Shown here: piece after piece, positions 1 through 64,000 of the stretch
Layout of the letters: each line of letters starts with the position of its first letter
How positions within the stretch are numbered: the stretch's first letter is position 1
Assembly (NCBI GenBank): GCA_022574205.1
Contig: JACZSL010000002.1
Span: 11,965 to 75,964 of the forward strand
Length of the DNA: 64,000 bases
DNA from: Patescibacteria group bacterium
GTDB lineage: Bacteria; Patescibacteriota; Minisyncoccia; Phycocordibacterales; JACZSL01
Reading direction: 5' to 3'
The notes under the pieces: model-generated
Databases searched by the model: none
Told to the model about the DNA's origin: nothing
The model's input: the letters and a program-made list of their open reading frames with translations, nothing else
Program-made: the position numbers and the translations under genes

Positions 1-3000
1 TTTCAATTCTTTATTAGCTGAAAATGCAACATGTCCATAGTCACTTGTTGCGAAATTTTGTTTCTTACGAAGACTTTGAATAAAACGAGTGACTTCGCGT
101 ACTGTTCCTTCTTCTATTAATTCAGGGGATAGGTGAGTGTTTAGTCCTACTTTATCTCCAAGTGATTTTTTAAACACAATCTCTTTTATATTTACTTCGC
201 TCAAAATAAGAGATAGGAGCTCTTCTTCTTTCTCTAGAGTTTTTTCTCCAATGAAAAGTGTCTGCAGTGGTTGCCGTACACGGGTTCCCGCTAGTTCACG
301 TGCTTCAAGACTTGCAGATACAACATTTCGAACATGTGTCATTTTTTCCAAAAGTTTTTTGTCTATCCTGCCCGCAATCGGCCAGCTTTCAAGATGAACG
401 CTTTCTTTTTCTTCTCCTTTGGATACGCCAAGATATATTATCTCTGCAATAAACGGCATAAACGGAGCAATGAGTTTTGACAACTCTATTAATACGAACC
501 GTGTTGTGGCAAGTGCATATTGCTTGTCTTCTTCATCATCACCCTTGAAGCGGTCGCGGGAACGACGGACATACCATGTTGAAAAGTCTGTGACAAATTC
601 CCTAATGGGACGAGACGCCTTGATCGTATTGAATCCTTCAAGGTTATTTGTTACTTCGTTATTAAGTTCTGCCAGCCGTGAGAGGATCCATTTATCAAGT
701 ACGTTCTTGCTATTATACGGCTTAACAGAGGCGTTATATTGGTCCTTATAGAGTCCGTAGAATTTAAAGATGTTGAAGAGAATTGTGACCAAACGATTTT
801 TAACTTCTTTAACATCATTGTCAGTAAACCGCATGTCTTCTGCTTGCATGACAACACTTCGCATCAAATAGTAGCGAAGTGCGTCAGAACCAAATTCGTT
901 TATTAACTCCATTGGGTCCGTGAAATTATTTTTTGATTTTGCTATTTTGCTGCCGTCCTCGGCCAAAATATTTCCTGTTGTAATAACATTTTTAAATGCT
1001 ATGTCACCAAAAAGTGCTGTTCCCAGTACGTGCAGATAATAAAACCATGTTCTGGTTTGTCCTATGTATTCCGCTATAAAGTCTCCGGGGCTTCTCTTTT
1101 CAAAAACCTTTTTGTTTTCAAATGGGTAATGATATTCTGCAAATGGCACTGACCCACTATCAACCCAACCGTCTAACACTTCTGGCACGCGTTCAAGTTC
1201 CTCTCCACCCTTACTAACAAGTTTTATGTTATCTATATACGGACGATGGAGATCGAGTTCAAAATTTTCGTTATGCGGTAGCGGAACAAAATCACATGAC
1301 TTAAATTTGCTTGTGTTTATATAATCTTCTTCATAACCGCGAAGATTTGCTACTTCTTTTTTAGTCGTAGCTCCTTTTGCAATAGCGTCAATCATCCACA
1401 CTCCGTATTCATGTGTAACAATCAAAATATTTTTATTAGTGTACTTCGCGTCAATTTCATAAAGAAACTCCGCTATACGTTTCTTCATGTCTAGGATATT
1501 CTCTCCATCTTTTGGTCGCTTAACCATCTTCTCTTCAATTGAAGAAAAGAAATCTCTGTACTCTTGGATTGGTCTTCCGTTATAAACTCCTGATTGTATT
1601 TCACGAATGCGTTCTTCTGTGATCAGCTTATTTTTCGGTAGCCCAAGCGTCTCTCTTACAATCTCGGCTGTTTCTTGTGTGCGAAAAAGCGGAGACGCAA
1701 AGATAAGATCTATCTTTTTCTTTGATAGTTTTCTGGCAGAGATCGATACATTTTTTCTGCCAAGCTCAGTTAGGTGTGAAGGTACAGAATTATCCGCGCT
1801 AATAATATTATTAACATTACTATCTGCCCCTCCATGTCGCATTATCGTGTACGTATTTAGGGATGACTTAATGTGACTCTTAAGTTCAGCGAGCGAACCT
1901 ATTACCACAATATCACCTCCTTTGGACTTCCAAATCGGAAGAGGTGAAGCCCAGTAACGGTTTCTAGAGATCGTCCAATCTGGCGCGCTCTTTAGATTGT
2001 GTAGAAATCTACCGTTCTTTAAATGCCCCGGGAACCAATTTATCTTTTTGTTATTTTTTATCAGTTTTCTCTTAATTTTCTGAATGTTTATAAACCAAGA
2101 AGACAATGCATTATATAAGAGAGCGGTTCCACACCGGTGACAGTGCGGATACGAGTGAGTGTAGTTGTCGCGACTAAACATAAGTCCCCGCTTTTCTAAA
2201 TCATCCTTTACCTTCTTTTCTGCCTTTTTAAAATATTCGCCGCGAATAAGTTTCGGAGCGAGATCGTTAAAGTGTCCATTTGGGTTTAAGAGTTGTACTT
2301 GTGGTAGATTGATTTTGAAGCCGAGGTCGTAGTCATCTTCTCCGTACATTACAGCTGTGTGCACTATCCCGGTGCCCTCGTCTGTCGTAACAAAGTCTGC
2401 TTCCGTAACATAGTGAGATTTCTTCTTTGTATCTTTTATCGCTAATACTTCAAAAAGCGGTTCGTATTCAATTCCAAGCAACTCTTTCCCTTTTATTTCT
2501 TTAACTTTTGTGTATTCTCCCGCTAAACCAGTTGCTAATATTTTTGTCGCTAATATTACATGCTCATCTCCTTTTGCGACAACGCCATAAACTATGTCCC
2601 TTCCAACCGCAAGCGCAACATTACCGGGAAGCGTCCATGGTGTTGTTGTCCAAGCAAGTAAAAATGTATTCTTTGGAAGATTATGCTTCTTCGGGTTCTT
2701 AACTTTAAACTTTACTGTAACGGCTTCCTCTGTAATGTCTTTGTAACTTCTATCCTGCGCAATCTCCGCTTTTGCCAGGGGTGTCTCGCAATGTGGACAA
2801 TACAAAAGCACCTTGCGTCCTTCGTACAACAACTTCTTGTCGTAGATTTGTTTTAATCCCCACCATACACTTTCGATAAACGAATTGTCCATTGTTTTGT
2901 ATGAATCATCAAAGTGAACCCAGCGCCCAATTCGATCAATGTATTTTTTCCATTGTTGCTCACAACGAAGTACGGCGTCGCGGCACGTTTGATTAAACTT

Positions 3001-3342
3001 CTCTACGCCTATTTCTTCAATTTCTTTTTTAGTTTTGAGACCGAGTTCCCCCTCGACCATGTTTTCGATTGGGAGACCGTGACAATCCCAACCCCACCTT
3101 CGACGCACATGGTACCCGCGCATGGTCTTGTATCGTGGAATAACGTCTTTAATAATTGAGCTTAAAAGGTTTCCGGCGTGCGGGAGACCGGTAGCAAACG
3201 GAGGGCCGTCGTAGAAGACAAATTCCCCTTTTGGGGCCCTTTTTTCAAGGCTTTTTTCGAAAATTTGGTTTTTTTGCCAAAAAGCTAGAATCTCTTCCTC
3301 TCGTTTCGCCGTTTCACTTATTTTACGCTTACTTTCCAGCAT
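1..3342 (-). CDS. ileS: Isoleucyl-tRNA synthetase (eukaryote-like type), 3'-partial at the window edge, with a ~200-aa histidine-phosphatase (PGAM-family) domain inserted
   Basis: Manual minus-strand translation from ATG at 3342: ...PPFATGLPHAGN (HIGH-region variant)... TTPWTLPGN and HTAVMYGEDDYDLG (CP1 editing)... DWTISRNRYWASPLPIW... [RHGGADSN... SPLFRTQETA... IVTHEYG]... DLHRPYID... VLDGWVDSGS... KIAKS. No minus-strand ORF in the supplied track terminates inside 1-3342, consistent with one continuous frame running off the window. Confidence 0.85.
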   Translation of the reverse strand, partial: MLESKRKISETAKREEEILAFWQKNQIFEKSLEKRAPKGEFVFYDGPPFATGLPHAGNLLSSIIKDVIPRYKTMRGYHVRRRWGWDCHGLPIENMVEGELGLKTKKEIEEIGVEKFNQTCRDAVLRCEQQWKKYIDRIGRWVHFDDSYKTMDNSFIESVWWGLKQIYDKKLLYEGRKVLLYCPHCETPLAKAEIAQDRSYKDITEEAVTVKFKVKNPKKHNLPKNTFLLAWTTTPWTLPGNVALAVGRDIVYGVVAKGDEHVILATKILATGLAGEYTKVKEIKGKELLGIEYEPLFEVLAIKDTKKKSHYVTEADFVTTDEGTGIVHTAVMYGEDDYDLGFKINLPQVQLLNPNGHFNDLAPKLIRGEYFKKAEKKVKDDLEKRGLMFSRDNYTHSYPHCHRCGTALLYNALSSWFINIQKIKRKLIKNNKKINWFPGHLKNGRFLHNLKSAPDWTISRNRYWASPLPIWKSKGGDIVVIGSLAELKSHIKSSLNTYTIMRHGGADSNVNNIISADNSVPSHLTELGRKNVSISARKLSKKKIDLIFASPLFRTQETAEIVRETLGLPKNKLITEERIREIQSGVYNGRPIQEYRDFFSSIEEKMVKRPKDGENILDMKKRIAEFLYEIDAKYTNKNILIVTHEYGVWMIDAIAKGATTKKEVANLRGYEEDYINTSKFKSCDFVPLPHNENFELDLHRPYIDNIKLVSKGGEELERVPEVLDGWVDSGSVPFAEYHYPFENKKVFEKRSPGDFIAEYIGQTRTWFYYLHVLGTALFGDIAFKNVITTGNILAEDGSKIAKSKNNFTDPMELINEFGSDALRYYLMRSVVMQAEDMRFTDNDVKEVKNRLVTILFNIFKFYGLYKDQYNASVKPYNSKNVLDKWILSRLAELNNEVTNNLEGFNTIKASRPIREFVTDFSTWYVRRSRDRFKGDDEEDKQYALATTRFVLIELSKLIAPFMPFIAEIIYLGVSKGEEKESVHLESWPIAGRIDKKLLEKMTHVRNVVSASLEARELAGTRVRQPLQTLFIGEKTLEKEEELLSLILSEVNIKEIVFKKSLGDKVGLNTHLSPELIEEGTVREVTRFIQSLRKKQNFATSDYGHVAFSANKELK

Positions 3343-3407
3343 ATAGAAGCTAATACTAGCACCATTACAATCTTGTGTAAAAATCGAAAGTAGGTCAAAG
3401 TGAAAGA

Positions 3408-4022
3408 GTGAAAGAGTGTGTTTTAAAACATTTTGAGAAAGTAGACAAAAAACTTTTCGAGGCAGTAAGTCCTGAAATGAAAAGGGTGACTCTTGATAAT
3501 GCCAAAAAAACACCCAATGAATATTTTATATCTCTCTGCAGAAGTATCGTCGGCCAACAACTTTCAAGAAAAGCCGCGCGAACTATTTATCTTCGGTTCA
3601 AAGCACTCTTTCCGAAAAACACGATTTCTCCTAAAAAATTACTCAAGTTTACAGAACACGACCTTCGTGGAGTCGGTATGTCATACGGAAAAGCTCGAGC
3701 CTTACGCGACTTAGCAGATAAAATATTAGAGAAGAAAATATCTTTTGCGTGCATTCATGAATATGACAACGAAAAAATTGAGGACATGCTTTTACAAATC
3801 CACGGGGTAGGTCCGTGGACAGTTGAGATGTTTATGATGTTTTCGCTTGGACGCGAAGACATATTTTCAACAAAAGACTTGGGTCTTCAAAAAGGTGTTC
3901 GGAAGATCTACAATCTCAAATCAAAACCAGACGAAAAGAAAATGGAGAAGATCAGCAAAAAATGGTCCCCTTATCAAACCTACGCCGCTCTTATTCTTTG
4001 GAATTCTGTAGATAATCAATAA
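3408..4022 (+). CDS. alkA: DNA-3-methyladenine glycosylase II / HhH-GPD base-excision glycosylase
   Basis: HhH-GPD motif ...LLQIHGVGPWTVEMFMMFSLGREDIFSTKDLGLQKG... Confidence 0.7.
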   Translation: MKECVLKHFEKVDKKLFEAVSPEMKRVTLDNAKKTPNEYFISLCRSIVGQQLSRKAARTIYLRFKALFPKNTISPKKLLKFTEHDLRGVGMSYGKARALRDLADKILEKKISFACIHEYDNEKIEDMLLQIHGVGPWTVEMFMMFSLGREDIFSTKDLGLQKGVRKIYNLKSKPDEKKMEKISKKWSPYQTYAALILWNSVDNQ

Positions 4023-4040
4023 AAAACAAAAAGCGCCCGT

Positions 4041-4295
4041 CTAAGCAACGGACGCACTTTTTGTCTTCGGGGCTTTTGGCATCTTAGTATGATAAACTCT
4101 GATGCTTTGGTCATCTCGAGCGCCCACTGATCCGACTGCCCGGTCGATTTCTTCTTCTCTTTCTGCAACAAATATTGCTCCATGGGGTTCGCCTGGAATG
4201 ACGAATGCCCATGGCTTCTGCACTATTCCGCAGGCAATTAGAATACTTTCTTCAGGACTCACCGTAACACTATTACGCTTAGGTGAAATATACAT
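4041..4295 (-). CDS. hypothetical small protein
   Basis: 84-aa ORF with protein-like composition, convergent with alkA; no recognisable family. Confidence 0.25.
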   Translation of the reverse strand: MYISPKRNSVTVSPEESILIACGIVQKPWAFVIPGEPHGAIFVAEREEEIDRAVGSVGARDDQSIRVYHTKMPKAPKTKSASVA

Positions 4296-4489
4296 ATTTT
4301 TCTCCCAAATAAAAGTTACATTGCGGTGTGACTCCTATCTTAATTATGCTCTTTAAAACAAGAGTTAAAAGAGTGCGGGTGTGGACAACTCAAAAATCTG
4401 TGGTTTTACCACAGATTTCATAAGATACCTAGCTTTGTAAAACGAAAACACCCAAGGGGTTTTCATTTACCCCTTGAGCGATTACTTTT

Positions 4490-4656
4490 TACTTGAGTGC
4501 TTCTCTAATCTGTTGCTTTGTCACCAAACTGCGATGACTCATCTGACCCCATATGAAAGAAACTCTCCGCGCTAAACTTTCGTTTGGCGACATACTCCGT
4601 CCTGCTGATTTGCGCAACGTTTCAAGCAATTCTGACGAAGTCTTAAGTTCATTCAT
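4490..4656 (-). CDS. hypothetical small protein (~55 aa), below the ORF-track length cutoff
   Basis: Manual translation MNELKTSSELLETLRKSAGRSMSPNESLARRVSFIWGQMSHRSLVTKQQIREALK. Two hairpins followed by T-runs lie downstream on the minus strand at about 4385-4410 and 4455-4485. Confidence 0.25.
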
Positions 4657-4712
4657 GCTAATTTACTCCTTGCAATCCACCTTGAGCGTAGCAAACGCGC
4701 ATGTGTTGTCAA

Positions 4713-6374
4713 TTACATATGCTCTGGTGTTTTAATACCTAAAAGCCACAGGCCGTTTTGCATTGTGATTTGGAATGCACGAGTCAGCGCAAGGCCGTAT
4801 TTCTCGTTTTTTCCACCAATGACCGGCACATTTGCATACCAACTGTTAAATGCGCTTGCTAACTCGGTTAAATACACCGTCACATGATGCGGCTCATACT
4901 CGACTTTTGCTCGCTTGGCTATTTCAGGAAAACGATAGAGTATCCGTTCAAGCTCTGTCACAACTTTCGGCGCATCTTTAACATCCCCTTCTCCTCCCTT
5001 AGAGAGGAGTGCGAGTGAGCGCGTATGCGCGTACTGAAGATACGGCCCAGAGTCGCCCTCAAAAGAAAGTGCTTTATCAAAATCAAATACAATGTCACGA
5101 CCCGTTGCTTGTTTAAGTATTGAAAACTTAAGCCCTCCTACTGAAATACTTTCCGCAACTGCTTCTTTATCTTTAATATCTCTGTCTTTCATTTTTTCCT
5201 CCACAGCCTTCTCCACCTCTGCCAAAAGCGATTCCGCAGAAATTACGTCTCCTTTTCGCGACGACATCTTGCCGCTTGGTAGCCTCATCATGCCATGTGT
5301 TATGTGCAACATCTTTTTCTCAAGCTTTGGATGCACTTCCCCAAATGCAGCACGCATTACTTTAAAGTATTCTTTTTGTTCTTCTGCAGTAATTGTGATT
5401 GAAAGATCAAGAGAATAATCATTAAATTTCTGCGTCGCAAGACCTAAATCTTTTGTCTCATATGTTGGAAGTCCCTCTGAAGTAATAAAAACCCTTGTAT
5501 GTAAGCCATGTTTTTCGCCGCGATACACAATCGCTCCATCGCTCTCCTCAAATACTTTTTTATTTTCTTCTACAAACTTTTTACCAACACCAACCATTTC
5601 ACTTTCAAAGTAATATTTGTCGAACTTTGTCCCAAGTTTTTTATAAATCTCCTCAAAATGTTCTAGGGAAACCTCGCGCCCACGTTTATACAGTTCGTCT
5701 ACAACAACATCTCCCTTGGAGTAAACTTTTTTATTAATCTCATCTATTGTTTCTTTTGCTTTTACATTATTCTCATATGCCTTAGCACCATATGCATACG
5801 CTTCTCCAAGATATTTTACTGTAACATTTTTCTCTTTCAGCTCCGTCATTCCATAAATCGCTTTTGCAACATGAAGTCCCACATCTCCTTGATAGTTTGC
5901 ACGAATCGTTTCCGCTCCGGAATTTTCTATAAGACGCGCGATGGATTCACCAATGGCGTTTGCCATTAAGTGACCAATGTGCATTTCTTTAAACGGATTG
6001 GGATCAGTGTATTCGACCATAACTTTCTTTCCCTTAAGTGTTTCGTTCTTACCCCATTTTTCCTTTTGATTTATGATCATTTCTGTTTGTGCTGTAAAAA
6101 ACTCTCGAGACAAATGGAAGTTAATAAATCCCGGCCCGGCGACTTCTATTTTTTCAATCTCATCTGTTTTTTTCTTATTTAAAATTTCAACAATCCTTTC
6201 CGCCAATTCTTTAGGGTTCTTGCCCTCATGTTTAGCGCACATCATAGCTATATTCGTCGAAAAATCCCCATTACTGAGCTCATTTGGGTGCTCGAGCAAA
6301 ACCTCCTCGGTTTTTATACCAAGCTTCTTAAGTGCTTTTTGTATTTGCTCCACAATTAACGTATATATGTTCAT
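4713..6374 (-). CDS. argS: Arginyl-tRNA synthetase
   Basis: Class I aaRS with HIGH-type motif (EMHIGHLMANAIGE) and ArgRS N-terminal and anticodon-binding architecture. Confidence 0.9.
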   Translation of the reverse strand: MNIYTLIVEQIQKALKKLGIKTEEVLLEHPNELSNGDFSTNIAMMCAKHEGKNPKELAERIVEILNKKKTDEIEKIEVAGPGFINFHLSREFFTAQTEMIINQKEKWGKNETLKGKKVMVEYTDPNPFKEMHIGHLMANAIGESIARLIENSGAETIRANYQGDVGLHVAKAIYGMTELKEKNVTVKYLGEAYAYGAKAYENNVKAKETIDEINKKVYSKGDVVVDELYKRGREVSLEHFEEIYKKLGTKFDKYYFESEMVGVGKKFVEENKKVFEESDGAIVYRGEKHGLHTRVFITSEGLPTYETKDLGLATQKFNDYSLDLSITITAEEQKEYFKVMRAAFGEVHPKLEKKMLHITHGMMRLPSGKMSSRKGDVISAESLLAEVEKAVEEKMKDRDIKDKEAVAESISVGGLKFSILKQATGRDIVFDFDKALSFEGDSGPYLQYAHTRSLALLSKGGEGDVKDAPKVVTELERILYRFPEIAKRAKVEYEPHHVTVYLTELASAFNSWYANVPVIGGKNEKYGLALTRAFQITMQNGLWLLGIKTPEHM

Positions 6375-6385
6375 ATGCTATAAGA

Positions 6386-7672
6386 TTACACAAACGAGTC
6401 AGGAATGGGAAAATTTTTGGAGAGTTCAAATATCTCGTACCTAATTTTCTTTTTCGTGTTTGCGTCGTCCATATTTTCTAGTGTGTCGATGATAAGTTCC
6501 GCAACACGTGCACATTCTTTTTCGCCAAACCCGCGAGTTGTAATAGCTGGCGTTCCAAATCTTATACCAGAAGGGTCCATAGGTTTGCGTGGATCGTTTG
6601 CAATCATGTTCATGTTGAGTGTTATGCCAACTTTGTCCAACACCGTTTGCGCGTCTTTACCACCCACATTAAGTGAGCCGAAAACATCTGCAAGAATAAG
6701 ATGGTTTGAAGTTCCGCCAGCAAGCATGCGAATATTTCGCGCATGAAAAACTTTTTCCATGGCTTTTGCGTTTTTCAATATCTGTTTGGTATATTTCTTG
6801 AAAGACGGTGATAATGCTTCTTTGAAACAAACTGCTTTGGCAGCAATTTGGCTCATGTGTGGACCTCCTTGAAGCCCTGGAAATACGGCTTTGTTGACCG
6901 CTTTTGCGAGATCTTCACTATTGCGAACAAGGATCATTCCACCTCGAGGTCCCCGAAGCGTCTTATGTGTTGTTGTAGTTATGACATCAAAACCGTAATC
7001 AAAAGGATTTTTATGAGATCCTCCTGCAATTAACCCTGCAACGTGCGCCATGTCTGCGACAGTGTATGCCCCTACTTCACGACCTATCTCTACAAACTTT
7101 TCATAATCAAGTTCTCGCGAATACGCAGAGTATCCTGCAAGTATTATTTTTGGTTTCTCTTTTTTTGCAGTTTTAAGTAATGCGTCGTAATCAATCTCTC
7201 CAGTTTCCAGATCTTTCATGCCATAGCGTACAAAGTTAAATACTTTTGTCATGACTGTCGCCGGGCTACCATGCGTTAAGTGTCCGCCGTGCGAAAGATC
7301 CATTCCGAGAACGGTATCTCCGGGTTTCATTAATGCAAAAAACATCGCGACATTTGCCGGCGCGCCTGAAAGCGGTTGAACGTTAGCGTATTTACAATTA
7401 AAGAGTTTGCGTGCTCTGTCGCGCGCAAGATTTTCTACATCATCAGTAAACTCTTGCCCACCGTAGTAACGCTTGCCGGGATATCCTTCAGAATATTTGT
7501 TGGTTAAAACGCTGCCAAGAGTCTCGAGCACGGCACGCGAGACGTAGTTTTCCGAAGGGATAAGTTCAAGCCCTTCAGCTTGTCGCTTTTCCTCTCCTTT
7601 TATAGCCTTGTAGATTGCTGCATCCTCGGTTTTTAATCTTGAATGTTCCATATTTATAGTAGTGTCGTCCAT
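6386..7672 (-). CDS. glyA: Serine hydroxymethyltransferase
   Basis: LELIPSENYVSRAVLETLGSVLTNKYSEGYPGKRYYGG...; PLP-lysine region THKTLRGPRGG. Confidence 0.95.
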   Translation of the reverse strand: MDDTTINMEHSRLKTEDAAIYKAIKGEEKRQAEGLELIPSENYVSRAVLETLGSVLTNKYSEGYPGKRYYGGQEFTDDVENLARDRARKLFNCKYANVQPLSGAPANVAMFFALMKPGDTVLGMDLSHGGHLTHGSPATVMTKVFNFVRYGMKDLETGEIDYDALLKTAKKEKPKIILAGYSAYSRELDYEKFVEIGREVGAYTVADMAHVAGLIAGGSHKNPFDYGFDVITTTTHKTLRGPRGGMILVRNSEDLAKAVNKAVFPGLQGGPHMSQIAAKAVCFKEALSPSFKKYTKQILKNAKAMEKVFHARNIRMLAGGTSNHLILADVFGSLNVGGKDAQTVLDKVGITLNMNMIANDPRKPMDPSGIRFGTPAITTRGFGEKECARVAELIIDTLENMDDANTKKKIRYEIFELSKNFPIPDSFV

Positions 7673-7749
7673 TGTACCATTTTATAAAAAAGTTAAAAAA
7701 TGAGTGATTTGATGGACGAACTCAAAGAAGGTATGATGAGCGTTATACT

Positions 7750-8217
7750 ATGAGTAAAAATAGCAAAAGCGAAAGAAATAATTTTGTTGACTTGCGTCAT
7801 GCTGCTAGAGACTCAGGATACCATGATGTAATTGCTGATATTTTAGATATTAAAAAATGTCCGTTTTGTCCTGAAAATTTTAAGTGGCACAAAAAACCCA
7901 CACTAGCCAAAGAGCGTGGGTGGTTTATAACTGAAAATACATGGCCATACGAGAATGCAAAACATCACTTCCTCATCATCCCAAAAAAACATATTGTAAC
8001 CATAGATGATGTGAGTGATGAAGATTTTAATGCAGTCAAAAAATTGACACGCGTGGTCAGTGAAAAACATAATATAACCGGAGGAGGCTTAACACTGAGA
8101 TTTGGAGACTCAACATTCACCGGATCAACAGTAACTCACTTACACTTTCATCTCATTGTCCCTGAGTTAGAAAGGGGGGAGAAGAATGCTAAACCTGTGT
8201 ATTTCCCCATTGGATAA
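7750..8217 (+). CDS. HIT-family nucleotide hydrolase/transferase with N-terminal CxxC
   Basis: Histidine triad HLHFHLIVP; CPFCP motif. Confidence 0.6.
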   Translation: MSKNSKSERNNFVDLRHAARDSGYHDVIADILDIKKCPFCPENFKWHKKPTLAKERGWFITENTWPYENAKHHFLIIPKKHIVTIDDVSDEDFNAVKKLTRVVSEKHNITGGGLTLRFGDSTFTGSTVTHLHFHLIVPELERGEKNAKPVYFPIG

Positions 8218-8271
8218 ATGTAAAAAAATACGCCGCAACAGCGGTGTATTATGTCTGACTTCTCGCAAATA

Positions 8272-9126
8272 CTAAAGCGCGACATCTACCTTTATAAATG
8301 GGTGTGGGTCGTATTCTTCGAGCGTGAAGTCGTTCATGGTGAAGTTAAATATGTCGGTAATTTCGGGGGTCAGTGTTACTTTCGGAAATGGCCGTGGTTC
8401 TCGTTTGAGCTGCTCTCTTGCTCCTTCTTTATGGCTTGCGTACAGATGGGCATCAAGAACGGTGTGTACAAACTCGCCGGGTTTATGCCCAGTAACTTGT
8501 GCTAGCATAAGGAGAAGTAATGAGTACATACCAATGTTGTAAGGTACTCCCACAAAAAAATCGCCACTTCTCTGCGACATATGGAGTGACAATACCCCAT
8601 CTTGGGCAAAGCACATAATGTCGCCGTGGCACGGGGCAAGAAAAGCTTTATCGAGATTCCCCGGATTCCATGTTGTTGCTTTCCATCTACGCCATTCGGG
8701 GTGCTTTTTAAGCCCGTTTACAATCCATTCGATTTGATTAATCTCACGTCCGTCTGCTGTCCGCCAATGAATCCAGTTTGGTCCGTATATGGGCCCAACA
8801 TCACCAGCCTCAAGACCAAGCGGTTCGGAAATCTCTTTGGTTGCCCATGGGTCCCACATGGTGACGCCTTGTTCGTGAAGAAAATCTAATTTGCTCTCGC
8901 CGCGCAAATTCCAAAGTAATTCTGCCACGACATTTTTCCAAAAAACCTTTTTCGTCGTAAGTAATGGAAACTTTCCGCCACTAAGATCAAAGCGCATTGT
9001 GCGAACAAATACTGCAGTGGTGGGGTCATCTTGTGGTCCTTTTTTGGGGGCTGCAGAAAGTAATTCCTCTAGAATCCTCAAGTACTGATATTCTGGATGT
9101 TGCGTTTTATTGGTTGAAGTTGCCAT
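8272..9126 (-). CDS. thyA: Thymidylate synthase (ThyA type)
   Basis: Near full-length similarity to ThyA: ...RRWKATTWNPGNLDKAFLAPCHGDIMCFA..., ...DAHLYASH... Confidence 0.95.
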   Translation of the reverse strand: MATSTNKTQHPEYQYLRILEELLSAAPKKGPQDDPTTAVFVRTMRFDLSGGKFPLLTTKKVFWKNVVAELLWNLRGESKLDFLHEQGVTMWDPWATKEISEPLGLEAGDVGPIYGPNWIHWRTADGREINQIEWIVNGLKKHPEWRRWKATTWNPGNLDKAFLAPCHGDIMCFAQDGVLSLHMSQRSGDFFVGVPYNIGMYSLLLLMLAQVTGHKPGEFVHTVLDAHLYASHKEGAREQLKREPRPFPKVTLTPEITDIFNFTMNDFTLEEYDPHPFIKVDVAL

Positions 9127-9198
9127 AAATCACCTTTTGTGGATATCTCCAATATCGTCTTAGCTCAAGATACCACGAATGGCAAGTTGTGTAAAAAT

Positions 9199-10029
9199 CT
9201 ATTTGGAAATTGGGATTAAAAATAAAGACACCCCCGCTTGTTTCAACACCATACCGCCATCGCAATTAGACGATCCTTGACTAAAATAACATGTATCGAT
9301 CCCAGAGTGTGCAATTAATTTGGCGCAAACTGAGCAAGGAAAATGCGTGACATATAGCTTGGTACCCCCCAAAGAGAATCCCTCTTTCGCTGCGCGAGCA
9401 ATAATCAGTTGTTCGGCGTGTATGGTTGTGGAGAATTCTTGAAGCTCTCCAACTTCTAAAAAATCACGTATTGCACCGTGCGTATAAGGTTCAGTGTCAT
9501 TTGGAACGCCTTCATTATAAGCCCTCAAAATACATTTACCGTTCTTCACTAGCACAGCTCCAACCTGGCGCCACCAATCACTGCTCTTTTCTGCTTCTTG
9601 ATACGCATTCTGCATAAAAGATTTGTCTTTAGAATATAGAGATTCAGGAGCATTAACAGGATTTGTTGTGATTACAGAATCTTTGTCCCAACGCAAAAAT
9701 ACTGATTTAAAAACCACATCGCTCTCTTTAAAATACTTTTTGTGTATAGATCGCGAGATCTTGTCGTTAATTAGCAAGAGTTTCTCATTAACTAAGCGTG
9801 TAACCGCATTTTCATGTAGGATATTTACTTTAACCCCAAGGGTTATCAATATTTTTCCTACTGTCTTCGTCTCAAGAGATGCTATGTCAGGTTCGTGCGG
9901 CGAAAGTTTTGAGACAAATTTTCTGTCGATAAGATAAACTGTACCAATGGTTTTTTTATACTTAGAAAAGAATTCAAGATACCCTTTATGAATAACGGGA
10001 ACATAAATAATAAGATCTCTCTTGTTCAT
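9199..10029 (-). CDS. dCMP deaminase (ComEB-like) with a ~130-aa N-terminal domain of unknown function
   Basis: C-terminal CMP/dCMP deaminase zinc motif HAEQLIIARAAK...PCSVCAKLI. Confidence 0.75.
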   Translation of the reverse strand: MNKRDLIIYVPVIHKGYLEFFSKYKKTIGTVYLIDRKFVSKLSPHEPDIASLETKTVGKILITLGVKVNILHENAVTRLVNEKLLLINDKISRSIHKKYFKESDVVFKSVFLRWDKDSVITTNPVNAPESLYSKDKSFMQNAYQEAEKSSDWWRQVGAVLVKNGKCILRAYNEGVPNDTEPYTHGAIRDFLEVGELQEFSTTIHAEQLIIARAAKEGFSLGGTKLYVTHFPCSVCAKLIAHSGIDTCYFSQGSSNCDGGMVLKQAGVSLFLIPISK

Positions 10030-10038
10030 TTTTATGAA

Positions 10039-10578
10039 TTAAGATTTTAGTTTGTTTATTGCGTCGAGCAAATGATCCTTCACAACGTTTTGTATTATGT
10101 CAGACGTAGAAGTGGTTTCTGCCTGACGAGGTAACGTGATTAATTCTCCGCAATGTTTTTTAATTTCTTTTTTTTGAGCAGCTGTATAAGATTCTCCTAC
10201 AACACTGACAAAAATATCTATAGGAACTTTTTTTATAAGACCAAATTTCCATTGCCCCTTTGGATCAATATCGTCAATAAGAACAATGTAGTCAATACAA
10301 TCCTGATATGAAAGCATCTCCATCCGTTCTTGTTCAGGAATAACTGGTCGTAAAGGATCTTTATATAATTTTATTCCCTTATCACTATCAACACCTACGA
10401 TAAGTATATCCCCTTGCTCCTTCGCTCTGTTTAAATATCGTAAATGACCAATATGAAGCATGTCCCACGACCCTATAGTGCACACAATCTTATGCCCGAG
10501 TTCTCTGTGCGCGCAAGCATATTTTTTAAGCTCTCGATAATTGGAAACTATTTTTTTGTTTATTTTCAGATTGTACAT
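10039..10578 (-). CDS. Cytidylyltransferase-like nucleotidyltransferase (RfaE domain II / TagD-like)
   Basis: GSWDMLHIGHLRYLNRAKEQGDILIVGVDSD, an (H/T)xGH nucleotidyltransferase motif. Confidence 0.6.
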   Translation of the reverse strand: MYNLKINKKIVSNYRELKKYACAHRELGHKIVCTIGSWDMLHIGHLRYLNRAKEQGDILIVGVDSDKGIKLYKDPLRPVIPEQERMEMLSYQDCIDYIVLIDDIDPKGQWKFGLIKKVPIDIFVSVVGESYTAAQKKEIKKHCGELITLPRQAETTSTSDIIQNVVKDHLLDAINKLKS

Positions 10579-10666
10579 ACAAGCATGTGAATATAAACAA
10601 GTATACTTGGTCGTAATGTTGATTCAAGGAGACAAAACTTTTTCGTAGTGGTATAAAATAGGGGAA

Positions 10667-11164
10667 ATGGATAAGCCAATCATCAGCATAATTGTAGCTA
10701 TTTCTAAGGCAAATCGCGGAATCGGTAAAGGACCGAGCCTTTTATGGCGTATTTCGGATGATCTCAAGCGTTTTAAGGCCCTAACTTTAGGACACCCTAT
10801 AATAATGGGGCAAACCACTTATGAGTCCATTGGCAAACCCCTGCCGGAAAGGACCAACATAATCGTGTCAAATGATGATAAATATGAAGCTCGGGGTACA
10901 ATAGTTACTCATTCAATAGAGGAGTCTCTGGAAAAAGCAAAAGAGGTTGAAGAAAATGAAATATTTATAATAGGTGGAGGACAAATATATAAACAGTTCT
11001 TACCATTAGTGGATAGGCTATATCTAACTATAATAGAAGGAGAGCGCGAAGCTGACGTTTTTTTCCCCGAATATGAAAAAGAATTTACAAAAAAAATATC
11101 CAAAGAAAATCGAGTTTCTCCAGATGGAATCAAATATAGTTGGGTTATATTAGAAAAAGAATAG
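10667..11164 (+). CDS. folA: Dihydrofolate reductase
   Basis: ISIIVAISKANRGIGKGPSLLWRISDDLKRFKALTLGHPIIMGQTTYESIG... Confidence 0.9.
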   Translation: MDKPIISIIVAISKANRGIGKGPSLLWRISDDLKRFKALTLGHPIIMGQTTYESIGKPLPERTNIIVSNDDKYEARGTIVTHSIEESLEKAKEVEENEIFIIGGGQIYKQFLPLVDRLYLTIIEGEREADVFFPEYEKEFTKKISKENRVSPDGIKYSWVILEKE

Positions 11165-11992
11165 TTATTTACTTAACAAAACAAGATTGTTTAACAGTGT
11201 CGCAATAGTAATAGGACCAATCCCCCCTGGAACTGGACTATAGAGTGAAGCTTTAGCGCTGCACGCCGAGCTCGTGTCTCCGACCAGGCTCCCTTCTAAC
11301 TCACTCGTCGCGGCATCTAACAATACGACACCGTATTTTATCATGTCTGGTTTGATTAAGTTTGGTACACCAGCGCCGGTTACAATAATGTCAGCTTTTT
11401 GAATTTCTTCCACAAAATTTTCGGATTTACTGTCGAGAGAAACAACGTCCGCTCCTTGGTTTGTAAGCCACACTGCCGCTGGCCTTCCTACTAGCGCTCC
11501 CTTACCAACAACTACTGCTCGCTTTCCGTTTACATTAACATTGCCTCGTATAAGAATTTCGTTAATTGAAGCGATGACTGGTGGAAGAATAGTATTTGTA
11601 CCCTTTTGAAATTTTTCATTGCTTGCGTTACCAAGCACATCAACGTCAAGCTCAATCGGTACAGTATTTAATACGGCTTGTTTGTCTATATGAGACGGAA
11701 GAGGTAGTTGTACAATAATGCCGTCGACGGTATCTGCTGCAGCTTTAATTGCCTGTATTAATGTTTCTGTTGTTACACTCTCTTTGAAGCGAGCTATCTC
11801 TACATTGATACCGATCTTCTTGGCTATCTTTTGTTTTAATGACACATAGCGCGCGGTTACATTGTTTTGTCCAACTAAAACCACAAAAAGCTTGGGGCTT
11901 CTTTCTAGTTTTTTTATTACTCGCTTAAGCTCAGAAATGATGTCTTGAGCTATTTTCTTGCCATCTACAATCATGATTTTAAAAACCCGCAA
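11165..11992 (-). CDS. folD: Bifunctional methylene-THF dehydrogenase/cyclohydrolase
   Basis: Full-length FolD similarity (…YSPVPGGIGPITIATLLNNL…). The true start is probably the internal Met at 11974 (MIVDGKKIAQDI), because a terminator hairpin overlaps the longer ORF. Confidence 0.9.
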   Translation of the reverse strand: MRVFKIMIVDGKKIAQDIISELKRVIKKLERSPKLFVVLVGQNNVTARYVSLKQKIAKKIGINVEIARFKESVTTETLIQAIKAAADTVDGIIVQLPLPSHIDKQAVLNTVPIELDVDVLGNASNEKFQKGTNTILPPVIASINEILIRGNVNVNGKRAVVVGKGALVGRPAAVWLTNQGADVVSLDSKSENFVEEIQKADIIVTGAGVPNLIKPDMIKYGVVLLDAATSELEGSLVGDTSSACSAKASLYSPVPGGIGPITIATLLNNLVLLSK

Positions 11993-12019
11993 TTGCGGGT
12001 TTCTTTTTGTCTTTCCTTA
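11992..12019. terminator. Bidirectional intrinsic terminator (hairpin acccgcaattgcgggt flanked by an A-run and a T-run)
   Basis: aaaaacccgcaattgcgggtttcttttt, downstream of rplK on the minus strand. Confidence 0.6.
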
Positions 12020-12110
12020 TTTCACTTCGATTCCTTACAGGAACTGTACACCTTTAGGGTATGTTATTCGCCCGCTCATAACATATCTCTAAAGGTCGAT
12101 CGAAGTTTCA

Positions 12111-12533
12111 TTACTTCACTTCGATCCCCATACTTCGCGCAGTGCCTTCTATAATCTTATCTGCCGCCTCTAGATCGTGGGCTGTTAAGTCGGGCATTTT
12201 CTTTTCCGAGATCTCTCGCACTTGTGCTTTAGTTATTGTTCCTGCTTTTTTTACAAGATTTTTCCCGGAGCCTTTTGGTTTTCCGAGCGCCTTCAAAAGA
12301 AGGCGGGATGCAGGTGGTGTTTTCAATATAAAATCAAAACTCCTATCCTCATATACTGAAATCTCAACGGGAATAATGTCTCCCATCATGTCCCTCGTTG
12401 CGTCATTAAAACGATTGACGAAATCGCCAATATTAATACCAGCCTGACCAAGAGCAGGACCGACAGGGGGCGCCGGCGTTGCTTTGCCCGCTGGAATTTG
12501 AAGTTTCATTTTTCTTTCTACTTTTTTTGCCAT
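12111..12533 (-). CDS. rplK: Ribosomal protein L11
   Basis: [35 protein letters not shown]... Confidence 0.95.
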
Positions 12534-12546
12534 GACGGAATAATAC

Positions 12547-13092
12547 TTATATTTTCTTTACTTGCAAGAAATCTAGTTCAACTGGTGTCTCGCGACCAAA
12601 CATAGAGACCATGATCTTGACTTTACCGCGTTCTTCGTCAATCTCTCCCACCTTACCTTCGAGTTCTTTAAATGGTCCATCTATAATACTAACTAGATCG
12701 TCAAGATTAAGATCAATCTTATGCTTAACAGTTTCGTCGTTCATCCGACGAAAGAGAGCTTCCACTTCTTCAGTGGCAAGTGGTACAGGGTGAATACCAC
12801 TTCCCACAAAACCAGTTACGCGGGGAGTGTTTCGAACTACGTACCACGAATCATCGTCAACAATCATATCGACTAGAATGTAACCAGGATATACTTTTTC
12901 CTCTTCGACGACTCGCTTGCCGCTTTTAATTTTGATCTTCTTTTCAGTTGGAACAACCACGTCAAAAATCTTTTCCTTCATGCCGAGGCTTTCAATGCGC
13001 TGTCTAAGATTTCGCATAACAGCATTTTCATATCCTGCGTATGTGTGGATTGCGTACCAATTCCGTTCCTGATGTGCCTCTTGTTTTACCAT
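12547..13092 (-). CDS. nusG: Transcription antitermination factor NusG
   Basis: NGN domain plus C-terminal KOW ([35 protein letters not shown]). Confidence 0.9.
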
Positions 13093-13287
13093 GTCTTAGA
13101 TTTTGTTAATTATTTTGAGTGTTAACGAAAATTGATGTTACAAAACATTAGACCGAGCACATAGTGTGTGCTGACTAGATGATCGGAAATGTTTGACAGT
13201 GGCCTGTAAATTTTTTGCATACTTGTTTGGTTCGTGCTATGTGCTCGGCTAATCAATTAATAGTCGTCCTCGCAAGCTCGGACTCCT

Positions 13288-13476
13288 TTAATTACTAAAG
13301 AAGAAAAAGTCTATGGCTGTTGTAAAAATAAAATCAAAAAGCCCAAGATATAAAGATACAGCGATTGAAATAGCGATAACAAGCACAGTGAAGACCAAGA
13401 CTTGTTTCTGTGTTGGCCAACTAACGTGTTTGAGTTCACCTTTGGTGTCTCGTAGATATTGTGTAAACCTGCCCAT
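13288..13476 (-). CDS. secE: Preprotein translocase subunit SecE
   Basis: MGRFTQYLRDTKGELKHVSWPTQKQVLVFTVLVIAISIAVSLYLGLFDF; the listed ORF extends further upstream through a terminator-like hairpin, so an internal start is preferred. Confidence 0.8.
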   Translation of the reverse strand: MGRFTQYLRDTKGELKHVSWPTQKQVLVFTVLVIAISIAVSLYLGLFDFIFTTAIDFFFFSN

Positions 13477-13594
13477 AGTTTCTCTTACTAAAAAACCCCC
13501 CGAGGGGCTATCAATGCGTCTATAGTATCGAATGCGAACCAAAAGTCAAGTTACACTGGATTGTCTTAGGTCCCGTTAAGACGTGTGAGACTAT

Positions 13595-13870
13595 TCACCT
13601 AGCGTGCCCAAGGAATACTTTCTCAAGAATGTCACTTTCCTCTAGCTTTTTTGTGTCTCCGTCCGCAACCACACGTCCTTTGTCTAGGATGTAACCTCGG
13701 TCTACAACAGAGAAGAGTGATTTTAAGTTGTGTTCCACGACAAATATAGCTGTGCCATGATGTTCGTTGATATTTCGGATGAGTGCGAATACTTCTTTCA
13801 CAACCTTGGGGGCAAGACCAAGTGATGGTTCGTCGAGCAGCAGCACTGGGTCGGATTTTGTGTTCTTATT
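13595..13870 (-). pseudogene. C-terminal fragment of a LivF/LivG-like ABC transporter ATPase (no Walker A or signature motif)
   Basis: Stop-bounded frame ...NKNTKSDPVLLLDEPSLGLAPKVVKEVFALIRNINEHHGTAIFVVEHNLKSLFSVVDRGYILDKGRVV... matches only the last ~90 aa of LivF-type ATPases. Confidence 0.6.
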
Positions 13871-13891
13871 TTATGGCTTAAAACAACAGTT

Positions 13892-14770
13892 TTAACGAAT
13901 TTCGTAGGTAATTGAGACGTTTGAGGTGATCTTATTTTCGCCAACTGGAATTTCCGGAGCTTCTAGGCCACCGGCACCAAACACCGTGCTTTCAATAGCT
14001 AAATCAAAACTTCTTGCGTAAACTGGGTATCCTCCGCCTTCACTGAAACTAACCACGCGTATAAGTTTGACGCCAAGATCTCGCGCGAGCTGTTTCGCTT
14101 TTGTCCTCGCGTCATCTATAGCTTCACGGCGTGCATCGCGCTTCAGCTCATCCTCGTCGTCAATAGTAAAGTTAAGCCCACTGACATTGGTGACTCCAAC
14201 AGAACCAATTTCTGCGAGGATCTCTCCTGCTTTATCTATGTCACGTATTTTTACAGAAATTGTTTGACTCACATTGTATCCAGTGAGCTCTCTCTTGCCT
14301 CCACCGCAAGGAAATCCTGGTTTACAAATTTCGCGTATATATGTGTACTGTGGGTAAACATTGTATGCAGTCGTCTTGATATCGCGCTCTTCAACGTTAG
14401 CCCCGCGTAAGAGCCCTAGTGCAACATTAATCTTTCTTGTCGCCTCAGCTTGTGCTTCTTTTACGGTTACTTTTTCTTCAGAGACCGAGAAAGAGAAGCT
14501 TCCGATATCAGGAACTGCAAAGACTTCGCCGACTCCACTTACAGTAATCGTGTTGGTTGCCGGGACTCCGCCGCCGATAAATCGGTATGATTTGATTTCG
14601 CCTACTGTCTTCACAAAAAGAAAAAGGGAGAGAAGGAGAAGCACTAAAATGATTGATCCTTTTATTTTGTCATGGCGCATATAATGCATTACGCTCTGTG
14701 CGTCGTTGTCCATATTGTTATAAATTATTCCATTATCAGTGGCCATAGAGTACCATGCTTCTCTCCACAA
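13892..14770 (-). CDS. SIMPL/DUF541 (BP26/OMP28-like) secreted or membrane-anchored protein
   Basis: N-terminal TM segment, then a DUF541-like region (…GYNVSQTISVKIRDIDKAGEIL…). Confidence 0.6.
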   Translation of the reverse strand: MWREAWYSMATDNGIIYNNMDNDAQSVMHYMRHDKIKGSIILVLLLLSLFLFVKTVGEIKSYRFIGGGVPATNTITVSGVGEVFAVPDIGSFSFSVSEEKVTVKEAQAEATRKINVALGLLRGANVEERDIKTTAYNVYPQYTYIREICKPGFPCGGGKRELTGYNVSQTISVKIRDIDKAGEILAEIGSVGVTNVSGLNFTIDDEDELKRDARREAIDDARTKAKQLARDLGVKLIRVVSFSEGGGYPVYARSFDLAIESTVFGAGGLEAPEIPVGENKITSNVSITYEIR

Positions 14771-14833
14771 TAGAAATCGCCCACAAGCTCTAGATAATAA
14801 GTTTTCTTTTATTCTTCATACACCCGTCTTATT

Positions 14834-15832
14834 TTAGAGATATTCGAATAAAAGTTCTTCAAACCCGCTTCCAAACAAAAGGAAACCGTATTGCACAAGA
14901 AGGCCGAAACTCCCAAGCACAAGGAGAGCACCGAGAGCAACAAGAAAGAGGCCGCCGCCCACTCCAAGCACGTCTATTTTTTCATGCCTTTTTGCTATAA
15001 GCGCCATTCCAATCCCGGATAGAGTCGGAATAATAAACGCCTGAAATCCTTGAAGTAAAGTTTCGGATATGTTCACTCCAAACTTGCTGAATATTGAAAC
15101 AACAACAAGATCGAGAATAAGGCCAAATAAAAATCCTACAACGCCGAGGATTCCTACGCGGTGTTTGGAAAGATATGCAAAGAAGTTGCTGATTTTTTCC
15201 ATTGCCTGTGAAAAGCCAAACGCAATCAAAAGAAACGGCACCGCCAACCCCATTGAAAAGATTGCAAGAAGGAGTGCGCCTTGCAGTATAGACCCCTCTG
15301 AAGATGCGAGCAGTAAAATTGAGCCCAAAATAGGTCCGACGCATGGCGTCCATCCAAACGCAAACGCACCACCGATGGTGAGTGAGGTTGTTGGTTTTCC
15401 TATCTTTAGGAATTTAGGCATCTTTATTCTCTTGTCTGCCTGCAAAAAGGGAATCTTGAAAAGGCCGAGCATAAAAGCACCGAAGAGGATGACCAAAAGA
15501 CCGCTGACTTGCCCTATACGTATTCGCAACAGTCCTTCTCCCTCAAGGGTTGTGGGGCCGATGCCAAAAAATTGCAAAATCTGTACAAGGCTGCCAAAGA
15601 GAGCTCCGAAAATAATGAATACGATTGAAAATCCCAAAATGAAGAACACTCCGTTTCGAAATACTTTTTTCTTTGCCTCGCGTGCGCTATCCGGATTTTC
15701 TAGATCACCTTTTGATACACCGCTTATAAAGCCGAGATACGCTGGCACGAGAGGGAGCGTACAGGGAGCGAGAAATGTTATAAGTCCTGCGATAAAGGCA
15801 GAGACGGCAATTCCTATGCTTATTTCAATCAC
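14834..15832 (-). CDS. ccdA: Cytochrome c-type biogenesis / thiol-disulfide transporter CcdA (DsbD family)
   Basis: Polytopic membrane protein with LAPCTLPLVPAYLGF and ...GWTPCVGPILGSIL... Cys motifs. Confidence 0.8.
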   Translation of the reverse strand: MIEISIGIAVSAFIAGLITFLAPCTLPLVPAYLGFISGVSKGDLENPDSAREAKKKVFRNGVFFILGFSIVFIIFGALFGSLVQILQFFGIGPTTLEGEGLLRIRIGQVSGLLVILFGAFMLGLFKIPFLQADKRIKMPKFLKIGKPTTSLTIGGAFAFGWTPCVGPILGSILLLASSEGSILQGALLLAIFSMGLAVPFLLIAFGFSQAMEKISNFFAYLSKHRVGILGVVGFLFGLILDLVVVSIFSKFGVNISETLLQGFQAFIIPTLSGIGMALIAKRHEKIDVLGVGGGLFLVALGALLVLGSFGLLVQYGFLLFGSGFEELLFEYL

Positions 15833-16042
15833 GATTTTTCTTAGATTTTGTTAGTGAACGGAGTGAGCTTAGAAAATCTTAGACCCCGCACTATTTTTGC
15901 TGTTAATTTACCTCGCAACATGCGTGCGCGAATAGCGCATCCCTTTATGGGCGAAGCGTGTTGCTTGAATGTATTCAGTTCTGGGTTGTTAATTAACATA
16001 TATATGTTTTTGTTTTGCAAAAATGGTGCTGGGGTGATTTTG

Positions 16043-16609
16043 CTAAGAGTTTAGTATTGAATTAACCTTTTCCACCATTTCCTTCAATTTCATTGGCCCG
16101 CGTTTATGAATGCGAACATTGCCTTCGCTGTCAACGAAAAGAGTTTCCGGCATAGAGAAGCCGCCGATTGATCGATAAAACGAGTCCTTTGGATCGAGCA
16201 AGAATGTGTATGCATCACTTATTCCTGCGTTGTCTGTGTAATTCTTCGCTGTGCTTAGAGACTCCTGTCTGTCTATGGCAATAACCGCTATGTCGTCAGG
16301 AAATAGCTCTTGCAAATCACGGAATGCTGGCAACTCTTCCACACAAAACGGACACCATGCTGCCCACGAGTTAATTACAAGTATCTTGCCAGGGAAATCA
16401 TTTACAGAGACTTGATTACCATCGTAATCAGAGAGTGTAAACTGTGGTACTTTATCGAACTGTTCTGATTCTGTAGAAACTTCAGAGGATGTCTCTGCGC
16501 CAGTTCCTTCACGAGTTATTTCTTCTGCGGGGTTTTCGCGAGAAGAGATAAAAGCAAACCCACCGACTCCAATAACGATTACTATGATCGCTATTATTAA
16601 TTTGTTCAT
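16043..16609 (-). CDS. TlpA/ResA-like thioredoxin-fold thiol-disulfide oxidoreductase
   Basis: N-terminal TM; WAAWCPFCVEELP CxxC motif. Confidence 0.8.
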   Translation of the reverse strand: MNKLIIAIIVIVIGVGGFAFISSRENPAEEITREGTGAETSSEVSTESEQFDKVPQFTLSDYDGNQVSVNDFPGKILVINSWAAWCPFCVEELPAFRDLQELFPDDIAVIAIDRQESLSTAKNYTDNAGISDAYTFLLDPKDSFYRSIGGFSMPETLFVDSEGNVRIHKRGPMKLKEMVEKVNSILNS

Positions 16610-16614
16610 ATTAG

Positions 16615-17337
16615 TTAGTTATTTAATGCTTGGATAATAATTTGATTTATTTGTTCATACGGAAGCGCCCCGCTAAATGGAAACACCTGTCCGTTTTCCG
16701 CTACTACTATGTTAAACGGTGTTCCTCTTCCGCCAGAAGCAATAGCGTTTTGTCCGTCCACCTGTACACGTTCATTATGACGGCCCGAATTAAGACACTC
16801 GGTAAAAGCCACTTTTTCAATCCCCAGACTTGAGGCGGTTTCAACATACAGACTCTCTCCAAGCGAAGACTGACTTTCAAAAAGCTTGCCAATAAATTTC
16901 CAAAAGGCATCGTTTCCTCCAAGTTCGGCTACACACTCCGAAGCAATACTTGCAATAAGCGCACGTGAGTGAATACTAGTAAGCGGGAAATGCCTGTATA
17001 CCCACCGCACCTCGCCATCTGATTCTTCCACTATGCGTGAAAGTGTTGGATGGAGTCTCCGACAAAACGGACATTCAAGGTCAGAGTATTCGACAATCGT
17101 CACAGAAGCATTTACGTTTCCAAAAATGTGATCGCTGTCATCAACGGGACGCAGGTTTTCTGCAGTCGATGAATTGTTGTTGCCAAACCCACCCCCGGAC
17201 GCGCTTCCTGCGTTAGCTGCATCTAGAGATGCTCCTCCTGATGAAAACATAAGAGCAGCTCCAATAAAAAGCCCTGCAAGTACAATTGAACCTGGAATAA
17301 TGTAAGGATTTTGTTGCTTTTTTTGGTTTACTGACAT
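16615..17337 (-). CDS. DsbA-like thioredoxin-domain protein
   Basis: N-terminal TM; YSDLECPFCRRLHP CxxC motif. Confidence 0.7.
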   Translation of the reverse strand: MSVNQKKQQNPYIIPGSIVLAGLFIGAALMFSSGGASLDAANAGSASGGGFGNNNSSTAENLRPVDDSDHIFGNVNASVTIVEYSDLECPFCRRLHPTLSRIVEESDGEVRWVYRHFPLTSIHSRALIASIASECVAELGGNDAFWKFIGKLFESQSSLGESLYVETASSLGIEKVAFTECLNSGRHNERVQVDGQNAIASGGRGTPFNIVVAENGQVFPFSGALPYEQINQIIIQALNN

Positions 17338-17353
17338 GTTTTTTTAGCGTAAC

Positions 17354-18001
17354 CTATCTTCGATGTCCTCCTATTGGAGCCTGTACACGCTCAGGACCTT
17401 TGTTTATGAATCGTGCAATGAAATCACTTATGCGAGACTCGAGCGCCTCCGCCTCAAGGCTTCCAAGATCAAAGCTGTCAACATGCCCCCACGCGACAAG
17501 TGCGACGTCGAGATCATTATCTGTCCTTGGTGTAATAATTACTTTTGACGCCGCAAACTCCCGAAGCAACTCCTTATCAGTTTCGGCAATATCAGGTTTG
17601 TACGCGATCCAAATGTCGCCGTGTTCAAGATTATGAACTATTTGTTCATCGGGTACATGTTCGTCAACATCATAAAACCCTGCACGTGCGGTGCTCGCGT
17701 AGTGCGAGCCACTCGAGGGAGGATTTGAGCTGTACGGTGGATGTTCCGACCCCACTTTGATGTGTTGGCGACCGTCTGATGGAAAAGATTCGCTAAAATC
17801 TTCACCTTGTGGCCCGCTCTTTTGTGAAATAACTACAAATCCCCACAAGGAAAGGGCTATAATAATGATTGTAATGCCCCACTTTGTGATTGATTTTTTT
17901 GCAGTTCCGCTCTTAGCTTCTTGTCTCTGCAACCCCCTCTTTTTAATCTGTTGTGCTTTCTTCTCTTTGTAAGAGAGCTCTTGATCTTTTTCTGTTTCCA
18001 T
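17354..18001 (-). CDS. DUF3105 membrane-anchored protein
   Basis: TM anchor; ...SNPPSSGSHY... HNLEHGDIWIAY. Confidence 0.55.
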   Translation of the reverse strand: METEKDQELSYKEKKAQQIKKRGLQRQEAKSGTAKKSITKWGITIIIIALSLWGFVVISQKSGPQGEDFSESFPSDGRQHIKVGSEHPPYSSNPPSSGSHYASTARAGFYDVDEHVPDEQIVHNLEHGDIWIAYKPDIAETDKELLREFAASKVIITPRTDNDLDVALVAWGHVDSFDLGSLEAEALESRISDFIARFINKGPERVQAPIGGHRR

Positions 18002-18017
18002 ATAACTAAATTAATAC

Positions 18018-19124
18018 TTAATTAAATAATTCTGTGTCTGGATGCACCGCAAGCCACGAGAACCAAAATGCTCCAATGTATGGAAGTGGTTGTCTTCTAG
18101 CGCCAATGAACATGCGTACTCCTCCAATATTACTCTTCTCAATGGTAATATCATTACCTAGAAATATATCTTTCGTTTCCCCAATAGGAAGCGCCTCGTT
18201 GTCATAAGCTTTAAACTTGCCGTCTATTTCAATACCAAGAACATATACTTTTGGATGTAGGCGGTCATCGTTGAAACTTGCTCCGAAGGAAACGTCACGG
18301 TTTGTGTAGTAGTTTCCATACGGATCTCTCCCATAATTTCTTGAAAAGCCGGTGTCTTGTGAAAGTATTTTTGTCTTTGGGTGTTTCCCTTTCCAATCGC
18401 CATAAAGAACAGCGTCTGACGGAATGATAGTAAGTTTACGGCCTGTGTGAATCCCGAGCACCGCCTCCCCCAAGACTTGTGACCATAGCGACTCATCGTC
18501 TTCGTTTGGGGTTCGATTATACATTAGAAGATTTGAACGCCATAGCCGCCCCGATACGCCAAACTCTGTCGGACTGCCATTAAGCTCTCTATCAAAAATA
18601 ATACCGGTAAGACACAGTGGGCAGTACGAAATAAGCAGTGGGTCTCCGGCCACAGTATCGTTTACAAGTTCGTGCCACACTAAAATGGAGTATGGGTAGA
18701 AACGTGTTTCTCCTTTGTAGGAGAGCCCGAGTCCAGGGTTGTCATCAGATAAATATTCATCTGCTTCGCTTATGTTTACAAACTTTGGATTATCAATTGA
18801 CGGAATCCCGTCTTTAGGAGGGCCGCCTGAAAGAATTTCATTGATTGGAATTGAGTGTTTTGTACCGTCAGTGACAAAAATCTCACGGGAACTTGTGCCG
18901 GGGATTTCTATCGTAGACCCATCGTTTACTCCGTCCAACACCTCCTCCTTCTCTGTGCCTTCGCTCGCTTTTATATTATTTAATTCAGCTTCTGTTGTTT
19001 CTTCAGTGTTAAGTGGTGTAGTCTCCCCTGTTGGTAATTCGAATCGCTCTCCTCTCGTAAAAATGAAAGCCGCTCCAAGAGCGATTGCAAGCAAAATAAT
19101 GATAATGACGGTGCTCGAACTCAT
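18018..19124 (-). CDS. DUF3179 secreted protein (CPLC motif)
   Basis: N-terminal TM/signal; ...LLISYCPLCLTG... WFSWLAVHPDTELF. Confidence 0.55.
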   Translation of the reverse strand: MSSSTVIIIILLAIALGAAFIFTRGERFELPTGETTPLNTEETTEAELNNIKASEGTEKEEVLDGVNDGSTIEIPGTSSREIFVTDGTKHSIPINEILSGGPPKDGIPSIDNPKFVNISEADEYLSDDNPGLGLSYKGETRFYPYSILVWHELVNDTVAGDPLLISYCPLCLTGIIFDRELNGSPTEFGVSGRLWRSNLLMYNRTPNEDDESLWSQVLGEAVLGIHTGRKLTIIPSDAVLYGDWKGKHPKTKILSQDTGFSRNYGRDPYGNYYTNRDVSFGASFNDDRLHPKVYVLGIEIDGKFKAYDNEALPIGETKDIFLGNDITIEKSNIGGVRMFIGARRQPLPYIGAFWFSWLAVHPDTELFN

Positions 19125-19230
19125 CCCATTAGATAATTATTCTTTTAATATTTGATGTTGGCATTGTGTTTTTCGTTTTATTTACATTTAAGAATATTTG
19201 GCGTAATCGTAATTACTAACGGGACAAGTA

Positions 19231-19524
19231 TTACGTATTGATTACATTCATAATTCGTCTAATGTCGTCCGACAATGCAGACTTGTGCACTTCATAACAC
19301 ACATTTTGTCCATCTCGGAAAGACTTGAGCACGCCTCGTGCCTCGAGATTTGAAAGCTGATGAGACGCAGCTGAGTGAGATATGCCGACAGCTTCTGCAA
19401 TTTCATAAACACACATGGCTTCCGATGAATATAGTAGCGAAAGAATACGAAAACGGGTCGCGTCAGCAAGAATTTTGAACGCGATGGTTGCTTTTGTTGT
19501 ATCGAATCTTAGCGTTTGAAGCAT
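19231..19524 (-). CDS. ArsR/SmtB-family metalloregulator
   Basis: wHTH: FRILSLLYSSEAMCVYEIAEAVGISHSAASHQLSNLEARGVL. Confidence 0.8.
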   Translation of the reverse strand: MLQTLRFDTTKATIAFKILADATRFRILSLLYSSEAMCVYEIAEAVGISHSAASHQLSNLEARGVLKSFRDGQNVCYEVHKSALSDDIRRIMNVINT

Positions 19525-19541
19525 GGATCTAGTATATGTAG

Positions 19542-19566
19542 ATATATGAATATATGCTCATATATC
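19542..19566. promoter_or_regulatory. Candidate ArsR operator in the divergent ArsR/ZIP promoter region (ATATATG half-sites ×3, one inverted)
   Basis: gatatatgaatatatgctcatatatcaa: imperfect palindrome aatatatg-ct-catatatc. Confidence 0.4.
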
Positions 19567-19624
19567 AATATACTATAACACCAAGTAACTAGCAAATGGA
19601 CACGACTTAGGCTACCATTTACTT

Positions 19625-20398
19625 ATGACGGAAGCTTTCCTATATTCGATTATAAGCGTGCTCATAGTAAGTACGATTTCGCTCATAGGTATTTTTACCC
19701 TTACTCTTAGCCCTAGATTGCTCAAAAAGTCTGTGTTTGTGCTTGTGAGTTTGGCTGTCGGTGCGCTCCTGGGGGATGCTCTGATTCATCTATTCCCTGA
19801 AGCGCTTGAGGAAACGGGAAGTGCACAAATAGCATCTTTCTATGCACTTCTTGGCATGCTCATATTTTTTGTACTCGAAAAGTTTCTTCACTGGCATCAC
19901 CATACAGAACATGTTGGTGAAGAGCTCCTTGCGCCGGGTGGAAAACAAAAAATAAATCCGCTCGGTTATCTTATATTGACGTCTGATAGTTTTCACAACC
20001 TTATTGACGGCATGATCATAGGCGCCAGTTTTATGGTAAATACCGAACTGGGTATTGCAACAACAATTGCCGTCGTCCTTCACGAAATTCCACAAGAGAT
20101 CGGAGATTTTGGAGTTCTCATACACTCTGGGTTTAGTAAACTTCGCGCATTGCTTGTTAATTTTGGTACAGCGTTGTTTTCATTTCTTGGTGTTGGTATT
20201 GTTTTTCTCCTTCAAAATGTAAGTGAAAATATCAGCGGCATTCTAGCGGCGTTTGCGGCGGGAACCTTCCTTTATATTGCAGGAAGTGATCTCGTTCCAG
20301 AGTTACAAAAAACTCGCAGAGTCGGCGAGTCAATTTTGCAGTTTGTTGCCATGTGCGTGGGGATGGGTATTATGTTTGCTCTGTTGTTGTTAGAGTAA
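19625..20398 (+). CDS. zupT: ZIP-family zinc/metal transporter (ZupT-like)
   Basis: Eight-TM protein with the HEIPQEIGDFGVL ZIP signature. Confidence 0.8.
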   Translation: MTEAFLYSIISVLIVSTISLIGIFTLTLSPRLLKKSVFVLVSLAVGALLGDALIHLFPEALEETGSAQIASFYALLGMLIFFVLEKFLHWHHHTEHVGEELLAPGGKQKINPLGYLILTSDSFHNLIDGMIIGASFMVNTELGIATTIAVVLHEIPQEIGDFGVLIHSGFSKLRALLVNFGTALFSFLGVGIVFLLQNVSENISGILAAFAAGTFLYIAGSDLVPELQKTRRVGESILQFVAMCVGMGIMFALLLLE

Positions 20399-20756
20399 TT
20401 TGGCACCTTTGTGTCTTTTGTCATAGGCTTTTGTTTTGTATTGAAAACACAAAACACCAGCCTTGACTGGTGTTTGTGTCGCAACCCGCAGTAACACCCC
20501 CTGTTCCTGTCCAGGTGTTACTTGGACTAGAACATGCGTTTGCAGATACATACATTGTAGTAAATACTGGCTTATTTTCAAGGGAATTTATCCACCTCTG
20601 TGTATAAACGAATATGTTAAAATCCTGTAAAAATGCGGGATTTTTGCTTGTTTATTAGAGTGTTTTTAGTATGGTCCAAAACCTTGTGCTGCAAGATATA
20701 CACCAATAAATCTACATAAAAAAAACAGCCCATAGAAATAGTTATTTTGAATCTTC

Positions 20757-20831
20757 TGGGCGACTAGAGAGAATCGAACTCTCATCGCGGGTTCCACAAA
20801 CCCGAGTGTTAACCGTTACACCATAGTCGCC
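20757..20831 (-). tRNA. tRNA-His (GTG) with encoded G-1
   Basis: Reverse complement GGCGACTATGGTGTAACGG...CGGGTTTGTGGAACCCG...TTCGATTCTCTCTAGTCGCCCA; cloverleaf with anticodon loop tTGTGga. Confidence 0.85.
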
Positions 20832-20873
20832 ATGTGTGCTTTTTATAGCAAATTAAAGCTAAAAAAGATACTC

Positions 20874-21293
20874 TTACTTCAACAAAAACTCTTTTGCTTT
20901 CCTCAACACCTCCCTCCTATTACTATATTGTATGAGCTTATTTGCTTCCTCAAATGTCGCCCACTTGTAGCTTTGTATTTCACTTTCTTGCGGCACTACT
21001 ACATTGTTTTCTACAAAACCCAGAAAATAATGCACTTCTTTTCTATACGACTTACCTTCATCTCGGACAACAATATATTCCTCTACTACTTTAAAGTCTT
21101 CAACGATGTCGATTTTATGTATTCCTGTTTCCTCGCTGAATTCACGCAGGGCTGTTTGTAGATCACTTTCGCCTTTTTCCTGCTCGCCCTTCGGGAAACT
21201 AAACGAGTCGTTTGTTTGTTGAACTATTAAGTAAAGATTATCACCTTCTACTTTATGGACGGGAATAATACCGCATGATTTTTTGTGTATCAT
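20874..21293 (-). CDS. NUDIX hydrolase
   Basis: Nudix box GEQEKGESDLQTALREFSEETGI. Confidence 0.8.
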   Translation of the reverse strand: MIHKKSCGIIPVHKVEGDNLYLIVQQTNDSFSFPKGEQEKGESDLQTALREFSEETGIHKIDIVEDFKVVEEYIVVRDEGKSYRKEVHYFLGFVENNVVVPQESEIQSYKWATFEEANKLIQYSNRREVLRKAKEFLLK

Positions 21294-21420
21294 CCCGATA
21301 GTAATAGGACACGGACACAGACTGTCCTTGCCACAAGATTAAACTTTCATTAATGTTCGACTTTTCCATTATATTTTGTCTCAGTGTCCGTCCTGCTTGC
21401 CGGCAGGCAGGGATTACTAT
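21294..21420 (-). repeat. ~130-bp repeated leader/MITE-like element, copy 1 (ends exactly at the NUDIX start codon)
   Basis: ~80% identical to 53081-53210; terminal inverted repeats cccgatagtaat/attactat(aagg); internal GC palindrome cctgcttgccggcaggcagg. Confidence 0.6.
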
Positions 21421-21431
21421 AAGGACTCATG

Positions 21432-21513
21432 TGCCCAGGGGGGGACTTGAACCCCCAAGCCGTGAAGCATACGCCCCTCAAGCGTACGAGTTTACCAATT
21501 TCTCCACCTGGGC
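21432..21513 (-). tRNA. tRNA-Leu (GAG), long variable arm
   Basis: Reverse complement GCCCAGGTGGAGAAATTGGTAAAC..TACGCTTGAGGGGCGTA..GGTTCAAGTCCCCCCCTGGGCA. Confidence 0.8.
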
Positions 21514-22188
21514 TTACAGTGTTTTATTTACGACACTTAATGCTTTTTCTATTTTTCTGCGTTTGCGAGATAAGCATATCACGTTTTTGTCGTAATACAT
21601 TTTTTTTAGGATCTTTAGTGATTCACTTTTTGCAAACCTTAATTGGTGTACGTTACCAAATTTGGAGCACACAATATGCCCTTTCACACTGATTAATTTC
21701 CCGAGCTCCTCTTTTATCCAATCTATGTGTTTTCTACTAGCAGAAGCAAAAACAACGTAAAACATGTAGCTTTTTTTCCAACGAGGATCCCAATACGAAT
21801 AAAAACACCCATCCCCATCATGATGACCTCTAAGAAAATCAAAGAAGTATGTTAGTGGAATTTCTATCTTGCCTATAATTTTTGTCTTGGCTGGACTAAA
21901 GCCAGCACCCAAAAGAAATTTGTACAACTTGACACTACCAAACTGAATTCTTGTGGTTCTTTTGCCAGTATGGGTAGAAATTTTGGTTCCAATTTTAACA
22001 TTAATGTTAAGACAACGCATAAAATTTAAAAGTTGTTCTTTGTCCTTGGAGGTTAAGTCAAAATGTCTTCCATCTATCGAGAGACTTCCATCAGTAGCTA
22101 AAAGCCCCATTGCATATGCAAAATTTGGACTCCACTTGGTACTTATTTCACTATTTCTCTTCACATTAGTCGTGCAATAATCATACAA
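21514..22188 (-). CDS. LAGLIDADG homing endonuclease (two-motif, single chain); its stop directly abuts the tRNA-Leu 5' end
   Basis: LLATDGSLSIDG and FLRGHHDGDGCF LAGLIDADG motifs. Confidence 0.75.
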   Translation of the reverse strand: MYDYCTTNVKRNSEISTKWSPNFAYAMGLLATDGSLSIDGRHFDLTSKDKEQLLNFMRCLNINVKIGTKISTHTGKRTTRIQFGSVKLYKFLLGAGFSPAKTKIIGKIEIPLTYFFDFLRGHHDGDGCFYSYWDPRWKKSYMFYVVFASASRKHIDWIKEELGKLISVKGHIVCSKFGNVHQLRFAKSESLKILKKMYYDKNVICLSRKRRKIEKALSVVNKTL

Positions 22189-22265
22189 AATATATCATTT
22201 CTGCTCAAGTATATAGCGTATACCACAGAAATTAAAATAAAAATCGTACCTATATGGTACAACTT

Positions 22266-22799
22266 TTATTTCTTCTCTTCTTTTTTTTGTTCAGCTTTCG
22301 GAGTCTCTTCAACTTTTGTATCCGTAGTAGAGCTCTCTTTTACCGGATCTTTCGTTTCTTTTTGTTCTTCTTTGGCTGATTCTGTATTTAGAGCATCTTC
22401 GGCTGCAGCTTTTGCTTTTTCTGCAATATCACTTTCTGTTGCAAGATCCATGAGTCTCATATGGCGCATCTGGCGACGGATTTCACGTGCAACTTTTTCG
22501 CGAATATAATACAGTTTCGATCTGCTGACTTTGCTTCTTCGGACGATTTCAATTTTATCAATCATCGGCGAGTAAAGTGGAAAAACCTTTTCAATGCCGA
22601 AGCCGTCCGAAACACGTCTGACTGTAAAAGTCGCGCCGGCCTCGTTACCGTGCTTCCTAGCAAGTACTAAACCCTCAAATGCCTGCAAGCGAGTCTTTCC
22701 TTTTTCCTGGATTTTTTGCCATACACGCACAGTGTCACCAGCACGAATACCGATGTCACGTCTACTTTTCATATTTACTTGCGATGTTGTGATTGCCAT
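22266..22799 (-). CDS. rplS: Ribosomal protein L19 with a Lys/Glu-rich C-terminal extension
   Basis: ...[58 protein letters not shown]...; start chosen at MAITTSQ by alignment to L19. Confidence 0.85.
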
Positions 22800-23004
22800 A
22801 CGCCTGAATAGGCCAAACTTTAGCACAAGAAGTGCGGTTGTGCAAGAATACGCTAGATTCTGAGCGCTTTTATGGAGCTAAAATCACAGACTATTTTTGA
22901 ATGTCCCAGAAACTGTTTACGAAACGGGTGGATTGTCGACAGCCTACGCTCTCCATCGCTACTTACCTTACCACCCACTACCTACTACGATCGGTTGTAG
23001 TACC

Positions 23005-23044
23005 CACTTCGACTCCCGCCTGCCGGCGGGCAGGAATCGAAGTG
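23005..23044. repeat. GC-rich 40-nt hairpin of the CCTGCCGGC(R)GGCAGG palindrome family (possible terminator of the rluA-like gene / start of the rplS leader)
   Basis: cacttcgactcccgcctgccggcgggcaggaatcgaagtg: 8-bp outer stem plus GC-rich inner stem. Confidence 0.5.
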
Positions 23045-23057
23045 TGTAAGCTGTATA

Positions 23058-23777
23058 TTAATTTCTTAATTCCTTTAACGCTCTTTCAAAATCTTTTGGC
23101 AAAGGTGCTTCGGCGCAAAGAGTTGCCCCACTTGATAGACTTAGAGTAAGCGAATACGCGTGAAGTGCTAAGCGCTCGAAACCAAGCGCACACTCTCGCT
23201 TAGGGGCGTAAAGTGGGTCGCACACAATTGGGTGGTGGAGTGCTTTAAAATGGACACGTAGTTGGTGTGTTCTTCCTGTCTTAGGGCGTGCTTCTACATA
23301 TGAAAATTCGCCGTTCTCTTCAAGCACATCGTATTTGGTCAAAGCTTCCCGAAGTTTGCCGCGCGCGGACTTTTCGGCAGAACGCAGTCGAAAATTTTTA
23401 TTGCTTCGACCAATTGTTAAAGTTATAATTCCTTCCCCATCTTTAGGTACACCATATAAAAAAGCCCTATAGACCTTTGCTACCTTACTTTCTTTAAACT
23501 GCTGTTTCAGATGTGTATAAGCTTTTTGGTTTTTAGCAACAATAAGTACCCCTGATGTGTCGCGGTCAATTCTGTGGACAATACCAGGGCGGTGTATCTC
23601 TTTGTCGTCCATAATTTGGGTCTCTCCGACGTCCTGAATGCCAGGGTACTTTGAAATAAGCCAGTCTGTAACTGAGGGCTCTTTTGTCTTTCCGTCGAAA
23701 TGCACCACAAGCCCTGAGGGTTTGTCGAGCACAAGAGTGTCTATGTCTTCGTAGATAATTTTTGGGCTTTTATTCAC
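23058..23777 (-). CDS. RluA-family pseudouridine synthase
   Basis: S4-like N-terminus; catalytic HRIDRDTSGVLIVAKN. Confidence 0.85.
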   Translation of the reverse strand: MNKSPKIIYEDIDTLVLDKPSGLVVHFDGKTKEPSVTDWLISKYPGIQDVGETQIMDDKEIHRPGIVHRIDRDTSGVLIVAKNQKAYTHLKQQFKESKVAKVYRAFLYGVPKDGEGIITLTIGRSNKNFRLRSAEKSARGKLREALTKYDVLEENGEFSYVEARPKTGRTHQLRVHFKALHHPIVCDPLYAPKRECALGFERLALHAYSLTLSLSSGATLCAEAPLPKDFERALKELRN

Positions 23778-24472
23778 TTTCCAATTCTTCGCTCTCGCTC
23801 TTTATATTCGTCGAGTACGTGATTAAATTCTTCTTCGTCAAAATCTGGCCAGAGTGTGCCTGTAAAGTAAAGCTCACTGTAGACCGACTGCCACGGAAGA
23901 AAGTTTGAAAGACGCATTGTGTTTCCAGTTCTGATAATTATATCTGGGTCCGGGAGACCGTTCGTCCATAATTCTTTTTCAAACTCTTTTTCGGTGACTT
24001 CTTTTTTTTGGCCTTTTTTTAGAATGGAGTTTACTGCATGCACGATTTCAGCCCGCCCTCCGTATGAAAGCGCAAACGCCACCGTCTTCTCTTTAAATGT
24101 TTTTGTTTCTTCTTCCACCTTGCTCATCAGCGCCTGCACTAGTTTAGGCCACCGCTCACGTTGCCCAATAAAGCGCACACTTGTTTTCTTTTTTTTGGCC
24201 TCATCGAGTATCTCATGTAGTCCAGACTTTAAGAACTTCGTAAGGTTTGTGACTTCTTCTTTGCTTCGTTTCCAATTTTCTGTTGAAAATGCATAGAATA
24301 TGAGGTTTTTAACACCTGCTTTTTCTGCCCACGAAATACACGCTTTGAGATTATCAAATCCCGCACGATGTCCTTTTGCGACTGTGAGGCCGTTATCCTT
24401 CGCCCATCTGCGATTGCCATCAATGATAATACCTATAGACAGTGGTGTTTTGTATTTCTTTTGTACTGACAT
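23774..24472 (-). CDS. uppS: Undecaprenyl-diphosphate synthase
   Basis: IIDGNRRWAK... cis-prenyltransferase motifs. Confidence 0.9.
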   Translation of the reverse strand: MSVQKKYKTPLSIGIIIDGNRRWAKDNGLTVAKGHRAGFDNLKACISWAEKAGVKNLIFYAFSTENWKRSKEEVTNLTKFLKSGLHEILDEAKKKKTSVRFIGQRERWPKLVQALMSKVEEETKTFKEKTVAFALSYGGRAEIVHAVNSILKKGQKKEVTEKEFEKELWTNGLPDPDIIIRTGNTMRLSNFLPWQSVYSELYFTGTLWPDFDEEEFNHVLDEYKERERRIGK

Positions 24473-24478
24473 GTTTGT

Positions 24479-24754
24479 TTAGAAAACAATCGAAAAGTCT
24501 CTAAATGTTCCCTCCGAATCCTTCCACACTACCTCAACGTTCTTGATCAACGCAAGCACAGGTCCTTTGTGTAAATACTTAATCAATTTTTTAAGTTCTA
24601 CTTCACCACCCTCAGCAACAACCATTACGCCGCCATCGTCACTATTTTGAACTGTGCCAGAAAGCCCAAGTTTCATCGCTTTGCGCCAGACAAAATCCCG
24701 AAACATAACCATTTGCACACTGCCTGTAATTTTAGCTTCTATTTGGTGATTCAT
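24479..24754 (-). CDS. acyP: Acylphosphatase
   Basis: ...VQMVMFRDFVWRKAMKLGLSGTVQNSDDGGV... Confidence 0.75.
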   Translation of the reverse strand: MNHQIEAKITGSVQMVMFRDFVWRKAMKLGLSGTVQNSDDGGVMVVAEGGEVELKKLIKYLHKGPVLALIKNVEVVWKDSEGTFRDFSIVF

Positions 24755-24762
24755 ATTTAGTG

Positions 24763-24835
24763 CGCGATGAGAGACTTGAACTCCCGACCTTCTCGGTGTA
24801 AACGAGCTGCTCTACCAACTGAGCTAATCGCGCAA
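24763..24835 (-). tRNA. tRNA-Val (TAC)
   Basis: Reverse complement GCGCGATTAGCTCAGTTGGTAGAGCAGCTCGTTTACACCGAGAAGGTCGGGAGTTCAAGTCTCTCATCGCGCA. Confidence 0.8.
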
Positions 24836-25018
24836 TATCGAAAGTATATAAAAATTCGATGATTTTTCAACCGTGCATGGAAGAATGGGCTTGGTCTCGC
24901 CCCAAGCTTAAAACAAGCTTTTGGAGAGCGTGTTTTTCCTCACGTTCGATCCTTACCTCTAAAACAAATTAAACAAAGTACACGTATCTGAGTCGGTGCG
25001 TGTACTTTGTTCAATGCG

Positions 25019-25090
25019 CCCCCGGGAGGAATCGAACCCCCATCCAAAGCTTAGAAGTCTCTTGTTCTATCCATTAAACTACGGGGGCAA
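25019..25090 (-). tRNA. tRNA-Arg (TCT)
   Basis: Reverse complement GCCCCCGTAGTTTAATGGATAGAACAAGAGACTTCTAAGCTTTGGATGGGGGTTCGATTCCTCCCGGGGGCG; anticodon loop CTTCTAA. Confidence 0.65.
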
Positions 25091-25127
25091 GATTCTGGAA
25101 TTGAAATCGTTATTATCCTAGCATAAT

Positions 25128-25451
25128 TCAACGCACATTAGGTGCTGGTGGCAGATTTTTCTTGAGTTCCAAGAATTTGGTTTCTTTTTCTTCAAAGAGG
25201 TTAAGTGTCTTGTCGAGTTGCTTCAAATTAAGAACTATTACTTTTGCCGTTTCGTCTCTTTGAACGACAAAAATAGAGCCCTTGTTAATTTGTAAAAAAA
25301 GATATGTACTAAACAAAACATTTATGAGATTTAATAAGAGAAAGAATCCGAATACTAAAATCCAGTCGCGTTCTACTCGAGTGCGGTCATGATCCCCGTA
25401 TCCGTTGATAAATGAATTGCCTATTTTGCTTTGTAGATTTTCCAAAAACAT
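25128..25451 (-). CDS. hypothetical single-TM protein, last gene of the pilMNO operon
   Basis: 107-aa ORF with one TM segment; position only. Confidence 0.35.
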   Translation of the reverse strand: MFLENLQSKIGNSFINGYGDHDRTRVERDWILVFGFFLLLNLINVLFSTYLFLQINKGSIFVVQRDETAKVIVLNLKQLDKTLNLFEEKETKFLELKKNLPPAPNVR

Positions 25452-25558
25452 ATCTATGCCGTTATAAATTAATCTTTAGTCTATTTTCTCTCGCAATGCT
25501 TTGTTGCAATGTAAACGTCTCTAAGAATTGTGCGTCATCTTTTAATTTCATATCTGTA

Positions 25559-26110
25559 TTATTTTGTCTTTGTTATCAAAAGTCTAAAATCGCCTCGCCA
25601 TGCATATGCGCTCGTCTCTGCCTCCAATGATTTATTAAACTGTAGTCGAGTAATCCTTACCTTATAAGGCAGTGTCTCAAGTAGAAGAAAAGTGTGGTAC
25701 ACACCTTCCCACGACCCTTCTACGTTAATATCAAGAGATAGTTCCTCAACAAATGCCGAATTCTCGTTGACTTCTTTTCCAATTGAACGAACCTCGATCA
25801 CGACACCTGTCTGTGTCTCCAATGATTCAATACCTTCTAGGAAAGCCACAATACTTCTATCTGTAAGAATACGTTTTTGTAGGGCGTCACGTTTCTCTTT
25901 CGTTTCCTCTACTGAAACAAGCAGGTCGTCCAATCTCAGCTCTTGTTCGGACGCCTGACTGATACTGTCTTCCTTGATAGATATGGCTCTGTTGGTCGCC
26001 CTAATCTCGCCGAATAAAAATATGTACGCAACAATAACAAAAACAAGTGTAAGTATGAAGACGGAGACGGAGACGGAGACGGAACTAATTATTTTTGAAA
26101 ATTTTCCCAT
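25559..26110 (-). CDS. pilO: Type IV pilus assembly protein PilO-like
   Basis: Single TM then coiled-coil, downstream of pilN; contains an in-frame (GACGGA)x4 repeat encoding SVSVSVSV. Confidence 0.55.
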   Translation of the reverse strand: MGKFSKIISSVSVSVSVFILTLVFVIVAYIFLFGEIRATNRAISIKEDSISQASEQELRLDDLLVSVEETKEKRDALQKRILTDRSIVAFLEGIESLETQTGVVIEVRSIGKEVNENSAFVEELSLDINVEGSWEGVYHTFLLLETLPYKVRITRLQFNKSLEAETSAYAWRGDFRLLITKTK

Positions 26111-26111
26111 A

Positions 26112-26648
26112 TTAAAAGTCTCCTTTCACTTTAATAGTGAAATCGATGTCACGATCTTTTGCTAAATTTGATACTGGAAATTCAACACTTGTAAACAAAG
26201 CATCACCTTCGATTGCGCTGGAAAAACTAGTTAGTTGGCCTCGGCTTTCGGCAGTGCCGCCAATGCTTAAGAGTGTGCCGTCCGGGGTTTTGTCTAGAAG
26301 CACTTGTTTAATGATGACACCGTTTGGTTTATGCGAGAGGGCTGTACTGATAACTAAAGACGGGGAGGTTTCTGTGATGTCTTCGCTTAAAGCGGTAAGA
26401 TGTCGTTTTGTGCTAATAAGTATGTTATTTAGCGTGTCCGCTGTCTCTTTGTCAGCTTTTTTCTCTAGTAAGCTTGCTTGATTACTAACAACACGCTCTT
26501 TTGCTTTTGAGAGAAGGAACGATGGCAGTAAAAGTACCGTGCCTATGACGGTTGTCATAATAAATCCCGATACAATAACCAGTACAAGTCGAAGGGTGTA
26601 CTCCCGGTGGAGTTTCTTTTTTTGTTCGAGGGGGAGAAGGTTAATCAT
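26112..26648 (-). CDS. pilN: Type IV pilus assembly protein PilN
   Basis: Hallmark N-terminus MINLLPLEQKKKL..., single TM. Confidence 0.7.
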   Translation of the reverse strand: MINLLPLEQKKKLHREYTLRLVLVIVSGFIMTTVIGTVLLLPSFLLSKAKERVVSNQASLLEKKADKETADTLNNILISTKRHLTALSEDITETSPSLVISTALSHKPNGVIIKQVLLDKTPDGTLLSIGGTAESRGQLTSFSSAIEGDALFTSVEFPVSNLAKDRDIDFTIKVKGDF

Positions 26649-27768
26649 GTCGTTCTAGTGTAAGGTTTTGAAGCGCCAACCCAATTGACGTGGCGTATGC
26701 TAATGAATGTCGCTTATCAATCGGAGGAATGGCGTCCTCAAAAGAGAGTACATTTCCCCACACGTTGGCGATTTCAACAGGAATTTTAATGCTGTTTGAC
26801 AGGTAGTCGGCAAGTCCTGCAAGGTTTGAACTTCCTCCGCAAAGAATTATTTTATCGATTGCCGGCGCTTTTTTCTTGTCTGGAGTTGATCGGGTATTCC
26901 AATAGATATAGCGTTTATCGATTTCATCCCGAAGAGATTTAACTTCTTTCATAAGATCCTCAAATAACGCTTTATTCGTATCAAACTGTGAAAGACCTTT
27001 TTTATTTTTTATCTCTATAATACCCGCCTCATCAAGATGTGGTAAATGCTTTTTTATTGCCGCAGTCAAACCCTCGCCACCAACCGACACGGTGGAGGCA
27101 AATCTTAATGTGCCGCGGCTGACAACGGCAACACCAGTCCTGGCGTGGCCAAAATCAACAATCATGTAAGTACCTTTGGAGTCCGGAACAACACTGCGGG
27201 CAGTAGATTGTGTCTCGATCTCAAGCGTATGTGGAGTAAGTCCGGCACTCTTAAAAATGAAGACATAGTCATTAATGATTTCGCGGGAATATGCGGCAAC
27301 ACTCAAAACCATGTTTCCTACTTGATCTTTCGTCAGGATTTCATAATCAAAGACAGCGTCTCTTGCGGAAATTGGTATGTGCTCCTCAAGTTTAAACTCG
27401 AGAACACTTCTTACGCTCTGCCCGGGGGCAATTTTAGAGATTGTGGTTTGAAATAGATATGATTTTTCTTCTGGGAGTGAAATATTTACAAAATCAAGGC
27501 TGTGTTCCTCTTTTAATTTCTTCAGCTCCTCAGTAAGACGTTTTGCATCCTTTATTTTTCCCTGTACAACAATCCCTTCTTCAATCATAGAGGTGCCGAA
27601 TCGCCCAACACGTATGTTATCATGTTTTGTGACAAGCTCGAGAAATCGAATCGACACGTCGGAGATATCAATACCGACTGTTGGCATTATGATGAGTTGT
27701 GGTGGAGGAAAAAATTTCAAAAACTGACCTTTGAGCCCTTTGTGTATGTTTCCATTGTGACTGTGCAT
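26641..27768 (-). CDS. pilM: Type IV pilus assembly protein PilM (actin-like ATPase fold)
   Basis: ...TVGIDISDVSIRFLEL... PilM/FtsA-like; 4-bp overlap with pilN. Confidence 0.75.
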   Translation of the reverse strand: MHSHNGNIHKGLKGQFLKFFPPPQLIIMPTVGIDISDVSIRFLELVTKHDNIRVGRFGTSMIEEGIVVQGKIKDAKRLTEELKKLKEEHSLDFVNISLPEEKSYLFQTTISKIAPGQSVRSVLEFKLEEHIPISARDAVFDYEILTKDQVGNMVLSVAAYSREIINDYVFIFKSAGLTPHTLEIETQSTARSVVPDSKGTYMIVDFGHARTGVAVVSRGTLRFASTVSVGGEGLTAAIKKHLPHLDEAGIIEIKNKKGLSQFDTNKALFEDLMKEVKSLRDEIDKRYIYWNTRSTPDKKKAPAIDKIILCGGSSNLAGLADYLSNSIKIPVEIANVWGNVLSFEDAIPPIDKRHSLAYATSIGLALQNLTLERHD

Positions 27769-27885
27769 GTATCTTTATTATACCCGTCACCATCAAAGCA
27801 AAAAAGTGCTTGGGGTGTTTGTATCCACACACCTTTAGTGTTTAGGGCGGTGCGTGTAGCCCATAGTTATGAAAATTGTAACGTA

Positions 27886-28473
27886 CTAAATGAGGAGAAT
27901 TAAAAGTATGAGAGCGATAAGCGTAAAAGTAATTATGGTGAAGTGCTTGAAAACAATTCGTGTGATGTTTTCGCCAAATACGTGGACAATATAGGCTGCT
28001 GCGTAAAGCTGGAGCGCTCTTCCAATAATACTTGCTACAAGAAATGTCAAAAATGGTGCTCCCAAAAAGCCCGCAGACAATGTAAATACCTTATACGGAA
28101 GGGGTGTGAATGCTCCTGCGAAAACCACAAGAAATACGCTTCCGGAATAAAGTATTTTAGCCTCCTCAAGCCCTTCAGTTAAGCCATAAAATTCGATTAT
28201 TTTAGACCCTATGGTGTCGAAGAAAAAGAATCCAATGATGTAGCCTAATATGCCTCCAAGAACAGAAAAAATGGTTGCGATCGATGCGTGTAGGACCCAA
28301 CGTTTTGCACCAAATGCGATGATGGCTACAAGAAAAAAAATAGTTGGTATGGGGAAAAATGATGATTCGCTGAAGGAAATTACGGCAAGCCACGTTTTAG
28401 CGTTGCGGCTATTGGCGCGCTCTTTAAGCCAGTGGTGAAGTCCTGTTTTTAACTTGTGCATATTCTCCAACAT
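27886..28473 (-). CDS. DedA/YqaA-family membrane protein
   Basis: Polytopic; ...AGAFTPLPYKVFTLSAGFLG... Confidence 0.55.
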   Translation of the reverse strand: MLENMHKLKTGLHHWLKERANSRNAKTWLAVISFSESSFFPIPTIFFLVAIIAFGAKRWVLHASIATIFSVLGGILGYIIGFFFFDTIGSKIIEFYGLTEGLEEAKILYSGSVFLVVFAGAFTPLPYKVFTLSAGFLGAPFLTFLVASIIGRALQLYAAAYIVHVFGENITRIVFKHFTIITFTLIALILLILLI

Positions 28474-28476
28474 ATT

Positions 28477-28854
28477 TTAAACACGATCTATATAACTTTG
28501 TAAAATAATAGCTGCTGCTGAAGCGTCTATTTTATCGTGTCGTTCTTGAATGTGTTCAGCTTCTTTGGTGCTTAGTGTTTCTGGCTCCAGATAAACCGGA
28601 ACATTTGCCTTTTTGGTGATTGTCTTATTGAAACGTTTAATGTCTTCCATTATAGGATTTTCTTCCCCTTTATAATCTGTTGACTCGCCCACTATAACAG
28701 CATCGACTCCCTCTTGTTTCACCAGATTAACAATATAGAGAATGGTGTGCACGTCATTTTTTATTACTTCCTTTGGAAAAGCCATTCTGCCGTCCGAGTC
28801 GGAGACAGCAATCCCTATTTTTTTCTTTCCATAATCAATACCAAGTAATTTCAT
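28477..28854 (-). CDS. ruvX: Holliday-junction resolvase-like YqgF/RuvX
   Basis: MKLLGIDYGKKKIGIAVSDSDGRMAFP... Confidence 0.85.
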   Translation of the reverse strand: MKLLGIDYGKKKIGIAVSDSDGRMAFPKEVIKNDVHTILYIVNLVKQEGVDAVIVGESTDYKGEENPIMEDIKRFNKTITKKANVPVYLEPETLSTKEAEHIQERHDKIDASAAAIILQSYIDRV

Positions 28855-28887
28855 ATGTTTTAATATGGCGTATATGATGTTAACCCG

Positions 28888-29574
28888 CTAAGTTTGAAGT
28901 TGTGCTACTTTGGTATAATTACACACGCAAGGTGCCAGGTGACACGTATGGCAACCTTTGTAGAACATCTCTTCAAGCTCTCTTCCAATGTCGATGCTTA
29001 ATGAATTTGCGACACCGAAAAAACAAGACACATAGTCTGCAAGCTCCTCTTTAATTTCATCGAGCTGTTTTTGTTGATGCTGTCCTAGATAATTAAGAAT
29101 GGCTTCACTAACTTCGCCCATCTCTTCTGCTAAGTGTACGCCGGCATCAGCTGCTGTTCGTTGATCACTTTGGTAAATCTCGTCAAACATCTTTTGTATT
29201 TCTGGTATGCTGTTTGGTTTTTGCGATTTTCTAGATACTACCTTGTGTCGTTTTGTTACCTTGCTCTCTTTACATGAACATGGTTTTTTACCGCAATATG
29301 AGCATAGAGCAGGAAACCGTTTCCACACCACCTCTTCAAGATTAATATGAAGTCTGTTTACAGTAGCCATTTGCCATGCAAAAGCTATCATTAGATTCAG
29401 TTTTGTCTTTTTTAAATCTTCTTTTCGTATTCCCTTAAGAGCTCGCATAGTGAACCGTTGCTGGTGTGTTACAAGATCCCACACAGAATATAGACGGTCA
29501 TCAGGAAGCGTATACACTTCAGCAATGAGCTCTTGAAATTTACTTAAATTTTGATTTCTACGAAAGCTTGCCAT
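28888..29574 (-). CDS. MazG-like nucleotide pyrophosphohydrolase with two Cys-rich (zinc-ribbon-like) motifs
   Basis: ...LAEEMGEVSEAILNY... EELADYVSCFFGVANSL (EExxE-type); CSYCGKKPCSC and CHTCHLAPCVCN. Start moved to MASFRRNQ (29574) because the longer ORF overlaps tRNA-Ser. Confidence 0.5.
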   Translation of the reverse strand: MASFRRNQNLSKFQELIAEVYTLPDDRLYSVWDLVTHQQRFTMRALKGIRKEDLKKTKLNLMIAFAWQMATVNRLHINLEEVVWKRFPALCSYCGKKPCSCKESKVTKRHKVVSRKSQKPNSIPEIQKMFDEIYQSDQRTAADAGVHLAEEMGEVSEAILNYLGQHQQKQLDEIKEELADYVSCFFGVANSLSIDIGRELEEMFYKGCHTCHLAPCVCNYTKVAQLQT

Positions 29575-29592
29575 GACGATAATAAAACGAAT

Positions 29593-29680
29593 TTGGCGGT
29601 GAGGGTGGGATTCGAACCCACGGTACCTTTCGGTACGCTTGTTTTCAAGACAAGTCCGTTCGACCACTCCGGCACCTCAC
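29593..29680 (-). tRNA. tRNA-Ser (TGA), long variable arm, CCA encoded
   Basis: Reverse complement GGTGAGGTGCCGGAGTGGTCGAACGGACTTGTCTTGAAAACAAGCGTACCGAAAGGTACCGTGGGTTCGAATCCCACCCTCACCGCCA. Confidence 0.85.
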
Positions 29681-29784
29681 CCTTTAACTGTGCTGTAATA
29701 CTACACAGTGCATGTTGTAAACGCAACATATTTTGATTATTTTGTGGTATCGGAATATCTGTGGAGATATCGAACTGATAAGCT

Positions 29785-29817
29785 ACGTGTACACGTCAGG
29801 ACGTACGTCCTGACGTG
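29785..29817. repeat. Perfect palindromes ACGTGTACACGT and CACGTCAGGACGTACGTCCTGACGTG (copy A)
   Basis: Sequence agctacgtgtacacgtcaggacgtacgtcctgacgtggg, between divergent tRNA-Ser and the ORF at 29886; the 26-bp core recurs at 36361. Confidence 0.6.
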
Positions 29818-29885
29818 GGTGTCTTGCGTCACTAATCACACGTTTTTGTTCCGCAAAATTAACTCATTGCGCTATACTTATAGTA

Positions 29886-30347
29886 ATGGAAGATTCAATC
29901 ACGTGGGAAGCTCCCGAATTTGAATATTTGGAAAAACGCGCCGATTGGTACTGGATTTTAGGTATTGTCGCTGTTTTCGGTGTTATTCTTGCGATACTCC
30001 TTAAAAACTATTTATTTGCGATTTTAGTGCTTATAGGTGCTGGAACGATGACGCTGTATGCAAAAAAGCTACCTGAGACAGTGGAGTTTGCTGTTAGCAA
30101 GCATGGTGTGCAAGTAAATAAAGTACTGTATCCATATGGTTCGCTTGAATCATTTTGGATTAGCGAATTCAATGGTGAAGAGCCGAAGTTACTTTTGACA
30201 TCCAAAAAAATTCTTGCTCTTCAAATTATCATTCCTCTAGCCGATACGCCGCCAGAGGAGGTGCGTAATATGCTTCTACATCATGTTGAGGAGGTCGAGC
30301 AAGGTGAAAGCGTTGTCGAACATCTCTCTCGTTTTGTGAGGTTTTAA
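29886..30347 (+). CDS. hypothetical membrane protein
   Basis: 153-aa ORF with two TM segments. Confidence 0.4.
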   Translation: MEDSITWEAPEFEYLEKRADWYWILGIVAVFGVILAILLKNYLFAILVLIGAGTMTLYAKKLPETVEFAVSKHGVQVNKVLYPYGSLESFWISEFNGEEPKLLLTSKKILALQIIIPLADTPPEEVRNMLLHHVEEVEQGESVVEHLSRFVRF

Positions 30348-30384
30348 AGCGCTTATATTATTGTTGTAGTGGTCTTGCGCTTAT

Positions 30385-30457
30385 GCCCTCATAGTTTAAT
30401 GGATAGAATACATCTTTGCGGAAGATGTGATCGAGGTTCGATTCCTCGTGAGGGCAC
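30385..30457 (+). tRNA. tRNA-Arg (GCG)
   Basis: GCCCTCATAGTTTAATGGATAGAATACATCTTTGCGGAAGATGTGATCGAGGTTCGATTCCTCGTGAGGGCA; anticodon loop TTGCGGA. Confidence 0.65.
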
Positions 30458-30614
30458 AAAATAAGAAACTGGCGCGCCGAAGGTGCGCTAGTTTCTTGTT
30501 TGCCCGGTAGGAATCGAACGACGGAGCCCCGCCACTGGTCCGAGGGGCAAGTCGTGTCCCGCGGCACTTAGTGAACGAGGAGCATGCGACGAAGTGAACT
30601 TAGTGACCGTCAGG

Positions 30615-30634
30615 ACGATTCCTCGTGAGGGCAC
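30615..30634 (+). repeat. Exact 20-bp direct repeat of the tRNA-Arg(GCG) 3' end (att-site-like scar), 177 bp downstream of the tRNA
   Basis: cgattcctcgtgagggcaca occurs at 30438-30457 and 30615-30634. Confidence 0.7.
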
Positions 30635-30637
30635 ATA

Positions 30638-30666
30638 TGAAAAAAGCCAGCTTTGTGCTGGTTTTT
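30638..30666. terminator. Bidirectional intrinsic terminator
   Basis: aaaaaagccagctttgtgctggttttttt. Confidence 0.6.
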
Positions 30667-30852
30667 TTCATGTGTAAACCACAAGGAGCCGTTCACACGG
30701 CTCCTTGTAAAAATAAAACACTACTTTGAGAAAACCCAGCCGAATGTTCGAGTTCTTACCTGAGACTATACCATTATTCTTGCCTGAACAGAGACTTGTT
30801 ATCAACAATGTGTCGTTTAGTGGCTTTTAAAAACAACATTATTTAGTGTCCT

Positions 30853-31116
30853 CTAGTTTTTTGTGTTCACCAAGCGGGCGAGGCGTGACTTTTTTCGTGA
30901 GGCGGTATTTTTCTTTATTAGACCGCGTTTTTTAGCTTTATCGATTGCTTTGTAGGCGTTTTTGAGGAGTTTCTCTGCCTCCTCTTTCTTTCCATCTTTT
31001 GTAAGTTTTAAAATTACCTTAACCTCACGCAGCATGGTGGTTTGTCTGCGCATATTAAAAACCCTCTTTCGTGAAGAGCTTCGATATGCTTTTTTTGCTC
31101 CAACTGTAACTGGCAT
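30853..31116 (-). CDS. rpsT: Ribosomal protein S20
   Basis: MPVTVGAKKAYRSSSRKRVFNMRRQTTMLREVK...KAKKRGLIKKNTASRKKSRLARLV; internal start preferred over the 119-aa ORF. Confidence 0.8.
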   Translation of the reverse strand: MPVTVGAKKAYRSSSRKRVFNMRRQTTMLREVKVILKLTKDGKKEEAEKLLKNAYKAIDKAKKRGLIKKNTASRKKSRLARLVNTKN

Positions 31117-31200
31117 GGAGACAATACTACCCCATCTTCTATAAAAAGGCAAAGAATATAGGTGCTTTGTGAGTACCTCCCTATGGGCTATTATTGATGT

Positions 31201-31779
31201 ATGATAGCTCACTTAAAAGGCAAGGTTATCGAACTCAAAGAGACTTCTGTTGTTGTGTCGGCAGGTGGTGTTGGTTATCGTGTTTTTATTTCACCACAAA
31301 CCTCCAAAAACATAGGTAAAATAAATGGGGGGGTTGTGTCGCTTTTTACTTATCTATTTATTCGGGAACACTCAATGGACCTTTATGGTTTTGTTAAACA
31401 GGAGGAAATTGACTTTTTTGAAATGCTTATCACCGTTTCGGGTGTAGGACCAAAATCCGCGCTTGGAATATTGGGTATAGCTGATGTTGTTACTATTAAA
31501 CGTGCCATTGTTTCTCGCGATACTACGTACTTAACAAAGGTATCTGGTATAGGAAAAAAGAGTGCGCAAAAAATTATTATTGAACTTGAAGAAAAAGTTA
31601 CTGCGCTTGGTGGGTCAATGCTCGGTGCTCAAAGTTCTGATGTAGATCTTATTGAAGCTCTTACGTCGCTTGGTTATACCTCAAAAGAAGCGCGCGACGC
31701 AATAAGCCTCATTCCACAAAAATTGGAGGGAACCAACGCTCGTCTAAAGGAAGCTCTAAAACGACTTGGGGGTAAATAG
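31201..31779 (+). CDS. ruvA: Holliday junction branch-migration protein RuvA
   Basis: MIAHLKGKVIELKETSVVVSAGGVGYRVFIS...; HhH pair ...VSGVGPKSALGIL... Confidence 0.9.
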   Translation: MIAHLKGKVIELKETSVVVSAGGVGYRVFISPQTSKNIGKINGGVVSLFTYLFIREHSMDLYGFVKQEEIDFFEMLITVSGVGPKSALGILGIADVVTIKRAIVSRDTTYLTKVSGIGKKSAQKIIIELEEKVTALGGSMLGAQSSDVDLIEALTSLGYTSKEARDAISLIPQKLEGTNARLKEALKRLGGK

Positions 31780-31901
31780 TGTCGTTACAATTACCGATAT
31801 AAATTAAAAATAACCGCACATGATTAAAAAACATCTATGTTGTAAAAGGCATATTATGAGACATTCCGGACTTATCATTAATTTGTAACGGCACAAGTAT
31901 T

Positions 31902-33173
31902 ATGGAAACTTTCTTTCGGCTCATTAAATTAGTTATTCCAAAACCAGTGCTTGGGATCATACAACCACCATACCATTTTCTTCTCGCGGTTATGGGTGTA
32001 GTTTTATATAAATTTCCATCAAGGAAAATCTATATTGTCGGCGTTACTGGTACAAAAGGAAAGACGAGCACAGTTGAACTCATAAATGCCATGCTTGAAG
32101 AGGCTGGTTTAAATACAGCTCTTGCAAACACTATACGATTTAAAATAGGGGATAAGGAGGAGCGTAACCTTTTTAAAATGACAATGCCTGGTCGTTTTTT
32201 TATGCAAAAGTTTTTGCGCGATGCGGTGGATGCGTGCTGTAGTCACGCAGTTATTGAAATGACTAGTGAGGGTGTGAAGCAGTTTCGACATAAGTTTATT
32301 GAACTCGACGCTCTTGTATTTACCAATATTTCACCAGAGCATATTGAATCGCACGGCACCTTTCAAAACTACGTTCAAGCCAAACTGAAGCTTAAAATAT
32401 TGCTTGAGAAATCATCAAAAAATAAAAAGACTATTGTCGCTAACATGGACGACAAGTTTGGTAAAAGTTTTCTGAACGCGCACGTTGAGCGCAAGGTTCC
32501 ATACTCTCTTCTTACTGCAGAGCCATACAATATTCGCATTGATGGTGTTGCGCTCACATTTCACGACGTATATATAAGCTCTCCGCTCAAAGGTCTTTTT
32601 TCAGTCTACAATATTATTGCGGCTGCTAGTTTTGCATGGACACGTGGTGTAAAAATTGAGCAGATTAAGCGTGCAGTAGAGAGCTTGGTGACAATTCCTG
32701 GGCGTGTTGAGCTGATTTACGAAGGGCAAGACTTTACCGCTGTTGTTGACTATGCGCACACTCCGGACTCACTTGAAAAAGTTTACAAAGCGTTTCCGGG
32801 GAGAAGGCTTGTTTGTGTTCTTGGGAATACAGGCGGTGGTAGAGATGTAAGGAAGCGTCCTCTGATGGGCAAACTTGCAGAGGAATACTGCGCAGAGACT
32901 ATATTAACTGATGAAGATCCCTACGATGAGGATCCTGTGAAAATTATCAATGATATGAAAAAAGGCTTTAAACATTATAAACCGATTGTAATTATGGACC
33001 GGAGACTTGCAATACGTGCTGCCCTCGAAAAAGCAAAAAAGAATGATGTTGTGCTTATAACAGGTAAGGGTACAGATCCATATATCATGCGAGCGCGTGG
33101 AAAAAAAGAAGTTTGGAGTGATGCGAATGTTGTGCGAGAGGAGTTAAATAGGATTAGCCCGAAGAAATATTAA
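31902..33173 (+). CDS. Mur ligase family protein (MurE/MurT-like)
   Basis: ATP-binding GVTGTKGKTST; DYAHTPDSL; no N-terminal MurE domain. Confidence 0.55.
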   Translation: METFFRLIKLVIPKPVLGIIQPPYHFLLAVMGVVLYKFPSRKIYIVGVTGTKGKTSTVELINAMLEEAGLNTALANTIRFKIGDKEERNLFKMTMPGRFFMQKFLRDAVDACCSHAVIEMTSEGVKQFRHKFIELDALVFTNISPEHIESHGTFQNYVQAKLKLKILLEKSSKNKKTIVANMDDKFGKSFLNAHVERKVPYSLLTAEPYNIRIDGVALTFHDVYISSPLKGLFSVYNIIAAASFAWTRGVKIEQIKRAVESLVTIPGRVELIYEGQDFTAVVDYAHTPDSLEKVYKAFPGRRLVCVLGNTGGGRDVRKRPLMGKLAEEYCAETILTDEDPYDEDPVKIINDMKKGFKHYKPIVIMDRRLAIRAALEKAKKNDVVLITGKGTDPYIMRARGKKEVWSDANVVREELNRISPKKY

Positions 33174-33211
33174 TACTTCACAAAAAGAGTAACGCACCGT
33201 ATCATAGCCAT

Positions 33212-34165
33212 ATGCAAAACAGTTCAATGAAAGACATAGCAATATTAATAGCTCTTATTATTGTTGTCATATTGTCTTGGATTACAGGGACAAATAAGGG
33301 GATTACGGGCCAGCCTACAATACCGGGTGTTTCCCTTGAGGTTACCAGTTCTAATACCTCTTTTTATGGAAGGACGTCGGCATCGAACGCATCAAACGAT
33401 ATAGAAGAAGCGGTTGTTATACGTACACAAACTGAAATTGATGCGGTAGAATATGCACTTCAGTCAATAGAGCTATTCAGTGAAAAATCTCCTTACGAGG
33501 GCATGGTGACTATAGACAAGAGGTCTTTGGGTCCCCGCAATACAACTCCAGAACAAGAATACATACGTTTTATAGCTTCAAGACAAAATTCACAGAAAAT
33601 TCCTATAAGCGGTTGGAGAATTGAGAGTGTAATTACTGGCCGCTCGCTTGCTATTCCTGAAGCGTCCTATCTTCCTAGGTCGGGAGTTGTAAACAATAAA
33701 CTTCCTGTGTGGTTAGAGCCTGGAGACACCGTAATCTTGAGTACGGGTCGTTCTCCTATAGGTGTATCGTTTAGAACTAATCTTTGTACGGGGTATTTTA
33801 CCCAGTTTCAAACATTTAATCCGCGTTTGGAGGAAAGGTGTCCAGATGCTGAAAATGAAATTCTCTTTTACACCGGAGATAGGAGTGTTTTAGTAGATAA
33901 TGCGTGTATGGATTTTGTTGAACGAATTGGTCGTTGTGATATAACAATAAAAGTGCCAATACTTCTTTCGTCCCTTTGCCACGATGCTATAGGGTTGGAA
34001 ATCAACTACAACAGTTGTGTGGATCACCACAAAGACAGCGCTTCTTTTGTTGGAAATGATTGGAGACTGTTTCTTAAGCGAGAGGAGGAGTTGTGGAGAT
34101 CAAAACGAGAATTATTAAAACTTGTTGATCAAAATGGTAAAGTGGTGGATGTATATTCATACTAA
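33212..34165 (+). CDS. hypothetical membrane-anchored protein (possible lamin-tail-like beta domain)
   Basis: N-terminal TM; ...IPISGWRIESVITGRSLAIPEASYLPRSGVVNNKLPVWLEPGDTVIL... Confidence 0.35.
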   Translation: MQNSSMKDIAILIALIIVVILSWITGTNKGITGQPTIPGVSLEVTSSNTSFYGRTSASNASNDIEEAVVIRTQTEIDAVEYALQSIELFSEKSPYEGMVTIDKRSLGPRNTTPEQEYIRFIASRQNSQKIPISGWRIESVITGRSLAIPEASYLPRSGVVNNKLPVWLEPGDTVILSTGRSPIGVSFRTNLCTGYFTQFQTFNPRLEERCPDAENEILFYTGDRSVLVDNACMDFVERIGRCDITIKVPILLSSLCHDAIGLEINYNSCVDHHKDSASFVGNDWRLFLKREEELWRSKRELLKLVDQNGKVVDVYSY

Positions 34166-34641
34166 CGATCGAGGGCACGATATAAAATAATGCCGGCGGT
34201 TGTTGCGACATTGAGTGATTCTTTTTTTCCATGCATGGGTATAAAAATTGTATGGTCGCACCTCTCTAAAAGGGCTTGTGACAGGCCTCGAACTTCATTT
34301 CCAAATACAAAGGCTGCTTTCTTTGGTGTGTTAAATTTTTTGTAGTCAGTTGCGTCTTTTCCCTGTTCAACCGCAACTACGACGAAATTGTCTTTCTTTA
34401 AACGACGCAAAAGGTTTCCTATGTTGGAAATGTGTTCCCAAAAAACATTTTTTTCCGTGCCGAGTGCCGTTTTGTGAAGATCACTCCGTATGCGTCCAAA
34501 CCTGTCACGTGGCGTGGGTGAATATCCCGAAAGATATATCGTATCAATACCGATTGCGTCAGCGACTCTAAAAATGGCGCCGACATTCTGGACGCTCCTC
34601 ACGTTGTGGAGCACGATGTATGAAATATGTTTCTTTTTCAT
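34162..34641 (-). CDS. SpoU/TrmH-family RNA 2'-O-methyltransferase (TrmL-sized)
   Basis: ...NVGAIFRVADAIGIDTIYL...; ...FVFGNEVRGLS... Confidence 0.75.
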   Translation of the reverse strand: MKKKHISYIVLHNVRSVQNVGAIFRVADAIGIDTIYLSGYSPTPRDRFGRIRSDLHKTALGTEKNVFWEHISNIGNLLRRLKKDNFVVVAVEQGKDATDYKKFNTPKKAAFVFGNEVRGLSQALLERCDHTIFIPMHGKKESLNVATTAGIILYRALDR

Positions 34642-34753
34642 CCCGATAGTGTCAGGTCGCGATCATCGCCTACCTACTGTTTAGTGTTTATATCGTTGTG
34701 GTTTCGACTTTTTGTATTCATATTATATCTTTACCTCGTGACCGCGGACACTA

Positions 34754-35200
34754 TTGGGATTCATCCTATATTTATACGAAATATGCTACTATGACGCCAT
34801 GCTTAATGTTTTTCCGGAACTGCTTTTCTTGTCATTTTTTGCGCCGTTAGTGTTGCGTGCCGTTTTAGGTTTCGTATTGTTGTCATATAGTTTGAATCGT
34901 CTCTATAGGCGTAAGCGTGAGTTTGAAGGTCTTTTTCTAAATCATTTTCCCTTAAATGGGAAAACACTGTTGTTAGCGGTAGGTATTCTTGAACTTGTGT
35001 TTGGCTTGGGATTGATTGCTGGCCTCTACACACAAATAATTGCGCTTGGCGTTATTCTTCTCTCACTAACGGCCATTCTTGGTAAAAATCCCGTACTTTT
35101 ATTTAGGAGTAGTCGGCTCATCTACTTTTTTATGTTAGGAATTTCGATTTCACTTCTATTGTCAGGGGCAGGGGGTTTTGCGTTTGACCTTCCACTTTAA
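34754..35200 (+). CDS. hypothetical polytopic membrane protein
   Basis: 148-aa ORF with four predicted TM helices. Confidence 0.35.
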   Translation: MGFILYLYEICYYDAMLNVFPELLFLSFFAPLVLRAVLGFVLLSYSLNRLYRRKREFEGLFLNHFPLNGKTLLLAVGILELVFGLGLIAGLYTQIIALGVILLSLTAILGKNPVLLFRSSRLIYFFMLGISISLLLSGAGGFAFDLPL

Positions 35201-35207
35201 CGTTGCT

Positions 35208-36029
35208 TTACTGATAAGAAGCGATTGCTCTTTCTAGTATCTCCCTTTTTTCAAGATTCTGTTTCCATATACTATTCGAGCGGTTTCCGTTTATGCACAC
35301 GCCGGGAGAGAAATTGATTTCTTTTTGGAATTTTTGTAGATTCTCTTTTCCAACAATAACAACCTCATTTGGCTTTTGAATAGACGAGCCAATATCAAAA
35401 TCGAGAAGGAGTATTTTAATAGTTTCCAAAACGGAGGTGTCTTTTTGGTAGCCGCGCACTCTGCGTGATCTATTATTAAAATTCATACATCCTTCATCGT
35501 CAAAAAATGCTCTTAAAAATTCGCGCTTAAGATGTTTTGGAAATGTATTTACGTTTGAAAAAAGCTCCTGGGATTTCTTTTTTATATGAGCGGCAAGTGC
35601 AACATTAAAATAACTAATTCGGAGTACTCCTGTAGACTTATTACAATAACGAGTGGGTTCAAAGTCGTATATTTCTTTCATAATAGTCTCAACTCTTTTA
35701 ATCAAACTCGTGCTTCTATTATTATAAATACAGCCATGGGTGTTTATTTCTCCATCAAACAAAAAATGAGAAATGAGAAGTACCATGTTCGTATTCCATG
35801 TTGAGAATTCTTTAAAACTTCTTGAACTTTTTCCTTTCCGGTTTTCAGACATCCTAATAATCCTTGTGCGTGACGCGTCCTGGATCATTCTCAATTTTTG
35901 AGTGCTTAGAGGAATGTCGCGTATGTGAAAATAGACTGATGTTTTCGGTCGGCCTGTGATTTTAACAATCTCAGGTAGGGTGTGATCCTGACTTCGTAAG
36001 ACAACGCATTGCTGTTTAAAATTATTCAT
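35208..36029 (-). CDS. LAGLIDADG homing endonuclease (two-motif); its start codon lies 2 nt after the tRNA-Lys 3' end
   Basis: LISHFLFDGEINTHGC and FLRAFFDDEGCMNF motifs. Confidence 0.7.
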   Translation of the reverse strand: MNNFKQQCVVLRSQDHTLPEIVKITGRPKTSVYFHIRDIPLSTQKLRMIQDASRTRIIRMSENRKGKSSRSFKEFSTWNTNMVLLISHFLFDGEINTHGCIYNNRSTSLIKRVETIMKEIYDFEPTRYCNKSTGVLRISYFNVALAAHIKKKSQELFSNVNTFPKHLKREFLRAFFDDEGCMNFNNRSRRVRGYQKDTSVLETIKILLLDFDIGSSIQKPNEVVIVGKENLQKFQKEINFSPGVCINGNRSNSIWKQNLEKREILERAIASYQ

Positions 36030-36030
36030 G

Positions 36031-36103
36031 TCCGCCCAGCAGGACTCGAACCTGCGACCTTGAAGTTAAAAGCTTCCTGCTCTACCAGCTGAGCTATGGG
36101 CGG
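36031..36103 (-). tRNA. tRNA-Lys (TTT)
   Basis: Reverse complement CCGCCCATAGCTCAGCTGGTAGAGCAGGAAGCTTTTAACTTCAAGGTCGCAGGTTCGAGTCCTGCTGGGCGGA; anticodon loop CTTTTAA; unusual C1:G72. Confidence 0.75.
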
Positions 36104-36285
36104 ATGTATTATTATCGCACGAGCTACCAAGACAGCTATGGGCGGATGTATTATTATCGCACGAGCTACCAAGACAGCTATGGGCGGATGTATTATTATC
36201 GCACGAGCTACCAAGACAGCTATGGGCGGATGTATTGTTCGACTGTTATTTACCAAAACAGCTATGGGCGGTTGCCTTTATATAG
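36094..36285. repeat. 42-bp tandem direct repeat array: 3 identical copies, a diverged 4th and a partial 5th; each copy begins with the first 10 nt of tRNA-Lys
   Basis: Unit ctatgggcggatgtattattatcgcacgagctaccaagacag at 36094, 36136, 36178, 36220 (diverged), 36262 (partial); each unit carries a TAATAAT -10-like box. Confidence 0.85.
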
Positions 36286-36355
36286 TAACATAGAGAGGTT
36301 CTACTTTCTAGTTTAAACTTACACGCAAACTTGCGCTAGTTATTATACACGCAAA

Positions 36356-36391
36356 ACCCACGTCAGGACGTACGTCCTGACGTGGGTTTCG
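36356..36391 (-). terminator. 36-bp perfect palindrome (copy B of the CACGTCAGGACGTACGTCCTGACGTG element), likely intrinsic terminator of the holA-like gene
   Basis: aaacccacgtcaggacgtacgtcctgacgtgggttt; on the minus strand the hairpin is followed by TTTT. Confidence 0.55.
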
Positions 36392-36459
36392 TGAACTTTG
36401 CGCGCCCTCCCATAACTCAAGCAGCTGTTTGAGTTATGGAATATTTTAAAAAAATACTT

Positions 36460-37191
36460 TTATAGCCTCAGAATAAACATTTCTAGAGCATTATCTAGAG
36501 CGTGTTTCCCTCTACGAGCATCATGGTATAGCGAGACAAGGTGCGAGGAAAGTTGCTTTAGTTCTTCGGTAGAATATTTGCGTGCCCCTTGTTTTGCTTT
36601 CCGGTAAACAAATGGATTAAGCCCTGCCTCATCGGCTGTATTCGACATGTGGGCTAACAGCATTGTTTTTGTACCCCAGGTCAAAATACCGTGCATCTCT
36701 TCAGCGCTCGTATTATAAAGCTTTCCTTTCTGATATAAGATCCACAACATTTTTTTATTCCTTGCTACAAGTGCGTTGCTTAAATCAAAGATTTTAAACG
36801 GCTTAATGGATTTTTGGCTTTTTACACTCACATGCTCTTCTACTTTTTCAGCGTGTTTAGAAAACTTGCTTACGGTTTTTTTGTCGATCTTTCCTTCAAG
36901 GAAAATAAAAATATTGTCTGACTCAGATATTGCTTTGAGGTTATCTTCGATCTCCTCTTTAGCAACCTCGTTTTCTAACACAGTGTCATAAAGAATTATC
37001 AGCTTCGTTTCAAAAAGTCCCGCGCTTTTGGCCTTCTCTAGTATTTCTCCCTTTTCGAAATGCCAAGCGTCAACACGGAGCGCTGTGACATTTGGCTTTT
37101 TCTTTATTAAGATATCTAAAAGATGGTTTGCTTTCTTTCGCGCTTTTTCGCCGTTTGTACCATAAATGAGATAAATCATAATTTTATTCAC
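36460..37191 (-). CDS. holA: DNA polymerase III delta subunit-like (short)
   Basis: N-terminal IYLIYGTNGEKARKKANHLL... LFETKLIILYD pattern typical of HolA; 4-bp overlap with polA. Confidence 0.45.
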   Translation of the reverse strand: MNKIMIYLIYGTNGEKARKKANHLLDILIKKKPNVTALRVDAWHFEKGEILEKAKSAGLFETKLIILYDTVLENEVAKEEIEDNLKAISESDNIFIFLEGKIDKKTVSKFSKHAEKVEEHVSVKSQKSIKPFKIFDLSNALVARNKKMLWILYQKGKLYNTSAEEMHGILTWGTKTMLLAHMSNTADEAGLNPFVYRKAKQGARKYSTEELKQLSSHLVSLYHDARRGKHALDNALEMFILRL

Positions 37192-39557
37192 ATGCTCTTA
37201 AGTTCTCCCCAATTCCCACCATATTTCACTTCAACGACAAGTGGTACGCCTTTTGCTTGTTTTTGCGATAAGATATTTTCCATAATTTTTTTGAGCTCTA
37301 GCGCCACTTTTTTAACAAGTGATGTTTTAATCTCAAAAACGAGTTCATCATGTACTTGTAGGAGAAGACGGACGTTTTCTTCTAGTTTGTTTTTTACAAT
37401 ATAATCCGCAACTTTTTTCATTGCAATCTTAATGACGTCTGCCGACGTTCCTTGAATAGGTGCGTTTATTGCCATGCGTTCTGCATGTGCACGAATGTGT
37501 GGTAAACGTGAACGAATGTCTTCAAAATAGCGCCGTCTGCCAAAAAGAGTCTCGGTATACCCAAGTTTTGCGGCACTTGCCTTTATGTTGTCAAGATATG
37601 ACGCAAGTCCTTCATATTGTCTAAAGTATTCGTTGTAAAATTCCTGCGCCTCTTTTCTGTCTGTCTGCAAATTAGCACGTAGCGCGTTTACACCCATACC
37701 ATAAAGAATCCCGAAGTTAATTATTTTAGCTTTACGTCTCATTTCAGCATCAACACGATCCCCTGCCACATTAAACACTGCTTTTGCAACCGCCTGGTGG
37801 ACATCACCCCCACTCTTAAATATGCCCATGAGTTTTTTGTCGCGAGAAAGGATTGAGGCAATACGTAGTTCGATTTGTGAGTAATCAAGCGACACAAGTT
37901 CATACCCGCCCTTTGCGACAAATGCTTTTCTTATGTTTCGTCCGAGCTCGCTTTTAATGGGTATATTTTGGAGATTTGGGTTCCTCGACGACATACGCCC
38001 CGTAGTTGTTCCAGCTTGTAATAACGTAGTGTGTATTCGACTTCGTTTGTCGACCAACTTTGGAAGGTTGTCGATATATGTTGATAGAAGTTTCTGAAGC
38101 TCTCGGTAAGCGAGAATCTCTTTTATGATTGGATGCTCTTCTTTCATCTTCTCAAGTTCTGATTCTCTGGTAGATTTCTGGCCTGTGCTTGTTTTTTTAT
38201 GATTTTTGATGGACAGGTCCATTTTTTCGAACAAAATGTTGCCGAGCTGGCGTGGTGAGTTAATGTTGAACTTTTCTCCTGCGTATTTATAAATTCGCCC
38301 TTCTATTTTCGATACTTTGCTGTGGTATTCTTTGGAAAGTTTTTTTATGTATTTAAGGTCAAGTTTGATTCCTTTCTTTTCCATTTCCTCAATTATAGGA
38401 ATGAGAGGTAATTCTATTTTCTCATAGACAGAAAAAGTCTTGTTTTTTTTGAGCTCTTGGAAAATGTAAGATCGCGCCTCGAGAATATCCTTCTTCCTTG
38501 TAAACTGCAATATGTCGTCGTGTTCGGGAAGCGATATGTCTGAGCGTAAAACCCAAAGAGCAAGTGCAAGCTCTTTTTCCTCTTTTGGAGAAAGGGTTTT
38601 TTCATTTACAGATATAAGTGTGGCTTGTTTGTATCCAAAAAAATTCCGGGCGCGGTTGGAAAGCGTTCGAAAATTAAGGTCAGCAAATAAGTCGATGATT
38701 GTTTCAACGTTAACACTTTCGTGCCATTTTTGTGTAGGTAAAGAAAAATTAATCGGTACGTCGCGTCTAATCTCGCCAAGCATTTTTGAGAAGAGCGCTT
38801 CCTCTTCGTTGTCTTTCAGAAGCCTTATTATTCGTGGTTTGATACCAGCTTTCTCAAATGGTTTTTCGCTTTTCTTTAAAATTTTATACATAGACTCAAT
38901 GGTACCGAAATTTTGTATGAGGATAGTTGCTGTTTTCTCGCCGATTCCACGAATTCCAATTATATTGTCGGACGGATCGCCCCTTAAGCCTTTGAAGTCT
39001 GGTAAAAGCTCTGGCGGAAAGCCAAAGCGATCAATCACTGCTTCTTCATCGTATAAAATAGTGTCTGTTATCCCCTTTCGTAGTGTGTACACTTGTACTT
39101 TTTTCTTGTCAACAAGCTGTAATGTGTCCATGTCGCCAGAAGCTATGATGATTTCTATGTTTTTGTTATTCTTTTGTTTTTCTACAATTGTTCCTAATAC
39201 GTCGTCGGCCTCAAACCCTTCGTGCTCGTATATTGGAATGTTAAATACTTCAAATATGTCCCGGGATCTGTCTAGTTGACTGGATAATTCGTCGTCTGTT
39301 TCTCTTCGGCCAGCTTTATAGTCTTTGTATACTTCGTGGCGATACGTAGGCTTAGGAAGGTCATAGCAAGCAACAATATAATCCGGTTTTAAGTCACCCG
39401 CAATTTTAAAAAGCATTGCAGAAAGACCATACAGCGCACCCGTAGGCTCGCCGCTGGTCGATGAAAAGTCCGGAAGCGCGTGGTACGCGCGATGAATAAT
39501 AGCATGTGCGTCCAAGAGAATAAGTCGTGTTTTCTTTCTGTGTGTAGCTTTTGTCAT
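37188..39557 (-). CDS. polA: DNA polymerase I (5'-3' exonuclease plus polymerase domains)
   Basis: N-terminal 5'-nuclease (LILLDAHAIIHRAYHAL); polymerase motif A DYSQIELRI, motif B ...RRKAKIINFGILYG..., motif C QVHDELVFE. Confidence 0.9.
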   Translation of the reverse strand: MTKATHRKKTRLILLDAHAIIHRAYHALPDFSSTSGEPTGALYGLSAMLFKIAGDLKPDYIVACYDLPKPTYRHEVYKDYKAGRRETDDELSSQLDRSRDIFEVFNIPIYEHEGFEADDVLGTIVEKQKNNKNIEIIIASGDMDTLQLVDKKKVQVYTLRKGITDTILYDEEAVIDRFGFPPELLPDFKGLRGDPSDNIIGIRGIGEKTATILIQNFGTIESMYKILKKSEKPFEKAGIKPRIIRLLKDNEEEALFSKMLGEIRRDVPINFSLPTQKWHESVNVETIIDLFADLNFRTLSNRARNFFGYKQATLISVNEKTLSPKEEKELALALWVLRSDISLPEHDDILQFTRKKDILEARSYIFQELKKNKTFSVYEKIELPLIPIIEEMEKKGIKLDLKYIKKLSKEYHSKVSKIEGRIYKYAGEKFNINSPRQLGNILFEKMDLSIKNHKKTSTGQKSTRESELEKMKEEHPIIKEILAYRELQKLLSTYIDNLPKLVDKRSRIHTTLLQAGTTTGRMSSRNPNLQNIPIKSELGRNIRKAFVAKGGYELVSLDYSQIELRIASILSRDKKLMGIFKSGGDVHQAVAKAVFNVAGDRVDAEMRRKAKIINFGILYGMGVNALRANLQTDRKEAQEFYNEYFRQYEGLASYLDNIKASAAKLGYTETLFGRRRYFEDIRSRLPHIRAHAERMAINAPIQGTSADVIKIAMKKVADYIVKNKLEENVRLLLQVHDELVFEIKTSLVKKVALELKKIMENILSQKQAKGVPLVVEVKYGGNWGELKSM

Positions 39558-39558
39558 T

Positions 39559-40017
39559 TTATAAAAGGTTCAGCGTAATGTCTCTTGTTGTTTCGTCTAT
39601 GGTTTCAAACATAACTGTGTTGATGCTTGCGGGGAGGGCGCTTGAAATAAATTCGGGCCATTCAATAAAAATGATGTTTTTGGGATCACCTAAAACTCGT
39701 TCCCATCCAAGCGTTAAAAGATCGTCTCCGCTTGTCAGGCGGTATGCGTCTATGTGGTACAAATTTGAAAAACGTTTGTTTTTTAGTGGGTAGCTTTTTT
39801 GAATTACAAATGTTGGGCTTGTGACGATTTCTTCAACACCAAATGCGCGTGCAACACTTTTCATAAACGTTGTTTTCCCTGAGCCGAGTTCTCCATATAG
39901 ACCGACAACTGTTGCTTGTTCTTGATCCTTGCTCTTTTCGAGCGAAGCCACAAAATCGTGTGCTACTTTTTCTGTGTCTTTAGAGCTTCTTGAGTGGATT
40001 TTCTTCATCTCGGTCAT
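39559..40017 (-). CDS. tsaE: tRNA t6A biosynthesis ATPase TsaE
   Basis: GELGSGKTTFMKSVARAFGV. Confidence 0.8.
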   Translation of the reverse strand: MTEMKKIHSRSSKDTEKVAHDFVASLEKSKDQEQATVVGLYGELGSGKTTFMKSVARAFGVEEIVTSPTFVIQKSYPLKNKRFSNLYHIDAYRLTSGDDLLTLGWERVLGDPKNIIFIEWPEFISSALPASINTVMFETIDETTRDITLNLL

Positions 40018-40109
40018 TGTACCATTTCATAATTAAAAAAAGAGAGAGGGTAGAAACGTGTGTGTGTTTCTCTCCTCTCTCGTTGTTCATCTGGGCGCCA
40101 AACGCACCG

Positions 40110-40541
40110 CTAGTGGCGTCGTATTACGGGGTCGTGATACATGATGTACGGCTGGATGTAGTACGGCTGGATGTTGTGGTAGCCGAATTGATAGCCGAGA
40201 TGTCTGCCGCCGTAGCCGAAAAAGCGTTCTGGGTTTAATGCCCTATTGACACTTTCTGCTGCTCCAGCAAGTCCTTTTATTGTTGCGATGGTGTTGTCAA
40301 AAGGTTGTGCCGGCCCAAGCCCTTGCCATATTGCGAAGCGAGGAAGTGTCTGTTGTTGCTGAACAACCATTACTGGTTGTTGTTGCGCGGCAACAACTGT
40401 TCTATCAACCTGCTGTTGTGGTGCGGTGGTGCTATTCTGGGTGGAATGCGTGTGTGATGTAACTGATGGATACGGTGTGCTTGTGGCGCATCCGCCCGCA
40501 AACACCACACTGATGAAAAGGACCAAAATTCGAATGTTCAT
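40110..40541 (-). CDS. hypothetical Gln-rich lipoprotein
   Basis: Signal peptide plus lipobox-like VVFAGGCATS. Confidence 0.4.
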   Translation of the reverse strand: MNIRILVLFISVVFAGGCATSTPYPSVTSHTHSTQNSTTAPQQQVDRTVVAAQQQPVMVVQQQQTLPRFAIWQGLGPAQPFDNTIATIKGLAGAAESVNRALNPERFFGYGGRHLGYQFGYHNIQPYYIQPYIMYHDPVIRRH

Positions 40542-40709
40542 GTCTACCTCCTTCGGTAGTGGTTATGTTCGTTTAACTTACTGTCTTAATCTACCCCTAT
40601 TGTATCATATTTGAGCTCTTTGTCAAGTGCGTGTGTATGCGTTGCTTGGGTTTTGGTTTGTCGCACTCGATTTGTAGGTGGTTTAATATCAGGCTATTAT
40701 TAAAGACAA

Positions 40710-42461
40710 ATGATTAAATTTGATGAAGAACGGCAAAATAAAAAGCTAGCCCAGCTCCGCCACAGGGAGGAGGAGGATCTTGCTCGCACTCTTTCTGTGA
40801 AATATGGGGTTAAGTATGTCGACCTCTCACGTGTTGCTATTAACACAAACGCACTGATCCACCTTTCAGAGGAAAAGTCCCGAGCCGCTGAGGTTGCTAT
40901 TTTCAATCAAGTAAGTAAAAAGTTGTCTATTGCTGTGCGATCGCCTAAAAAAATTGAGGTGGGTGCTATTGTACAGGGGCTAGAGAAGCGTGGGTACACC
41001 ACAGAACTCTATATGGTTTCTGTGGCAAGTCTCGAGCGAGCGTGGGTAATGTATAAAGAAATCTCGCATGCTGCTGAGGTTAAACGTGGTTCTGTAGATA
41101 TTTCAAGCGATGAACTGCAGTCAACGGTGGCAAAACTTAAAACATTCGAGGATGTGCGGGCGCTTATAAAAGAGGTGTTGAACATGGACAAAGCACATCG
41201 TGTGTCGCGCTTCGTTGAAACAATTCTGGCTGGTGCAATCGCTATTGATGCTTCGGATATACACATCGAACCGGAGGAAAAATATGTTCGTTTGCGTTAT
41301 CGCCTGAATGGCGTGCTCACTGATGTGGTTAATTTTGACATAGATATTTATAATTTAGTACTTTCCCGTATAAAACTCGTCTCTGGCTTAAAACTTAATG
41401 TTAGAGATTCAGCCCAAGATGGTAGGTTTAGTGTGGGCATTGATAATGTTGACACCGAGATTAGAACATCCATACTTCCTGATGCGTATGGAGAAAGTAT
41501 TGTCATGCGTATTTTGAATCCACAGTCAATTAAGATTTCTATTGATGATATTGGAATGAATCCTAAGCTCCTTGCGATTGTCAAAAGAGAGTTAAAAAAA
41601 CCAAACGGCATGATTCTTACAACAGGGCCAACAGGAAGTGGAAAGACAACAACTCTTTACACTTTCCTTTCAAAAATTCACACTTCTGAGATTAAAATAA
41701 TCACTATTGAGGACCCTGTTGAATATCATCTTCCTGGGATTGTGCAAAGTCAGGTAGACGGTAAGGATTATACGTTCGCCACAGGACTTCGAGCGGCACT
41801 TCGACAAGATCCGGACGTAATTATGGTTGGGGAGATTCGTGACGAAGAAGTTGCGAGAACTGCAATACACTCTGCGCTTACTGGTCACCTTGTTCTTTCA
41901 ACACTTCACACAAATACAGCTGCTGGTGCGTTTCCAAGGCTTATTGACTTAGGTGTGGTGCCAAACGTTATAGGTTCTGCGGTCAATATGGTGATGGCAC
42001 AACGACTTGTTCGCACGCTCTGTGAGCACTGTAAGAAAGAGGTGCCTCTACAGGGTGAACAAAAAAAACTTGTTGAGTACATCCTAGGTACTATTGAAAT
42101 TAAAGAGCAAATACCAGAAAAAATAGACACGGTATGGGAACCTGGGCAGTGTAGCAAGTGCAATCACTTGGGGTATGGAAAGCGTGTAAGTATTTATGAA
42201 GCTATTCTTATGGACAAAAAGATTGAGCAAGCGGTTGAAAGAAAAGCAAGTGAGCGCGAGATAGCAGAAATTGCTAGGAGTCAAGGTATTCTCACGCTTC
42301 GACAAGACGGTATTCTGAAAGTCATTCGTGGCATAACTTCCATAAGAGAGCTTGGACGTGTGGTATCTCTTAATGATAGTATTGACCAAGCTGAGCTTGA
42401 TAAGGTCTTTGAAGAGAGGGTAGCGGAAAATCCGATCCATAACCCTCTAAGCAACACTTGA
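40710..42461 (+). CDS. pilB: Type IV pilus assembly ATPase PilB (GspE family)
   Basis: N-terminal GspE_N-like domain; Walker A ILTTGPTGSGKTTTLY; Asp and His boxes; tetracysteine CEHC...CSKC. Confidence 0.9.
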   Translation: MIKFDEERQNKKLAQLRHREEEDLARTLSVKYGVKYVDLSRVAINTNALIHLSEEKSRAAEVAIFNQVSKKLSIAVRSPKKIEVGAIVQGLEKRGYTTELYMVSVASLERAWVMYKEISHAAEVKRGSVDISSDELQSTVAKLKTFEDVRALIKEVLNMDKAHRVSRFVETILAGAIAIDASDIHIEPEEKYVRLRYRLNGVLTDVVNFDIDIYNLVLSRIKLVSGLKLNVRDSAQDGRFSVGIDNVDTEIRTSILPDAYGESIVMRILNPQSIKISIDDIGMNPKLLAIVKRELKKPNGMILTTGPTGSGKTTTLYTFLSKIHTSEIKIITIEDPVEYHLPGIVQSQVDGKDYTFATGLRAALRQDPDVIMVGEIRDEEVARTAIHSALTGHLVLSTLHTNTAAGAFPRLIDLGVVPNVIGSAVNMVMAQRLVRTLCEHCKKEVPLQGEQKKLVEYILGTIEIKEQIPEKIDTVWEPGQCSKCNHLGYGKRVSIYEAILMDKKIEQAVERKASEREIAEIARSQGILTLRQDGILKVIRGITSIRELGRVVSLNDSIDQAELDKVFEERVAENPIHNPLSNT

Positions 42462-42641
42462 GTAAACAAATGCTTGGTGTTTCGTCTAAGGATGACCACA
42501 GATGAGAGCAAGCTCCGTCCACGGCGTCCTCGTCGGACAGCCAATTGCTTAGAGGGCTATGAACCGGATTTGGTTCAGAGCCTTTCTTTATCAAAACAGC
42601 CTCGTTTGAGACTGCCTTCAATTTATCATAAAAATTTACTT

Positions 42642-43652
42642 ATGTCAAGTGGTACTTCAAAAAACAGGGATGCCTTGCTTTTGGACCAAACACTCCGCCC
42701 GATTGGTTGGGATGAGTATGTTGGTCAGCAAAAAATAAAAGAAAATTTAAAAATCCTTTTAACCGCAGCGTGTGAACGCTCACAGCCTCCAGAGCATCTT
42801 CTTTTTTATGGTCCGCCTGGACTGGGGAAAACAACATTAGCACATTTAATTGCACGAGAGCTTGGCGCACAAATGAAAATAACAAGTGGTCCTGCAATTG
42901 AGCGTGTTGGAGATCTCGCGTCAATTCTTACAAACTTAAGTAGTGGTGATATATTATTTATCGACGAGGTGCACCGACTCAATAAAACAATTGAAGAAGT
43001 ACTCTACCCCGCCATGGAAAGTGGTGTACTAGATATTATTATTGGAAAAGGGCCGTCTGCGCGAACTATTCAGTTGGAATTACCGCCATTTACATTAATT
43101 GCAGCCACAACTCGTATTGCACTTCTTTCTTCTCCGCTTCGTTCTAGGTTTTCAGGCGGCACGTTTAGATTAAACTTCTATTCAAATCAGGAGATTGAGA
43201 AAATAATAAAACGATCTGCTGGGATTCTTAACGTGTCTATACAGGATGATGCGTGTAAAGAAATAGCTAAAAGGAGCCGTTTTACGCCAAGAACAGCAAA
43301 CTACCTTCTAAAGCGTTCGAGAGACTTTGCTCAGGTAAATAAATCCGACCTTACACGCCGAATGGTTGATGGCGCGCTTTCGCTACTTGAGATTGATAAC
43401 TTGGGTTTGACTGCTTCTGATAAATATTTACTTTTAACTATTATTCATAAATTTAATGGTGGTCCTGTTGGATTAAACACGCTTTCGGCCGCAACAAGTG
43501 AAGAGATGGCAACAATTGAAGAAGTGTCAGAACCATATTTGATTCAGCTTGGACTTATTGAACGGACGCCGCGTGGGCGTGTTACGACAGAGCGTGCTTA
43601 TGAGCACTTTGGTGTAAAAACCCCGGTAAATAAACAAAGTGAACTTTTGTAA
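42642..43652 (+). CDS. ruvB: Holliday junction helicase RuvB
   Basis: LRPIGWDEYVGQQKIKENL...LFYGPPGLGKTTLAHLIA...DEVHRL; start set at MSSGTSKNRD; the listed ORF has a 56-aa basic extension that is probably spurious. Confidence 0.9.
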   Translation: MSSGTSKNRDALLLDQTLRPIGWDEYVGQQKIKENLKILLTAACERSQPPEHLLFYGPPGLGKTTLAHLIARELGAQMKITSGPAIERVGDLASILTNLSSGDILFIDEVHRLNKTIEEVLYPAMESGVLDIIIGKGPSARTIQLELPPFTLIAATTRIALLSSPLRSRFSGGTFRLNFYSNQEIEKIIKRSAGILNVSIQDDACKEIAKRSRFTPRTANYLLKRSRDFAQVNKSDLTRRMVDGALSLLEIDNLGLTASDKYLLLTIIHKFNGGPVGLNTLSAATSEEMATIEEVSEPYLIQLGLIERTPRGRVTTERAYEHFGVKTPVNKQSELL

Positions 43653-43877
43653 ATGAGATTCCGTATTCTATGAGCTCGCGAAATAGAATGCGGCAAAGCG
43701 AATTTACCCACCTAAATTTTTGAACAAACATTATGACAAGAGCAAACACATTAAGAAAACAAAACGCGTATGTTACACTAGTGCATTATTTTGGTGTGTA
43801 TTCAAAAACTTGGGCGAGTCTAAGATTCTGTAACGTAAATTTTCGCTTCGCTCAAACTTACTAACAAAATCTAAGAT

Positions 43878-44408
43878 ATGTCTGGGCATAATAAGTGGTC
43901 AAAAATTAAACATAAGAAAGCGGCGACTGATGCTGAAAAAAGTCGGGTTTTTTCAAAACATGCCCGCTTAATTATTATGGAAAGTCAAAAGGTTAATGGG
44001 GATGTGAATAGTCCACAACTAAAAACAGTTATAGAAAAAGCAAAAAAGGACAACATGCCACAGGATAATATAAAGCGTGCTGTGAGTAAGGGTGTTGGCA
44101 CTAATATTGAACAAATTGAGGAAGTAACATACGAAGTATATGGGCCAGGTGGTTCTGCGCTTATTATATCTGGTGTTACTGATAATAAAAACCGCACCGC
44201 TGCAGAAATAAAACACATTCTCTCTCAAAAGAATTTGTCTTTAGCCCAACCAGGTGCCGCTTTGTGGGCGTTTGAAAAAAAAGATGGGAAGTGGGAGGCA
44301 AAAACAAAAATACATTTAAACGATGAAGATGGGGATGTTCTGAAGGATGTGCTTGACCTACTCGAAGATCACGTTGATGTAAAAAGTGTGTACACTAATG
44401 TAGACTAG
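43878..44408 (+). CDS. yebC: YebC/PmpR-family regulator, compact variant
   Basis: MSGHNKWSKIKHKKAATDAEKSRVFSKHARLI...; ~70 aa shorter than typical YebC. Confidence 0.75.
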   Translation: MSGHNKWSKIKHKKAATDAEKSRVFSKHARLIIMESQKVNGDVNSPQLKTVIEKAKKDNMPQDNIKRAVSKGVGTNIEQIEEVTYEVYGPGGSALIISGVTDNKNRTAAEIKHILSQKNLSLAQPGAALWAFEKKDGKWEAKTKIHLNDEDGDVLKDVLDLLEDHVDVKSVYTNVD

Positions 44409-44411
44409 TAT

Positions 44412-44936
44412 ATGACAAAGACACATAAAGACTTTGTGCGTGAACAAACAAAAGGTATTCGCGTTTGCTCAATTGATCCAGGGTATAGTCGACTTGGTGT
44501 TGCGGTACTGGAAAAAAATAAAGGTAGAGAGGTTTTGTTGTTCTCTGACTGCATCACAACGCCAAAATCAAAATTATTTGAAGAACGCCTTGTACTGATT
44601 GGAGATAAAATAAATAATATCTTAGACACTTATACACCAAATGCTATTGCGGTTGAAACCCTGTTTCTTACAAAAAATCAAAAGACGGTTATGTATGTTG
44701 CTGGTGTACGTGGTGTCATAGCCTATATTGCGGCTCAGCGTAAGATTCCATTGTATGAATATTCCCCTCCACAAATCAAAGTTGCTGTAACGGGTTATGG
44801 GAAGAGCGATAAGGAGCAAGTCACCAGTATGGTGAAGCGTCTAATTCCTATCTCAAAGAAGAAAGCGCTTGACGACGAATACGACGCTATTGCTGTCGGT
44901 CTTACATGTTTTGCTATTGAGAAAACACTTAAGTAA
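44412..44936 (+). CDS. ruvC: Holliday junction resolvase RuvC
   Basis: IRVCSIDPGYSRLGVAVLE...; conserved yebC-ruvC adjacency. Confidence 0.85.
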   Translation: MTKTHKDFVREQTKGIRVCSIDPGYSRLGVAVLEKNKGREVLLFSDCITTPKSKLFEERLVLIGDKINNILDTYTPNAIAVETLFLTKNQKTVMYVAGVRGVIAYIAAQRKIPLYEYSPPQIKVAVTGYGKSDKEQVTSMVKRLIPISKKKALDDEYDAIAVGLTCFAIEKTLK

Positions 44937-45017
44937 GGTTCGCTTACCGGTATGGGTGGTTTTAATGGTTATATTATGGTCCGATAGGATTATTTACTCA
45001 CCTGTTCGGTTACTACT

Positions 45018-46238
45018 CTATGTTTTTACACGTATACGAACGAAGCGTTTCTTCCCAACCCTAAGATCGGTGTTGTTATCTACTTGGTGTTTTATGTCGC
45101 TAATTTTTTCTCTCGTACTGATAACAGTTATGGCTCCTGACTCGATCAATCTTCGGTAATCGTTTTTAGATCTAACCACACCAGCTTCAACAAGAGCGTT
45201 TATAAGCAATGTTCCTTTTTTAACTAAAATTTTTAGTCCTTCCTCTGGCATTGTTCCATCATGGAATGCTTCTTTAAAGCTCTTTTCTGCTTTGTTTGAT
45301 TTTTTGTTCCCGTGATACATCTCTACAATTTCTCGAGCTAGATTACTTTTTGCGTCTTTATGGTGAAGGCTTCCTTCAAGAAGTCCTTGACGTATTTTTT
45401 GTATTTCTTTAAGTGGTACGCGTGTACATAGTGTGAGATAAGAAATGATTAAGTCGTCTTTAATGCTCATAATCTTACCGTACATATTATCTGGAGCGTC
45501 GTTTATATTAACGTCGTTCCCCCAGCTGGAGCTCATTTTGCGCCCGTCTAGACCTTCGAGTATTGGTGTTGTTAGTATGTTTTGTGGTCTTTGGTTGTAA
45601 TGTTCTTGGAGTTTTCTTCCGGAGAGAAGATTAAACCATTGGTCTGTTCCTCCAATTTCTACGTCAGCCCTAACCACAACACTATCGTACCCCTGCATGA
45701 CTGGATACAAAGTTTCGCGTAGCGAAACGCGTGTTCCGCCTCTTAAGCGTTTTTTTATATTATCGCGCGCAATAAAATCAGCTACTGAAAATTGGTTTGT
45801 TTGTTCGCAAATTTCTTGGTATGTAAGTTTCCTCAGCCATTTTGAGTTTAGATATCGCTCTGTTTTTCTAAGATTTAGAATTTTTCCTGCTTGTTTAAAA
45901 TATGTTTTCCTGTTTTCCTCGATTTGTTTGTGTGTAAGTTGTGGTCTTTCACTTTCCTTGTCTGAAGTATCCCCAATAACTCCTGTGAAATCACCAACAA
46001 TAAAAATAATGGTATGACCAAGTTTTTGAAAATCACGAAGCTTTAGGAGTGGGACACTTCGTCCTAGATGAATATTAGGACTCGTTGGATCAATGCCAAA
46101 TTTAATTCGAAGCTTGCGACCGCTCTCTAACTCATTTTTCAAGTGTTCCTCGACAACAATTCTATCAACGCCACGCTCGAGAACTTCATTGAAGCCCTCG
46201 GTTGTTATATGATCGTTCTTTTTGTTTGTAAAAAACAT
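45018..46238 (-). CDS. tyrS: Tyrosyl-tRNA synthetase
   Basis: HIGH-type GIDPTSPNIHLG; KMSKS-type GRKMSSSWGN; C-terminal S4 domain. Confidence 0.9.
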   Translation of the reverse strand: MFFTNKKNDHITTEGFNEVLERGVDRIVVEEHLKNELESGRKLRIKFGIDPTSPNIHLGRSVPLLKLRDFQKLGHTIIFIVGDFTGVIGDTSDKESERPQLTHKQIEENRKTYFKQAGKILNLRKTERYLNSKWLRKLTYQEICEQTNQFSVADFIARDNIKKRLRGGTRVSLRETLYPVMQGYDSVVVRADVEIGGTDQWFNLLSGRKLQEHYNQRPQNILTTPILEGLDGRKMSSSWGNDVNINDAPDNMYGKIMSIKDDLIISYLTLCTRVPLKEIQKIRQGLLEGSLHHKDAKSNLAREIVEMYHGNKKSNKAEKSFKEAFHDGTMPEEGLKILVKKGTLLINALVEAGVVRSKNDYRRLIESGAITVISTREKISDIKHQVDNNTDLRVGKKRFVRIRVKT

Positions 46239-46378
46239 GTACCAACTTTATCATAATTACCGCTCTTCTGAAATTCACTACTCGTCGTTTTTCTGTTGCG
46301 GAAAATGGTGTTTTATTCGTATAGCTTACTTACGCACCAGTGTTGTTGTCGTTGCTGTTTTAGGCTACCATTTACCAC

Positions 46379-48580
46379 ATGCGACGTAATAGAAAGCGGG
46401 TTCGTGCTCACATAAATGGCTTTTTTAGGAATATTCTCCTTTTGGGTTTTGTTGGGGGTTTTTTTCTTGCTGGAGCGTTTCTTTTGTGGGCATCTACTTT
46501 AAAAATCCCAGATCTTGACAGTCTCTACCAAAGAAAGGTCGCCCAATCTACTAAAATTTACGACCGCACTGGGGAAATTCTACTTTTTAATGTTCATGAA
46601 GATATACGTAGGACAATTGTTCCTTTAAGTGATATTTCTAGAAACATAGAAAATGCGACTATCGCGATAGAGGATGTAGAGTTTTATGAGCACCGGGGTG
46701 TTAAACCGCAAGCAATTCTTCGTGCGTTATTTGTAAATATTGGTGAGTTGAATTTTAGTCAAGGTGGATCAACGATTACACAGCAAGTGGTAAAAAATTC
46801 GATTTTAACAAAAGAGAAAAAACTTTCCCGTAAACTAAAAGAGTTGATTTTAGCTCTTAAGGTTGAACAGCAGTTAACAAAAGAACAAATTTTAGAGCTA
46901 TATCTAAATGAAACACCTTATGGTGGAAGTGTGTATGGTGTTGAAGAAGCAAGTAAGACCTTTTTTGGGAAATCATCAAGTGATGTAACGCTTGCAGAAG
47001 CTGCGTTTCTTGCGGCACTCCCAAAAGCTCCAACATTTTATTCTCCATACGGAAATAATCGCGACGAATTGGAGGAGCGTAAAAATCTTGTGCTTGAGAG
47101 AATGTTTAATAACGGCTTTATTTCGCGTGGAGAATATGAATTTGCACAAAAAGAGCAGATAGAATTTCAAGGGCAGGCTGTTTTAGGAATAAGAGCTCCA
47201 CATTTTGTTATGTTTGTACGTGAGTATTTATCTAGGACTTATGGCGATCGTGCTATTGAAGAGCGTGGTTTTAGGGTTATAACAACGTTAGATTATGAAC
47301 TACAAGAAAAGGGTGAGGAGATTGTTGCGCGCTTTGTTGAAACAAACGTTGAAAACTTCAACGCGTCGAATGCTGGTCTCGTTGCGGTTGATCCAAAAAC
47401 TGGACAGATTCTAGTAATGGTTGGGTCTAGAAACTATTTTGATGAAGAGATTGATGGAAATTTTAATATAACACTTGCAGAACGTCAGCCAGGATCAGCG
47501 TTTAAGCCATTCGTTTACGCAACAGCGTTATTTAAAGGATACACAACAGAAACTGTAGTGTTTGATACACAAACACAATTCTCAACACTATGTGACTTTG
47601 ATGACTTAGAAAATGAAAATACGGAGTGTTATTCGCCTAGAAATTATGATAATATATTTCGCGGTCCGGTAACTTTTCGTGATGCGCTTGCACAATCCAT
47701 TAATGTACCGTCTGTAAAAGTGTTGTATCTTGCTGGGATACAAGATTCCATTAAAACAGCGAGTAGTATGGGTATTACAACATTAAGTGATGCAGGTCGG
47801 TATGGGCTAACTCTTGTGCTTGGTGGTGGTGAAGTAACTCTTCTTGATATGACAAGTGCATATGGTGTTTTTGCGAATGAAGGGAAAAGAAATCCATATG
47901 TAGGTATTCTTCGTATAGAGGATAGTAATGGTGTTGTTGTTGAAGAATTTTCACACAACCCAATAAAAGTGATATCAGAGGAAGTTGCTCTTCGGATATC
48001 TGATATTCTTTCGGATAATAAAGCGCGTACACCGGCATTTGGTAGTCGATCGGATTTATATTTTCCAGGATACGATGTTGCTGTTAAAACAGGGACAACA
48101 AATGATTCTCGCGACGCATGGATTATTGGATATTCTCCAACAATTGCTGTTGGAGCGTGGGCTGGAAATAACGACAATTCACCTATGGAAAAGAAAGTTG
48201 CTGGGTTTATTATTGCGCCATTGTGGAATGCTTTTATGCAGGAAATATTAGTTAAGGTACCAAACGAGCGTTTTAGATCTGCACCACAGGAATATAATGA
48301 AAATATAAAACCAGTATTACGGGGTGTGTGGGAAGGTGGAGATTTATACTTTATAGATGATAGAACTGGAAGTCCTGCGACAGAAAACACACCTATGGAG
48401 AACATGAAAGAAATTATAGTAAAGAATGTACACTCAATACTCTACTGGGTAGATAAAAATGACCCTCGTGGGGAGAAACCAGATAGCCCAGAAGATAGTT
48501 CACAGTTTAATGCTTGGGAGTATGGGGTTTTTGAGTGGAAAAAAACCAACGGTATTGTTGATGATGTATTACCTTATTAG
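46379..48580 (+). CDS. Class A penicillin-binding protein (glycosyltransferase plus transpeptidase)
   Basis: GT51 motifs IEDVEFYEHRGV and GGSTITQQVVKN; transpeptidase SAFKPFVYATAL, SxN, KTGT. Confidence 0.9.
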   Translation: MRRNRKRVRAHINGFFRNILLLGFVGGFFLAGAFLLWASTLKIPDLDSLYQRKVAQSTKIYDRTGEILLFNVHEDIRRTIVPLSDISRNIENATIAIEDVEFYEHRGVKPQAILRALFVNIGELNFSQGGSTITQQVVKNSILTKEKKLSRKLKELILALKVEQQLTKEQILELYLNETPYGGSVYGVEEASKTFFGKSSSDVTLAEAAFLAALPKAPTFYSPYGNNRDELEERKNLVLERMFNNGFISRGEYEFAQKEQIEFQGQAVLGIRAPHFVMFVREYLSRTYGDRAIEERGFRVITTLDYELQEKGEEIVARFVETNVENFNASNAGLVAVDPKTGQILVMVGSRNYFDEEIDGNFNITLAERQPGSAFKPFVYATALFKGYTTETVVFDTQTQFSTLCDFDDLENENTECYSPRNYDNIFRGPVTFRDALAQSINVPSVKVLYLAGIQDSIKTASSMGITTLSDAGRYGLTLVLGGGEVTLLDMTSAYGVFANEGKRNPYVGILRIEDSNGVVVEEFSHNPIKVISEEVALRISDILSDNKARTPAFGSRSDLYFPGYDVAVKTGTTNDSRDAWIIGYSPTIAVGAWAGNNDNSPMEKKVAGFIIAPLWNAFMQEILVKVPNERFRSAPQEYNENIKPVLRGVWEGGDLYFIDDRTGSPATENTPMENMKEIIVKNVHSILYWVDKNDPRGEKPDSPEDSSQFNAWEYGVFEWKKTNGIVDDVLPY

Positions 48581-48587
48581 TATTGTT

Positions 48588-48857
48588 CTATAAAACATTT
48601 TTAATAAATTCCTTTTTTTTGCTAAGTTTTTTGTTTAATCGTCTGATAATGTCTTGTTTATTTAGATATATTTCGTGTTTTAGTGTTGGATGGGTTTTAA
48701 TATAAAGAATGTTTCTAGTTATTGAAATGTTTTTAGTAGAAATTGCATTGTTGAATATTTCTTTTATAACTTCACAAAAGGCCTCTTTAATAATTTTATC
48801 CCTTGGTGTTGCGAGTGTGTACTTGCGTAAAATATCCTTAATTTTACTTAAGCCCAT
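48588..48857 (-). CDS. DUF721/DciA-like small protein downstream of dnaN
   Basis: Position after dnaA-dnaN; basic C-terminus; size typical of DUF721. Confidence 0.4.
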   Translation of the reverse strand: MGLSKIKDILRKYTLATPRDKIIKEAFCEVIKEIFNNAISTKNISITRNILYIKTHPTLKHEIYLNKQDIIRRLNKKLSKKKEFIKNVL

Positions 48858-48858
48858 A

Positions 48859-49962
48859 TTACTTATTCATTGGCATAACAAGATAAAGGTATGATGGGTC
48901 GCTCACACCTTCCATAACCATTGGTTTCCCAAGGCCACTAAAAGACAGGGAAACACTATCTGATGGGATAATTTGTAGTGCGTCAGTAATATATCGGTGA
49001 TTAAAGTTAATATCTAAATCTTCTCCATCAACAGCTGCTTGGAGTTGTTCTGTTGTCTCTCCTACATCTTGATTACTTGAAGTTAGGGTACATTTTCTTT
49101 GTTTTGATGAAATATGAAAACAAACCTGATTAAACTTATCAGAGAAAATATTTATTTTCTTTAAACTATTAATAAGGTCTTGTTTTAGTGTAATAATTTT
49201 TGTTGTGACTTTTTTAGGAATAATTTGGTGGTAATCTGGGTAAATACCGTCAATTAGCCTTGATGTTATGTATATGTTGTCAGATGAGAAAGATATTTGA
49301 TTTTTAGTAAAAGTTACTATAACTTCTCCAATATTTGAGTGTTCTAGTGCTTTTATTATTTCTGGTATGTTTTTAATAGGTATAATAAGTGGGTTAAAAT
49401 TTGGAACATTTTTATTTATTATAACTTTCTCAGATAGACGGAATGAGTCTGTTGCTGTAAATGTTATTTTTTTGTTTTGTATAGATATATATACACTTGC
49501 AAGTTCTGGTTTAATTGATAAGTTGGATGAACTAAACCATACTGAATTTAGGCCATTAAGAAAATCCTTAATGTCTATTGTAAATGAATTATTACTTTTA
49601 ACTTTAGGTAGTAATGGAAAATCTTCATGTGGTAGTGATTTTATAAGTGTTGAACTTGTGTGTGTTATTATTGAAAGGTTGTCATTTTTACTTAATAATT
49701 TAATTGATACACCATTATATATAGAATTTATAACGTTATAAAAAACTGAACCAGAAACTGCCATTATACCATCTTCTATTATTTTTGCTGGAATATTAAC
49801 TTCAACACCTAAATCAAGATTTGTTGCTTTTAGTTTTAAACTTGATCCTTTTGCCTCTATTAAAATACATCCAAGAACAGGAAGATTAAGATTTTTTCCA
49901 ACAGCCCTTTCAACAATATAAATATTATCAACGAGATTTTCTTTTAAACATTCAACCTTCAT
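48859..49962 (-). CDS. dnaN: DNA polymerase III beta sliding clamp
   Basis: MKVECLKENLVDNIYIVERAVGKNLNLPVLGCILIEA... three-domain clamp. Confidence 0.9.
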   Translation of the reverse strand: MKVECLKENLVDNIYIVERAVGKNLNLPVLGCILIEAKGSSLKLKATNLDLGVEVNIPAKIIEDGIMAVSGSVFYNVINSIYNGVSIKLLSKNDNLSIITHTSSTLIKSLPHEDFPLLPKVKSNNSFTIDIKDFLNGLNSVWFSSSNLSIKPELASVYISIQNKKITFTATDSFRLSEKVIINKNVPNFNPLIIPIKNIPEIIKALEHSNIGEVIVTFTKNQISFSSDNIYITSRLIDGIYPDYHQIIPKKVTTKIITLKQDLINSLKKINIFSDKFNQVCFHISSKQRKCTLTSSNQDVGETTEQLQAAVDGEDLDINFNHRYITDALQIIPSDSVSLSFSGLGKPMVMEGVSDPSYLYLVMPMNK

Positions 49963-50179
49963 ATTCTATATATTATTTATTTTTACTATTAACACTGTGT
50001 ATATGTATAAAACTTAATAAACCCTTATAATAAGCTCTTTTCTAAAACATCTACATAAACAACATGTGATTAACTTATAATAATATGTGGACTATTTTAC
50101 ATTAAATAAACTAAAATACATTTTTACACCAACTTATTAACAAATCATCCACATAATAAAATACGTTTTCCACAAATTG
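49963..50179. promoter_or_regulatory. Candidate oriC segment / DnaA-box cluster in the AT-rich dnaA-dnaN intergenic region
   Basis: tcatccaca (50145-50153) and ttttccaca (50166-50174) are each 8/9 to TTATCCACA; tgtggacta (50087-50095); region about 80% AT. Confidence 0.4.
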
Positions 50180-51538
50180 TTATTTTAGAATCATACGAAT
50201 TTGATTTATTTCCTGTTCAAGAACACTATCAACTTTTAAATTTTTTCTAATTTTTTCACATGAATGTATAACTGTTGTGTGATCTCTACCACCAAGTTTT
50301 TGTCCAATACTCGGATAAGAAATACCAAAATCTTCCCGTAAAATATACATAATAAGCTGACGAGGCTTAACTATTTCTTTCCGTCGAGTTTTCTCATAAA
50401 TATTTTGCTCAGTAATATCATAAAATTCCGCAATTTTCCTCACAACTTCCTTTGCAGATATAAGTTTTTTTGTTCTTGTATTATTTTTTATTAAGCTTTC
50501 AATTTCAGGAAGTGTTAGGGTTGTATCTTGAAGTTGAGATTGACATATAATAGTGTTAAGTGCTCCCTCAAGATCACGAATATTCCCTTGTATTGTTGAA
50601 GCAAGGTAGTCAATAATTTTATCTGAAAGTAATAAATTATTATGTAGTGCTTTAGATTTTAAAATAGCAACACGCGAGTCGTGATCTGGGGCTGGTATAT
50701 CAACAATCATACCAGCGCCAAAACGGCTCTTCAGACGACTTTCAAGATCTGGGATATAGTTTGGGTGCTTATCTGATGTTAATATAATCTGTTTATTATT
50801 ATCATAAAGAGCATTAAATAGATGAAAAAGCTCCTCCTGAGTCTTTTCCTTCTTAGAAAGAAATTGAATATCGTCCATAATAAGAACATCATACTGACGA
50901 TACTTCTCTTTAAACACATTAACTTTAGCCTCCTGAACAGCGTTCACATAATCAACAGTAAATTTCTCACTCGTTAAATAGAATACTTTTCTAGCAGGAT
51001 TTATTTTCTTTAATTGATTACCAACAGCTTGTGCAAGGTGTGTTTTTCCATGACCTGTTGGACTATAAAGAAAAAGAGGATTATATGCAATTCCAGGTTT
51101 TTTAATAACAGCCTGGCTTGCTGCATGAGCCAACTCATTAAATGAACCAACAACAAAATTTTCAAATGTATATCGTGGATTTAAATTATCATTTTTATTG
51201 ATATAAAAATCCTTAAGTGGTAACTCATATGTTGGTGTTGGTTTTTTAGCCACACCACCAACCAACTCCTTTATCACACTATTATCACGATTTTTTACAA
51301 TATTATATTCAAGTCCACGAACCCCGTCAGAAAAACCCCTAAGTGTTTTAAGAATAAATCTATGATATTTTTGCACCATCCAATCCTTAACAAACTGGTT
51401 CGGCACACCAAGGAAAATAACCCCACTCTCCTGTTTAATAATGTACGTATCCTTAAACCATGTGCTGAAATTTGCTCGTGATATATTAAGTTCAATATCA
51501 ACAAGTGTATTTTCCCATAATTGTTTATTACCAAGCAT
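50180..51538 (-). CDS. dnaA: Chromosomal replication initiator DnaA
   Basis: LFLYSPTGHGKTHLAQAVGN (Walker A); C-terminal HTH ...GGRDHTTVIHSCEKI... Confidence 0.95.
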   Translation of the reverse strand: MLGNKQLWENTLVDIELNISRANFSTWFKDTYIIKQESGVIFLGVPNQFVKDWMVQKYHRFILKTLRGFSDGVRGLEYNIVKNRDNSVIKELVGGVAKKPTPTYELPLKDFYINKNDNLNPRYTFENFVVGSFNELAHAASQAVIKKPGIAYNPLFLYSPTGHGKTHLAQAVGNQLKKINPARKVFYLTSEKFTVDYVNAVQEAKVNVFKEKYRQYDVLIMDDIQFLSKKEKTQEELFHLFNALYDNNKQIILTSDKHPNYIPDLESRLKSRFGAGMIVDIPAPDHDSRVAILKSKALHNNLLLSDKIIDYLASTIQGNIRDLEGALNTIICQSQLQDTTLTLPEIESLIKNNTRTKKLISAKEVVRKIAEFYDITEQNIYEKTRRKEIVKPRQLIMYILREDFGISYPSIGQKLGGRDHTTVIHSCEKIRKNLKVDSVLEQEINQIRMILK

Positions 51539-51723
51539 GTGGTGAAATGTAATGCTAATAAGCCGAATAAGATATGTATGATTATCAAATTATACTCTTC
51601 TCGTGGAAAAGTAAATCTTGAAAAACTTGAATAAGTATGTTAATAAAATGTGCATAAGACATAATTGTTACTGTACTAAATAAAAGTAGTCAGGCTTTAA
51701 TTATTCTGTTATAATGTTAAATA
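51539..51723. promoter_or_regulatory. Divergent dnaA/rpmH promoter region with DnaA-box-like sites (second oriC candidate)
   Basis: tgtgcataa (51649-51657) is 8/9 to TGTGGATAA; cgtggaaaa; AT-rich. Confidence 0.35.
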
Positions 51724-51858
51724 ATGTCTATTACATACAAACCAAAGAGGCGAAAAAGGGCTAAAACTCACGGTTTTTTAAGCCGCAAAAAGACACCAGG
51801 TGGACGTAAAGTCCTTAAAAGACGAGCACGAAAAGGAAGAACGCACTTGTCTGTGTAG
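51724..51858 (+). CDS. rpmH: Ribosomal protein L34 (44 aa; below the ORF-track cutoff)
   Basis: Manual translation [44 protein letters not shown]. Confidence 0.9.
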
Positions 51859-51890
51859 AATTATGCCTGTGTATAACACACTCTAGAATT

Positions 51891-52220
51891 GTGAATAAAA
51901 GAAAACCGGTAACTAGAAAAATTTTCGACCGCATTTTAAAAACCGGAAAAACATACCATCAACCACTATTTAGTTTTCACACACTACACACACTTGAAAA
52001 TGTATACAGGATTGTGTGTGTTGTACCAAAGAGCACGGAAAAGTCTGCTGTTGTTAGAAACAAGTTACGACGTCGTTGTTACTATGCGATTTATAAACTA
52101 CTCAACAATAATAAGTATTTTTTAGCAATCCTATTTATTAAATCAGGCGCGAAACGCCTTCCATATAAATTATTTGAGGAAAAGATAGCCGTTCTTCTCA
52201 AAAGATCCGGCATACTGTAA
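51891..52220 (+). CDS. rnpA: RNase P protein component
   Basis: Basic protein ...VVRNKLRRRCYYAIYKLL...; canonical rpmH-rnpA order. Confidence 0.85.
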   Translation: MNKRKPVTRKIFDRILKTGKTYHQPLFSFHTLHTLENVYRIVCVVPKSTEKSAVVRNKLRRRCYYAIYKLLNNNKYFLAILFIKSGAKRLPYKLFEEKIAVLLKRSGIL

Positions 52221-52331
52221 ACACTTACCACCGCATCAATAATTACAACACCACATTAACTGCACGTAAAGAACATTTGTAAAATACATCAAAACTTGAA
52301 CCTTAATACAAACTACGCTAGGATTATGTGA

Positions 52332-53063
52332 ATGATATCAGGATTATTTCACACATTCTTCTACAACCCTATATACAACGGGCTTGTTTTTTTGATAGAC
52401 ATCGTTCCACTTGCTGATGTTGGTGTAGCAATTATTCTTATTACTGTTTTAGTTAAGCTTCTCCTCTTCCCTATTTCACAAAAGGCTGTGCGCACACAGT
52501 TCATCATGAGGGGGTTACAGCCACAACTCGAAAAGATTAAAGAAAAGTATGCAAAGGACAAGCAGGCGCAAGCGCGCAAAACAATGGACCTTTATAAGGA
52601 GAAAGGAATTAATCCATTTTCTGGAATTCTTCTTATTTTCATCCAAATCCCGATTATTTTGGCACTCTACTGGGTATTTTTCCGTGGCGGACTACCAGAA
52701 ATAGATCTAAGCATTCTATATTCTTTTATAAACGAACCAAGTAAAATTAATATGAATTTTCTCGGGTTGATTCCTATGGATGGCCGCAGTATCGTTCTTG
52801 CGTTTCTTGCAGGACTGTCACAATATTTCCAGATTAAACTTTCATTGCCAGACCTCAAAAAAAGAGACGACAAAGCAAGCCTTAAGGATGATTTTGCACG
52901 GAGCTTCCAACTTCAAATGCGTTACATGCTCCCGCTATTTATATTCGGTTTTTCATATTTCGTTTCAGCAGCAGTTGCATTATATTGGTTTACAAGTAAT
53001 ATATTTGCCATTGGGCAAGAGATTTTCTTAAGAGGAAGGCTGGCTAAAGAAAAGAAAGACTAA
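52332..53063 (+). CDS. yidC: Membrane protein insertase YidC/Oxa1 (short form)
   Basis: ...LYKEKGINPFSGILLIFIQIPIILALYWVF... Confidence 0.9.
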   Translation: MISGLFHTFFYNPIYNGLVFLIDIVPLADVGVAIILITVLVKLLLFPISQKAVRTQFIMRGLQPQLEKIKEKYAKDKQAQARKTMDLYKEKGINPFSGILLIFIQIPIILALYWVFFRGGLPEIDLSILYSFINEPSKINMNFLGLIPMDGRSIVLAFLAGLSQYFQIKLSLPDLKKRDDKASLKDDFARSFQLQMRYMLPLFIFGFSYFVSAAVALYWFTSNIFAIGQEIFLRGRLAKEKKD

Positions 53064-53080
53064 CTAAAAACAAAATAAAT

Positions 53081-53210
53081 CCCGATAGTAATCCCTGCCT
53101 GCCGGCAGGCAGGATGGACACTAAGACAATATATTATGAGAAAGTCGATTATCAAAAAAACTTAATCTTGTGGCAAGGATAATTTCAGTTCGTGTCCTAT
53201 TACTATCGGG
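53081..53210 (+). repeat. ~130-bp repeated leader/MITE-like element, copy 2, with perfect 12-bp terminal inverted repeats and a perfect 20-bp GC palindrome; ends exactly at the jag start codon
   Basis: cccgatagtaat ... attactatcggg|ATG; cctgcctgccggcaggcagg at 53094-53113; ~80% identical to the 21294-21420 copy in the same orientation relative to the downstream gene. Confidence 0.65.
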
Positions 53211-53690
53211 ATGAAAAACGAGGAAATAAAAAATACCATCGAAACGTTTTTGGAAAAAATGACAATACCATTTGACGATGTTGAGTGTATAGAAACCAAC
53301 CTCCACAGTACATTTTTAGTACATTCAAGCGACGCCGGTATCTTAATAGGAGTAAAGGGAGAAACGCTAGAGGCATTAGGTTATCTTATCAGGCGAGTAG
53401 TCGAGAAAAACAACACCGAAGACGATAGAAGTGTTTTTATTGTTGATGTAAACAACTACCAAACAAAAAAAATCCAAGAGCTTATCGACAGTGCGCAGGC
53501 ATCAGCACGCAGGGTAAAATTATTTAAACAAAGCGTCGAGCTTTCCCCCATGACCAGCTACGAACGCATGCTAATACATTCACTTTTCACAGACGACAAA
53601 GAAATTACCACCACCTCCTACGGCGACGGAAAATTTCGTCGCATTGTACTCCAACTTCAGGGAGTGGAAAACTCTGAAGAAGTAGTCTAA
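53211..53690 (+). CDS. Jag/KhpB-like R3H RNA-binding protein
   Basis: KH-like ...GILIGVKGETLEALGYLIRRVV...; R3H ...SYERMLIHSLF...; canonical position after yidC. Confidence 0.8.
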   Translation: MKNEEIKNTIETFLEKMTIPFDDVECIETNLHSTFLVHSSDAGILIGVKGETLEALGYLIRRVVEKNNTEDDRSVFIVDVNNYQTKKIQELIDSAQASARRVKLFKQSVELSPMTSYERMLIHSLFTDDKEITTTSYGDGKFRRIVLQLQGVENSEEVV

Positions 53691-53706
53691 TATAGAATAA
53701 ACGACA

Positions 53707-54966
53707 CTATTTACCTAAGCGCAGGCTCCAAAGAGAGGAGTCTCTTTTGTTTATGAAAAAGAGGTATTCTCCAGACTCACTTACAGCAAGATTAACCATA
53801 TCAATAGTGAAATCTCTCTCTTGCCTAAGGTCAACGAGCAGGCGTGTAACATCTCTCGACACATCAATTTCCCAAATACTGTCGGAGAAAGAAATTTTTC
53901 CCTGATACCAACTATCAGGGTATAAGTCCTCTGAAACCACGAATGGCACACCACAGTAGACAATATTCCTATTAACGGGGCTCCACCCACACTTTTCTGG
54001 GAGTGTTTTAACAGAGAATAAACGCATATCGCGCGTTTTTAGTTCGAATAAGAAAAGACCAAAATCACCACTAGTGCTTTTAGACAATAGAATACGGTCT
54101 CCATACGGGCTTGTGTTTACTGTTAATCCCAAAATACCATCCAGGAGCTTTTCTGGAACAGCACCACCCCCCTCCTCAAGAGAGTATACTAAGCCAGCTA
54201 CTAGACCAGAAGCTTTTGTGGTAAAGAAGATTTTTCCACTATTTGTTATCTCGTAGAGGAGTTCGTGGAGGAATGAACGATATACCGTTTCCACACCAGA
54301 GCCGTTGAAAGAAGATTTTTTAAGCAAAGTCTCGCGATCTCCACGAATAGTATAGAAAATATTTTCACCAACATCATCAGTTGTGAAGAAATCTATGTCA
54401 TCCGGAAGAAAACGTCCATCGATCGTAGAGACAGACGTGCCACTAACAATGTGAGCATTAAACGTCTTTATAACATCGTTTTCATCCAGATAACGAAGTA
54501 CAACCCGTGTAGCATTTTTATTCCAAATCGCCTCATAAACACCTGGAATTGTGGTGTTTGTAACGCGTACAGACTCAATTTTTTCCGGATCAACTTGGTA
54601 TATATTCCCTGTTATACGCTCAACGAAGCGCACAGACGGAGCTCCGTCGCTTGTTGTTGTGGCAACAAATCCAGCCACAGGTGTTGTTGTTAGTTGCTGT
54701 AGCACACTTTCTCCAAACTGACGCCTTTTTAACACAAGATTATCATCAAAACCAAAACCAACAAACCCACCCTCATTTTCAAATGTGAGTGGTGGGCGCT
54801 CTTCGTCTAAACCAAGTACAGAATCATCAGAAAAGAGACCACCAAAAAAACCAACATTTTCTTGACTATCGCCAGATGACCCCCCACCATCCCTTTGTAT
54901 TAGAAAAAACCAACCCAAAATTCCAAGGATCAATGTGATAATAAATATAATTAGTATTTTTTTCAT
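53707..54966 (-). CDS. hypothetical membrane-anchored extracellular protein (first listed gene of the T4SS-like cluster region)
   Basis: Start moved to MKKILIIFIITLIL (TM anchor); Gly/Ser-rich linker; beta-rich body. Confidence 0.4.
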   Translation of the reverse strand: MKKILIIFIITLILGILGWFFLIQRDGGGSSGDSQENVGFFGGLFSDDSVLGLDEERPPLTFENEGGFVGFGFDDNLVLKRRQFGESVLQQLTTTPVAGFVATTTSDGAPSVRFVERITGNIYQVDPEKIESVRVTNTTIPGVYEAIWNKNATRVVLRYLDENDVIKTFNAHIVSGTSVSTIDGRFLPDDIDFFTTDDVGENIFYTIRGDRETLLKKSSFNGSGVETVYRSFLHELLYEITNSGKIFFTTKASGLVAGLVYSLEEGGGAVPEKLLDGILGLTVNTSPYGDRILLSKSTSGDFGLFLFELKTRDMRLFSVKTLPEKCGWSPVNRNIVYCGVPFVVSEDLYPDSWYQGKISFSDSIWEIDVSRDVTRLLVDLRQERDFTIDMVNLAVSESGEYLFFINKRDSSLWSLRLGK

Positions 54967-55007
54967 GATGTAAATAAATACAGAATGTACATATAATACA
55001 ATGAAAC

Positions 55008-55919
55008 TTAGCCGCCAGCACCAGGACGATAGCACGGGGTGGCCGACACAAACAACGGTCTCGAGGACGCGTCTCTCCGTGCTTGTTCACAAAGCAGAGA
55101 ATCGTTAACAGGTACGGGACACTGCTGTTGTGTTAGACGTCTGTCGTCAGACCCCACCGACGTAGTGATATCATAACAAAATTCCCTACCTATTCCTCTA
55201 GAGCCGTCGGCTGTCGAGAAGCACCCTTCTTCTATACCATAAGAGATAAAAACTTGTCTTGGACGGGCCTTATACTCTTCTTCCCCAGCAAGGCATTGTT
55301 CCAAGGTAGTCCATATGGTTTCTTCACCAGAAAAAAATCCAAAACTACCACATTCTATATCAGCAAATCCACCAGCATCGTCGCCAACAAAACAAAAACC
55401 TTGATCTATTATTACTCTGTTGGCATATCCTGTCAGCGCCGCGGCTTCCTCAGCACGACTACGATCATCAAGTTCTATTCCAGAAACTACACCACCAACC
55501 TTGTCTTGAAGTGTGCCAAAAAAGTCGAAACTAAGAATCTTTGGGTTAATTGTTTGCAGAACCAGAACGGAAAGAAGAACAATTAGGAGTCCCCCAAACA
55601 CACCAGTCATACATTTTTTCGCCGCCTCTTTTGAGCTTATTGCTTCGCTCATCATATACTGAAAACCACAAATCATTAACTTGATTACTGCAAGAACTGC
55701 AATTATAGAAATGAAAAGAACAAAAATATTGTTAAAATATTGCACCAATCCGGAAGGACCCCCAGTATTCACAGAACTCCCAACACCAGGAAGCGGGGAA
55801 ATAGGCGTATACGATTGCGCAAACACAGTGTCTACAAACAACAACATTAGAATACAACACAACGCAAACGTTAATATGTAAGTGGTTTGTGCGGACTTGA
55901 ATTTACTTGGAAAAAACAT
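55008..55919 (-). CDS. VirB2/TrbC-like pilin candidate with a ~170-aa Cys-rich C-terminal domain
   Basis: Signal peptide (…VFA|QS), two hydrophobic helices separated by a short charged loop (LVQYFNNIFVLFISIIAVLAVIKLMICG / MTGVFGGLLIVLLSVLVL), then a domain with ≥9 Cys. Confidence 0.35.
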   Translation of the reverse strand: MFFPSKFKSAQTTYILTFALCCILMLLFVDTVFAQSYTPISPLPGVGSSVNTGGPSGLVQYFNNIFVLFISIIAVLAVIKLMICGFQYMMSEAISSKEAAKKCMTGVFGGLLIVLLSVLVLQTINPKILSFDFFGTLQDKVGGVVSGIELDDRSRAEEAAALTGYANRVIIDQGFCFVGDDAGGFADIECGSFGFFSGEETIWTTLEQCLAGEEEYKARPRQVFISYGIEEGCFSTADGSRGIGREFCYDITTSVGSDDRRLTQQQCPVPVNDSLLCEQARRDASSRPLFVSATPCYRPGAGG

Positions 55920-56965
55920 TATTCAAATAAAACATTAAACGAGGTCTCCGCTTCTTGCAAAACTTTAAACGGAAGGTTGTTGTTTATTACTTTTAATAAT
56001 ACCTCTGCCTGACCCGTTTCTACACCCTCACGACGAAACGTAATTTCGTTTCCCTGTTCTTCTCTGGGGATATCAATATCTTTTCTGTCTACACGCCATC
56101 TATAATTTAATAGCCTCCCAAAAACATCCTCAAGGGAAAAGAAATAAGGTTCTGCGCGAAAAACAACTTCGTCTTCTGTAAAATTATACAAACCCTTTAT
56201 TACAGAACCGTACACCACACCCTCAAGAGGCCGCTTTTCATAGATTAGAATCTCTTGTGCGTATACCGGGACAACAGCAGTACTCTGCGCGCGCACAGAG
56301 CCATTTGGTGACGAAACGGAAACAGACACAATAAGCGGCACTTCACGAAGAATCTCGTTTTGGAGCACAATACTTTGCCTGCCAACTCCGGACGCTTTCC
56401 CCAAAACAACACCGCTCTGACTCCACGTATAAACAAGCTTTTTTGGATCTATCTTCTTTCCGGCACTATCTGCAATTTCAGGCATAGCAACAAACGTTAT
56501 TAGACCCGCGGACGGAGCAAGAGCTTTCCCTCTATAAAAAGGGGGTGTATACGAGAATGCTTCCCATACAAGATTTATTTCACTAGGAATTACCTCAACC
56601 TCACGAACAAAAAGTTCTCCTTTATCCGTTTCGATCACAACACTCACCCTACTGGAACTTCCAAGTCCTCGTGTGGTGAAACGAGCACGACTCTCCCCAA
56701 CACCAACAAGCCGCACAGTTCCGTTTAGTGTCCACGTTATATTAGAAAGTCCCAGATCAATCGTTTCACTTTCCAAAGTAACAACAACCATTTCGTATAA
56801 CCCCGGGGTTTTTGGTGAGAGAGTTATGGATATTGAGCCAGTTGCCGCTTGCGCATGCGTCTCTAAGGCAAGCATGAGCACAAAAAGTAAGCTAAAAACC
56901 ACAATAACCGCCACACAATAGACTCGAATTGGATTATATGTATTAATCGGGAGAATATGTTTCAT
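55919..56965 (-). CDS. hypothetical secreted protein
   Basis: N-terminal signal/TM; beta-rich; start overlaps the upstream stop (operon packing). Confidence 0.4.
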   Translation of the reverse strand: MKHILPINTYNPIRVYCVAVIVVFSLLFVLMLALETHAQAATGSISITLSPKTPGLYEMVVVTLESETIDLGLSNITWTLNGTVRLVGVGESRARFTTRGLGSSSRVSVVIETDKGELFVREVEVIPSEINLVWEAFSYTPPFYRGKALAPSAGLITFVAMPEIADSAGKKIDPKKLVYTWSQSGVVLGKASGVGRQSIVLQNEILREVPLIVSVSVSSPNGSVRAQSTAVVPVYAQEILIYEKRPLEGVVYGSVIKGLYNFTEDEVVFRAEPYFFSLEDVFGRLLNYRWRVDRKDIDIPREEQGNEITFRREGVETGQAEVLLKVINNNLPFKVLQEAETSFNVLFE

Positions 56966-56976
56966 AGAATAATATA

Positions 56977-57555
56977 CTATATACCTTGTACAAAAGCATT
57001 AAAACCAGCTTTCTTGCTTGCCATTTTTCTAAAGCGTTCATTATTCTCTAGGACGCGCACTAACACAAGACTTACGGACGCCATGGGGAGTATTCCTGTG
57101 AAAGGCAGAATCTCGAGAACCATACTTACAACGAAAACTACAAGTTTGCGTGAGGTGAGTTTAACGTCATTCATCATATAATATATAAGGAGAGTAAACG
57201 TAATCATCAGACCAAAAATCACACTAAAAATGATTAAAATAACCGAAAACGTAAACACAATATCTAACATATCTTTCAACAACGTAAGAAACAACATCGC
57301 TATAAATAAAGGGCCGGTTAATTTTTTTTGTGATTGTTGCGGTTTTCTTTGTTTCTCCGCTTCACGTCCTTTTCGTTTTTTCAGTCTTTGTTGCGCGATA
57401 CGCGCAACCTTTTCAGCACCCACAACCATTGCCTCCACACTCGCCTGCTCAGGGGCTCTCTGCGCCGCACGCGCAGGTCTGTGCATTGAACCGTAAGCAG
57501 CTGCTCGCGTCCCGATTCTTCGAACCCTTTGCAAATTTTCATTTTTATCTGCCAT
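56977..57555 (-). CDS. hypothetical membrane protein (basic N-terminus plus 3-4 TM)
   Basis: Composition and hydropathy only. Confidence 0.35.
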   Translation of the reverse strand: MADKNENLQRVRRIGTRAAAYGSMHRPARAAQRAPEQASVEAMVVGAEKVARIAQQRLKKRKGREAEKQRKPQQSQKKLTGPLFIAMLFLTLLKDMLDIVFTFSVILIIFSVIFGLMITFTLLIYYMMNDVKLTSRKLVVFVVSMVLEILPFTGILPMASVSLVLVRVLENNERFRKMASKKAGFNAFVQGI

Positions 57556-57556
57556 A

Positions 57557-59401
57557 TTACTTATCTATATTTTGTGGTGCGTTTTGAGCGTCCCCATGTT
57601 CTGCTTTCAGCTCCTCTTTAGCTTTTTTAATAGCAAGCAGTTGTGATGGGTCTGAGGTAATAATCTGGTCTTCAGTGTACGAGGCAATAATCTTAATTGC
57701 GACGTGTTTCAGCCCGGCAAAGAAGATTCCCTCACCCACACCACTCTCAAGTAAAAGATATTTTTCCTCATCAGTCAAATGGAATGTTTTTTGGAGTAAG
57801 TCAACAGATGTTGGAGACTGTTTCATAAGAAGCTGAATCGAGGAGTTTGTAAGCATCGGTGTTCCGTACGGACTTCGTAAGAAGTCCTCAACGTCTTGAG
57901 TAATAGTCGCAAGGCCAAGATAATATTTTCTTCCGCGTTTCGCCATACTATAAAGGAAACTTGCGGTATCTTCTGATTTCATCATCCACCACGCCTCGTC
58001 AATAACTAAAAGTCTTTTACGAAGATCACGCCTCACCGCGTTCCAGATAAAGTGTGTCACGATATACATCGCAATACTTTTGAGGTCATCCTCCATATCT
58101 CGTACTGAAAAAACAACGAATTTTTTATTAATATCAACATTGGTTGGCCTATTAATAAAGTCAGACCACGAGCCTTTAGTATATTTCTCAAGACGCTGAA
58201 CCAGACTTTCAGCCCCCTCCATTCCAGCAAGCACAAGCTCGAAATCGGACAGTAAAGGAGGCTCAACCCCTTCAAAATTCGAATCAGCAGTAATATCTTT
58301 CAAAGCATATGTTTCCGTGATTGCACGGTCCACAATAGAATCTTCCTCAGGAGTAAGACCACCAAACATCATACGAAATAGACCAACAAGATTTATTACC
58401 TGTGAGCGAAGTACATCAGTAGGAGCTTCGTCCTCTCGAGGTATTGGTAAATCAAATGGGTTAATGTGGTGTTCCGAAGAAAGGGAAATTTTAAAGTATC
58501 TTCCACCGGTTGCATTCGAAAGATACTCGTATTCACGCTCTGGGTCAATTACGATGACGTCAATATCGAACATAAGCGATCTCAGAATCTCAAGCTTCAT
58601 TGCATAACTCTTGCCAGAACCACTTTTTGCGAACACCACAGAGTTGTAATTCTCAAGAGAAAAACGATCAAAGAGCACTAAACCGGAATTATGCCTGTTC
58701 ACTCCGTATAGAATTCCTCGATCTGAAGTTAAGTCAAATGAAATAAACGGAAAAATACTAGAAAGCGGAGACGAATTCAATTTAGAGTGAACGCTTAAAA
58801 GATCGATCCCAAGGGGGATAACACTCATAAAACCCTGTTCTTGTTGGAAAAGCGCAGGCTTTATGTAAATAAGTTTCGAGTCAAGAAGTCCTTTTAGCTC
58901 CGACTCCAACTTGTCTAGATCTTCAGTCGAATTTCCATATATAGTTATATATACACCAACATCAAACAATTTTTCCTTCGCCTGCATAAGATCATCACGT
59001 AATTGCTCTAGGTCTTGATGCGCGGTATCAAGTTTTGGATCGCGAACAAGACCTTTATCCTGCCGCATATGGATCTGACTTTGCACTTCAGCAACTTTTT
59101 TCTGAAAACGTTTTAAGGCAACTGTTGTATCAACAGGGTGTATAAAAATCGAAATGTCTATCACACGATCAAGATTTATCACAGGAGAGAACCAGCTTTG
59201 GTTTAGAAATCTTGGATATGAAATAACAAAGAAAGTGCGGGCTATTTTCTCACCCAAATGAAGCTCGCGTGGCGACACCCTAAGCGCACTAGGAGCAATA
59301 ACATCTTTCAACTGAAGCACTCCGGCTTCATAAATTTGTTGAGGCAACACCGGTGCGCCCATCCCTTTCTTTTTTGGTTTAAATATATCTAAGAGACCCA
59401 T
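57557..59401 (-). CDS. virB4: VirB4/TrbE/CagE-family type IV secretion ATPase
   Basis: N-terminal ...LGEKIARTFFVISYPRFLNQSWFSPVINL..SIFIHP; Walker A VVFAKSGSGKSYAMK; Walker B/arginine-finger region LLVIDEAWWMM...GRKYYLGLATITQ. Confidence 0.85.
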   Translation of the reverse strand: MGLLDIFKPKKKGMGAPVLPQQIYEAGVLQLKDVIAPSALRVSPRELHLGEKIARTFFVISYPRFLNQSWFSPVINLDRVIDISIFIHPVDTTVALKRFQKKVAEVQSQIHMRQDKGLVRDPKLDTAHQDLEQLRDDLMQAKEKLFDVGVYITIYGNSTEDLDKLESELKGLLDSKLIYIKPALFQQEQGFMSVIPLGIDLLSVHSKLNSSPLSSIFPFISFDLTSDRGILYGVNRHNSGLVLFDRFSLENYNSVVFAKSGSGKSYAMKLEILRSLMFDIDVIVIDPEREYEYLSNATGGRYFKISLSSEHHINPFDLPIPREDEAPTDVLRSQVINLVGLFRMMFGGLTPEEDSIVDRAITETYALKDITADSNFEGVEPPLLSDFELVLAGMEGAESLVQRLEKYTKGSWSDFINRPTNVDINKKFVVFSVRDMEDDLKSIAMYIVTHFIWNAVRRDLRKRLLVIDEAWWMMKSEDTASFLYSMAKRGRKYYLGLATITQDVEDFLRSPYGTPMLTNSSIQLLMKQSPTSVDLLQKTFHLTDEEKYLLLESGVGEGIFFAGLKHVAIKIIASYTEDQIITSDPSQLLAIKKAKEELKAEHGDAQNAPQNIDK

Positions 59402-59650
59402 GTTTGTACCGTTATAAACTAATATTAAATTTAATCTCCTTCATAATATTCTTTTTATAATATTGATGTATTTTAATAATATATGATAAATTTTTAATTT
59501 CTATCGGCACCTGTACCGCCTGCCCCGTTGTGAGCTCTACTCTACTTTGGGTTATAAATTAATGATAAGTCTAACTTCTCTAATAAGATATCTTTTGTAA
59601 TGTGGATGTTTATTGGTAATATCTTGTCAGTATTTAATTTCATATCGGTA

Positions 59651-60313
59651 CTATTTTTCAAGTGGAATTGGTTTTGATAACTCACCAGGGTTAAAGAGCC
59701 TGTAAAATAATTCAATAATTTCTTCCGTGCCGAGACTTACAACCCGAATACCTGTTCGAGCAAGACCCTGCTCTACAACCGACACCCTCTGCTCTATTTG
59801 AGAACGGCTTTTCTCGAAAGCCACGGCTTTAGCCTCACTTTTTGTTTTCTTCCCCTCCCCTTTTTTCTCTACAAGTTCGAGTAGAGAAAACAGTCCTTTT
59901 TTTGCCTGCACAACAGAAGCAGAATATGGAATTACAATAAAAAAGTGTTTTGACATAATATTTGTATCTTCCACAAACTTCTTCACGAACTCAATATATT
60001 CACGTGTCTGGATCTGCATTAAATCATTTGTTTGCGCCTTATACCGCTCTTCAAGGAGCGCGATATAAGGGCGAATATCAAGATCGCGTGACTGAATGAA
60101 GATCTGCACCGGAAACTCAAGGGAATTAAGAAAGTTTTGGAATTGGGAAAGAATTGCTTCTTGCTCGTCGGCACCTTTAAGCGCAAAGTTTAATGAACTC
60201 GTCATAACTATAGCTCGCATCGAACCATCTTTCAGTATTACGATTCCATCACGCACCTCTTCAATTGGTACGAAGTCCTGTGTCGCCCTTGCATCTTTAA
60301 TTGATATTGCCAT
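59651..60313 (-). CDS. hypothetical soluble T4SS-cluster protein (weak resemblance to VirB4 N-terminal domain)
   Basis: ...DFVPIEEVRDGIVILKDGSMRAIVMTSSLNFALKGADEQEAILSQFQNFLNSL...; no TM. Confidence 0.3.
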   Translation of the reverse strand: MAISIKDARATQDFVPIEEVRDGIVILKDGSMRAIVMTSSLNFALKGADEQEAILSQFQNFLNSLEFPVQIFIQSRDLDIRPYIALLEERYKAQTNDLMQIQTREYIEFVKKFVEDTNIMSKHFFIVIPYSASVVQAKKGLFSLLELVEKKGEGKKTKSEAKAVAFEKSRSQIEQRVSVVEQGLARTGIRVVSLGTEEIIELFYRLFNPGELSKPIPLEK

Positions 60314-60731
60314 CGTCCTGTTTGTTATTAATATCTAAACTCTCTTGAATATCTAAACTCCATGATAAATCTTTTAATTTACTGTCAGAAAGCCTTGGAA
60401 CAAACAAACCGAGATCCTCCTCCCCTCCCTCATCCCTCTTCTTAATTTTTCGGTCTTGTTTTTTCCACACATATAAGCGTTTTCTTCCGGCATAATGGAA
60501 AGCAGCCTCCAACACTTCTATAAAAGGTCTATCGTTTACCTTATAGAATGCGAGGGCCGCACCAAGAGCAACAATGGGCGCAGCAAGAAGCACAGCGAGC
60601 ACGAGCGGAAGAAATGAATACAAAACAAAAACAATACCGGCTGAGCCGACAATGTAGACAAACTGCTTCACGGTGAGCGGTCCGAAAATTTTATCTTCAA
60701 CATCAATATATTGTGGTACTTGAAAACGCAT
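60297..60731 (-). CDS. PrgI/VirB3-like small membrane protein
   Basis: MRFQVPQYIDVEDKIFGPLTVKQFVYIVGSAGIVFVLY... two TM; PrgI-family N-terminal pattern; overlaps neighbouring genes. Confidence 0.5.
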   Translation of the reverse strand: MRFQVPQYIDVEDKIFGPLTVKQFVYIVGSAGIVFVLYSFLPLVLAVLLAAPIVALGAALAFYKVNDRPFIEVLEAAFHYAGRKRLYVWKKQDRKIKKRDEGGEEDLGLFVPRLSDSKLKDLSWSLDIQESLDINNKQDDGNIN

Positions 60732-60743
60732 ATATTTATTCTA

Positions 60744-61169
60744 CTATATTGGCTCGCGATATGGATCCACGGCGTATTCGTGACTCGGTCTCTTTTTGTC
60801 TTCAATTACAGACCCGACATCTTTATTTGACTCACGCTCTTTATCCCTATTCAAAAACGCCTCTTCTAAAAGCTCTCTATTTGGAATCAAGATATTTTCA
60901 TTAATTACCTTAACAATTTTTTCTGTTCGATCTCGCGAGATTTGTGCCCTATGTCTGATGTTTGTAACTAAACCATTAGGATTTTCAAGGCCCAATAGAA
61001 CAAGCATTATTTCATTTTCCACAGCAATTCGTTGGTGATCTTGAAGCGGGTGACCCTCTGCCACCCTAGATAACACACCCTCAAAGTGACTAGAAACAAA
61101 TAAATCCCGTAGCGCTTGTGGCAACTCTAAAAATGTTTTTTGCAATGTATTACTTAATTCCTCGTTCAT
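60744..61169 (-). CDS. hypothetical protein, paralog B of a tandem pair
   Basis: Shares the LPxxL...ExxLLxLLGxE N-terminal pattern with the 61182-61745 product. Confidence 0.35.
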   Translation of the reverse strand: MNEELSNTLQKTFLELPQALRDLFVSSHFEGVLSRVAEGHPLQDHQRIAVENEIMLVLLGLENPNGLVTNIRHRAQISRDRTEKIVKVINENILIPNRELLEEAFLNRDKERESNKDVGSVIEDKKRPSHEYAVDPYREPI

Positions 61170-61181
61170 TTTACTTGTTAG

Positions 61182-61745
61182 TTATTGGTTTGGCGTTTGA
61201 GGTTGTTGGTCGTTCGCCGACCCATTAAAGTTTCTCACCAACACTATTAACCTTTCTGTTTTATCTAACTTTTCACGCAATTGATTAGCAATATCCTGTC
61301 GTTCTCTGGACACAAACCACGCCGGCGAGTAGGATCTTTTAGCTTGCGGCATAGATTTCTCTAAAGTATCGACAACACCCCCTTCCTTTTCAGCCATATT
61401 GCTTCCTGTTTCTCCAGCAAGAGCTTTTTGTATTTTACCAATTTCTTCTAACGATTCATCAATCGAACGAAAAACTTCCATATGTACATGTCCTGCGATT
61501 GTGCTTGCTAAATCACTGTCCAGACCTGGAACACTTTTCAGATTAAACTCGTAATTAGACATATGTTCAATACCTAACAATATTAACAACGTTTCTTCTG
61601 TGATTGCTTCAAGCTGTTCTTTTGGAATTTTGTATTGCGCTAGTACTTGTGAAAGTCTCCCCCTTTGCACGATTGATCCTACCACTTGTTGTAAATCAGC
61701 AGGCAATCTCTTGTAATTATCTATTAGTATTTGTTGTTCGTCCAT
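61182..61745 (-). CDS. hypothetical protein, paralog A of a tandem pair
   Basis: LPADLQQVVGSIVQRGRLSQVLAQYKIPKEQLEAITEETLLILLGIEHMSNY... Confidence 0.35.
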   Translation of the reverse strand: MDEQQILIDNYKRLPADLQQVVGSIVQRGRLSQVLAQYKIPKEQLEAITEETLLILLGIEHMSNYEFNLKSVPGLDSDLASTIAGHVHMEVFRSIDESLEEIGKIQKALAGETGSNMAEKEGGVVDTLEKSMPQAKRSYSPAWFVSRERQDIANQLREKLDKTERLIVLVRNFNGSANDQQPQTPNQ

Positions 61746-61754
61746 AAAATTTTT

Positions 61755-63656
61755 CTAGGTGTCTTTGCCCGTGTCTATTGGATTTTTAGCAAAATAATCC
61801 TTCAAACCATCATCGATGCCTTTTTCCTTTCTTTTTATGCTTTTTCTTTGCGCTTTAAGTTCTTTGATTTCGTTATCAAGCAATGTCAGATCTTTCTCTT
61901 TCTCACTTAGGACTTTCTGTGCATTATCCAGTTCGTATTGAATCTCGTTAGCATTTGAGTGATTTCCATCAGAGCGCGCTTGAATGTAAGCTTTTCTTTT
62001 TGTGTCAACATCCTGCTCAGCTTTGGATTTAGCGTCTTTCTTGTCTTTATAATCTTCTTTTGTTTTAAAGTCGTCGATTTGTTTTACAATCCCCCTGTTA
62101 TGCTCTCTTTCTTTTAATTTCCCTATCTTTTGCGCCGCTTCTTTGTCTCTACGAGAAGTCCACAGTCCTAAACGAGATGGAGACTTTTTATCTCTCAAAT
62201 TTTCGGCATATTTTTCCCTTTCTGTGTCTGTCATACCTAAGCTATCAGCAAATTTCTCATCTTTCTTTGTTTTATCATCCATCTTTTTTGCAAAACCTCC
62301 TTTTCCTCCACCCTTAACCCCCTTAATTCCAACAAGCCCTAGCGCTTTTGATACCCCTTTTACATTTCTTATATCTCCACTTGACCCCGCAATACCCTGA
62401 AAAGCTTTTAATTGCACTCTAGCAAATCTGCCACCTTCAGCCGCGCGTTTTTGCAAACTTTCATTTTGAGCCACTCTACTCGCTATCCGTCCGGCAGTTT
62501 GTCTATAAGCAAGAGCTGCTGCTCCAGCTCCTCCAGCTCCCACAGCAACTCCCACAGCAACCCCACCTTTCGCAAATCTTTTGGTAATTTTTGCAGCTGT
62601 AGCACCCGCTTCTCCAGCCGCAGCCTTGGCAATGTTAAGCGCGGCAATCAAAAGACCAATGATTATGGCAAAATTCATTAATATTCCGGCAGATTCAGAA
62701 AGCAACGAGTTATTATTCTTCCCCACACCAGAGCTTATTGCGGTTCCTAACTCTTGTTCAGGCGTAATCCAGCCAGCGAGAAAATTAGCGTCCAGAGTGA
62801 TAACCATAATCGCCGCTATTAGTACAAGAAATACAGGAACCACCAAGACATTTCCGATAAGCGCCGCAACCCACTTTTTCCAAAACGCCTGAGCTGCGCC
62901 GGTAGGAAGAATTGCCGCGACAAAAGCAACAGGGGAAGCAATAAGAACAATAATAAGAACAACCGTCCTCTGTACGAAAAGAAGTCCAGCTGATAAAAAT
63001 ACAAACCCGGAAATAAGAAGAAAGATTGTTCCCATAAGGTAAAAAGTAAACGTTTTCCGCGCTTCAATTTCTACACCTTCGTAGATGGAAGATGTTTTCA
63101 AGCTTGTAGACAATATCTCACCAATCGATGCCTTTCTTGTTAAGGTCCCCGAGTCGGTTGTAACCGTAACTTCAGGCGTAAGTGTTTCATAAATAAAACT
63201 CCCCGTTATATTTCCAGCATCAATCACCGCGCCAGTTAGGAAAAAACTAAAGTTTACAAGAAGTGCCGCTATAATAACATGAGTCACCAACCGCTTTGTT
63301 TGTACCCCGCCAATCTGAAGCACTGTCATGAAAGCGATGTAAAGGAGAATAAAAATGAATGCCATATTGGCAAGGTCGCGAAACACTTCCCATCCAACCC
63401 TTATCCCGCCAAGCTGATAGAATGAAGAATCAAGCGTTACTCGGAGAGCTATATCAAGGAAAGCCGCTCCAGCGCCGGAAATCCAACTACCGAACGTAAG
63501 CATAGCATCGCCAACAGCTTCTATTACGTCATTATGTACGATAGCGTAAACTGGTTCCGGCGTAAAAAATCCTCCAAAAGAAAGACTTAAAATAAGAACA
63601 ATAAACACTTTCGCAAGAGCCTTTTGTGCTTTTGTGCTTTTTTGAAAAATGTACAT
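61755..63656 (-). CDS. VirB6/TrbL-like polytopic membrane protein with a long charged C-terminal tail
   Basis: Signal/TM, then ≥6 TM helices, Gly/Ala-rich segment, ~200-aa Lys/Glu-rich coiled-coil tail. Confidence 0.6.
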   Translation of the reverse strand: MYIFQKSTKAQKALAKVFIVLILSLSFGGFFTPEPVYAIVHNDVIEAVGDAMLTFGSWISGAGAAFLDIALRVTLDSSFYQLGGIRVGWEVFRDLANMAFIFILLYIAFMTVLQIGGVQTKRLVTHVIIAALLVNFSFFLTGAVIDAGNITGSFIYETLTPEVTVTTDSGTLTRKASIGEILSTSLKTSSIYEGVEIEARKTFTFYLMGTIFLLISGFVFLSAGLLFVQRTVVLIIVLIASPVAFVAAILPTGAAQAFWKKWVAALIGNVLVVPVFLVLIAAIMVITLDANFLAGWITPEQELGTAISSGVGKNNNSLLSESAGILMNFAIIIGLLIAALNIAKAAAGEAGATAAKITKRFAKGGVAVGVAVGAGGAGAAALAYRQTAGRIASRVAQNESLQKRAAEGGRFARVQLKAFQGIAGSSGDIRNVKGVSKALGLVGIKGVKGGGKGGFAKKMDDKTKKDEKFADSLGMTDTEREKYAENLRDKKSPSRLGLWTSRRDKEAAQKIGKLKEREHNRGIVKQIDDFKTKEDYKDKKDAKSKAEQDVDTKRKAYIQARSDGNHSNANEIQYELDNAQKVLSEKEKDLTLLDNEIKELKAQRKSIKRKEKGIDDGLKDYFAKNPIDTGKDT

Positions 63657-63695
63657 TATGTTGTATTCAAGCCGGAAAAATTATCTGCTCTAAAA

Positions 63696-64000
<305 letters not shown>

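Follow-up and report, generated by a model that had tools for sequence, protein, structure and literature searches.

A repeat-bounded 177-bp insertion at the 3′ end of a tRNA-Arg(GCG) gene as a candidate miniature cassette of a structured Paceibacteria family

The tRNA-Arg(GCG) gene in the window studied here (the whole 64-kb stretch of DNA that was analyzed) is followed by a small insertion. We assign a rough probability of 0.55 to the reading that it is a non-autonomous miniature cassette with a specificity for the 3′ ends of tRNAs and belongs to a family in Paceibacteria, bacteria of the candidate phyla radiation. The unit spans 30439-30615, that is, one 20-bp repeat plus 157 bp, and it entered within the last 20 bp of the tRNA gene. 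It brings a replacement for the sequence from the T-loop to the 3′ end together with its own hairpin terminator (T1), and the tRNA gene is therefore intact. The original 3′ end and the native terminator (T2) were displaced 177 bp downstream, and in the remainder of the unit a conserved core of ~100 nt comes after an inverted copy of the tRNA 3′ end.

The tRNA gene, located on the forward strand, was identified as in the original prediction, by ARAGORN at 30385-30457 and by the Rfam tRNA model at 30385-30456 with 64.8 bits. Its discriminator A is position 30456 and CCA is not encoded. The 20-nt sequence CGATTCCTCGTGAGGGCACA has two exact occurrences in the window, both on the forward strand. 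The first, attL-like copy (30439-30458) covers T-loop C56, the 3′ strand of the T-stem, the 3′ strand of the acceptor stem, the discriminator A and an additional CA, and the second, attR-like copy (30616-30635) is the displaced original 3′ end. An exact repeat with a start-to-start spacing of 177 had been predicted correctly, with the second copy misplaced by one position (30615-30634); the intervening sequence is 157 nt long (30459-30615). With three mismatches allowed, 0.01 matches are expected by chance, and none of 100 shuffles gave at least two matches. The same structure is present in six near-identical contigs that were assembled independently from different samples, and the architecture recurs in dozens of unrelated assemblies. 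The repeat behind tRNA-Arg(GCG) is real; nothing speaks for a chance match or an assembly artefact, other than that repeats can in general be collapsed or duplicated during metagenome assembly, and we consider the odds of either negligible. The insert also differs from the window in G+C content (58% vs. 40%), a feature absent from the original prediction.

Comparison with a close relative, L230, defines the boundaries of the insertion. When 30439-30615 is deleted from the window, the remaining sequence is identical to the tRNA-terminator junction of L230 at 99 of 103 positions. Because the deletion restores this junction, 30439-30615 is a discrete, repeat-bounded insertion, and the presence/absence polymorphism falls exactly at the repeat boundaries. 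Copy 2 and T2 are collinear with the L230 junction, in which T1 is missing and the T2 sequence sits directly behind the tRNA. A fully unoccupied tRNA-to-rpsT allele was not seen within the clade, L230 having modules further downstream, and no excised circle was seen.

Upstream of the element lies the ORF X153 (29886-30347, forward strand), which encodes a predicted two-helix membrane protein of 153 aa. A homologue adjoins tRNA-Arg(GCG) at 84 of the 120 related loci, which makes the site orthologous across them. X153 was considered as a recombinase or tRNA enzyme and rejected, being a small predicted membrane protein with one weak DUF5673 match and nothing more. A consensus scan places a promoter-like site (TTGTGA-16-TATTAT, 30334-30361, forward strand) upstream of the tRNA, which would drive any read-through transcript of the module. 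Downstream, the predicted terminators are present: T2 (30633-30675), the native bidirectional terminator of the tRNA gene, is an inverted repeat that also scores in the terminator scan, and a second hairpin with a perfect 12-bp stem (30681-30708), conserved in L226, L227, L230, L231 and L232, is probably the terminator of rpsT. The latter gene (30853-31116, reverse strand) is convergent, matches ribosomal protein S20 in Pfam and NCBIfam, and is annotated as an 87-aa gene in L001.

The insert itself can be divided into three parts. T1 (30459-30501), a terminator-like palindrome directly 3′ of the tRNA that arrived with the insertion, is the 12-bp-stem hairpin that had been predicted; its arms agaaactggcgc/gcgctagtttct lie within 30459-30478 and 30482-30501 and contain one G·T. 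An equivalent A-run, hairpin and T-run is found behind the tRNA in nearly all related modules. The inverted copy of the tRNA 3′ end (30501-30519, forward strand), recognized as an inverted repeat and from the fold, starts with TGCCC (30501-30505), the complement of GGGCA, and continues with AGGAATCGAAC (30509-30519), the complement of the T-loop and the 3′ strand of the T-stem, opposite 30436-30446. This second part had been noted earlier as a partial inverted copy of the T-arm; it is not incidental, as it is predicted to form one strand of a helix whose other strand is the downstream repeat, and its sequence varies with the host tRNA. In the minimum-free-energy fold, 30501-30505 pairs with 30629-30633 and 30509-30515 with 30617-30623 of copy 2, giving a predicted minihelix of 5 bp (UGCCC/GGGCA) and 7 bp (AGGAAUC/GAUUCCU) with an internal loop between them, in which the T-loop bases are paired. 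The third part is a type A core (30519-30617, forward strand) of ~100 nt, for which the covariance model R1 predicts a three-way junction with helix P1, carrying a GGA/GA internal loop, and helix P2, carrying a purine-rich apical region. The R1 match of the window core (51.8 bits, E=5e-7 to 5e-9, 30519-30617) is partly by construction, since the window sequence is one of the 12 R1 seeds. Folded alone, the window module exceeds shuffles in stability by a modest margin only (z=-2.3), and its acceptor-like arm is down to 4-5 bp. Complete members (L089, L153, L178, L191) have acceptor/T-like stems of 7+5 bp with the discriminator of their host. Folding and covariation together support a model in which the inverted copy and the displaced direct copy would pair on the tRNA-sense strand, and the resulting helix would resemble the acceptor and T stems of a tRNA and close the three-way-junction core.

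Modules of this kind are found behind approximately one third of the sampled tRNA-Arg(GCG) genes, the other two thirds or so being without one. Specificity for tRNA-Arg(GCG) was rejected, since the same architecture exists in related contigs behind Ser, Lys, Val, Arg(TCT), Arg(CCG) and Gly tRNAs, and in these contigs R1 detects type A cores downstream of tRNA-Ser(TGA), Val(TAC), Arg(TCT) and Lys(TTT). The majority of these cores are framed by an inverted and/or direct copy of the end of their own tRNA, and some are unframed or only partly framed. L153 has three type A cores within 11 kb, L122, L149, L199 and L110 have two each, and the 64-kb window has a single R1 match; R1 gave no match in 64 loci of other bacteria. 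Tandem arrays or decayed copies occur in L140, L159, L187, L230, L208, L183 and L102. Of the 20 loci returned by a core-motif search, only L208 is a true member. The repeat spacing across the family is 87-239 nt at dozens of loci, and the 157 nt of the window fall within the length range of the family.

These observations bear on the reading proposed originally, an empty attL/attR scar of a large integrase-bearing island whose cargo was lost, leaving 157 bp of meaningless remnant. A direct repeat from the T-loop to the 3′ end, a restored tRNA and an insert G+C above that of the genome are what such an island could leave. However, the 157 nt represent one complete, full-length copy in a multi-copy family that is conserved and structured, and their inverted arm and core are under structural constraint. 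The occupied site expected in relatives did not appear either: among ~110 loci, many of them short, there is no second copy of the tRNA end beyond 300 nt. Site-specific integration is borne out as far as the repeat bounds a discrete insertion, but no recombinase or transposase was identified and no integrase is present among the Pfam families listed for the ~64 ORFs of the window, a listing of all but the 17 weakest families; a divergent enzyme may be encoded elsewhere. The island scar is thus largely refuted and we regard it as very improbable; the other option raised at the outset, a tiny non-autonomous element, fits better. The absence of an ORF between the repeats was also confirmed, as only mechanical minus-strand ORFs overlap the region, antisense through the tRNA (30358-30567, 69 aa; 30488-30634, 48 aa), and these are not credible genes. 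A phage or prophage origin was rejected: blastn against phage records matched only an unrelated tRNA, the 22-mer of the tRNA 3′ end retrieved unrelated phage tRNA arrays and one tRNA-Thr in viral contigs, and a 26-mer of the insert had no match in the same check for a viral origin.

The two ends of the modules follow the tRNA that they adjoin. The inverted arm in relatives fits the tRNA next to its module more closely than it fits other tRNAs (p=3e-5 and 5e-8). It complements the 3′ strand exactly, by Watson-Crick pairing, and is not copied from the 5′ strand of that tRNA, reading GATCCCG in L191 and GAGGG in L149-Val where the tRNAs have GGTCCCG and GGGGG. Only the T-loop-derived AATCGAA/CGATT is common to the arms of all sites, and the remainder follows the local tRNA. 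The direct repeat varies from ~13 to ~65 nt and is always the tRNA end, with or without the terminator; in L149-Val and L122-Lys it extends for 57-65 nt, through the terminator. Copy 2 usually starts at CGATT. Such a frame could arise as a side effect when replication switches templates at the terminator palindrome: fold-back copying would yield the inverted copy, a switch back at the T-loop would yield the second direct copy, and the core would be an unrelated structured repeat copied into the junction. The order of the parts (direct copy, palindrome, inverted copy, direct copy), the exact complementarity of the inverted arm to the 3′ strand in L191 and L149-Val, the long repeats of L149-Val and L122-Lys and the recurrent CGATT start are all consistent with this scenario. 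On the other hand, T1 and T2 are unrelated in the window and at most loci, although similar sequences would be expected if one template had been copied again. The inverted arm is split by a conserved hairpin, hp1, and neither the conserved core nor the recurrent architecture would be explained. We consider template switching unlikely.

The core has been maintained over large distances. It is conserved across hosts whose RuvA proteins are ~45% identical, and cores are 88% identical in hosts whose neighboring protein is 29% identical. In 27 aligned cores, paired cells amount to 94.8%, compared to 72% in shuffles and 26-48% when the alignment is slid, 16 of 18 base pairs have compensatory changes on both sides, and the covariation score is 0.628 vs. 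0.222, a value reached by none of 500 shuffles; fitting of the alignment to the model biases these numbers towards structure. With MAFFT and RNAalifold, run independently, compensatory changes were seen in 15 of 18 pairs. One G·U pair on the tRNA strand is kept in 24 of the 27 cores. The tRNA strand folds better than its complement in 26 of 28 modules (p=1.7e-5), and modules are always oriented as the tRNA. Strand asymmetry and the conserved G·U would be compatible with an RNA and also with folded single-stranded DNA. A hidden minus-strand tRNA or tmRNA was rejected: the inverted arm reads GTTCGATTCCT there, has no T-stem pairing, and ARAGORN finds none. The minus strand also folds worse in those 26 of 28 modules, and on it the conserved G·U pairs would become C·A mismatches. 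No Rfam 15 family matches the module in the window, in 30200-30900 at permissive E-values or in ten canonical type A/B loci, where the results were tRNAs and otherwise sub-threshold chance matches to hairpins; the Rfam tRNA model likewise gave no match to the modules of the ten canonical loci. A full-text literature search found no description of such modules. The family of small folded cassettes that they form behind the tRNA genes of Paceibacteria is apparently undescribed.

Deep conservation and covariation fit a vertically inherited RNA gene equally well. Such a gene would encode a tRNA-like small RNA, or structured 3′ trailer, co-transcribed with the tRNA through read-through of the terminator. 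Its arms would be kept identical to the tRNA by local gene conversion, or its function would be to mimic or pair with the 3′ half of the tRNA, and the polymorphism would come from allelic replacement by homologous recombination and from deletion between direct repeats. This possibility overlaps with the cassette reading, the difference being the mobility of the unit, and we hold it to be plausible without being probable. Beyond the conserved core with its covariation and fixed G·U, it is favored by the constant orientation, by an RNase P protein encoded in the window, and by the tRNA-like features of complete members, which have a 7-bp acceptor-like stem, an hp1 arm with a CUGC-type loop and a T-stem-like helix. 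However, a terminator-like hairpin separates tRNA and module in nearly every case, around two thirds of tRNA-Arg(GCG) loci have no module, and tandem arrays and truncated remnants are common.

Comparison among close relatives cuts both ways. L226 is 97.9% identical to the window over the flank from T2 to rpsT, and its site is occupied by two different modules, each with 53-57% identity to the window module; unrelated modules in strains with 98% identical flanks are difficult to reconcile with vertical descent. L141 and L183 have identical tRNAs and different modules, and L123 (type A) and L143 (type B) have the same frame with a different core. The reverse is seen in module 2 of L226/L230 and the module of L227, which share the same core (86% identical over the module) in a different frame, each arm fitting the local tRNA allele. 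Cores of one subfamily also lie behind different tRNAs in different genomes, again contrary to an inherited trailer. In favor of the RNA gene, module 2 of L226 has diverged from the L227 module about as much as their flanks, and L122 and L179 are 100% identical across tRNA and module and ~88% identical beyond, indicating recombination in the region. A selection test between L122 and L179 was uninformative due to this identity of the whole tRNA and module region. The original prediction had opposed a conserved structured trailer to an indel polymorphism, and the relatives give a mixed answer: they share the structured trailer architecture, yet they also display insertion and replacement polymorphism.

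Under the cassette reading, insertion and loss would proceed by recombination between the tRNA-end copy of the cassette and the resident one. This recombination may be of the Campbell type and rely either on a recombinase whose gene lies elsewhere or on recombination at short homologies. Excision would leave the empty junction ...GGTTCGATTCCTCGTGAGGGCACATATGAAAAAAGCC and give a circle with the junction ...GTGACCGTCAGGA joined to CGATTCCTCGTGAGGGCACA and then to AAATAAGAAACTGG. Cores could be exchanged between frames by crossovers in the flanking T-loop-derived sequences AGGAATCGAA ... CGATTCC. The active form would be the folded one, most likely an RNA produced by read-through of T1, and its tRNA-like minihelix could be recognized by RNase P, RNase Z or the CCA-adding enzyme; alternatively, single-stranded DNA could be the active form, as a recombination substrate. 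The match of the arms to each host tRNA is unexpected for a generic mobile element and counts against a cassette, so that the model requires co-adapted frames with core exchange, or local copying, both hypothetical. Furthermore, the unit sits between two terminator-like hairpins with no evident promoter of its own, and thus its expression would hinge on the putative read-through. A promoter belonging to the module was rejected on inspection, a -10-like TATAAT being present in a few T1 tails (L122, L192) and not in general. A more far-reaching interpretation, which we offer tentatively and would not call probable, is that the modules form a new class of element, namely structured cassettes of RNA or single-stranded DNA that can be exchanged and are carried in a "tRNA frame" (the inverted plus the direct copy of the T-arm and acceptor 3′ strand of the host tRNA) that acts both as recombination site and as tRNA-mimicking handle. 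Crossovers would then take place in the universal T-loop sequence, and the folded frame would mimic a tRNA.

The modules share features with several known systems without matching any of them. Williams reportedly described, in 2002, a class of tRNA integration sites with a repeat from the T-loop to the 3′ end. As at tRNA att sites of tyrosine integrases, the direct repeat here begins in the T-loop and reaches the tRNA 3′ end or extends beyond it, the arriving DNA rebuilds the tRNA and moves the native end away, and units accrete in tandem at the same tRNA. In contrast to those sites, the unit measures 177 bp in all and carries neither an integrase nor cargo, it combines a structured, conserved core with an inverted att copy, one core family occurs at many tRNAs with matching arms, and the displaced copy lacks an adjacent complementary T-stem half-site. 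Integron cassettes are small promoter-less units in tandem arrays with folded attC sites, and phages of the CTX type use a folded single-stranded attP in which a hairpin rebuilds a duplex copy of the chromosomal target. Imperfect inverted repeats, conservation of fold rather than sequence and the use of one specific strand are common to attC, CTX attP and the modules, which are also small, promoter-less and in tandem like cassettes with attC. The modules differ in having no association with IntI or Xer, no ORF and a tRNA 3′ end as the site, and a single-stranded DNA intermediate would be purely hypothetical for them.

REP/BIME, ERIC, Correia and Rickettsia palindromic elements are structured intergenic repeats or MITEs of bacteria. 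Like the modules, they are 100-200 nt long, folded, multi-copy and non-coding, often beside terminators and patchy among strains. Unlike in MITEs, the terminal "inverted repeats" of the modules copy the neighboring tRNA instead of being specific to the element, there is no short target-site duplication of fixed length, and the modules are confined to tRNA 3′ ends with a core whose deep covariation is more like that of a functional RNA. Processing modules that are tRNA-like and functional tRNA trailers are represented by mascRNA/MALAT1, the precursor of phage P1/P7 C4 RNA and 3′ETS-leuZ. The resemblance lies in an RNA derived from a tRNA-linked or read-through transcript, putative here, and in an acceptor/T-like minihelix that could recruit RNase P, RNase Z or the CCA-adding enzyme. 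The modules depart from this type in that the T-loop bases are predicted to be paired, the helix copies the neighboring tRNA exactly and Rfam gives no tRNA match. The group I introns described from tRNA genes of Patescibacteria are self-splicing, have an average length of 257 bp and split the anticodon loop at positions 33-37 (PMC13011429). They are comparable as structured RNA insertions at tRNA genes in the same phylum that annotation tools miss. In the present case, however, nothing interrupts the tRNA, the unit follows its 3′ end, and Rfam gives no group I intron match.

The 3′ ends of tRNA genes are classic landing sites of integrative elements. To our knowledge, the units described so far at these ends are kilobases long and encode their own integrase. 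The unit reported here is ~150-200 bp, has no protein gene and a deeply conserved fold, and copies the adjoining tRNA at both ends. If the cassette reading is true, it would reveal a new way for very small genomes to keep rapidly exchangeable non-coding modules, and it would offer a testable case of a recombination site doubling as a tRNA mimic. It would also add an abundant, unannotated structured RNA family to Patescibacteria, in which non-coding RNA is poorly known, and would explain spurious ORF calls and odd "duplicated tRNA ends" in these assemblies. If the more tentative "tRNA frame" interpretation is true, many tRNA 3′ ends in Paceibacteria would be integron-like hypervariable docking sites for small non-coding cassettes, and the strain-level diversity would suggest a role in conflict, e.g., with phages or tRNA-targeting elements or nucleases. 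If the modules are instead vertically inherited RNAs, they would still constitute a new tRNA-linked RNA family whose helices track the neighboring tRNA.

The tRNA-Arg(GCG) gene of the window (30385-30456, + strand) is followed by a duplication of its own 3′ end. The exact 20-mer CGATTCCTCGTGAGGGCACA, which spans T-loop C56 to the discriminator plus CA, occurs at 30439-30458 (copy 1) and again at 30616-30635 (copy 2). With a chance expectation of 0.01 matches, this bears out the tRNA-end repeat of the original prediction, which had placed the second copy one base too low; its other features are present too, namely the hairpin, the inverted copy of the T-arm (30509-30519) and, downstream, terminator hairpins, of which there are two. 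No third copy exists in the 64-kb window, even allowing 3 mismatches. The 157-nt insert has a G+C content of 58%, compared with 40% for the window. Spurious minus-strand ORFs run antisense over the tRNA and this G+C-rich module (30358-30567 and 30488-30634), and in the related locus L227 one such ORF (567-968, − strand) is called as a 133-aa 'gene'; antisense ORFs of this kind probably give rise to false hypothetical proteins in these genomes.

The close relative L230 (S20 92% identical) has the same tRNA save A73G, and immediately after it the sequence found behind copy 2 in the window. With 30439-30615 taken out, window and L230 are identical at 99 of 103 positions. Thus the native tRNA end is copy 2 and its terminator the hairpin behind it (T2), and the 177 bp, one repeat plus the insert, were inserted at the 3′ end of the tRNA and are bounded by the repeat. 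This unit is present in 6/6 near-identical contigs of the window's own strain, with two SNPs within it. Two other modules, of the same core type (A) as that of the window, stand in tandem further downstream in L230 and L226, each ending in a copy of the tRNA end, the distal one with one mismatch.

Module content is replaced at the strain level. From T2 to rpsT, window and L226 are 97.9% identical over 481 nt, whereas their modules are only 53-57% identical. L227 (89% identical in X153, the 153-aa upstream neighbor protein) has a tRNA-Arg(GCG) allele 76% identical to that of the window; although its only module shares 86% identity with module 2 of L226/L230, both arms of this module fit the tRNA of L227 itself. 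L123 and L143 have the tRNA, the first terminator (T1), the acceptor-like arm and hairpin hp1 in common, with a type A core in the former and a type B core in the latter, while L141 and L183 have identical tRNAs and differing downstream content. Arrays of tandem units, truncated repeats and decayed remnants occur frequently (L140, L159, L187, L090, L127, L145, L153, L188, L183, L102, L208). The L227 tRNA itself differs from that of the window at 17/72 positions, and its acceptor, anticodon and T stems show compensatory changes; as the flanks are 82-85% identical, either divergence is faster in the tRNA stems than around them or a replacement of the allele has taken place. L122 and L179 are 100% identical over ~630 nt (X153 end, tRNA, module and T2) and ~88% identical downstream, a sharp mosaic boundary that implies recent recombination covering the module region.

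On the tRNA strand, the parts of a module follow a common order. After the tRNA come a few bases, often CAAA, and the hairpin T1, which is palindromic and terminator-like. Next is a Watson-Crick complement to the acceptor 3′ strand, in many modules hp1 with its CUGC-type loop, and then a complement to the 3′ strand of the T-stem and to the T-loop (..GGAATCGAA). A variable inner domain follows, then the direct repeat, composed of (C)GATT, the T-stem and acceptor 3′ strands and the discriminator, and usually T2. Pairing between the inverted arm and the direct repeat yields a helix that has the sequence of the tRNA acceptor and T stems and closes the inner domain. The arms follow the host tRNA, the inverted arm matching its own tRNA better than other tRNAs (p=3e-5 and 5e-8). 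There are at least two types of inner domain: type A consists of NNCGGAGC, a hairpin, GCGAG-N'N', GGGGTCG(C/A)GA, a hairpin with a purine-rich loop and TCGTGACC; type B of a long hairpin, (G)UACUG and a GUA-looped stem of 5 bp. The module of the window is of type A, though divergent, and its acceptor-like arm is reduced to TGCCC; folded alone, the module pairs 30501-30505 with 30629-30633 and 30509-30515 with 30617-30623, enclosing a three-way junction. Apical loops of the inner domain are purine-rich in many modules (e.g. window 30573-30597, L122, L153, L087), often with GCGAAGC-like or GAGCGACGGCGAG-like strings, a loop motif common to different core types; that of the window, GAACGAGGAGCATGCGACGAAGTGA, contains the Shine-Dalgarno-like GAGGAG.

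A consensus fold was obtained from a 12-sequence alignment of type A cores, in which 15/18 pairs show compensatory changes, and the covariance model R1 was built on it. R1 scores window 30519-30617 at 51.8 bits, the window sequence having itself been in the seed. Across 27 model-aligned cores, paired cells reach 94.8%, against 72% when shuffled and 26-48% with partners slid; both-sided changes occur at 16/18 pairs, and the covariation score is 0.628 versus 0.222 for shuffled alignments, with 0 of 500 shuffles reaching it. One pair is G·U in 24/27 cores. None of the Rfam 15 families matches the window insert or canonical members. The tRNA strand folds more stably than its complement in 26/28 modules (mean -5.5 kcal/mol, p=1.7e-5), which excludes an opposite-strand gene; the predicted bias would fit RNA and folded single-stranded DNA alike.

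The tRNA-Arg(GCG) locus is orthologous across these contigs: in an unbiased pattern scan of metagenomes for this tRNA type, an X153 homologue adjoins it in 84 of 120 loci, often with rpsT and ruvA too. X153 (29886-30347) is a predicted two-helix membrane protein with a weak DUF5673 match; between its gene and rpsT the tRNA is found in both orientations, with or without a module, which implies that it was inverted in place in some lineages. A strict test (12 nt, ≤1 mismatch) finds an own-3′-end repeat downstream in 19/120 loci; one (L107) is a genuine second tRNA, and the others lie 87-239 nt downstream. With looser tests and the covariance model, about a third of ~110 loci are occupied. Even in the distant relatives L016 and L019 (RuvA ~45-47% identical), tRNA-Arg(GCG) precedes a copy of its own, differing 3′ end. 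L137 and L165 have a second, tRNA-like sequence (Ser-like, with a long variable arm) within ~10 nt downstream of tRNA-Arg(GCG), and no module there.

Specificity for tRNA-Arg(GCG) was rejected, as cores and end repeats stand behind several other tRNAs. R1 matches lie behind tRNA-Ser(TGA), tRNA-Val(TAC), tRNA-Arg(TCT) and tRNA-Lys(TTT) in the same contigs, and most type A cores at such sites are framed by inverted and/or direct copies of the local tRNA end; some have the direct copy only and some are unframed. In a survey of all 257 tRNAs of the fetched loci, own-end repeats follow Arg(GCG) in 19/109 cases, Ser(TGA) in 4/35, Ser(GCT) in 3/18 and Lys(TTT) in 2/17, with single cases at Arg(TCT), Arg(CCG), Val(TAC) and Gly(GCC); at L149-Val and L122-Lys the direct repeat is 57-65 nt long and runs through the terminator. 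Core subfamilies cross the bounds of host and tRNA type: short cores with 88% identity lie behind tRNA-Arg(TCT) in L110 and at a tRNA-less site in L153, hosts whose X153 proteins are 29% identical. R1 has 0 matches in 64 loci from other bacteria. In L208 (2900-3319; contig IMGVR_UViG_3300033463_005745, viral by database label only), a tRNA-Ser-like 3′ end frames type A modules in tandem; ARAGORN calls no tRNA gene in the part of the contig that was retrieved.

The unit thus belongs to a conserved, folded, multi-site family, and this essentially excludes the empty scar of a deleted tRNA-integrated island favored by the original prediction; among the ~110 related loci, the search for an occupied integrase-island site found no distant tRNA-end repeat. 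The main alternative to a cassette is a tRNA-like RNA, inherited vertically, with arms homogenized by local gene conversion; it accounts for conservation as well as a cassette does and is weaker on turnover, multi-tRNA distribution and arrays. The two are compatible with one another.

As a cassette, and by the logic of tRNA att sites, the unit would integrate and be lost by recombination between its own tRNA-end copy and the resident one, and cores would swap frames via crossovers in the flanking T-loop-derived sequences; the L226/L227 breakpoints are located at AGGAATCGAA and CGATTCCT. The active form would be the folded one, a tRNA-like helix with a three-way junction. We lean towards an RNA made by T1 read-through, a model with which the RNA-typical fixed G·U, tandem G·A internal loop and purine-rich loops are consistent; the host genome encodes the RNase P protein. 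The weak points of the cassette reading are the lack of a recombinase among the Pfam families listed for ~64 window ORFs, the lack of an excised circle or fully empty allele among related loci and the terminator-like hairpins on both sides, and a route matching the arms to each tRNA would still be required.

Elsewhere in the window, downstream of tRNA-Arg(TCT) (25016-25088, − strand), at ~24870-24990, a palindromic hairpin is followed by GGTAAGGATCGAAC, a near-complement of that tRNA's T-loop and T-stem; this trailer has neither a direct repeat nor an R1 match and looks like a degenerate module or one of a different type. At and upstream of tRNA-Lys(TTT) (36030-36103, − strand), within ~36092-36163, a 30-nt segment made up of 18 nt of the 5′ leader and the tRNA's first 12 nt (cgtgcgataataatacatCCGCCCATAGCT) recurs as a direct copy 42 nt upstream, a 5′-end counterpart of the tRNA-Arg(GCG) duplication.

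The host is a candidate phyla radiation bacterium with small, divergent housekeeping genes. The window encodes rpsT, ruvA, murE, ruvX, pilM, polA, ruvB, ruvC and argS (arginyl-tRNA synthetase) and includes the replication-origin region, as indicated by dnaA, dnaN, rnpA and yidC. An identical RuvA is encoded on contig JADFKC010000007.1 (GCA_022565145.1) and seven metagenome contigs, while that of the nearest species-representative genomes (labelled Candidatus Paceibacterota) is ≤50% identical. TraG-like P-loop and PrgI-family proteins are also encoded, as is a cytidine/dCMP-deaminase-domain protein, although the CGN tRNA-Arg there has G34, not A34. At 48000-52000 the G+C content falls to 31%, versus ~40% elsewhere; this stretch, in which two long ORFs lie on the minus strand (48859-49962 and 50180-51538), may be of foreign origin or surface-related.

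The unit resembles tRNA att-site insertions in its boundaries and in the start of its repeat within the T-loop, reportedly the starting point in one known class of such sites (Williams 2002), but has no integrase. It shares size, arrays and conservation of fold rather than sequence with integron cassettes and small structured repeats, but lacks element-specific terminal repeats. Its closing helix resembles that of tRNA-like processing modules, without a T-loop or a tRNA-model match. The unit is also distinct from the group I introns that were recently reported in tRNAs of Patescibacteria (PMC13011429). A full-text literature search found no description of such modules, and there is a substantial chance that the family is a new class of element.

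Follow-up and report, generated by a model that had tools for sequence, protein, structure and literature searches.

A LAGLIDADG protein gene starts at the 3′ end of tRNA-Lys(UUU)

We analysed a 64-kb stretch of DNA from a Patescibacteria group bacterium, hereafter the window. Within it, an open reading frame (ORF) for a LAGLIDADG protein lies directly behind a tRNA-Lys(UUU) gene on the minus strand, between a convergent DoxX-family gene and a holA-like gene, and a tandem array carries copies of the 5′ end of the tRNA. The locus comprises the following features:

34799–35200 (+): DoxX-family gene, convergent, forming the right boundary of an ORF-only indel (ORF list, homology)
35208–36029 (−): LAGLIDADG protein gene, 273 aa, N-terminal HTH and two LAGLIDADG domains (ORF list, Pfam, AF2, Foldseek)
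35319–35537 (−): LAGLIDADG domain 2, residues 165–237, motif LRAFFDDEG (invariant residues, I-DmoI profile alignment)
35610–35792 (−): LAGLIDADG domain 1, residues 80–140, motif LISHFLFDG (secondary structure, conservation)
35922–36023 (−): HTH-like N-terminal domain, three helices, residues 3–36 (model; weak HTH_23 match, E 0.035)
36027–36031 (−): A73-C74-AUG junction, that is, discriminator, one encoded C and start codon (sequence)
36031–36103 (−): tRNA-Lys(UUU) gene (Rfam RF00005, 68.4 bits)
36105–36146, 36147–36188 and 36189–36230 (−): three identical 42-bp units (TRF and exact matches)
36231–36272 (−): U0, an older, diverged unit opening with tRNA-like CCGCCCATAGCT followed by GTTTTGGTAAATAACA
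36279–36284 (−): TATATA, low-confidence candidate for the −10 element of the ancestral tRNA-Lys promoter (position, context)
36460–37179 (−): holA-like (DNA polymerase III delta) gene, the conserved left flank of the tRNA-Lys locus

The tRNA was also called by ARAGORN, as tRNA-Lys(ttt) at 36030..36103 (−). Its acceptor stem has a C1–G72 pair, with the discriminator A73 at 36031 and C74 at 36030; CCA is not encoded, and the ATG of the nuclease gene occupies 36029–36027, directly after A73-C74. The first-pass annotation had placed this start codon 2 nt after the tRNA 3′ end, a distance that holds when counted from the last acceptor-stem pair but shrinks to 1 nt from the discriminator and to 0 nt from the tRNA end given by ARAGORN. 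Reading the sequence at the junction revealed neither a spacer nor an SD sequence between the tRNA and the ATG, and a two-hexamer promoter scan found no promoter-like site there. As neither a promoter nor an SD sequence would fit in front of the ATG, co-transcription with tRNA-Lys, as proposed at first reading, appears to be the only simple route of expression.

A start codon at the tRNA processing site, lacking both an SD sequence and a separate promoter, is what a tRNA-punctuated leaderless mRNA would require. In mitochondrial transcripts, mRNA 5′ ends are made by tRNA excision (tRNA punctuation), and excision of the upstream tRNA would similarly set the 5′ end of the nuclease mRNA at or near the AUG. 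In Haloferax, a tRNA-like element is reportedly cut to give a leaderless mRNA. The tRNA-Lys locus differs from these cases in that the zero-length spacer alone points to punctuation. We know of no bacterial chromosomal gene family for which a tRNA-excised mRNA 5′ end has been shown; the junction predicts tRNA-punctuated, leaderless gene expression in a bacterium.

The protein carries two LAGLIDADG motifs in a single chain

The 273-aa ORF starts with ATG and contains the stretches LISHFLFDGEI and LRAFFDDEGC. Its original description as a LAGLIDADG protein stands, with a Pfam match to LAGLIDADG_3 (PF14528, E 1.4e-10); NCBIfam and Pfam matches both fall on this intein-type domain. We retrieved 965 homologues, and the protein belongs to a separate family of ~200 clusters at 50% identity. 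The AF2 model (pLDDT 91.6) has its elements in the order expected for the superfamily's saddle of two alpha-beta-beta-alpha-beta-beta-alpha domains, with an alpha-beta-beta-alpha-beta-beta arrangement in domain 1. The HTH-like domain, in which a TGRPKTSVY.HI motif is strongly conserved, is modelled as helices at residues 3–13, 18–25 and 29–36. Foldseek matched the model to the endonuclease domain of the TliVMA intein and to I-DmoI, the latter with a probability of 1.00 and a TM score of 0.63–0.69 normalised to target; WhiA was also among the fold matches.

The homologue alignment contains 44 invariant columns, the active-site motifs among them. In the first motif, the putative catalytic D92 (codon 35754–35756, −, as read from the sequence) is kept in at least 90% of sequences, and H88, F91 and G93 are invariant. 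In the second, D178, E179 and G180 are invariant, E179 and G180 across 57 sequences. A profile alignment matching residues 153–222 to I-DmoI 91–154 places E179, the other putative catalytic residue (codon 35493–35495, −), on I-DmoI E117. Sequence and model thus indicate a bona fide single-chain, two-motif member of the LAGLIDADG superfamily. LAGLIDADG endonucleases are Mg-dependent and cut DNA sites of ~18–22 bp, leaving 4-nt 3′ overhangs.

The predicted two-domain, pseudo-dimeric fold is that of I-DmoI, I-Tsp061I, TliVMA and PI-SceI and, as in I-DmoI, an acidic residue ends each motif. I-DmoI and I-Tsp061I are archaeal intron-encoded single-chain LAGLIDADG endonucleases. Unlike I-DmoI and the inteins, the tRNA-Lys nuclease lies outside any intron or intein, has an additional N-terminal HTH and a long connecting helix, and is encoded by a gene whose start codon abuts a tRNA gene; its sequence identity to solved structures is only ~14%.

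Several other origins were considered and rejected. For a ribozyme or intein context, Rfam searches of 34900–36500 in gathering and E-value modes returned nothing but tRNA, with no match to RF00028 or any other ribozyme; no insertion splits the tRNA, and the ORF begins with an ATG and ends with a stop of its own, which argues against a group I intron- or intein-encoded endonuclease. PADLOC gave no match that would indicate a defence system. A phage origin was discarded on a weak PHROG ‘endonuclease’ match and one marginal phage match, beyond which no phage relatives were found. A WhiA-type regulator was rejected in view of the conserved acids, the N-terminal position of the HTH and the lack of a Pfam WhiA match. 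The two LAGLIDADG proteins of the window show no relation to each other beyond the motif.

The junction recurs across related Patescibacteria

Upstream sequence was available for 77 related loci, 75 of them genome loci in which ARAGORN called the tRNA and the other two L084 and L085. In all 77, tRNA-Lys(UUU) or part of it precedes the homologous ORF. Among the 75, the gap between tRNA and ATG is zero in 55, 1–3 nt in 13 and 5–67 nt in 7, so that 68 have a gap of 0–3 nt. In L084, the ORF lies 9 nt downstream of an intron-containing tRNA-Lys. L085 reads tRNA-Lys 5′ half, ORF, tRNA-Lys bearing a group I intron (92.5 bits), and this distant homologue is the only one with a group I intron beside the ORF.

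The order of tRNA-Lys and ORF holds in both orientations relative to the conserved flanks (polA-holA / doxX-spoU-murE-like), and synteny with the holA-like flank extends over ~120 loci. In the window, the stop codon of the DoxX-family gene is 7 nt from that of the LAGLIDADG gene. In carriers, the ORFs of the variable region that precedes the tRNA are DoxX-like, EEP-like, membrane or DnaJ-type, and none is a nuclease gene. On sequence comparison, the tRNA-Lys|ATG junction is ancient and recurs in at least 77 related species of the ultra-small Patescibacteria. The nuclease–tRNA arrangement suggests a selfish or semi-domesticated gene of long standing rather than an accident that befell this locus recently. 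We found no paper on a LAGLIDADG gene linked to tRNA-Lys or tRNA-Leu, and a survey of tRNA introns in Patescibacteria makes no mention of a tRNA-Lys-linked LAGLIDADG family (PMC13011429).

The ORF alone separates occupied from empty sites

The same tRNA is found without the ORF in about 50 syntenic relatives (53 syntenic ORF-less loci), and the indel between carriers and empty relatives is exactly the ORF. The empty site of L113 and the occupied L028 match exactly on either side of the ORF, as far as its boundaries. Likewise, comparison of the window with the empty L150 yields an indel of the ORF alone, leaving the tRNA, 2 nt and the DoxX stop in L150, where the junction consists of the tRNA 3′ half followed by TTTTATAGCGG. 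At both empty sites, the tRNA is followed by 2–7 nt and the next gene. Both tRNA orientations occur, each with and without the ORF. One defined site at which the element is the exact indel is the presence/absence pattern of a homing endonuclease gene.

Empty sites are clean, as a sensitive hmmsearch detected no ORF remnants downstream of the tRNA other than the truncated copy in L087; L063 and L082 carry disrupted copies. Sequence beyond the tRNA is not conserved among the empty sites, and all sites share nothing but the tRNA. Carrier and non-carrier tRNAs cannot validly be compared for target or immunity positions, because the metagenome search pattern fixed the 3′ half; only 20 of 79 carrier tRNAs match this pattern, and the apparent carrier frequency of 3/104 is pattern-biased and is not an estimate of prevalence.

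The distribution is patchy: in a PolA+HolA tree of 59 taxa, carriers lie scattered among non-carriers and the state changes at least 9 times. The ORF is present in all sampled contigs of the window’s species. The first-pass annotation had held that conservation across distant relatives would point to a stable housekeeping role. The arrangement is indeed conserved at that distance, but many syntenic relatives lack the gene, which is therefore not an essential housekeeping gene.

The ORF is conserved and largely follows its hosts

With a dN/dS of 0.06–0.09 (about 0.07) and both putative catalytic acids retained, the ORF is, on its substitution pattern, under strong purifying selection. Its mean pairwise identity is 0.55, compared with 0.59 for PolA and 0.37 for HolA, and it is more conserved than both HolA and the neighbouring hypothetical gene. 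The ORF tree broadly tracks host markers and flanks, in NJ trees that have little resolution at 55–60% identity. At that same resolution, NJ trees and locus comparisons gave no clear case of horizontal transfer. In the pair L046/L047, the cassette is 99–100% identical against ~82% in the flanks, but the same locus contains a further 100% block, which makes this mosaic ambiguous; in L040/L054, the ORF is ~70% identical and the flanks ~83%, which may merely reflect a faster rate.

A proposed homing endonuclease anchored to tRNA-Lys, or possibly a domesticated one

On balance, we favour a free-standing LAGLIDADG homing-endonuclease lineage whose home is the 3′ flank of tRNA-Lys(UUU) in one clade of Patescibacteria, made up of Paceibacteria/Parcubacteria-type genomes with a single tRNA-Lys(UUU) gene. 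One RNA spanning tRNA and ORF would be made from the tRNA-Lys promoter, as the absence of promoter and SD space suggests; in the window’s species, this promoter may have been multiplied by the 42-bp array. An RNase Z-type cut just past the discriminator would remove the 3′ trailer, giving a CCA-less tRNA and an mRNA that starts with (C)AUG and would be translated leaderless or near-leaderless. Fold and conservation predict that the product, an HTH joined to an I-DmoI-like single-chain double LAGLIDADG protein, is a site-specific DNA endonuclease. Its likely target would be the ORF-less tRNA-Lys 3′ junction, with repair from an occupied allele copying in the ORF alone, because ORF-only presence/absence is precise at the same site, the ORF follows the tRNA whatever its orientation or neighbours, and distant relatives sit in intron-bearing tRNA-Lys genes. 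The lineage would be old, mostly vertical, subject to strong purifying selection and repeatedly lost.

Some observations count against homing. An occupied allele still contains the complete tRNA sequence, which raises the problem of how it would avoid self-cleavage, and the lack of a conserved flank beyond the tRNA at empty sites is unusual for a 20-bp LAGLIDADG target. All sampled same-species contigs carry the ORF, which leaves the population no empty allele as a homing target. Unless it keeps moving, a homing endonuclease gene should classically invade, become fixed, decay and vanish, a course that does not predict conservation of PolA strength at such depth. Finally, the ORF tree largely tracks the hosts. 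All ORF-less lineages may have lost the gene, a history that suits a useful host gene no less than a selfish element.

Such a host gene would be an ancient endonuclease gene that became fixed beside tRNA-Lys and now serves the cell, perhaps by binding or nicking DNA at specific sequences or by acting on the tRNA-Lys locus or transcript. Purifying selection would keep the gene, lineages that do not need it would lose it, and the tie to the tRNA would be an expression device only. We regard domestication as rather unlikely, but it remains a live rival to homing. The low dN/dS (about 0.07), conservation matching PolA and exceeding HolA and the neighbouring hypothetical gene, a phylogeny broadly congruent with the flanks, stable synteny and fixation in all sampled contigs of the window’s species all fit it, and the nucleotide-exact junction in 55/75 loci indicates selection on expression. 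There are also precedents. HO endonuclease is a domesticated LAGLIDADG protein, and WhiA, one of the fold matches, likewise combines a LAGLIDADG scaffold with an HTH and long-term vertical conservation. However, WhiA has a C-terminal HTH and, as in many maturases, has lost the catalytic acids, whereas the tRNA-Lys nuclease has an N-terminal HTH and keeps both; in contrast to WhiA and HO, its gene is missing from many relatives. Domestication also sits poorly with these absences, which affect about 50 syntenic relatives scattered among the carriers, with an indel confined to the ORF and with the truncated and disrupted copies. The most distant relatives lie beside group I introns in tRNA-Lys, a typical setting for selfish elements, and the neighbouring genes suggest no host pathway.

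The 42-bp array is separate from the nuclease gene

TRF located the array at 36092..36236 (period 42, 3.5 copies, 100% matches, score 290), with a degenerate extension to 36271. That the tRNA 5′ end is duplicated in a 42-bp tandem array, as first noted, is thus confirmed by TRF and exact matches; the array is the strongest tandem repeat of the window and is therefore not a chance feature. Each of the three identical units consists of T, the first 12 nt of the tRNA, GTCTTGGTAGCTCG, TGCGATAAT and AATACA, and each of the four units opens with the first 12–13 nt of the tRNA. Read by eye, TGCGATAAT resembles an extended −10 element (36111–36119, 36153–36161 and 36195–36203) and is a candidate promoter; the two-hexamer scan found no minus-strand promoter in the array. 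U0 sits behind ancestral promoter-proximal sequence, and its CCGCCCWTAGCTGTTTTGGTA leader also occurs in the ORF-less relatives L154 and L186. The context of the TATATA, which the two-hexamer scan missed, matches the TATAAT or TATACT of relatives, followed by ~10 nt and the tRNA. A structured RNA in the array was rejected (fold z-score 0.79).

The first-pass annotation attributed the pairing of nuclease and array to repeated break repair at the site, with the nuclease repeatedly cutting the adjacent tRNA-Lys and faulty repair producing the array. The array does duplicate the tRNA 5′ end and adjoin the nuclease gene, and the carriers L023 (a 10-nt pseudo-start with a 70-nt insert) and L085 (a duplicated tRNA 5′ half flanking the ORF) are rearranged in ways compatible with this model. 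Copy number also varies, same-species assemblies showing 1, 2, 3 or at least 3 units, but these differences may reflect assembly collapse, given a scaffold gap in L002 and contigs that break at the array. Against the model, the junction is conserved in 77/77 loci from different species, and a 5′-end duplication occurs in only 2 of ~77 ORF-bearing loci. At least five short duplications or arrays (L120, L154, L157, L185 and L198) and three GIY-YIG insertions with duplicated 5′ fragments were found among 102 tRNA-Lys loci, almost all of them ORF-less, and the presence of U0 in L154 and L186 makes it independent of the nuclease gene. The 5′-end duplications are not tied to the nuclease, as ORF-less relatives have them too. 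This distribution largely refutes break repair as the source of the array, and we consider that origin improbable. In our reading, the array is a lineage-specific amplification of an older duplication of promoter and tRNA 5′ end, separate from the nuclease.

Weaker still is the case for an inactive relic, a decaying or chance ORF without current function: two disrupted copies and one truncated copy exist elsewhere, but the ORF is intact in ~75/78 species, with a dN/dS of about 0.07, 44 invariant columns that include the active-site motifs and a confident fold model, making this reading highly improbable.

tRNA genes as possible anchors for nuclease genes

In CPR bacteria, LAGLIDADG endonucleases occur in rRNA-gene insertions and rRNA spacers, and resemble the tRNA-Lys homing lineage favoured here in phylum, enzyme superfamily and the use of a stable-RNA gene as landing site (PMC11270868; PMC8172020). 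Those genes lie inside 16S/23S introns or between rRNA genes, whereas the window’s family lies at the tRNA-Lys 3′ end. Free-standing homing endonuclease genes are also known from phage: that of SegB, a GIY-YIG enzyme, lies in the tRNA gene cluster of T4. In both settings, an endonuclease ORF without an intron is wedged in beside tRNA genes and is present or absent as a unit by itself. SegB, however, is a phage GIY-YIG enzyme, while the gene behind tRNA-Lys encodes a LAGLIDADG protein on a cellular chromosome and is fused, exact to the nucleotide, to one specific tRNA across at least 77 species.

A second LAGLIDADG family, with its gene at 21514–22188 in the window, is similarly tied to tRNA-Leu(GAG), at its 5′ end. 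We tentatively propose an undescribed class of tRNA-anchored nuclease genes in Patescibacteria, comprising at least two unrelated LAGLIDADG families and GIY-YIG ORFs. If this is true, families would be welded to the tRNA-Lys(UUU) 3′ end and the tRNA-Leu(GAG) 5′ end, and small GIY-YIG ORFs would be inserted behind duplicated tRNA-Lys 5′ fragments. The tRNA gene would serve as an invariant genomic address and an expression platform, lending its promoter while RNase Z/P cuts make the leaderless mRNA. Purifying selection of housekeeping strength would have preserved the genes throughout the divergence of the host families, so that they would either escape the invade-decay-loss cycle of homing endonucleases or be on the way to domestication.

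The tRNA-Lys lineage combines one nucleotide-exact address in at least 77 species and a slow evolution like that of DNA polymerase I with dispensability in interspersed relatives. It offers a natural system for studying the persistence of selfish nucleases in very small, streamlined genomes, or the point at which they turn into host genes, and a source of compact HTH–LAGLIDADG enzymes that probably target a conserved tRNA gene. The flanks of CPR tRNA genes also mislead annotation pipelines and assemblers, through array collapse and intron-blind tRNA calls.

The LAGLIDADG ORF begins immediately after tRNA-Lys

The first-pass annotation had described a 273-aa LAGLIDADG ORF adjoining tRNA-Lys and a 42-bp array of the tRNA 5′ end, both of which we confirmed from the sequence. 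The junction comprises the following features:

35208..36029, minus strand: LAGLIDADG ORF (273 aa; ORF list), with both motifs quoted in that annotation
36030..36103, minus strand: tRNA-Lys(ttt) (ARAGORN)
36031..36103, minus strand: tRNA-Lys (Rfam, 68 bits)

Reading along this strand, the acceptor stem (C1–G72) is followed by the A73 discriminator (36031), C74 (36030) and, directly thereafter, the ATG (36029–36027); the reported adjacency stands, with its 2-nt spacing slightly corrected. The tRNA gene has no encoded CCA, and neither a promoter scan nor reading of the sequence revealed any spacer, Shine-Dalgarno (SD) sequence or promoter-like site separating it from the ORF.

The ORF family is tied to tRNA-Lys(UUU)

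The identical protein is present on contigs of several metagenomes, their source being named Patescibacteria group bacterium by NCBI. A homologue scan using one genome per species yielded 80 loci (given L-numbers here, as are other tRNA-Lys loci) from Paceibacterota, Kaiserbacteria, Nomurabacteria, Nealsonbacteria and others, with relatives 38–61% identical. ARAGORN placed tRNA-Lys(ttt) directly upstream on the same strand in 75 of the 80, while 3 end at a contig edge and were excluded. In the remaining two, L084 and L085, ARAGORN overlooks interrupted tRNA-Lys genes. The ORF of L084 starts 9 nt past the 3′ end of such a tRNA-Lys(UUU), and in L085 (1820–3110) the ORF lies downstream of a tRNA-Lys 5′ half and upstream of a complete tRNA-Lys, whose anticodon loop is interrupted after U33 by a group I intron (RF00028, 92.5 bits). 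Thus, all 77 informative loci tie the ORF family to tRNA-Lys(UUU), and the pairing, previously attributed to local events, is instead ancient. The L084 tRNA (2700–2970) contains an insert of ~190 nt after position 35 in the anticodon loop, with no Rfam call.

The gap from C74 to the start codon is 0 nt in 55 loci and 1–3 nt in 13, and gaps of 5–67 nt are confined to the 7 most divergent loci. Most loci lie between polA-holA and (doxX)-spoU-hypothetical-murE-like. As the tRNA+ORF unit occurs in either orientation relative to these flanks (window-like in 41 loci, inverted in 24), the ORF tracks the tRNA rather than the neighbours.

Approximately one quarter of tRNA-Lys genes at ORF-bearing loci (carriers) have a GGATCG... 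T-arm (A54, often T58) rather than the canonical GGTTCGA, the motif by which the non-carrier sample was chosen (GGATCG type: L013, L018, L019, L022–L024, L029, L034, L036, L038, L046, L052, L056, L057, L062, L069 and L081).

The ORF is present or absent as a discrete unit

We searched metagenomes for the 3′ half of the window-type tRNA-Lys, using a pattern blind to downstream sequence. Among the 120 loci retrieved, only 3 contained the ORF; the carrier ratio of 3/104 is not a prevalence because only 20 of 79 carrier tRNAs match the pattern. The polA/holA/spoU/murE synteny without the ORF was found in 53 loci, and no decayed ORF remnants were found in ORF-less loci. In a PolA+HolA tree, carriers and non-carriers are intermixed, with no fewer than 9 state changes across the 59 taxa, and the ORF-less L187 and L097 are nested within carrier clades. 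In L187, tRNA-Lys is oriented opposite to that of its nearest carrier relatives (L028 and relatives); given this nesting, ORF loss and tRNA-Lys inversion (or replacement) may have been simultaneous.

Paired alleles define the boundaries. In the empty L113, the tRNA ends in GGGCGCAC, followed by 7 nt and the stop of a convergent gene; in the occupied L028 (71% identical), GGGCGCAC is followed by ATG...TAG and then CTA, the same convergent-gene stop. Likewise, in the empty L150, whose gene order is that of the window, TT alone separates the tRNA from the DoxX stop, and the occupied window reads tRNA, ORF, 7 nt, DoxX stop. The ORF is dispensable, and in these pairs the indel is the ORF alone, with exact boundaries.

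Every sampled contig of the window's own species has the ORF. Disrupted or truncated copies occur in L063, L082 and L087. The L087 copy (770–1569) is cut off after ~80 residues and continues into an archaeal-type ribosomal protein S3Ae-like gene, representing either a decayed copy beside a foreign gene or a chimaeric contig.

The ORF is under purifying selection

The ORF product has a mean pairwise identity of 0.55, close to that of PolA (0.59), Mur ligase (0.60) and SpoU (0.54), with lower values for the flanking hypothetical protein (0.46) and HolA (0.37). ORF divergence correlates with flank divergence (Spearman 0.31–0.65), the main clades of the ORF tree agree with those of the PolA+HolA tree, and dN/dS is 0.06–0.09 where dS is measurable. 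These comparisons suggest that descent has been largely vertical and strongly constrained.

L046 (1–1200) and L047 (2738–3940), both from species-representative genomes, share a 99–100% identical block that begins upstream of tRNA-Lys and takes in the tRNA and the entire ORF, with ~82% identity in the sequence that follows and a second 100% block at L046 2998–3197. This could reflect recent recombination or homing, or chimaeric MAG assembly.

The product is a predicted single-chain endonuclease

The protein matches Pfam LAGLIDADG_3 (E 1.4e-10) and the intein-endonuclease portions of several NCBIfam models; its family is small (204 clusters at 50% identity, E ≤ 1e-3). An alignment of 57 homologues has no large gaps and 44 invariant columns, including H88, F91, G93 and D178-E179-G180-C181, while D92 is kept in ≥90%. 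The AlphaFold2 model built on this alignment (pLDDT 91.6) comprises an N-terminal three-helix bundle (3–36), a long helix (43–64), two alpha-beta-beta-alpha-beta-beta LAGLIDADG domains and a C-terminal helix. Foldseek matches in the PDB were the TliVMA intein endonuclease domain, I-Tsp061I, I-WcaI, WhiA and many I-DmoI entries (TM 0.63–0.69 on target). In a profile search, residues 153–222 align with I-DmoI 91–154, so that E179 falls on the catalytic E117. The model indicates a LAGLIDADG enzyme of the single-chain type that bears an extra HTH and looks catalytically competent. Its fold and motifs place it in the LAGLIDADG superfamily as an I-DmoI/intein-like, not a WhiA-like, member; unlike intron- and intein-encoded endonucleases, it is encoded in neither element.

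Homing and domestication

We propose that the tRNA promoter would co-transcribe tRNA-Lys and the ORF, and that trailer removal at the CCA-less 3′ end would free a (C)AUG-initiated mRNA for leaderless translation. The product would be an endonuclease aimed at the ORF-less tRNA-Lys junction. This homing proposal is weakest on target and immunity, for which it does not account: the occupied allele retains the whole tRNA, and at empty sites the flank beyond the tRNA is unconserved. Speculatively, the added HTH might supply binding inside the tRNA gene.

The chief rival is domestication of the ORF. In its favour are conservation on a par with PolA, vertical descent and the fixation of the ORF in the window's species; against it are repeated clean absence and the retained catalytic acids.

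Duplications of the tRNA 5′ end

TRF identified a perfect 42-bp array at 36092–36236 (score 290) plus a degenerate extension; on the minus strand, three identical units are followed by one older, diverged unit. Each unit opens with the first 12–13 nt of the tRNA, closes with TGCGATAATAATACA right before the next tRNA-like start and carries an extended −10-like TGCGATAAT 7 nt before that start, making tandem promoter duplication the simplest reading. No unusual structure was found in the array RNA.

The window and L023 are the only carriers with the tRNA 5′ end repeated upstream. Testing 102 metagenome-scan tRNA-Lys loci, nearly all ORF-less, revealed duplications of one shared design in L120, L154, L157 (three 88-nt units), L185 and L198: promoter-proximal sequence, tRNA positions 1 to ~12–14, a spacer and the intact tRNA. 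The window's oldest unit, CCGCCCATAGCTGTTTTGGTAAATAACA, also occurs in the ORF-less L154 and L186. Repeated double-strand-break repair, earlier offered as the array's source, is superfluous, and this distribution, with duplications in ORF-less loci and only 2 carriers, speaks against it.

Such duplications or arrays lie upstream of tRNA-Lys in several lineages (the five above, L186 and L023). The L154 pseudo-fragment has an A-to-T change at position 7, as does its own tRNA, suggesting that the two change in concert or that pairing with the 3′ acceptor strand constrains them. In the window's species, the array has 1, 2, 3 or ≥3 copies depending on the assembly (the last with a scaffold gap), reflecting real variation or assembly collapse, and several contigs end at the array.

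Three loci without the LAGLIDADG ORF, L104 (~850–1180), L172 (~7250–7580) and L184 (1396–1641), have a small ORF (~81–86 aa) between a decayed tRNA-Lys(UUU) 5′ fragment, extending to the anticodon in L184, and the intact gene. The two tested, from L104 and L184, are GIY-YIG (Pfam, E 1e-13 to 1e-16).

A second LAGLIDADG family at tRNA-Leu

The window contains another such pair:

21514–22188, minus strand: LAGLIDADG ORF (224 aa), ending exactly at the tRNA-Leu(gag) 5′ end
21431–21513, minus strand: tRNA-Leu(gag) (ARAGORN), below the Rfam tRNA gathering score in a whole-window scan

The window's two LAGLIDADG ORFs have no sequence relationship. The tRNA-Leu-linked family has at least 1475 proteins and lies between rplS and tRNA-Leu(gag) in all 4 sampled genomes (L207, L209, L210 and L211; Jorgensenbacteria, Azambacteria and others), its stop 1–9 nt before the tRNA 5′ end (0 nt in the window).

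In CPR bacteria, rRNA introns and rRNA spacers are known to contain LAGLIDADG genes (PMC11270868; PMC8172020), and a recent survey of Patescibacteria tRNA introns reports HNH genes in tRNA-Asn introns and nothing at tRNA-Lys or tRNA-Leu flanks (PMC13011429). Our literature search found no description of a LAGLIDADG gene flanking either tRNA. That two independent nuclease families each adjoin one tRNA gene points to a general niche more than to coincidence.

Elsewhere, GC-rich simple repeats (63706–63878; 18/21-bp units, ~39 CGG triplets) close the otherwise AT-rich window.

Follow-up and report, generated by a model that had tools for sequence, protein, structure and literature searches.

Anatomy of the array

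Why is the 5' end of a tRNA gene repeated in tandem directly upstream of the gene that it copies? This question is raised by the tRNA-Lys(UUU) gene of a Patescibacteria bacterium, which lies in a 64,000-nucleotide stretch of DNA that was analyzed as a whole and is called the window here. The host replicon is the chromosome of an uncultured CPR bacterium, and neither a phage nor an organelle; neighboring genes in the window are polA, holA, tsaE, ruvA/B, a Mur ligase gene, SpoU, and DoxX. Read on the tRNA strand, the locus runs from the holA stop through a 30-bp palindrome and a hairpin to a native promoter box with its leader, then through one diverged unit (D) and three identical units (M-M-M) to tRNA-Lys(UUU), a single base, and the ATG of a LAGLIDADG_3 open reading frame (Table 1).

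Table 1. Coordinates of the features at the tRNA-Lys(UUU) locus, in window positions
Feature	Position	Strand	Basis
tRNA-Lys(UUU), intact gene	36030..36103	-	ARAGORN; Rfam tRNA model, 68.4 bits
Three identical 42-bp M units	36104-36145, 36146-36187, 36188-36229 (36104..36229)	-	sequence, repeat finding, 42-mer count
Extended -10-like box TGCGATAAT (TGcGATAAT) of the proximal M unit	36111..36119	-	sequence and -10 scoring; consensus match only
Diverged distal unit D	36230..36271	-	sequence
Native promoter and short leader: TGTTACTAT (extended -10), then ATAAAGGCAA	36272..36290	-	-10 scoring; homology to array-free relatives
Perfect 30-bp palindrome	36357-36386		between holA stop and tRNA-Lys promoter
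Terminator-like hairpin	36410-36439		between holA stop and tRNA-Lys promoter
LAGLIDADG_3 ORF, 273 aa	35208..36029	-	Pfam 1.4e-10; 965 homologues

Tandem Repeats Finder, run on the window, reported a period of 42 with 3.5 copies and 100% matches at 36092-36236, together with an additional row of period 84 that reached 36271. The exact 42-mer starts at 36094, 36136, and 36178 and occurred 0 times in 100 shuffles, while the 12-mer AGCTATGGGCGG is present five times in the window at 42-bp spacing, against 0.14 expected. On the tRNA strand, an M unit reads CCGCCCATAGCT GTCT TGGTAG CTCG TGCGATAAT AATACAT and the distal unit reads CCGCCCATAGCT GTTT TGGTAA ATAACAGTCGAACAATACAT; counted from these sequences, D is identical to M at 30 of 42 positions (71%). 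D resembles the units of other lineages (e.g., GTTTTGGTAGATAACAG in L008), and it is without the TGcGATAAT box that the three M units carry. The array thus consists of head-to-tail copies with no spacers, three of them exact 42-mers and one at 71%.

Compared with tRNA-Lys, a unit matches perfectly at positions 1-12 (CCGCCCATAGCT), reads GTCT (M) or GTTT (D) instead of CAGC at positions 13-16, and matches again with TGGTAG at 17-22, for a total of 18 of 22 positions. From this alignment the repeats appear to be templated on the first 22 nt of tRNA-Lys(UUU), and not on its first 10 nt as an earlier note on this DNA had proposed. That note had also counted three identical units, a diverged fourth, and a truncated fifth. 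The first four are borne out, but in the register used here the "fifth" is the first 10-12 nt of the diverged fourth unit. Its conclusion that this is not a CRISPR array stands because the units are contiguous and what might be taken for spacers is identical in three of them. The open reading frames that span the array are mere translations of the repeat, and coding potential was rejected on these grounds.

Array variants within the species

Contigs of the same species were found through exactly identical LAGLIDADG, HolA, or DoxX proteins, and they do not all carry the same array. The window has D-M-M-M, L001 has D-M-M, and L100 and L103 have M-M; in L003 the order is D*-M, where D* is an M/D chimeric unit. 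In some assemblies, then, D is replaced by an M unit or is chimeric. The array of L002 reads D-M...M-M on a scaffold with an N gap inside it, and other contigs break within the array. L005 has no unit at all, although it shares tRNA-Lys, the DoxX flank, and an identical LAGLIDADG protein with the others. Its upstream 69 nt (1-69) are unrelated, contain their own TGgTATATT box, and have no match in the window or in any fetched locus, and L005 may be an alternative allele or an assembly chimera.

Across six assemblies with an identical LAGLIDADG protein, the number of M units ranges from 0 to at least three, with M/D chimeras in addition, though these short-read counts may include collapse. Identical 42-bp units are collapsible and part of the variation is possibly technical; the counts are soft because three such units approach the limit of a k=141 assembly. 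Differences in composition, such as M-M against D*-M, are not easily produced by collapse and are harder to explain as artefacts. The earlier note had raised replication slippage as a source of the array, and slippage or unequal recombination fits the differing copy number and unit composition, including a chimeric unit, among same-species assemblies.

Could the repeat have been made or expanded by an assembler? The assemblies disagree on copy number, an N gap interrupts one scaffold within the array, and several contigs also stop there. However, the array was seen in six independent metagenome assemblies, from different samples and assemblers, with at least two units and the same junctions, and it is therefore no artefact of one assembly; the same architecture also recurs at about 70 unrelated loci. 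We consider an assembly origin extremely unlikely.

The tRNA-Lys and LAGLIDADG module

The ATG of the LAGLIDADG_3 gene begins 1 nt past the 3' end of tRNA-Lys(UUU), where GGGCGGAC is followed by ATGAAT; the NCBI record of the protein is a hypothetical protein of "Patescibacteria group bacterium". From this arrangement, the gene would be co-transcribed with whatever drives the tRNA, and once the 3' end of the tRNA is processed, the LAGLIDADG mRNA would be nearly leaderless. The junction between tRNA and ATG (1-4 nt) is kept in six other Paceibacterota/Kaiserbacteria species (L112-L137) at 56-65% protein identity and with varying flanks, so that tRNA-Lys(UUU) with its LAGLIDADG gene looks like a conserved, long-lived module.

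These relatives also indicate where the array was placed. In array-free species the native promoter and leader abut the real tRNA, e.g., GGGTATAATAAAGGCAG directly followed by CCGCCC in L112, and likewise in L118, L128, and L136. In the window, D starts directly after the native promoter and leader, at the exact point where the real tRNA starts in those species. The array has thus been inserted between the promoter and the gene. No pseudo-copy (the re-copied tRNA start) is present in five of the seven species with the module, the window counted, so the unit can be dispensed with, and the endonuclease is not its cause. Units of this kind also stand at dozens of tRNA-Lys(CUU) loci with no adjacent LAGLIDADG gene. 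Consequently, the endonuclease-induced repair that had been suggested for this array was rejected as a general cause.

A second LAGLIDADG open reading frame in the window (21514-22188, minus strand) ends exactly at the 5' end of tRNA-Leu(GAG) (21431-21513). Its homologues, at 31-42% identity, lie in inter-tRNA spacers of L019, L029, L055, and L082 (from Lys to Leu(TAG), or from Cys to Leu(TAA)), and by their positions homing endonuclease genes appear to colonize tRNA clusters in these genomes.

Related units in other Patescibacteria

Related pseudo-5' units stand at about 70 other Patescibacteria loci. We used two scans. The genome scan looked for a tRNA 12-mer repeated at 20-40 nt and left positions 13-22 free; it revealed the same architecture upstream of tRNA-Lys(CUU) in five other MAGs (Patescibacteria, Paceibacterota, and Saccharibacteria), all with GTYY at positions 13-16. 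The metagenome scan used the pattern CCCATAGCTGTYTTGGYAG, which itself enforces GTYT, and gave 82 loci; at about 70 of them, tRNA-Lys (CUU or UUU) follows on the same strand at a distance of 36-160 nt from the motif, which forms 1-9 tandem units. Taxon labels refer to the MAG matches only. One unit was present at 46 loci and two to nine at 15. Unit lengths cluster at 36-47 and 65-80 nt, and units of about 74 nt look like decayed copies of tRNA-Lys that reach about position 47.

Nearly all units (77 of 79) have the G13/T14 change and the GTYT block, which are shared by lineages as distant as Paceibacterota and Saccharibacteria. Such conservation exceeds what would be expected of a neutral passenger and counts against reading the unit as one, although only the six units from the unconstrained scan count fully because the metagenome pattern required GTYT. 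Partial duplicates with an intact D-loop (CAGY) are rare and fresh (L084 and L096 for Lys); such duplicates also exist for tRNA-Leu. In 51 of 61 loci the base at -1 of the pseudo-copy is U, like that of the tRNA, and in some loci (L087) it is a decayed unit that sits next to the tRNA.

Other tRNA genes have comparable copies. Conserved pseudo-5' copies also precede tRNA-Cys (L028, L029, L074, and L093) and tRNA-Leu(TAG) (L025 and L081), at rates of 7 of 31 for Cys, 6 of 42 for Leu(TAG), and 0 of 32 for tRNA-Leu(TAA). The Cys copies keep positions 1-16, followed by an insertion and then a remodeled hairpin with no anticodon, while the Leu(TAG) copies match the tRNA exactly as far as the anticodon loop. 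The remodeled, anticodon-less hairpins at tRNA-Cys and in some tRNA-Lys units are a hint of constraint on RNA structure, against a neutral passenger.

Copies of a tRNA end are also found on the downstream side. In one region of the window (30385-30648, plus strand), tRNA-Arg(GCG) is followed by a GC-rich insert of 158 nt and then by a 20-nt copy of its own 3' end, from the T-loop to the discriminator. Within the insert lies an anti-T-arm segment of 11 nt (AGGAATCGAAC), and the fold of the entire region has z = -7.8. Similar inserts of 65-180 nt follow tRNA-Lys, -Leu, -Cys, and -Arg in about 20 other CPR loci. They comprise a tRNA-matched anti-T segment, a GUAA hairpin or a GGGGTCGCGA...TTCGTGACC module, and then the 3' copy. 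Some related loci have such inserts and others lack them, and they have no Rfam match.

Some palindromes recur as well. The GC-rich 20-bp palindrome CCTGCCTGCCGGCAGGCAGG occurs three times in the window (21392-21411, 23015-23034, and 53094-53113). In a Saccharibacteria contig (L015), it splits the D-arm of a copy of tRNA-Lys, and the related 16-bp palindrome TCCGCCAGYTGGCGGA lies in the D-loop of pseudo-copies in L014, L096, and L116. Elsewhere in the window, G+C is low over 4 kb (0.31 at 48000-52000 vs about 0.40), and a long GGC/GGT-rich tandem repeat, possibly a Gly-rich coding repeat, lies at the window end (63700-63900).

With the covariance models of Rfam 15 at permissive E-values, the window region and 20 related loci gave tRNA matches only; antisense "Plastid-ycf2" matches were set aside as tRNA artefacts below threshold. 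Phage and plasmid records matched the body of the tRNA and not the array, the conserved 19-mer was not found in viral contigs, and a phage or plasmid origin was rejected. A literature search found no description of a pseudo-5' leader. The unit is a member of a widespread Patescibacteria tRNA-Lys leader family that the earlier note had overlooked.

Homogenization with the tRNA and between loci

In 50 of 61 non-redundant loci, the proximal pseudo-copy and the local tRNA have the same 7-base acceptor strand, against a permutation mean of 22.9 and a maximum of 33. Units may also be shared between loci. For example, they are 100% identical at the CUU and UUU loci of one metagenome or MAG in two pairs (L042/L097 and L028/L039), while in a third pair from one MAG (L013/L116) they are clearly related. 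The identity between L042 and L097 starts exactly at the first base of the pseudo-copy and continues through the tRNA; the pseudo-copy thus acts like a homology arm at the upstream end of a conversion tract. At the level of sequence patterns, the unit thus appears to be homogenized both with its tRNA and between isoacceptor loci.

Promoters and transcription

The native box TGtTACTAT lies 10 nt before the first pseudo-copy and scores 7.6 as a -10 element, vs 7.2 for the box of each M unit. Besides the proximal copy in Table 1, the TGcGATAAT box is repeated at 36153-36161 and 36195-36203, and each of the three lies 7 nt ahead of the next unit or of the tRNA +1. As a sequence match, it has the marks of a sigma-70 extended -10 element, with TG one base upstream of the hexamer, A at position 2, T at position 6, and a spacing that lies within the range of 5-9 nt before the start. 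The idea of four stacked modules, each a promoter with a tRNA start, is thus upheld in part: three M units have a correctly spaced extended -10-like box, but the fourth unit, D, has none. In the wider set, -10-like boxes lie upstream of the first pseudo-copy in 84% of loci vs 27% for background, and -10-like matches occur in the last units of other loci in 60% vs 27%. A -35 element was rejected, as was a plus-strand promoter arising from the GTCT change, with weak matches only and no conserved feature in other lineages.

By their position, the palindrome and the terminator-like hairpin presumably mark the upstream limit of the tRNA-Lys transcription unit. A near-identical perfect 30-bp palindrome (CACGTCAGGACGTACGTCCTGACGTGGG) occurs at 29790-29819, so that there are two in the window. 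Each precedes a tRNA gene of the minus strand (Ser and Lys) by about 85-110 nt, and a number of short-read contigs stop near these sites.

RNA folding

Neither the window units nor the whole precursor fold better than shuffles (z = -0.3, -0.1, and +0.39). Across loci, the pseudo-copy and the 40 nt after it show an excess of complementarity (mean z = -0.75, p = 4e-5, with 20% below -2) that is not universal, and real leaders favor the canonical tRNA fold in 10 of 46 cases vs 15 of 460 for shuffled leaders (p = 1.7e-5). According to these models, the complementarity and the bias toward the canonical fold would fit the masking of a potentially interfering decoy, and not a switch. In minimum free energy structures, the acceptor 3' strand pairs with the pseudo-strand in 36 of 46 cases. 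We discounted this preference as a generic effect of the model because shuffled leaders show it even more often. No structure common to all units was found, and the sequence past about position 30 is unalignable.

Origin and maintenance of the array

Our preferred explanation, to which we give a probability of roughly 0.55, is that the array is a copy-number-variable tandem amplification of a tRNA-Lys(UUU) pseudo-5'-end leader, produced by partial duplication, gene conversion, and slippage, and largely neutral. Through a partial duplication, the native promoter and the gene would have come to be separated by a copy of the first 22 or so nt of tRNA-Lys, or more, with a short A/T-rich tail attached. 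Homogenization with the tRNA is possible because the pseudo-copy and the real 5' end are direct repeats of 12 perfect nt, a 4-nt mismatch block, and 6 nt. The pseudo-copy may then have been converted with the tRNA and copied between the two isoacceptor loci of one genome, with the tRNA sequence as a homology arm. The apparent polymorphism in copy number would come from slipped-strand mispairing or unequal recombination between the 12+6-nt repeats, and in this species it would be the M variant with the extended -10 box that was amplified. Transcripts from the native promoter would carry a leader of 168 nt, to be removed by RNase P. Since every M unit has a TGcGATAAT box 7 nt ahead of the start that follows, additional start sites for the tRNA and the co-transcribed LAGLIDADG gene are probably provided by the three copies. 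The altered D-loop block and the frequent masking hairpins may limit both deletion and interference with tRNA folding; the GTYT block may persist since perfect 22-nt repeats delete quickly or compete for folding. On the whole, the cell seems able to do without the element, which is probably neutral for the most part or mildly costly.

The array could instead be a stack of promoters under selection, as the earlier note had it, each M copy adding an extended -10 promoter and raising transcription of tRNA-Lys(UUU) and LAGLIDADG. The TG at the right distance, A2 and T6, the constant 7 nt to each next start, and the enrichment of -10-like matches in the last units of other loci are in line with this idea, and it is only the box-bearing M that was amplified, while the box-less D is single or lost. 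However, the box is a consensus match in an A/T-rich tail with no -35 element, similar matches in other lineages lie at inconsistent distances from +1, and arrays with no good box exist (L008 and L087). Starts further upstream would also yield leaders that carry decoy 5' strands. Selection for promoters is thus possible but, in our judgment, doubtful. We hold it somewhat unlikely that the leader acts in cis as a functional RNA. Here the pseudo-5' strand, with a complementary "anti" segment in many lineages, would serve as a switch or decoy and rival the real 5' strand in pairing with the acceptor 3' strand, or would be a source of small RNA; it would regulate maturation of tRNA-Lys, and arrays would alter the dose. 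Conservation of positions 13-16 over deep lineages, an acceptor strand that co-varies with the local tRNA, and a U at -1 like that of the tRNA would all suit such an RNA. Hairpins in which the pseudo-copy forms the 5' arm are enriched, with compensatory-looking variation (CGCC/GGCG, CACC/GGTG, and CCCCC/GGGGG), the ensemble centroid of the window precursor is predicted to pair the 3' acceptor strand with a pseudo-copy, and a mirror-image, strongly structured element follows other tRNAs. Set against this are the five of seven close tRNA-Lys(UUU) relatives with no unit, the lack of an all-unit structure, window units that fold like shuffles, a thermodynamic preference for the pseudo-strand that grows with shuffled leaders, and the decayed units that adjoin the tRNA in some loci.

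A further alternative is that a homing endonuclease, integrase, or transposase repeatedly inserts a mini-element in the D-loop region of tRNA-Lys, with the 5' end restored and the old one left behind. Blocks of identity do stop within loops of the cloverleaf: in the D-loop for Lys and Cys, in the anticodon loop for Leu, and in the T-loop for one Cys copy. These tRNA clusters are crowded with LAGLIDADG and GIY-YIG genes, and the small inserts flanked by 18-20 nt copies of tRNA 3' ends resemble att duplications. Addition next to the tRNA also predicts identical proximal and diverged distal units, as seen. Nevertheless, units of 36-47 bp are too small for circle excision or transposon ends, no integrase gene lies nearby, there is no link to the LAGLIDADG gene, and phages, plasmids, and viral contigs have no match. 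In many loci, the unit tails resemble the native upstream leader, which is what tandem duplication predicts. Repeated insertion by a mobile element is therefore improbable in our view.

Comparison with known systems

The nearest precedent would be, by analogy, the E. coli tyrT-tyrV locus (rttR / tpr), where head-to-tail repeats adjoin a tRNA gene and each repeat has a copy of a terminal tRNA segment. In MG1655, which we checked, three tyrT-tyrV repeats are spaced at 178 bp and the last one overlaps the 3' end of tyrV by 19 nt, so that the last 19 nt of tRNA-Tyr are re-copied. In the window, tRNA-Lys positions 1-12 and 17-22 are present in every unit. However, the E. coli repeats copy the 3' end, lie downstream, and are longer units that encode an sRNA and a small ORF, whereas the window array copies the 5' end and lies between promoter and gene; its 42-bp units, altered D-loop block, and phylum-wide recurrence also differ. 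The array may thus be regarded as a 5'-side, short-unit, phylum-wide counterpart of tyrTV. It likewise resembles a VNTR or minisatellite that varies by slipped-strand mispairing, having identical contiguous units, a composition and an apparent copy number that differ among same-species assemblies, and a chimeric unit. Unlike a minisatellite, units of the window type are anchored to, and homogenized with, the 5' end of a functional gene and are shared by paralogous loci.

Other likenesses are more distant. Tandem duplication and random loss in animal mitochondria leaves decaying pseudo-tRNA copies beside a functional gene, as here, but those duplications are larger, occur in an organelle, and have no consistent D-loop lesion and no acceptor-stem homogenization. 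In type III toxin-antitoxin systems, the ToxI antitoxin RNA consists of tandem 34-45 nt repeats upstream of a co-transcribed protein gene. In the window, a tRNA intervenes, and the protein is a LAGLIDADG endonuclease and not a ToxN-like RNase; no ToxN/AbiQ-family gene directly follows the array. Most arrays elsewhere have no downstream protein gene and are followed by tRNA-Leu. The att sites of integrated elements (attL/attR) also consist of partial and complete copies of one tRNA gene as direct repeats (PMC9897764). These normally copy the 3' part and flank kilobases that encode an integrase (PMC9897764), whereas here the 5' part is copied, in tandem, with 20-60 bp between copies. At the window array the copies of the 5' part are 20-30 bp apart, there is no integrase, and the neighbors are holA, polA, DoxX, and SpoU.

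Implications

Two layouts recur around tRNA genes in these genomes. Upstream, a pseudo-5' end is followed by an anti-segment, a tail, and the real 5' end; downstream, in mirror image, the real 3' end is followed by an anti-T-arm, a structured insert, and a copy of the 3' end. As a tentative and rather unlikely extension, both could belong to an undescribed family of end-duplicating elements carried by Patescibacteria tRNA genes, which would be RNA switches that gate maturation or would propagate themselves via tRNA homology arms, and the window array would be an amplified member of it.

tRNA genes are usually taken as compact and static. Here, the 5' end of tRNA-Lys is re-copied, kept the same as the gene's acceptor strand, and shared between isoacceptor loci, and apparently strain-variable arrays of such copies occur across a phylum of extreme genome reduction. 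In practice, the array may serve as a marker of strains, and it is a known trap for assemblers and for the annotation of tRNAs. It is also a natural case of gene conversion that acts on a few dozen bases. It also provides material for testing decoy acceptor strands or extra promoters in tRNA maturation. If the leader is functional, it would be a new class of cis-regulatory RNA for tRNA genes.

Follow-up and report, generated by a model that had tools for sequence, protein, structure and literature searches.

The systems that come closest to the element considered here are small bacterial repeats and some insertion sequences. Correia repeats have inverted repeats of about 26 bp, a TA target duplication, and an IHF site, while PATEs, which derive from IS200/IS605 elements, are without terminal inverted repeats (TIRs) or target duplications and have similar hairpins at both ends. 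Members of the IS1380 family, such as ISEcp1, have ends that begin with CC, a duplication of 4-5 bp, and outward-reading effects on the gene downstream. As a rule, genomes as tiny as those of Patescibacteria (CPR) are considered poor in mobile DNA. Prokaryotic MITEs are defined by a length of less than 500 bp, TIRs of 4-30 bp, and flanking direct repeats (PMC10969869). RNase III cleaves Correia repeats, and promoters are present in some of their subtypes (PMC10969869). This makes the repeats a model for the possible effect of the present element on the gene downstream of it. Literature searches returned no paper describing MITEs in CPR/Patescibacteria, and nothing specific on leaderless genes in that group.

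The window (the whole stretch of 64,000 nucleotides analysed here) contains such an element between yidC and jag. Like the Correia/NEMIS repeats of Neisseria, it is about 100-150 bp long, non-coding, multi-copy, and bounded by TIRs, and the likeness extends to a position directly upstream of genes, co-transcription with them, and folding as a long hairpin. It differs from Correia repeats in having repeats of 12-13 bp with an unrelated sequence, in duplicating (A)TGAR, in showing no IHF-like site by eye, and in adjoining a start codon exactly in every copy; it has no sequence similarity to Correia repeats and by these features is not one of them. With RUP, ERIC, Chunjie, MITEAba12, and QMITEs it shares its size, inverted repeats, flanking direct repeats that decay with age, the lack of a transposase gene, and a division into size and sequence subfamilies (PMC10969869). 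Unlike generic MITEs, it has a host among the Patescibacteria (CPR), has no parent insertion sequence that could be found, and occurs at start codons only and in one orientation. PATEs resemble it in being small and non-coding, with a short specific target and a single orientation, but the element has perfect TIRs and an apparent target duplication, and it does not have the paired hairpins of PATEs. The IS1380 family may be a lead to the type of the parent, and only a lead; neither a transposase of the IS1380 type nor a matching end turned up.

The best explanation overall, and a likely one, is that the family is a mobile, non-coding MITE that inserts at start codons. It is an undescribed family of a known kind of element, and what is noteworthy about it is insertion at start codons in one orientation. 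The copies are 99-131 bp in length and have no transposase ORF, and their TIRs are 12-13 bp. Four copies are dispersed over the 64-kb window, or about one per 16 kb, and further copies are present in two other Patescibacteria. A Patescibacteria genome can thus hold MITE copies at this density, placed without breaking genes.

Structure of the element and its copies

A preliminary description of this DNA gave copy 2 perfect 12-bp TIRs and a perfect 20-bp palindrome, and placed its end at the jag ATG within an rpmH-rnpA-yidC-jag operon. These features are all present (Table 1): the jag ORF opens at the nucleotide after the 3' repeat stops, and Pfam assigns the four genes to L34, RnpA, YidC, and Jag/KhpB, with dnaA divergent upstream of this operon. 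The same description had the element occupying the whole yidC-jag spacer, which holds except for 17 of the 147 nt (53064-53080) left free on the upstream side. Alignment shows that these 17 nt correspond to what was once the 3' end of yidC; the decayed left duplicate of the target is part of them. The name "copy 2" was appropriate in that a copy 1 exists, but the window total is four copies rather than two.

The inverted repeat of copy 2 is perfect over 12 bp and reaches 13-14 bp when the flanking T/A and A/T positions (53079-53080, 53211-53212) are counted. With at most one mismatch allowed, the 12-mer repeat occurs four times in the window against 0.19 expected, and with at most three mismatches the 20-mer of the palindrome occurs three times against 0.00 expected. 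Counts so far above expectation indicate that the repeats of copy 2 did not arise by chance. The family has the end consensus (T)CCCRATAGT...ACTATCGGG(A), with TIRs of 12-13 bp enclosing non-coding elements of 117-131 bp; the two TIRs match perfectly in copy 2 and in the L129 copy described below, at 11 of 12 positions in copy 3, and at 10 of 12 in copy 1. The internal motif AAAGTCGA is common to copies 1, 2, and 3, 53-54 nt upstream of ACTATCGGG. In the L129 copy it is 49 nt from ACTATCGGG, where its presence was demanded by the search pattern. None of the copies share a conserved ORF: internal ATGs open ORFs of 9-24 codons that lie in different frames in different copies, and an encoded peptide was ruled out for this reason. 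In-frame read-through from the left ATG was also rejected, since the frame is kept only in copy 3 (123 nt), where codon 14 is a stop.

Table 1. Positions of the features in the window, with the sequences flanking insertions here and on other contigs and the two states of the SpoU site
Feature	Position	Strand	Remarks
Copy 1	21294-21424	-	131 bp; 83-85% identical to copy 2; found by repeat finding and blastn
Copy 2	53081-53210	+	130 bp, yidC-jag spacer; covariance-model score 155 bits
Copy 2, 5' terminal inverted repeat CCCGATAGTAAT	53081-53092	+	13 bp with T at 53080
Copy 2, 3' terminal inverted repeat ATTACTATCGGG	53199-53210	+	13 bp with A of jag ATG at 53211
Copy 2, palindrome CCTGCCTGCCGGCAGGCAGG	53094-53113	+	perfect 20 bp, 8-bp stem and 4-nt loop; subfamily of copies 1 and 2 only
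Copy 2, internal motif AAAGTCGA	53141-53148	+	
Copy 2, left target duplicate	53075-53079	+	ATAAA, decayed; in frame with yidC
Copy 2, right target duplicate	53211-53215	+	ATGAA, the jag start
Copy 3	34642-34758	-	117 bp, divergent subfamily; TIR CCCAATAGTGTC/GACACTATCGGG; 56-58% identical
Copy 4, degenerate	19125-19223	-	about 99 bp; CCCGTTAGTAATTA...TAATTATCTAATGGG
L34 gene	51724-51858		Pfam
RnpA gene	51891-52220		Pfam
yidC (60KD_IMP)	52332-53063	+	Pfam
jag/khpB	53211-53690	+	KH and R3H, 159-aa ORF; Pfam
Flanks of copy 1	21430-21426 / 21293-21289		left ATGAG, right ATGAT
Flanks of copy 2 in the window			left ATAAA, right ATGAA
Flanks of copy 2 in L002			left ATGAA, right ATGAA
Flanks of copy 2 in L003/L004			left ACAAA, right ATGAA
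Flanks of copy 3			left ATGAA, right ATGAA
Flanks of the L129 copy			left ATAAG, right ATGAG
SpoU site, empty			TATAGG ATGAA AAAG
SpoU site, filled			TATAGG ATGAA T[CCCAATAG...CTATCGGG] ATGAA AAAG

Copy 1 occupies the gap between tRNA-Leu(gag), at 21431-21513, and a NUDIX gene (20874-21293), whose ATG it adjoins. Directly upstream of the tRNA gene and copy 1, an ORF on the minus strand (21514-22188) has a faint LAGLIDADG_3 match in the gene tables of the strain contigs, and may be a free-standing homing-endonuclease-like gene. Copy 3 fills the entire spacer between the divergent DoxX and SpoU genes and adjoins the ATG of the latter, a SpoU/TrmH methyltransferase gene (34162-34641). Copy 4 adjoins the ATG of a DUF3179 gene (18018-19124) and its left duplicate is not recognisable; a covariance model built without this copy recovered it with 22.4 bits and an E of about 0.008.

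Outside the window, a copy of 119 bp with the ends CCCGATAGTGTC/GACACTATCGGG lies on contig L129 between greA and a class II aminoacyl-tRNA synthetase gene. The host is a member of the Patescibacteria according to homologues of its GreA, and the flanks have a GC content of 59% compared with 50% in the element. This copy was the single real match of a strict three-block metagenome scan, in which the pattern fixes parts of the ends and core, so the scan cannot measure the diversity of the family. It ends at the ATG of the synthetase gene, and the ATG was absent from the search pattern. At 779-806 of L129 (plus-strand coordinates) there is an extra internal ACTATCGGG, 10 nt past the 5' repeat, with which the 5' end can form the local hairpin CCCGATAGT-N10-ACTATCGGG as an alternative to the stem that closes the element. 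Contig L145, from another species, begins inside a truncated copy (1-27), the 3' part of which reads ..AAGGATAATTTTCTATCGGG and is followed directly by the ATG of SpoU; this part is unlike copy 3 and is the end of a different subfamily at the same SpoU ATG. In L004, a strain contig carrying copy 2, the element has been called as a spurious 51-aa ORF overlapping jag (2-157). The element can therefore break assemblies, as in L145, and mislead gene callers, as in L004.

Other searches did not extend the family. A scan of a genome collection with the pattern AAAGTCGAN{40,70}ACTATCGGG gave 118 matches in unrelated phyla, 0 of which fit the nhmmer profile of the element; the pattern is too unspecific. 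A first pattern scan of viral contigs had no matches, and the five from a second scan were rejected as chance 9-bp end matches without the core motif. Searches with blastn against plasmid and phage records found no similarity to the element.

Empty sites and target duplication

The preliminary description proposed empty sites in related genomes as the test of mobility, and named as a refutation the same sequence kept everywhere as part of the jag 5'UTR. The sequence is kept only in strains with an identical Jag, and empty sites are found at two loci, on seven contigs in total. The yidC-jag site is empty in four relatives (L123, L124, L125/L126, and L127/L128, with Jag proteins 91, 86, 79, and 67% identical), which share the gene order dnaN-dnaA / rnpA-yidC-jag / gene of about 418 aa. 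When aligned, the yidC stop in these relatives overlaps the jag ATG by 4 nt, ..AAACAACATGAAAAAC.. (..ACATGAAAAAC..). The SpoU site is empty in three relatives, L143, L144, and L151 (SpoU identity 91, 77, and 76%), where the divergent DoxX/SpoU arrangement is kept with a spacer of 34-38 nt, ..GTATAAATA(T/G)AGGATGAAAA... The empty sequence of these three is TATAGGATGAAAAAG and the filled sequence in the window is TATAGGATGAA-T[CCCAATAG...CTATCGGG]ATGAAAAAG, so that the filled and empty states differ by the element and exactly one added ATGAA. At both the SpoU and yidC-jag sites, ATGAA is present once in the empty state and twice in the filled state, which are the flanking direct repeats of a MITE.

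Downstream of jag in one of the empty relatives (L127, 609-8212) there are TraC-like, PrgI, and P-loop_TraG/DUF87-type ATPase genes, and the cluster is type IV secretion or conjugation-like; the matching ORFs of the window (53707-55035 and onward) had no Pfam match.

Among close strains the picture is uniform. The Jag protein is identical on four metagenome contigs and the element is present in all four, with up to about 10% substitutions in L002. At the remaining three sites, strain contigs (3-6 per site) have all kept their respective copies. No presence/absence polymorphism was seen among near-identical strains with this number of contigs per site. The empty sites at the two loci support the mobile-element reading, and what they show is past insertion, not current mobility. 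The SpoU protein of L145 is 78% identical to that of the window and 84% identical to that of L144, which is empty. Since both L144, the closer relative of L145, and L143, with 91% identity to the window, are empty, it looks as though two independent insertions have occurred in one SpoU site.

The duplicated target is (A)TGAA or (A)TGAR, of 4-5 bp. Left and right duplicates agree at four or five of the five positions in copy 3, L002, L129, and copy 1, and the fifth flanking base is the same on both sides in three of the four complete cases (A/A, A/A, and G/G). In every case a T comes directly after the left duplicate and the right one opens with an A, which allows an alternative reading as a 13-bp repeat with a 4-bp duplication, TGAR, in which the last A of the element completes the ATG. 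The length of the duplication is therefore ambiguous, and the effect is equal either way: the left duplicate preserves the stop codon of the upstream gene and the right duplicate preserves the start codon of the downstream gene. The stop of the yidC frame within the left duplicate is TGA in L002 and TAA in the window. The insertion pattern is a clean natural example of how duplication of a shared stop/start signal spares both neighbouring reading frames.

These flanks bear on a second reading, in which the element is a palindrome-associated derivative of a single-strand transposon of the IS200/IS605 type, inserted in one orientation 3' of ATGA without any duplication, the ATGA on the right belonging to the element. 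This would explain why the element is strictly oriented with respect to an asymmetric target and why ATGA is constant on either side of it, and there are hairpins near the ends of the element. The agreement of the fifth base in three of four cases, however, is easier to reconcile with duplicated host sequence than with a fixed end of the element, and elements of this type would not have perfect TIRs at their very tips. The hairpins vary in sequence and position between subfamilies and are not similar subterminal hairpins on left and right, and no gene for TnpA (Y1) or TnpB was seen. A derivative of the IS200/IS605 type is thus distinctly improbable.

In the lineage of this genome the element was inserted into (A)TGAA at the overlap of the yidC stop and jag start. 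Insertion duplicated the 4-5 bp target, with the left duplicate keeping the yidC stop and the right one (or the terminal A together with TG) keeping the jag ATG. The enzyme may have been a DDE-type transposase of a full-length insertion sequence with the same ends, acting in trans; an end-motif search of the window and of related contigs totalling about 150 kb found no autonomous element or transposase with matching ends. Once transcribed, the inverted repeats are predicted to pair into a stem that closes the whole element and takes in the A and U of the start codon.

Start codons, orientation, and the downstream gene

Relative to the gene downstream, the six insertions (copies 1-4, L129, and L145) are all oriented alike, and in each the 3' repeat touches the ATG. 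The window contains 290 ATGAR sites, of which 18 are at gene starts, 33 are in other non-coding sequence, and the rest are coding. If insertion into ATGAR were random and intragenic insertions were lost, then about 35% of insertions (18 of 51 tolerated sites) would be expected at starts. Four of four, at a probability of roughly 0.015, or six of six, at roughly 0.002, is more than this expectation, and a single orientation in six of six has a p of roughly 0.03; these statistics are based on six insertions only and on a crude gene model, and the search pattern that yielded L129 itself fixes parts of the ends and core. The excess at start codons and the single orientation are suggestive of something beyond chance. 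Symmetric inverted repeats would not predict a single orientation, and the occurrence of all insertions at (A)TGAR start codons in one orientation could result from a target preference combined with selection for neighbours that remain intact and expressible. Insertion at the transcription starts of leaderless genes is not supported, because the SpoU site alone is promoter-proximal and the others are operon junctions or lie behind a tRNA gene.

The terminal stem has 95.7% of its cells paired compared with 28-44% when the partner is slid, and the ends co-vary between subfamilies (TAAT/ATTA versus TGTC/GACA), three positions having changed on both sides. Copy 2 has a predicted fold of -48.4 kcal/mol. 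A rival reading is a cis-regulatory RNA leader of defined structure, such as a riboswitch or translational operator, which would control the gene behind it by hiding the start codon in its closing stem. All copies are sense-oriented and end at the AUG, the closing stem predicted for each of them takes in the A and U of this codon, the folds are better than those of shuffled sequences (z = -5.9 for copy 2, and -3.9, -3.8, -2.4, and -2.2), and the motif AAAGUCGA keeps a similar spacing to the 3' end across three copies of divergent sequence. The covariation, however, is confined to the terminal repeats and amounts to one event, which is equally expected for ends bound by a transposase. The internal helices differ between subfamilies, the substitutions in L002 are uncompensated (GGACAC/GTGTCC to TGACAC/GTGCCC), L003/L004 lose the closing pair of the hairpin loop, and the palindrome of copy 1 is mismatched. 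There was no Rfam match at the gathering threshold in the window, and when E was relaxed to 10 for copy 2 and to 1 for copy 3 and the L129 copy, only noise appeared. The copies precede unrelated genes (jag, NUDIX, SpoU, DUF3179, and a class II aminoacyl-tRNA synthetase), and the element is missing from the orthologous leaders of close relatives. Broken internal helices in front of unrelated genes argue against a dedicated regulatory RNA, which is considered very improbable.

Few genes in the window have a recognizable ribosome binding site: of 60 long ORFs, 6 have a Shine-Dalgarno-like motif in front. Hexamers of the form TAnnnT are most frequent 6-8 nt ahead of the ATG (21 of 60 genes), and T is enriched at -7 (33 of 60), so that initiation appears to be largely leaderless or coupled. 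A further rival reading is a portable promoter cassette. The 3' repeat would provide a -10 box (TACTAT or GACACT) for a leaderless mRNA beginning at the adjoining ATG, and the element would persist by rewiring transcription. Leaderless-type starts do dominate the genome, copy 3 separates SpoU from its old promoter, TACTAT plus 6 nt is the apparent -10 box of DoxX in the empty site, and Correia elements are known to carry promoters (PMC10969869). A sigma-70 consensus scan of the three intact copies, however, showed no consistent promoter on the sense strand. The TACTAT of the element is only 4 nt from the ATG, compared with 6-8 nt at other genes of the window, so that the expected start of transcription falls inside or after the ATG; the correctly spaced hexamers, ATTACT and GACACT, are poor matches to a -10 box. 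Given this spacing and the empty consensus scans, a promoter carried by the element is unsupported, and the cassette is extremely improbable.

Since an aminoacyl-tRNA synthetase gene lies behind one of the copies, the element should not be able to block expression. It is probably not neutral either, and would alter translation or mRNA processing of the downstream gene, as the predicted stem closing the whole element takes in the A and U of the start codon. With the AUG at the foot of a 12-14 bp stem, downstream translation may depend on read-through and RNase III-type cleavage of the kind described for Correia elements (PMC10969869), or on ribosomes re-initiating across the hairpin base. In a genome that starts most genes with no Shine-Dalgarno site, every insertion offers a natural experiment on initiation at an AUG directly behind a stable hairpin.

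A more specific form of the MITE reading, which is rather unlikely as it stands, is that of a start-codon-seeking MITE suited to compact genomes that rarely use Shine-Dalgarno sequences. Its (A)TGAR target would often be ATGA, the overlap of a stop and a start, the terminal stem would rejoin the duplicates in the mRNA, and coupling or near-leaderless processing would survive 130 inserted nucleotides. If true, this would explain why six of six insertions abut an ATG, their single orientation, and their tolerance in front of an aminoacyl-tRNA synthetase gene.

Other repeats in the window

Several further repeats were observed in the window. A GC-rich stand-alone hairpin, CCCGCCTGCCGGCGGGCAGG, lies between the pseudouridine synthase and L19 genes (23000-23050), nested in a longer palindrome, CACTTCGA...TCGAAGTG, and shares 18 of 20 positions with the palindrome of the element. 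The element model matches it weakly (E about 0.07), and the hairpin module of copies 1 and 2 may derive from it or be related to it. Perfect 12-bp inverted repeats 114 bp apart, CCCTCTAAGCAA...TTGCTTAGAGGG, are found at 42443-42556, where they span the junction of the ORFs 40710-42461 and 42492-43652 and end 2 nt before the ATG at 42559. This pair may represent another MITE-like family, with CCC...GGG tips, at a chance expectation for such pairs of about 0.4 per window. The secE-nusG spacer (13153-13248, minus strand) also has a perfect 12-bp inverted repeat, CCGAGCACATAG...CTATGTGCTCGG, with about 96 nt enclosed, and does not adjoin the nusG ATG.

Two kinds of repeat are near tRNA genes. Four tandem units of 42 nt (36082-36281) start inside tRNA-Lys (36030-36103) and repeat part of it. 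A stretch of 35 nt containing the palindrome CACGTCAGGACGTACGTCCTGACGTG occurs twice with 94% identity, at 29792-29826, about 110 nt from tRNA-Ser, and at 36359-36393, about 255 nt from tRNA-Lys, and looks like a REP-like hairpin. At the edge of the window, an imperfect GGC/GGT-rich repeat array (63688-63896) has periods of 9, 18, and 21 nt and is possibly a glycine-rich coding repeat.
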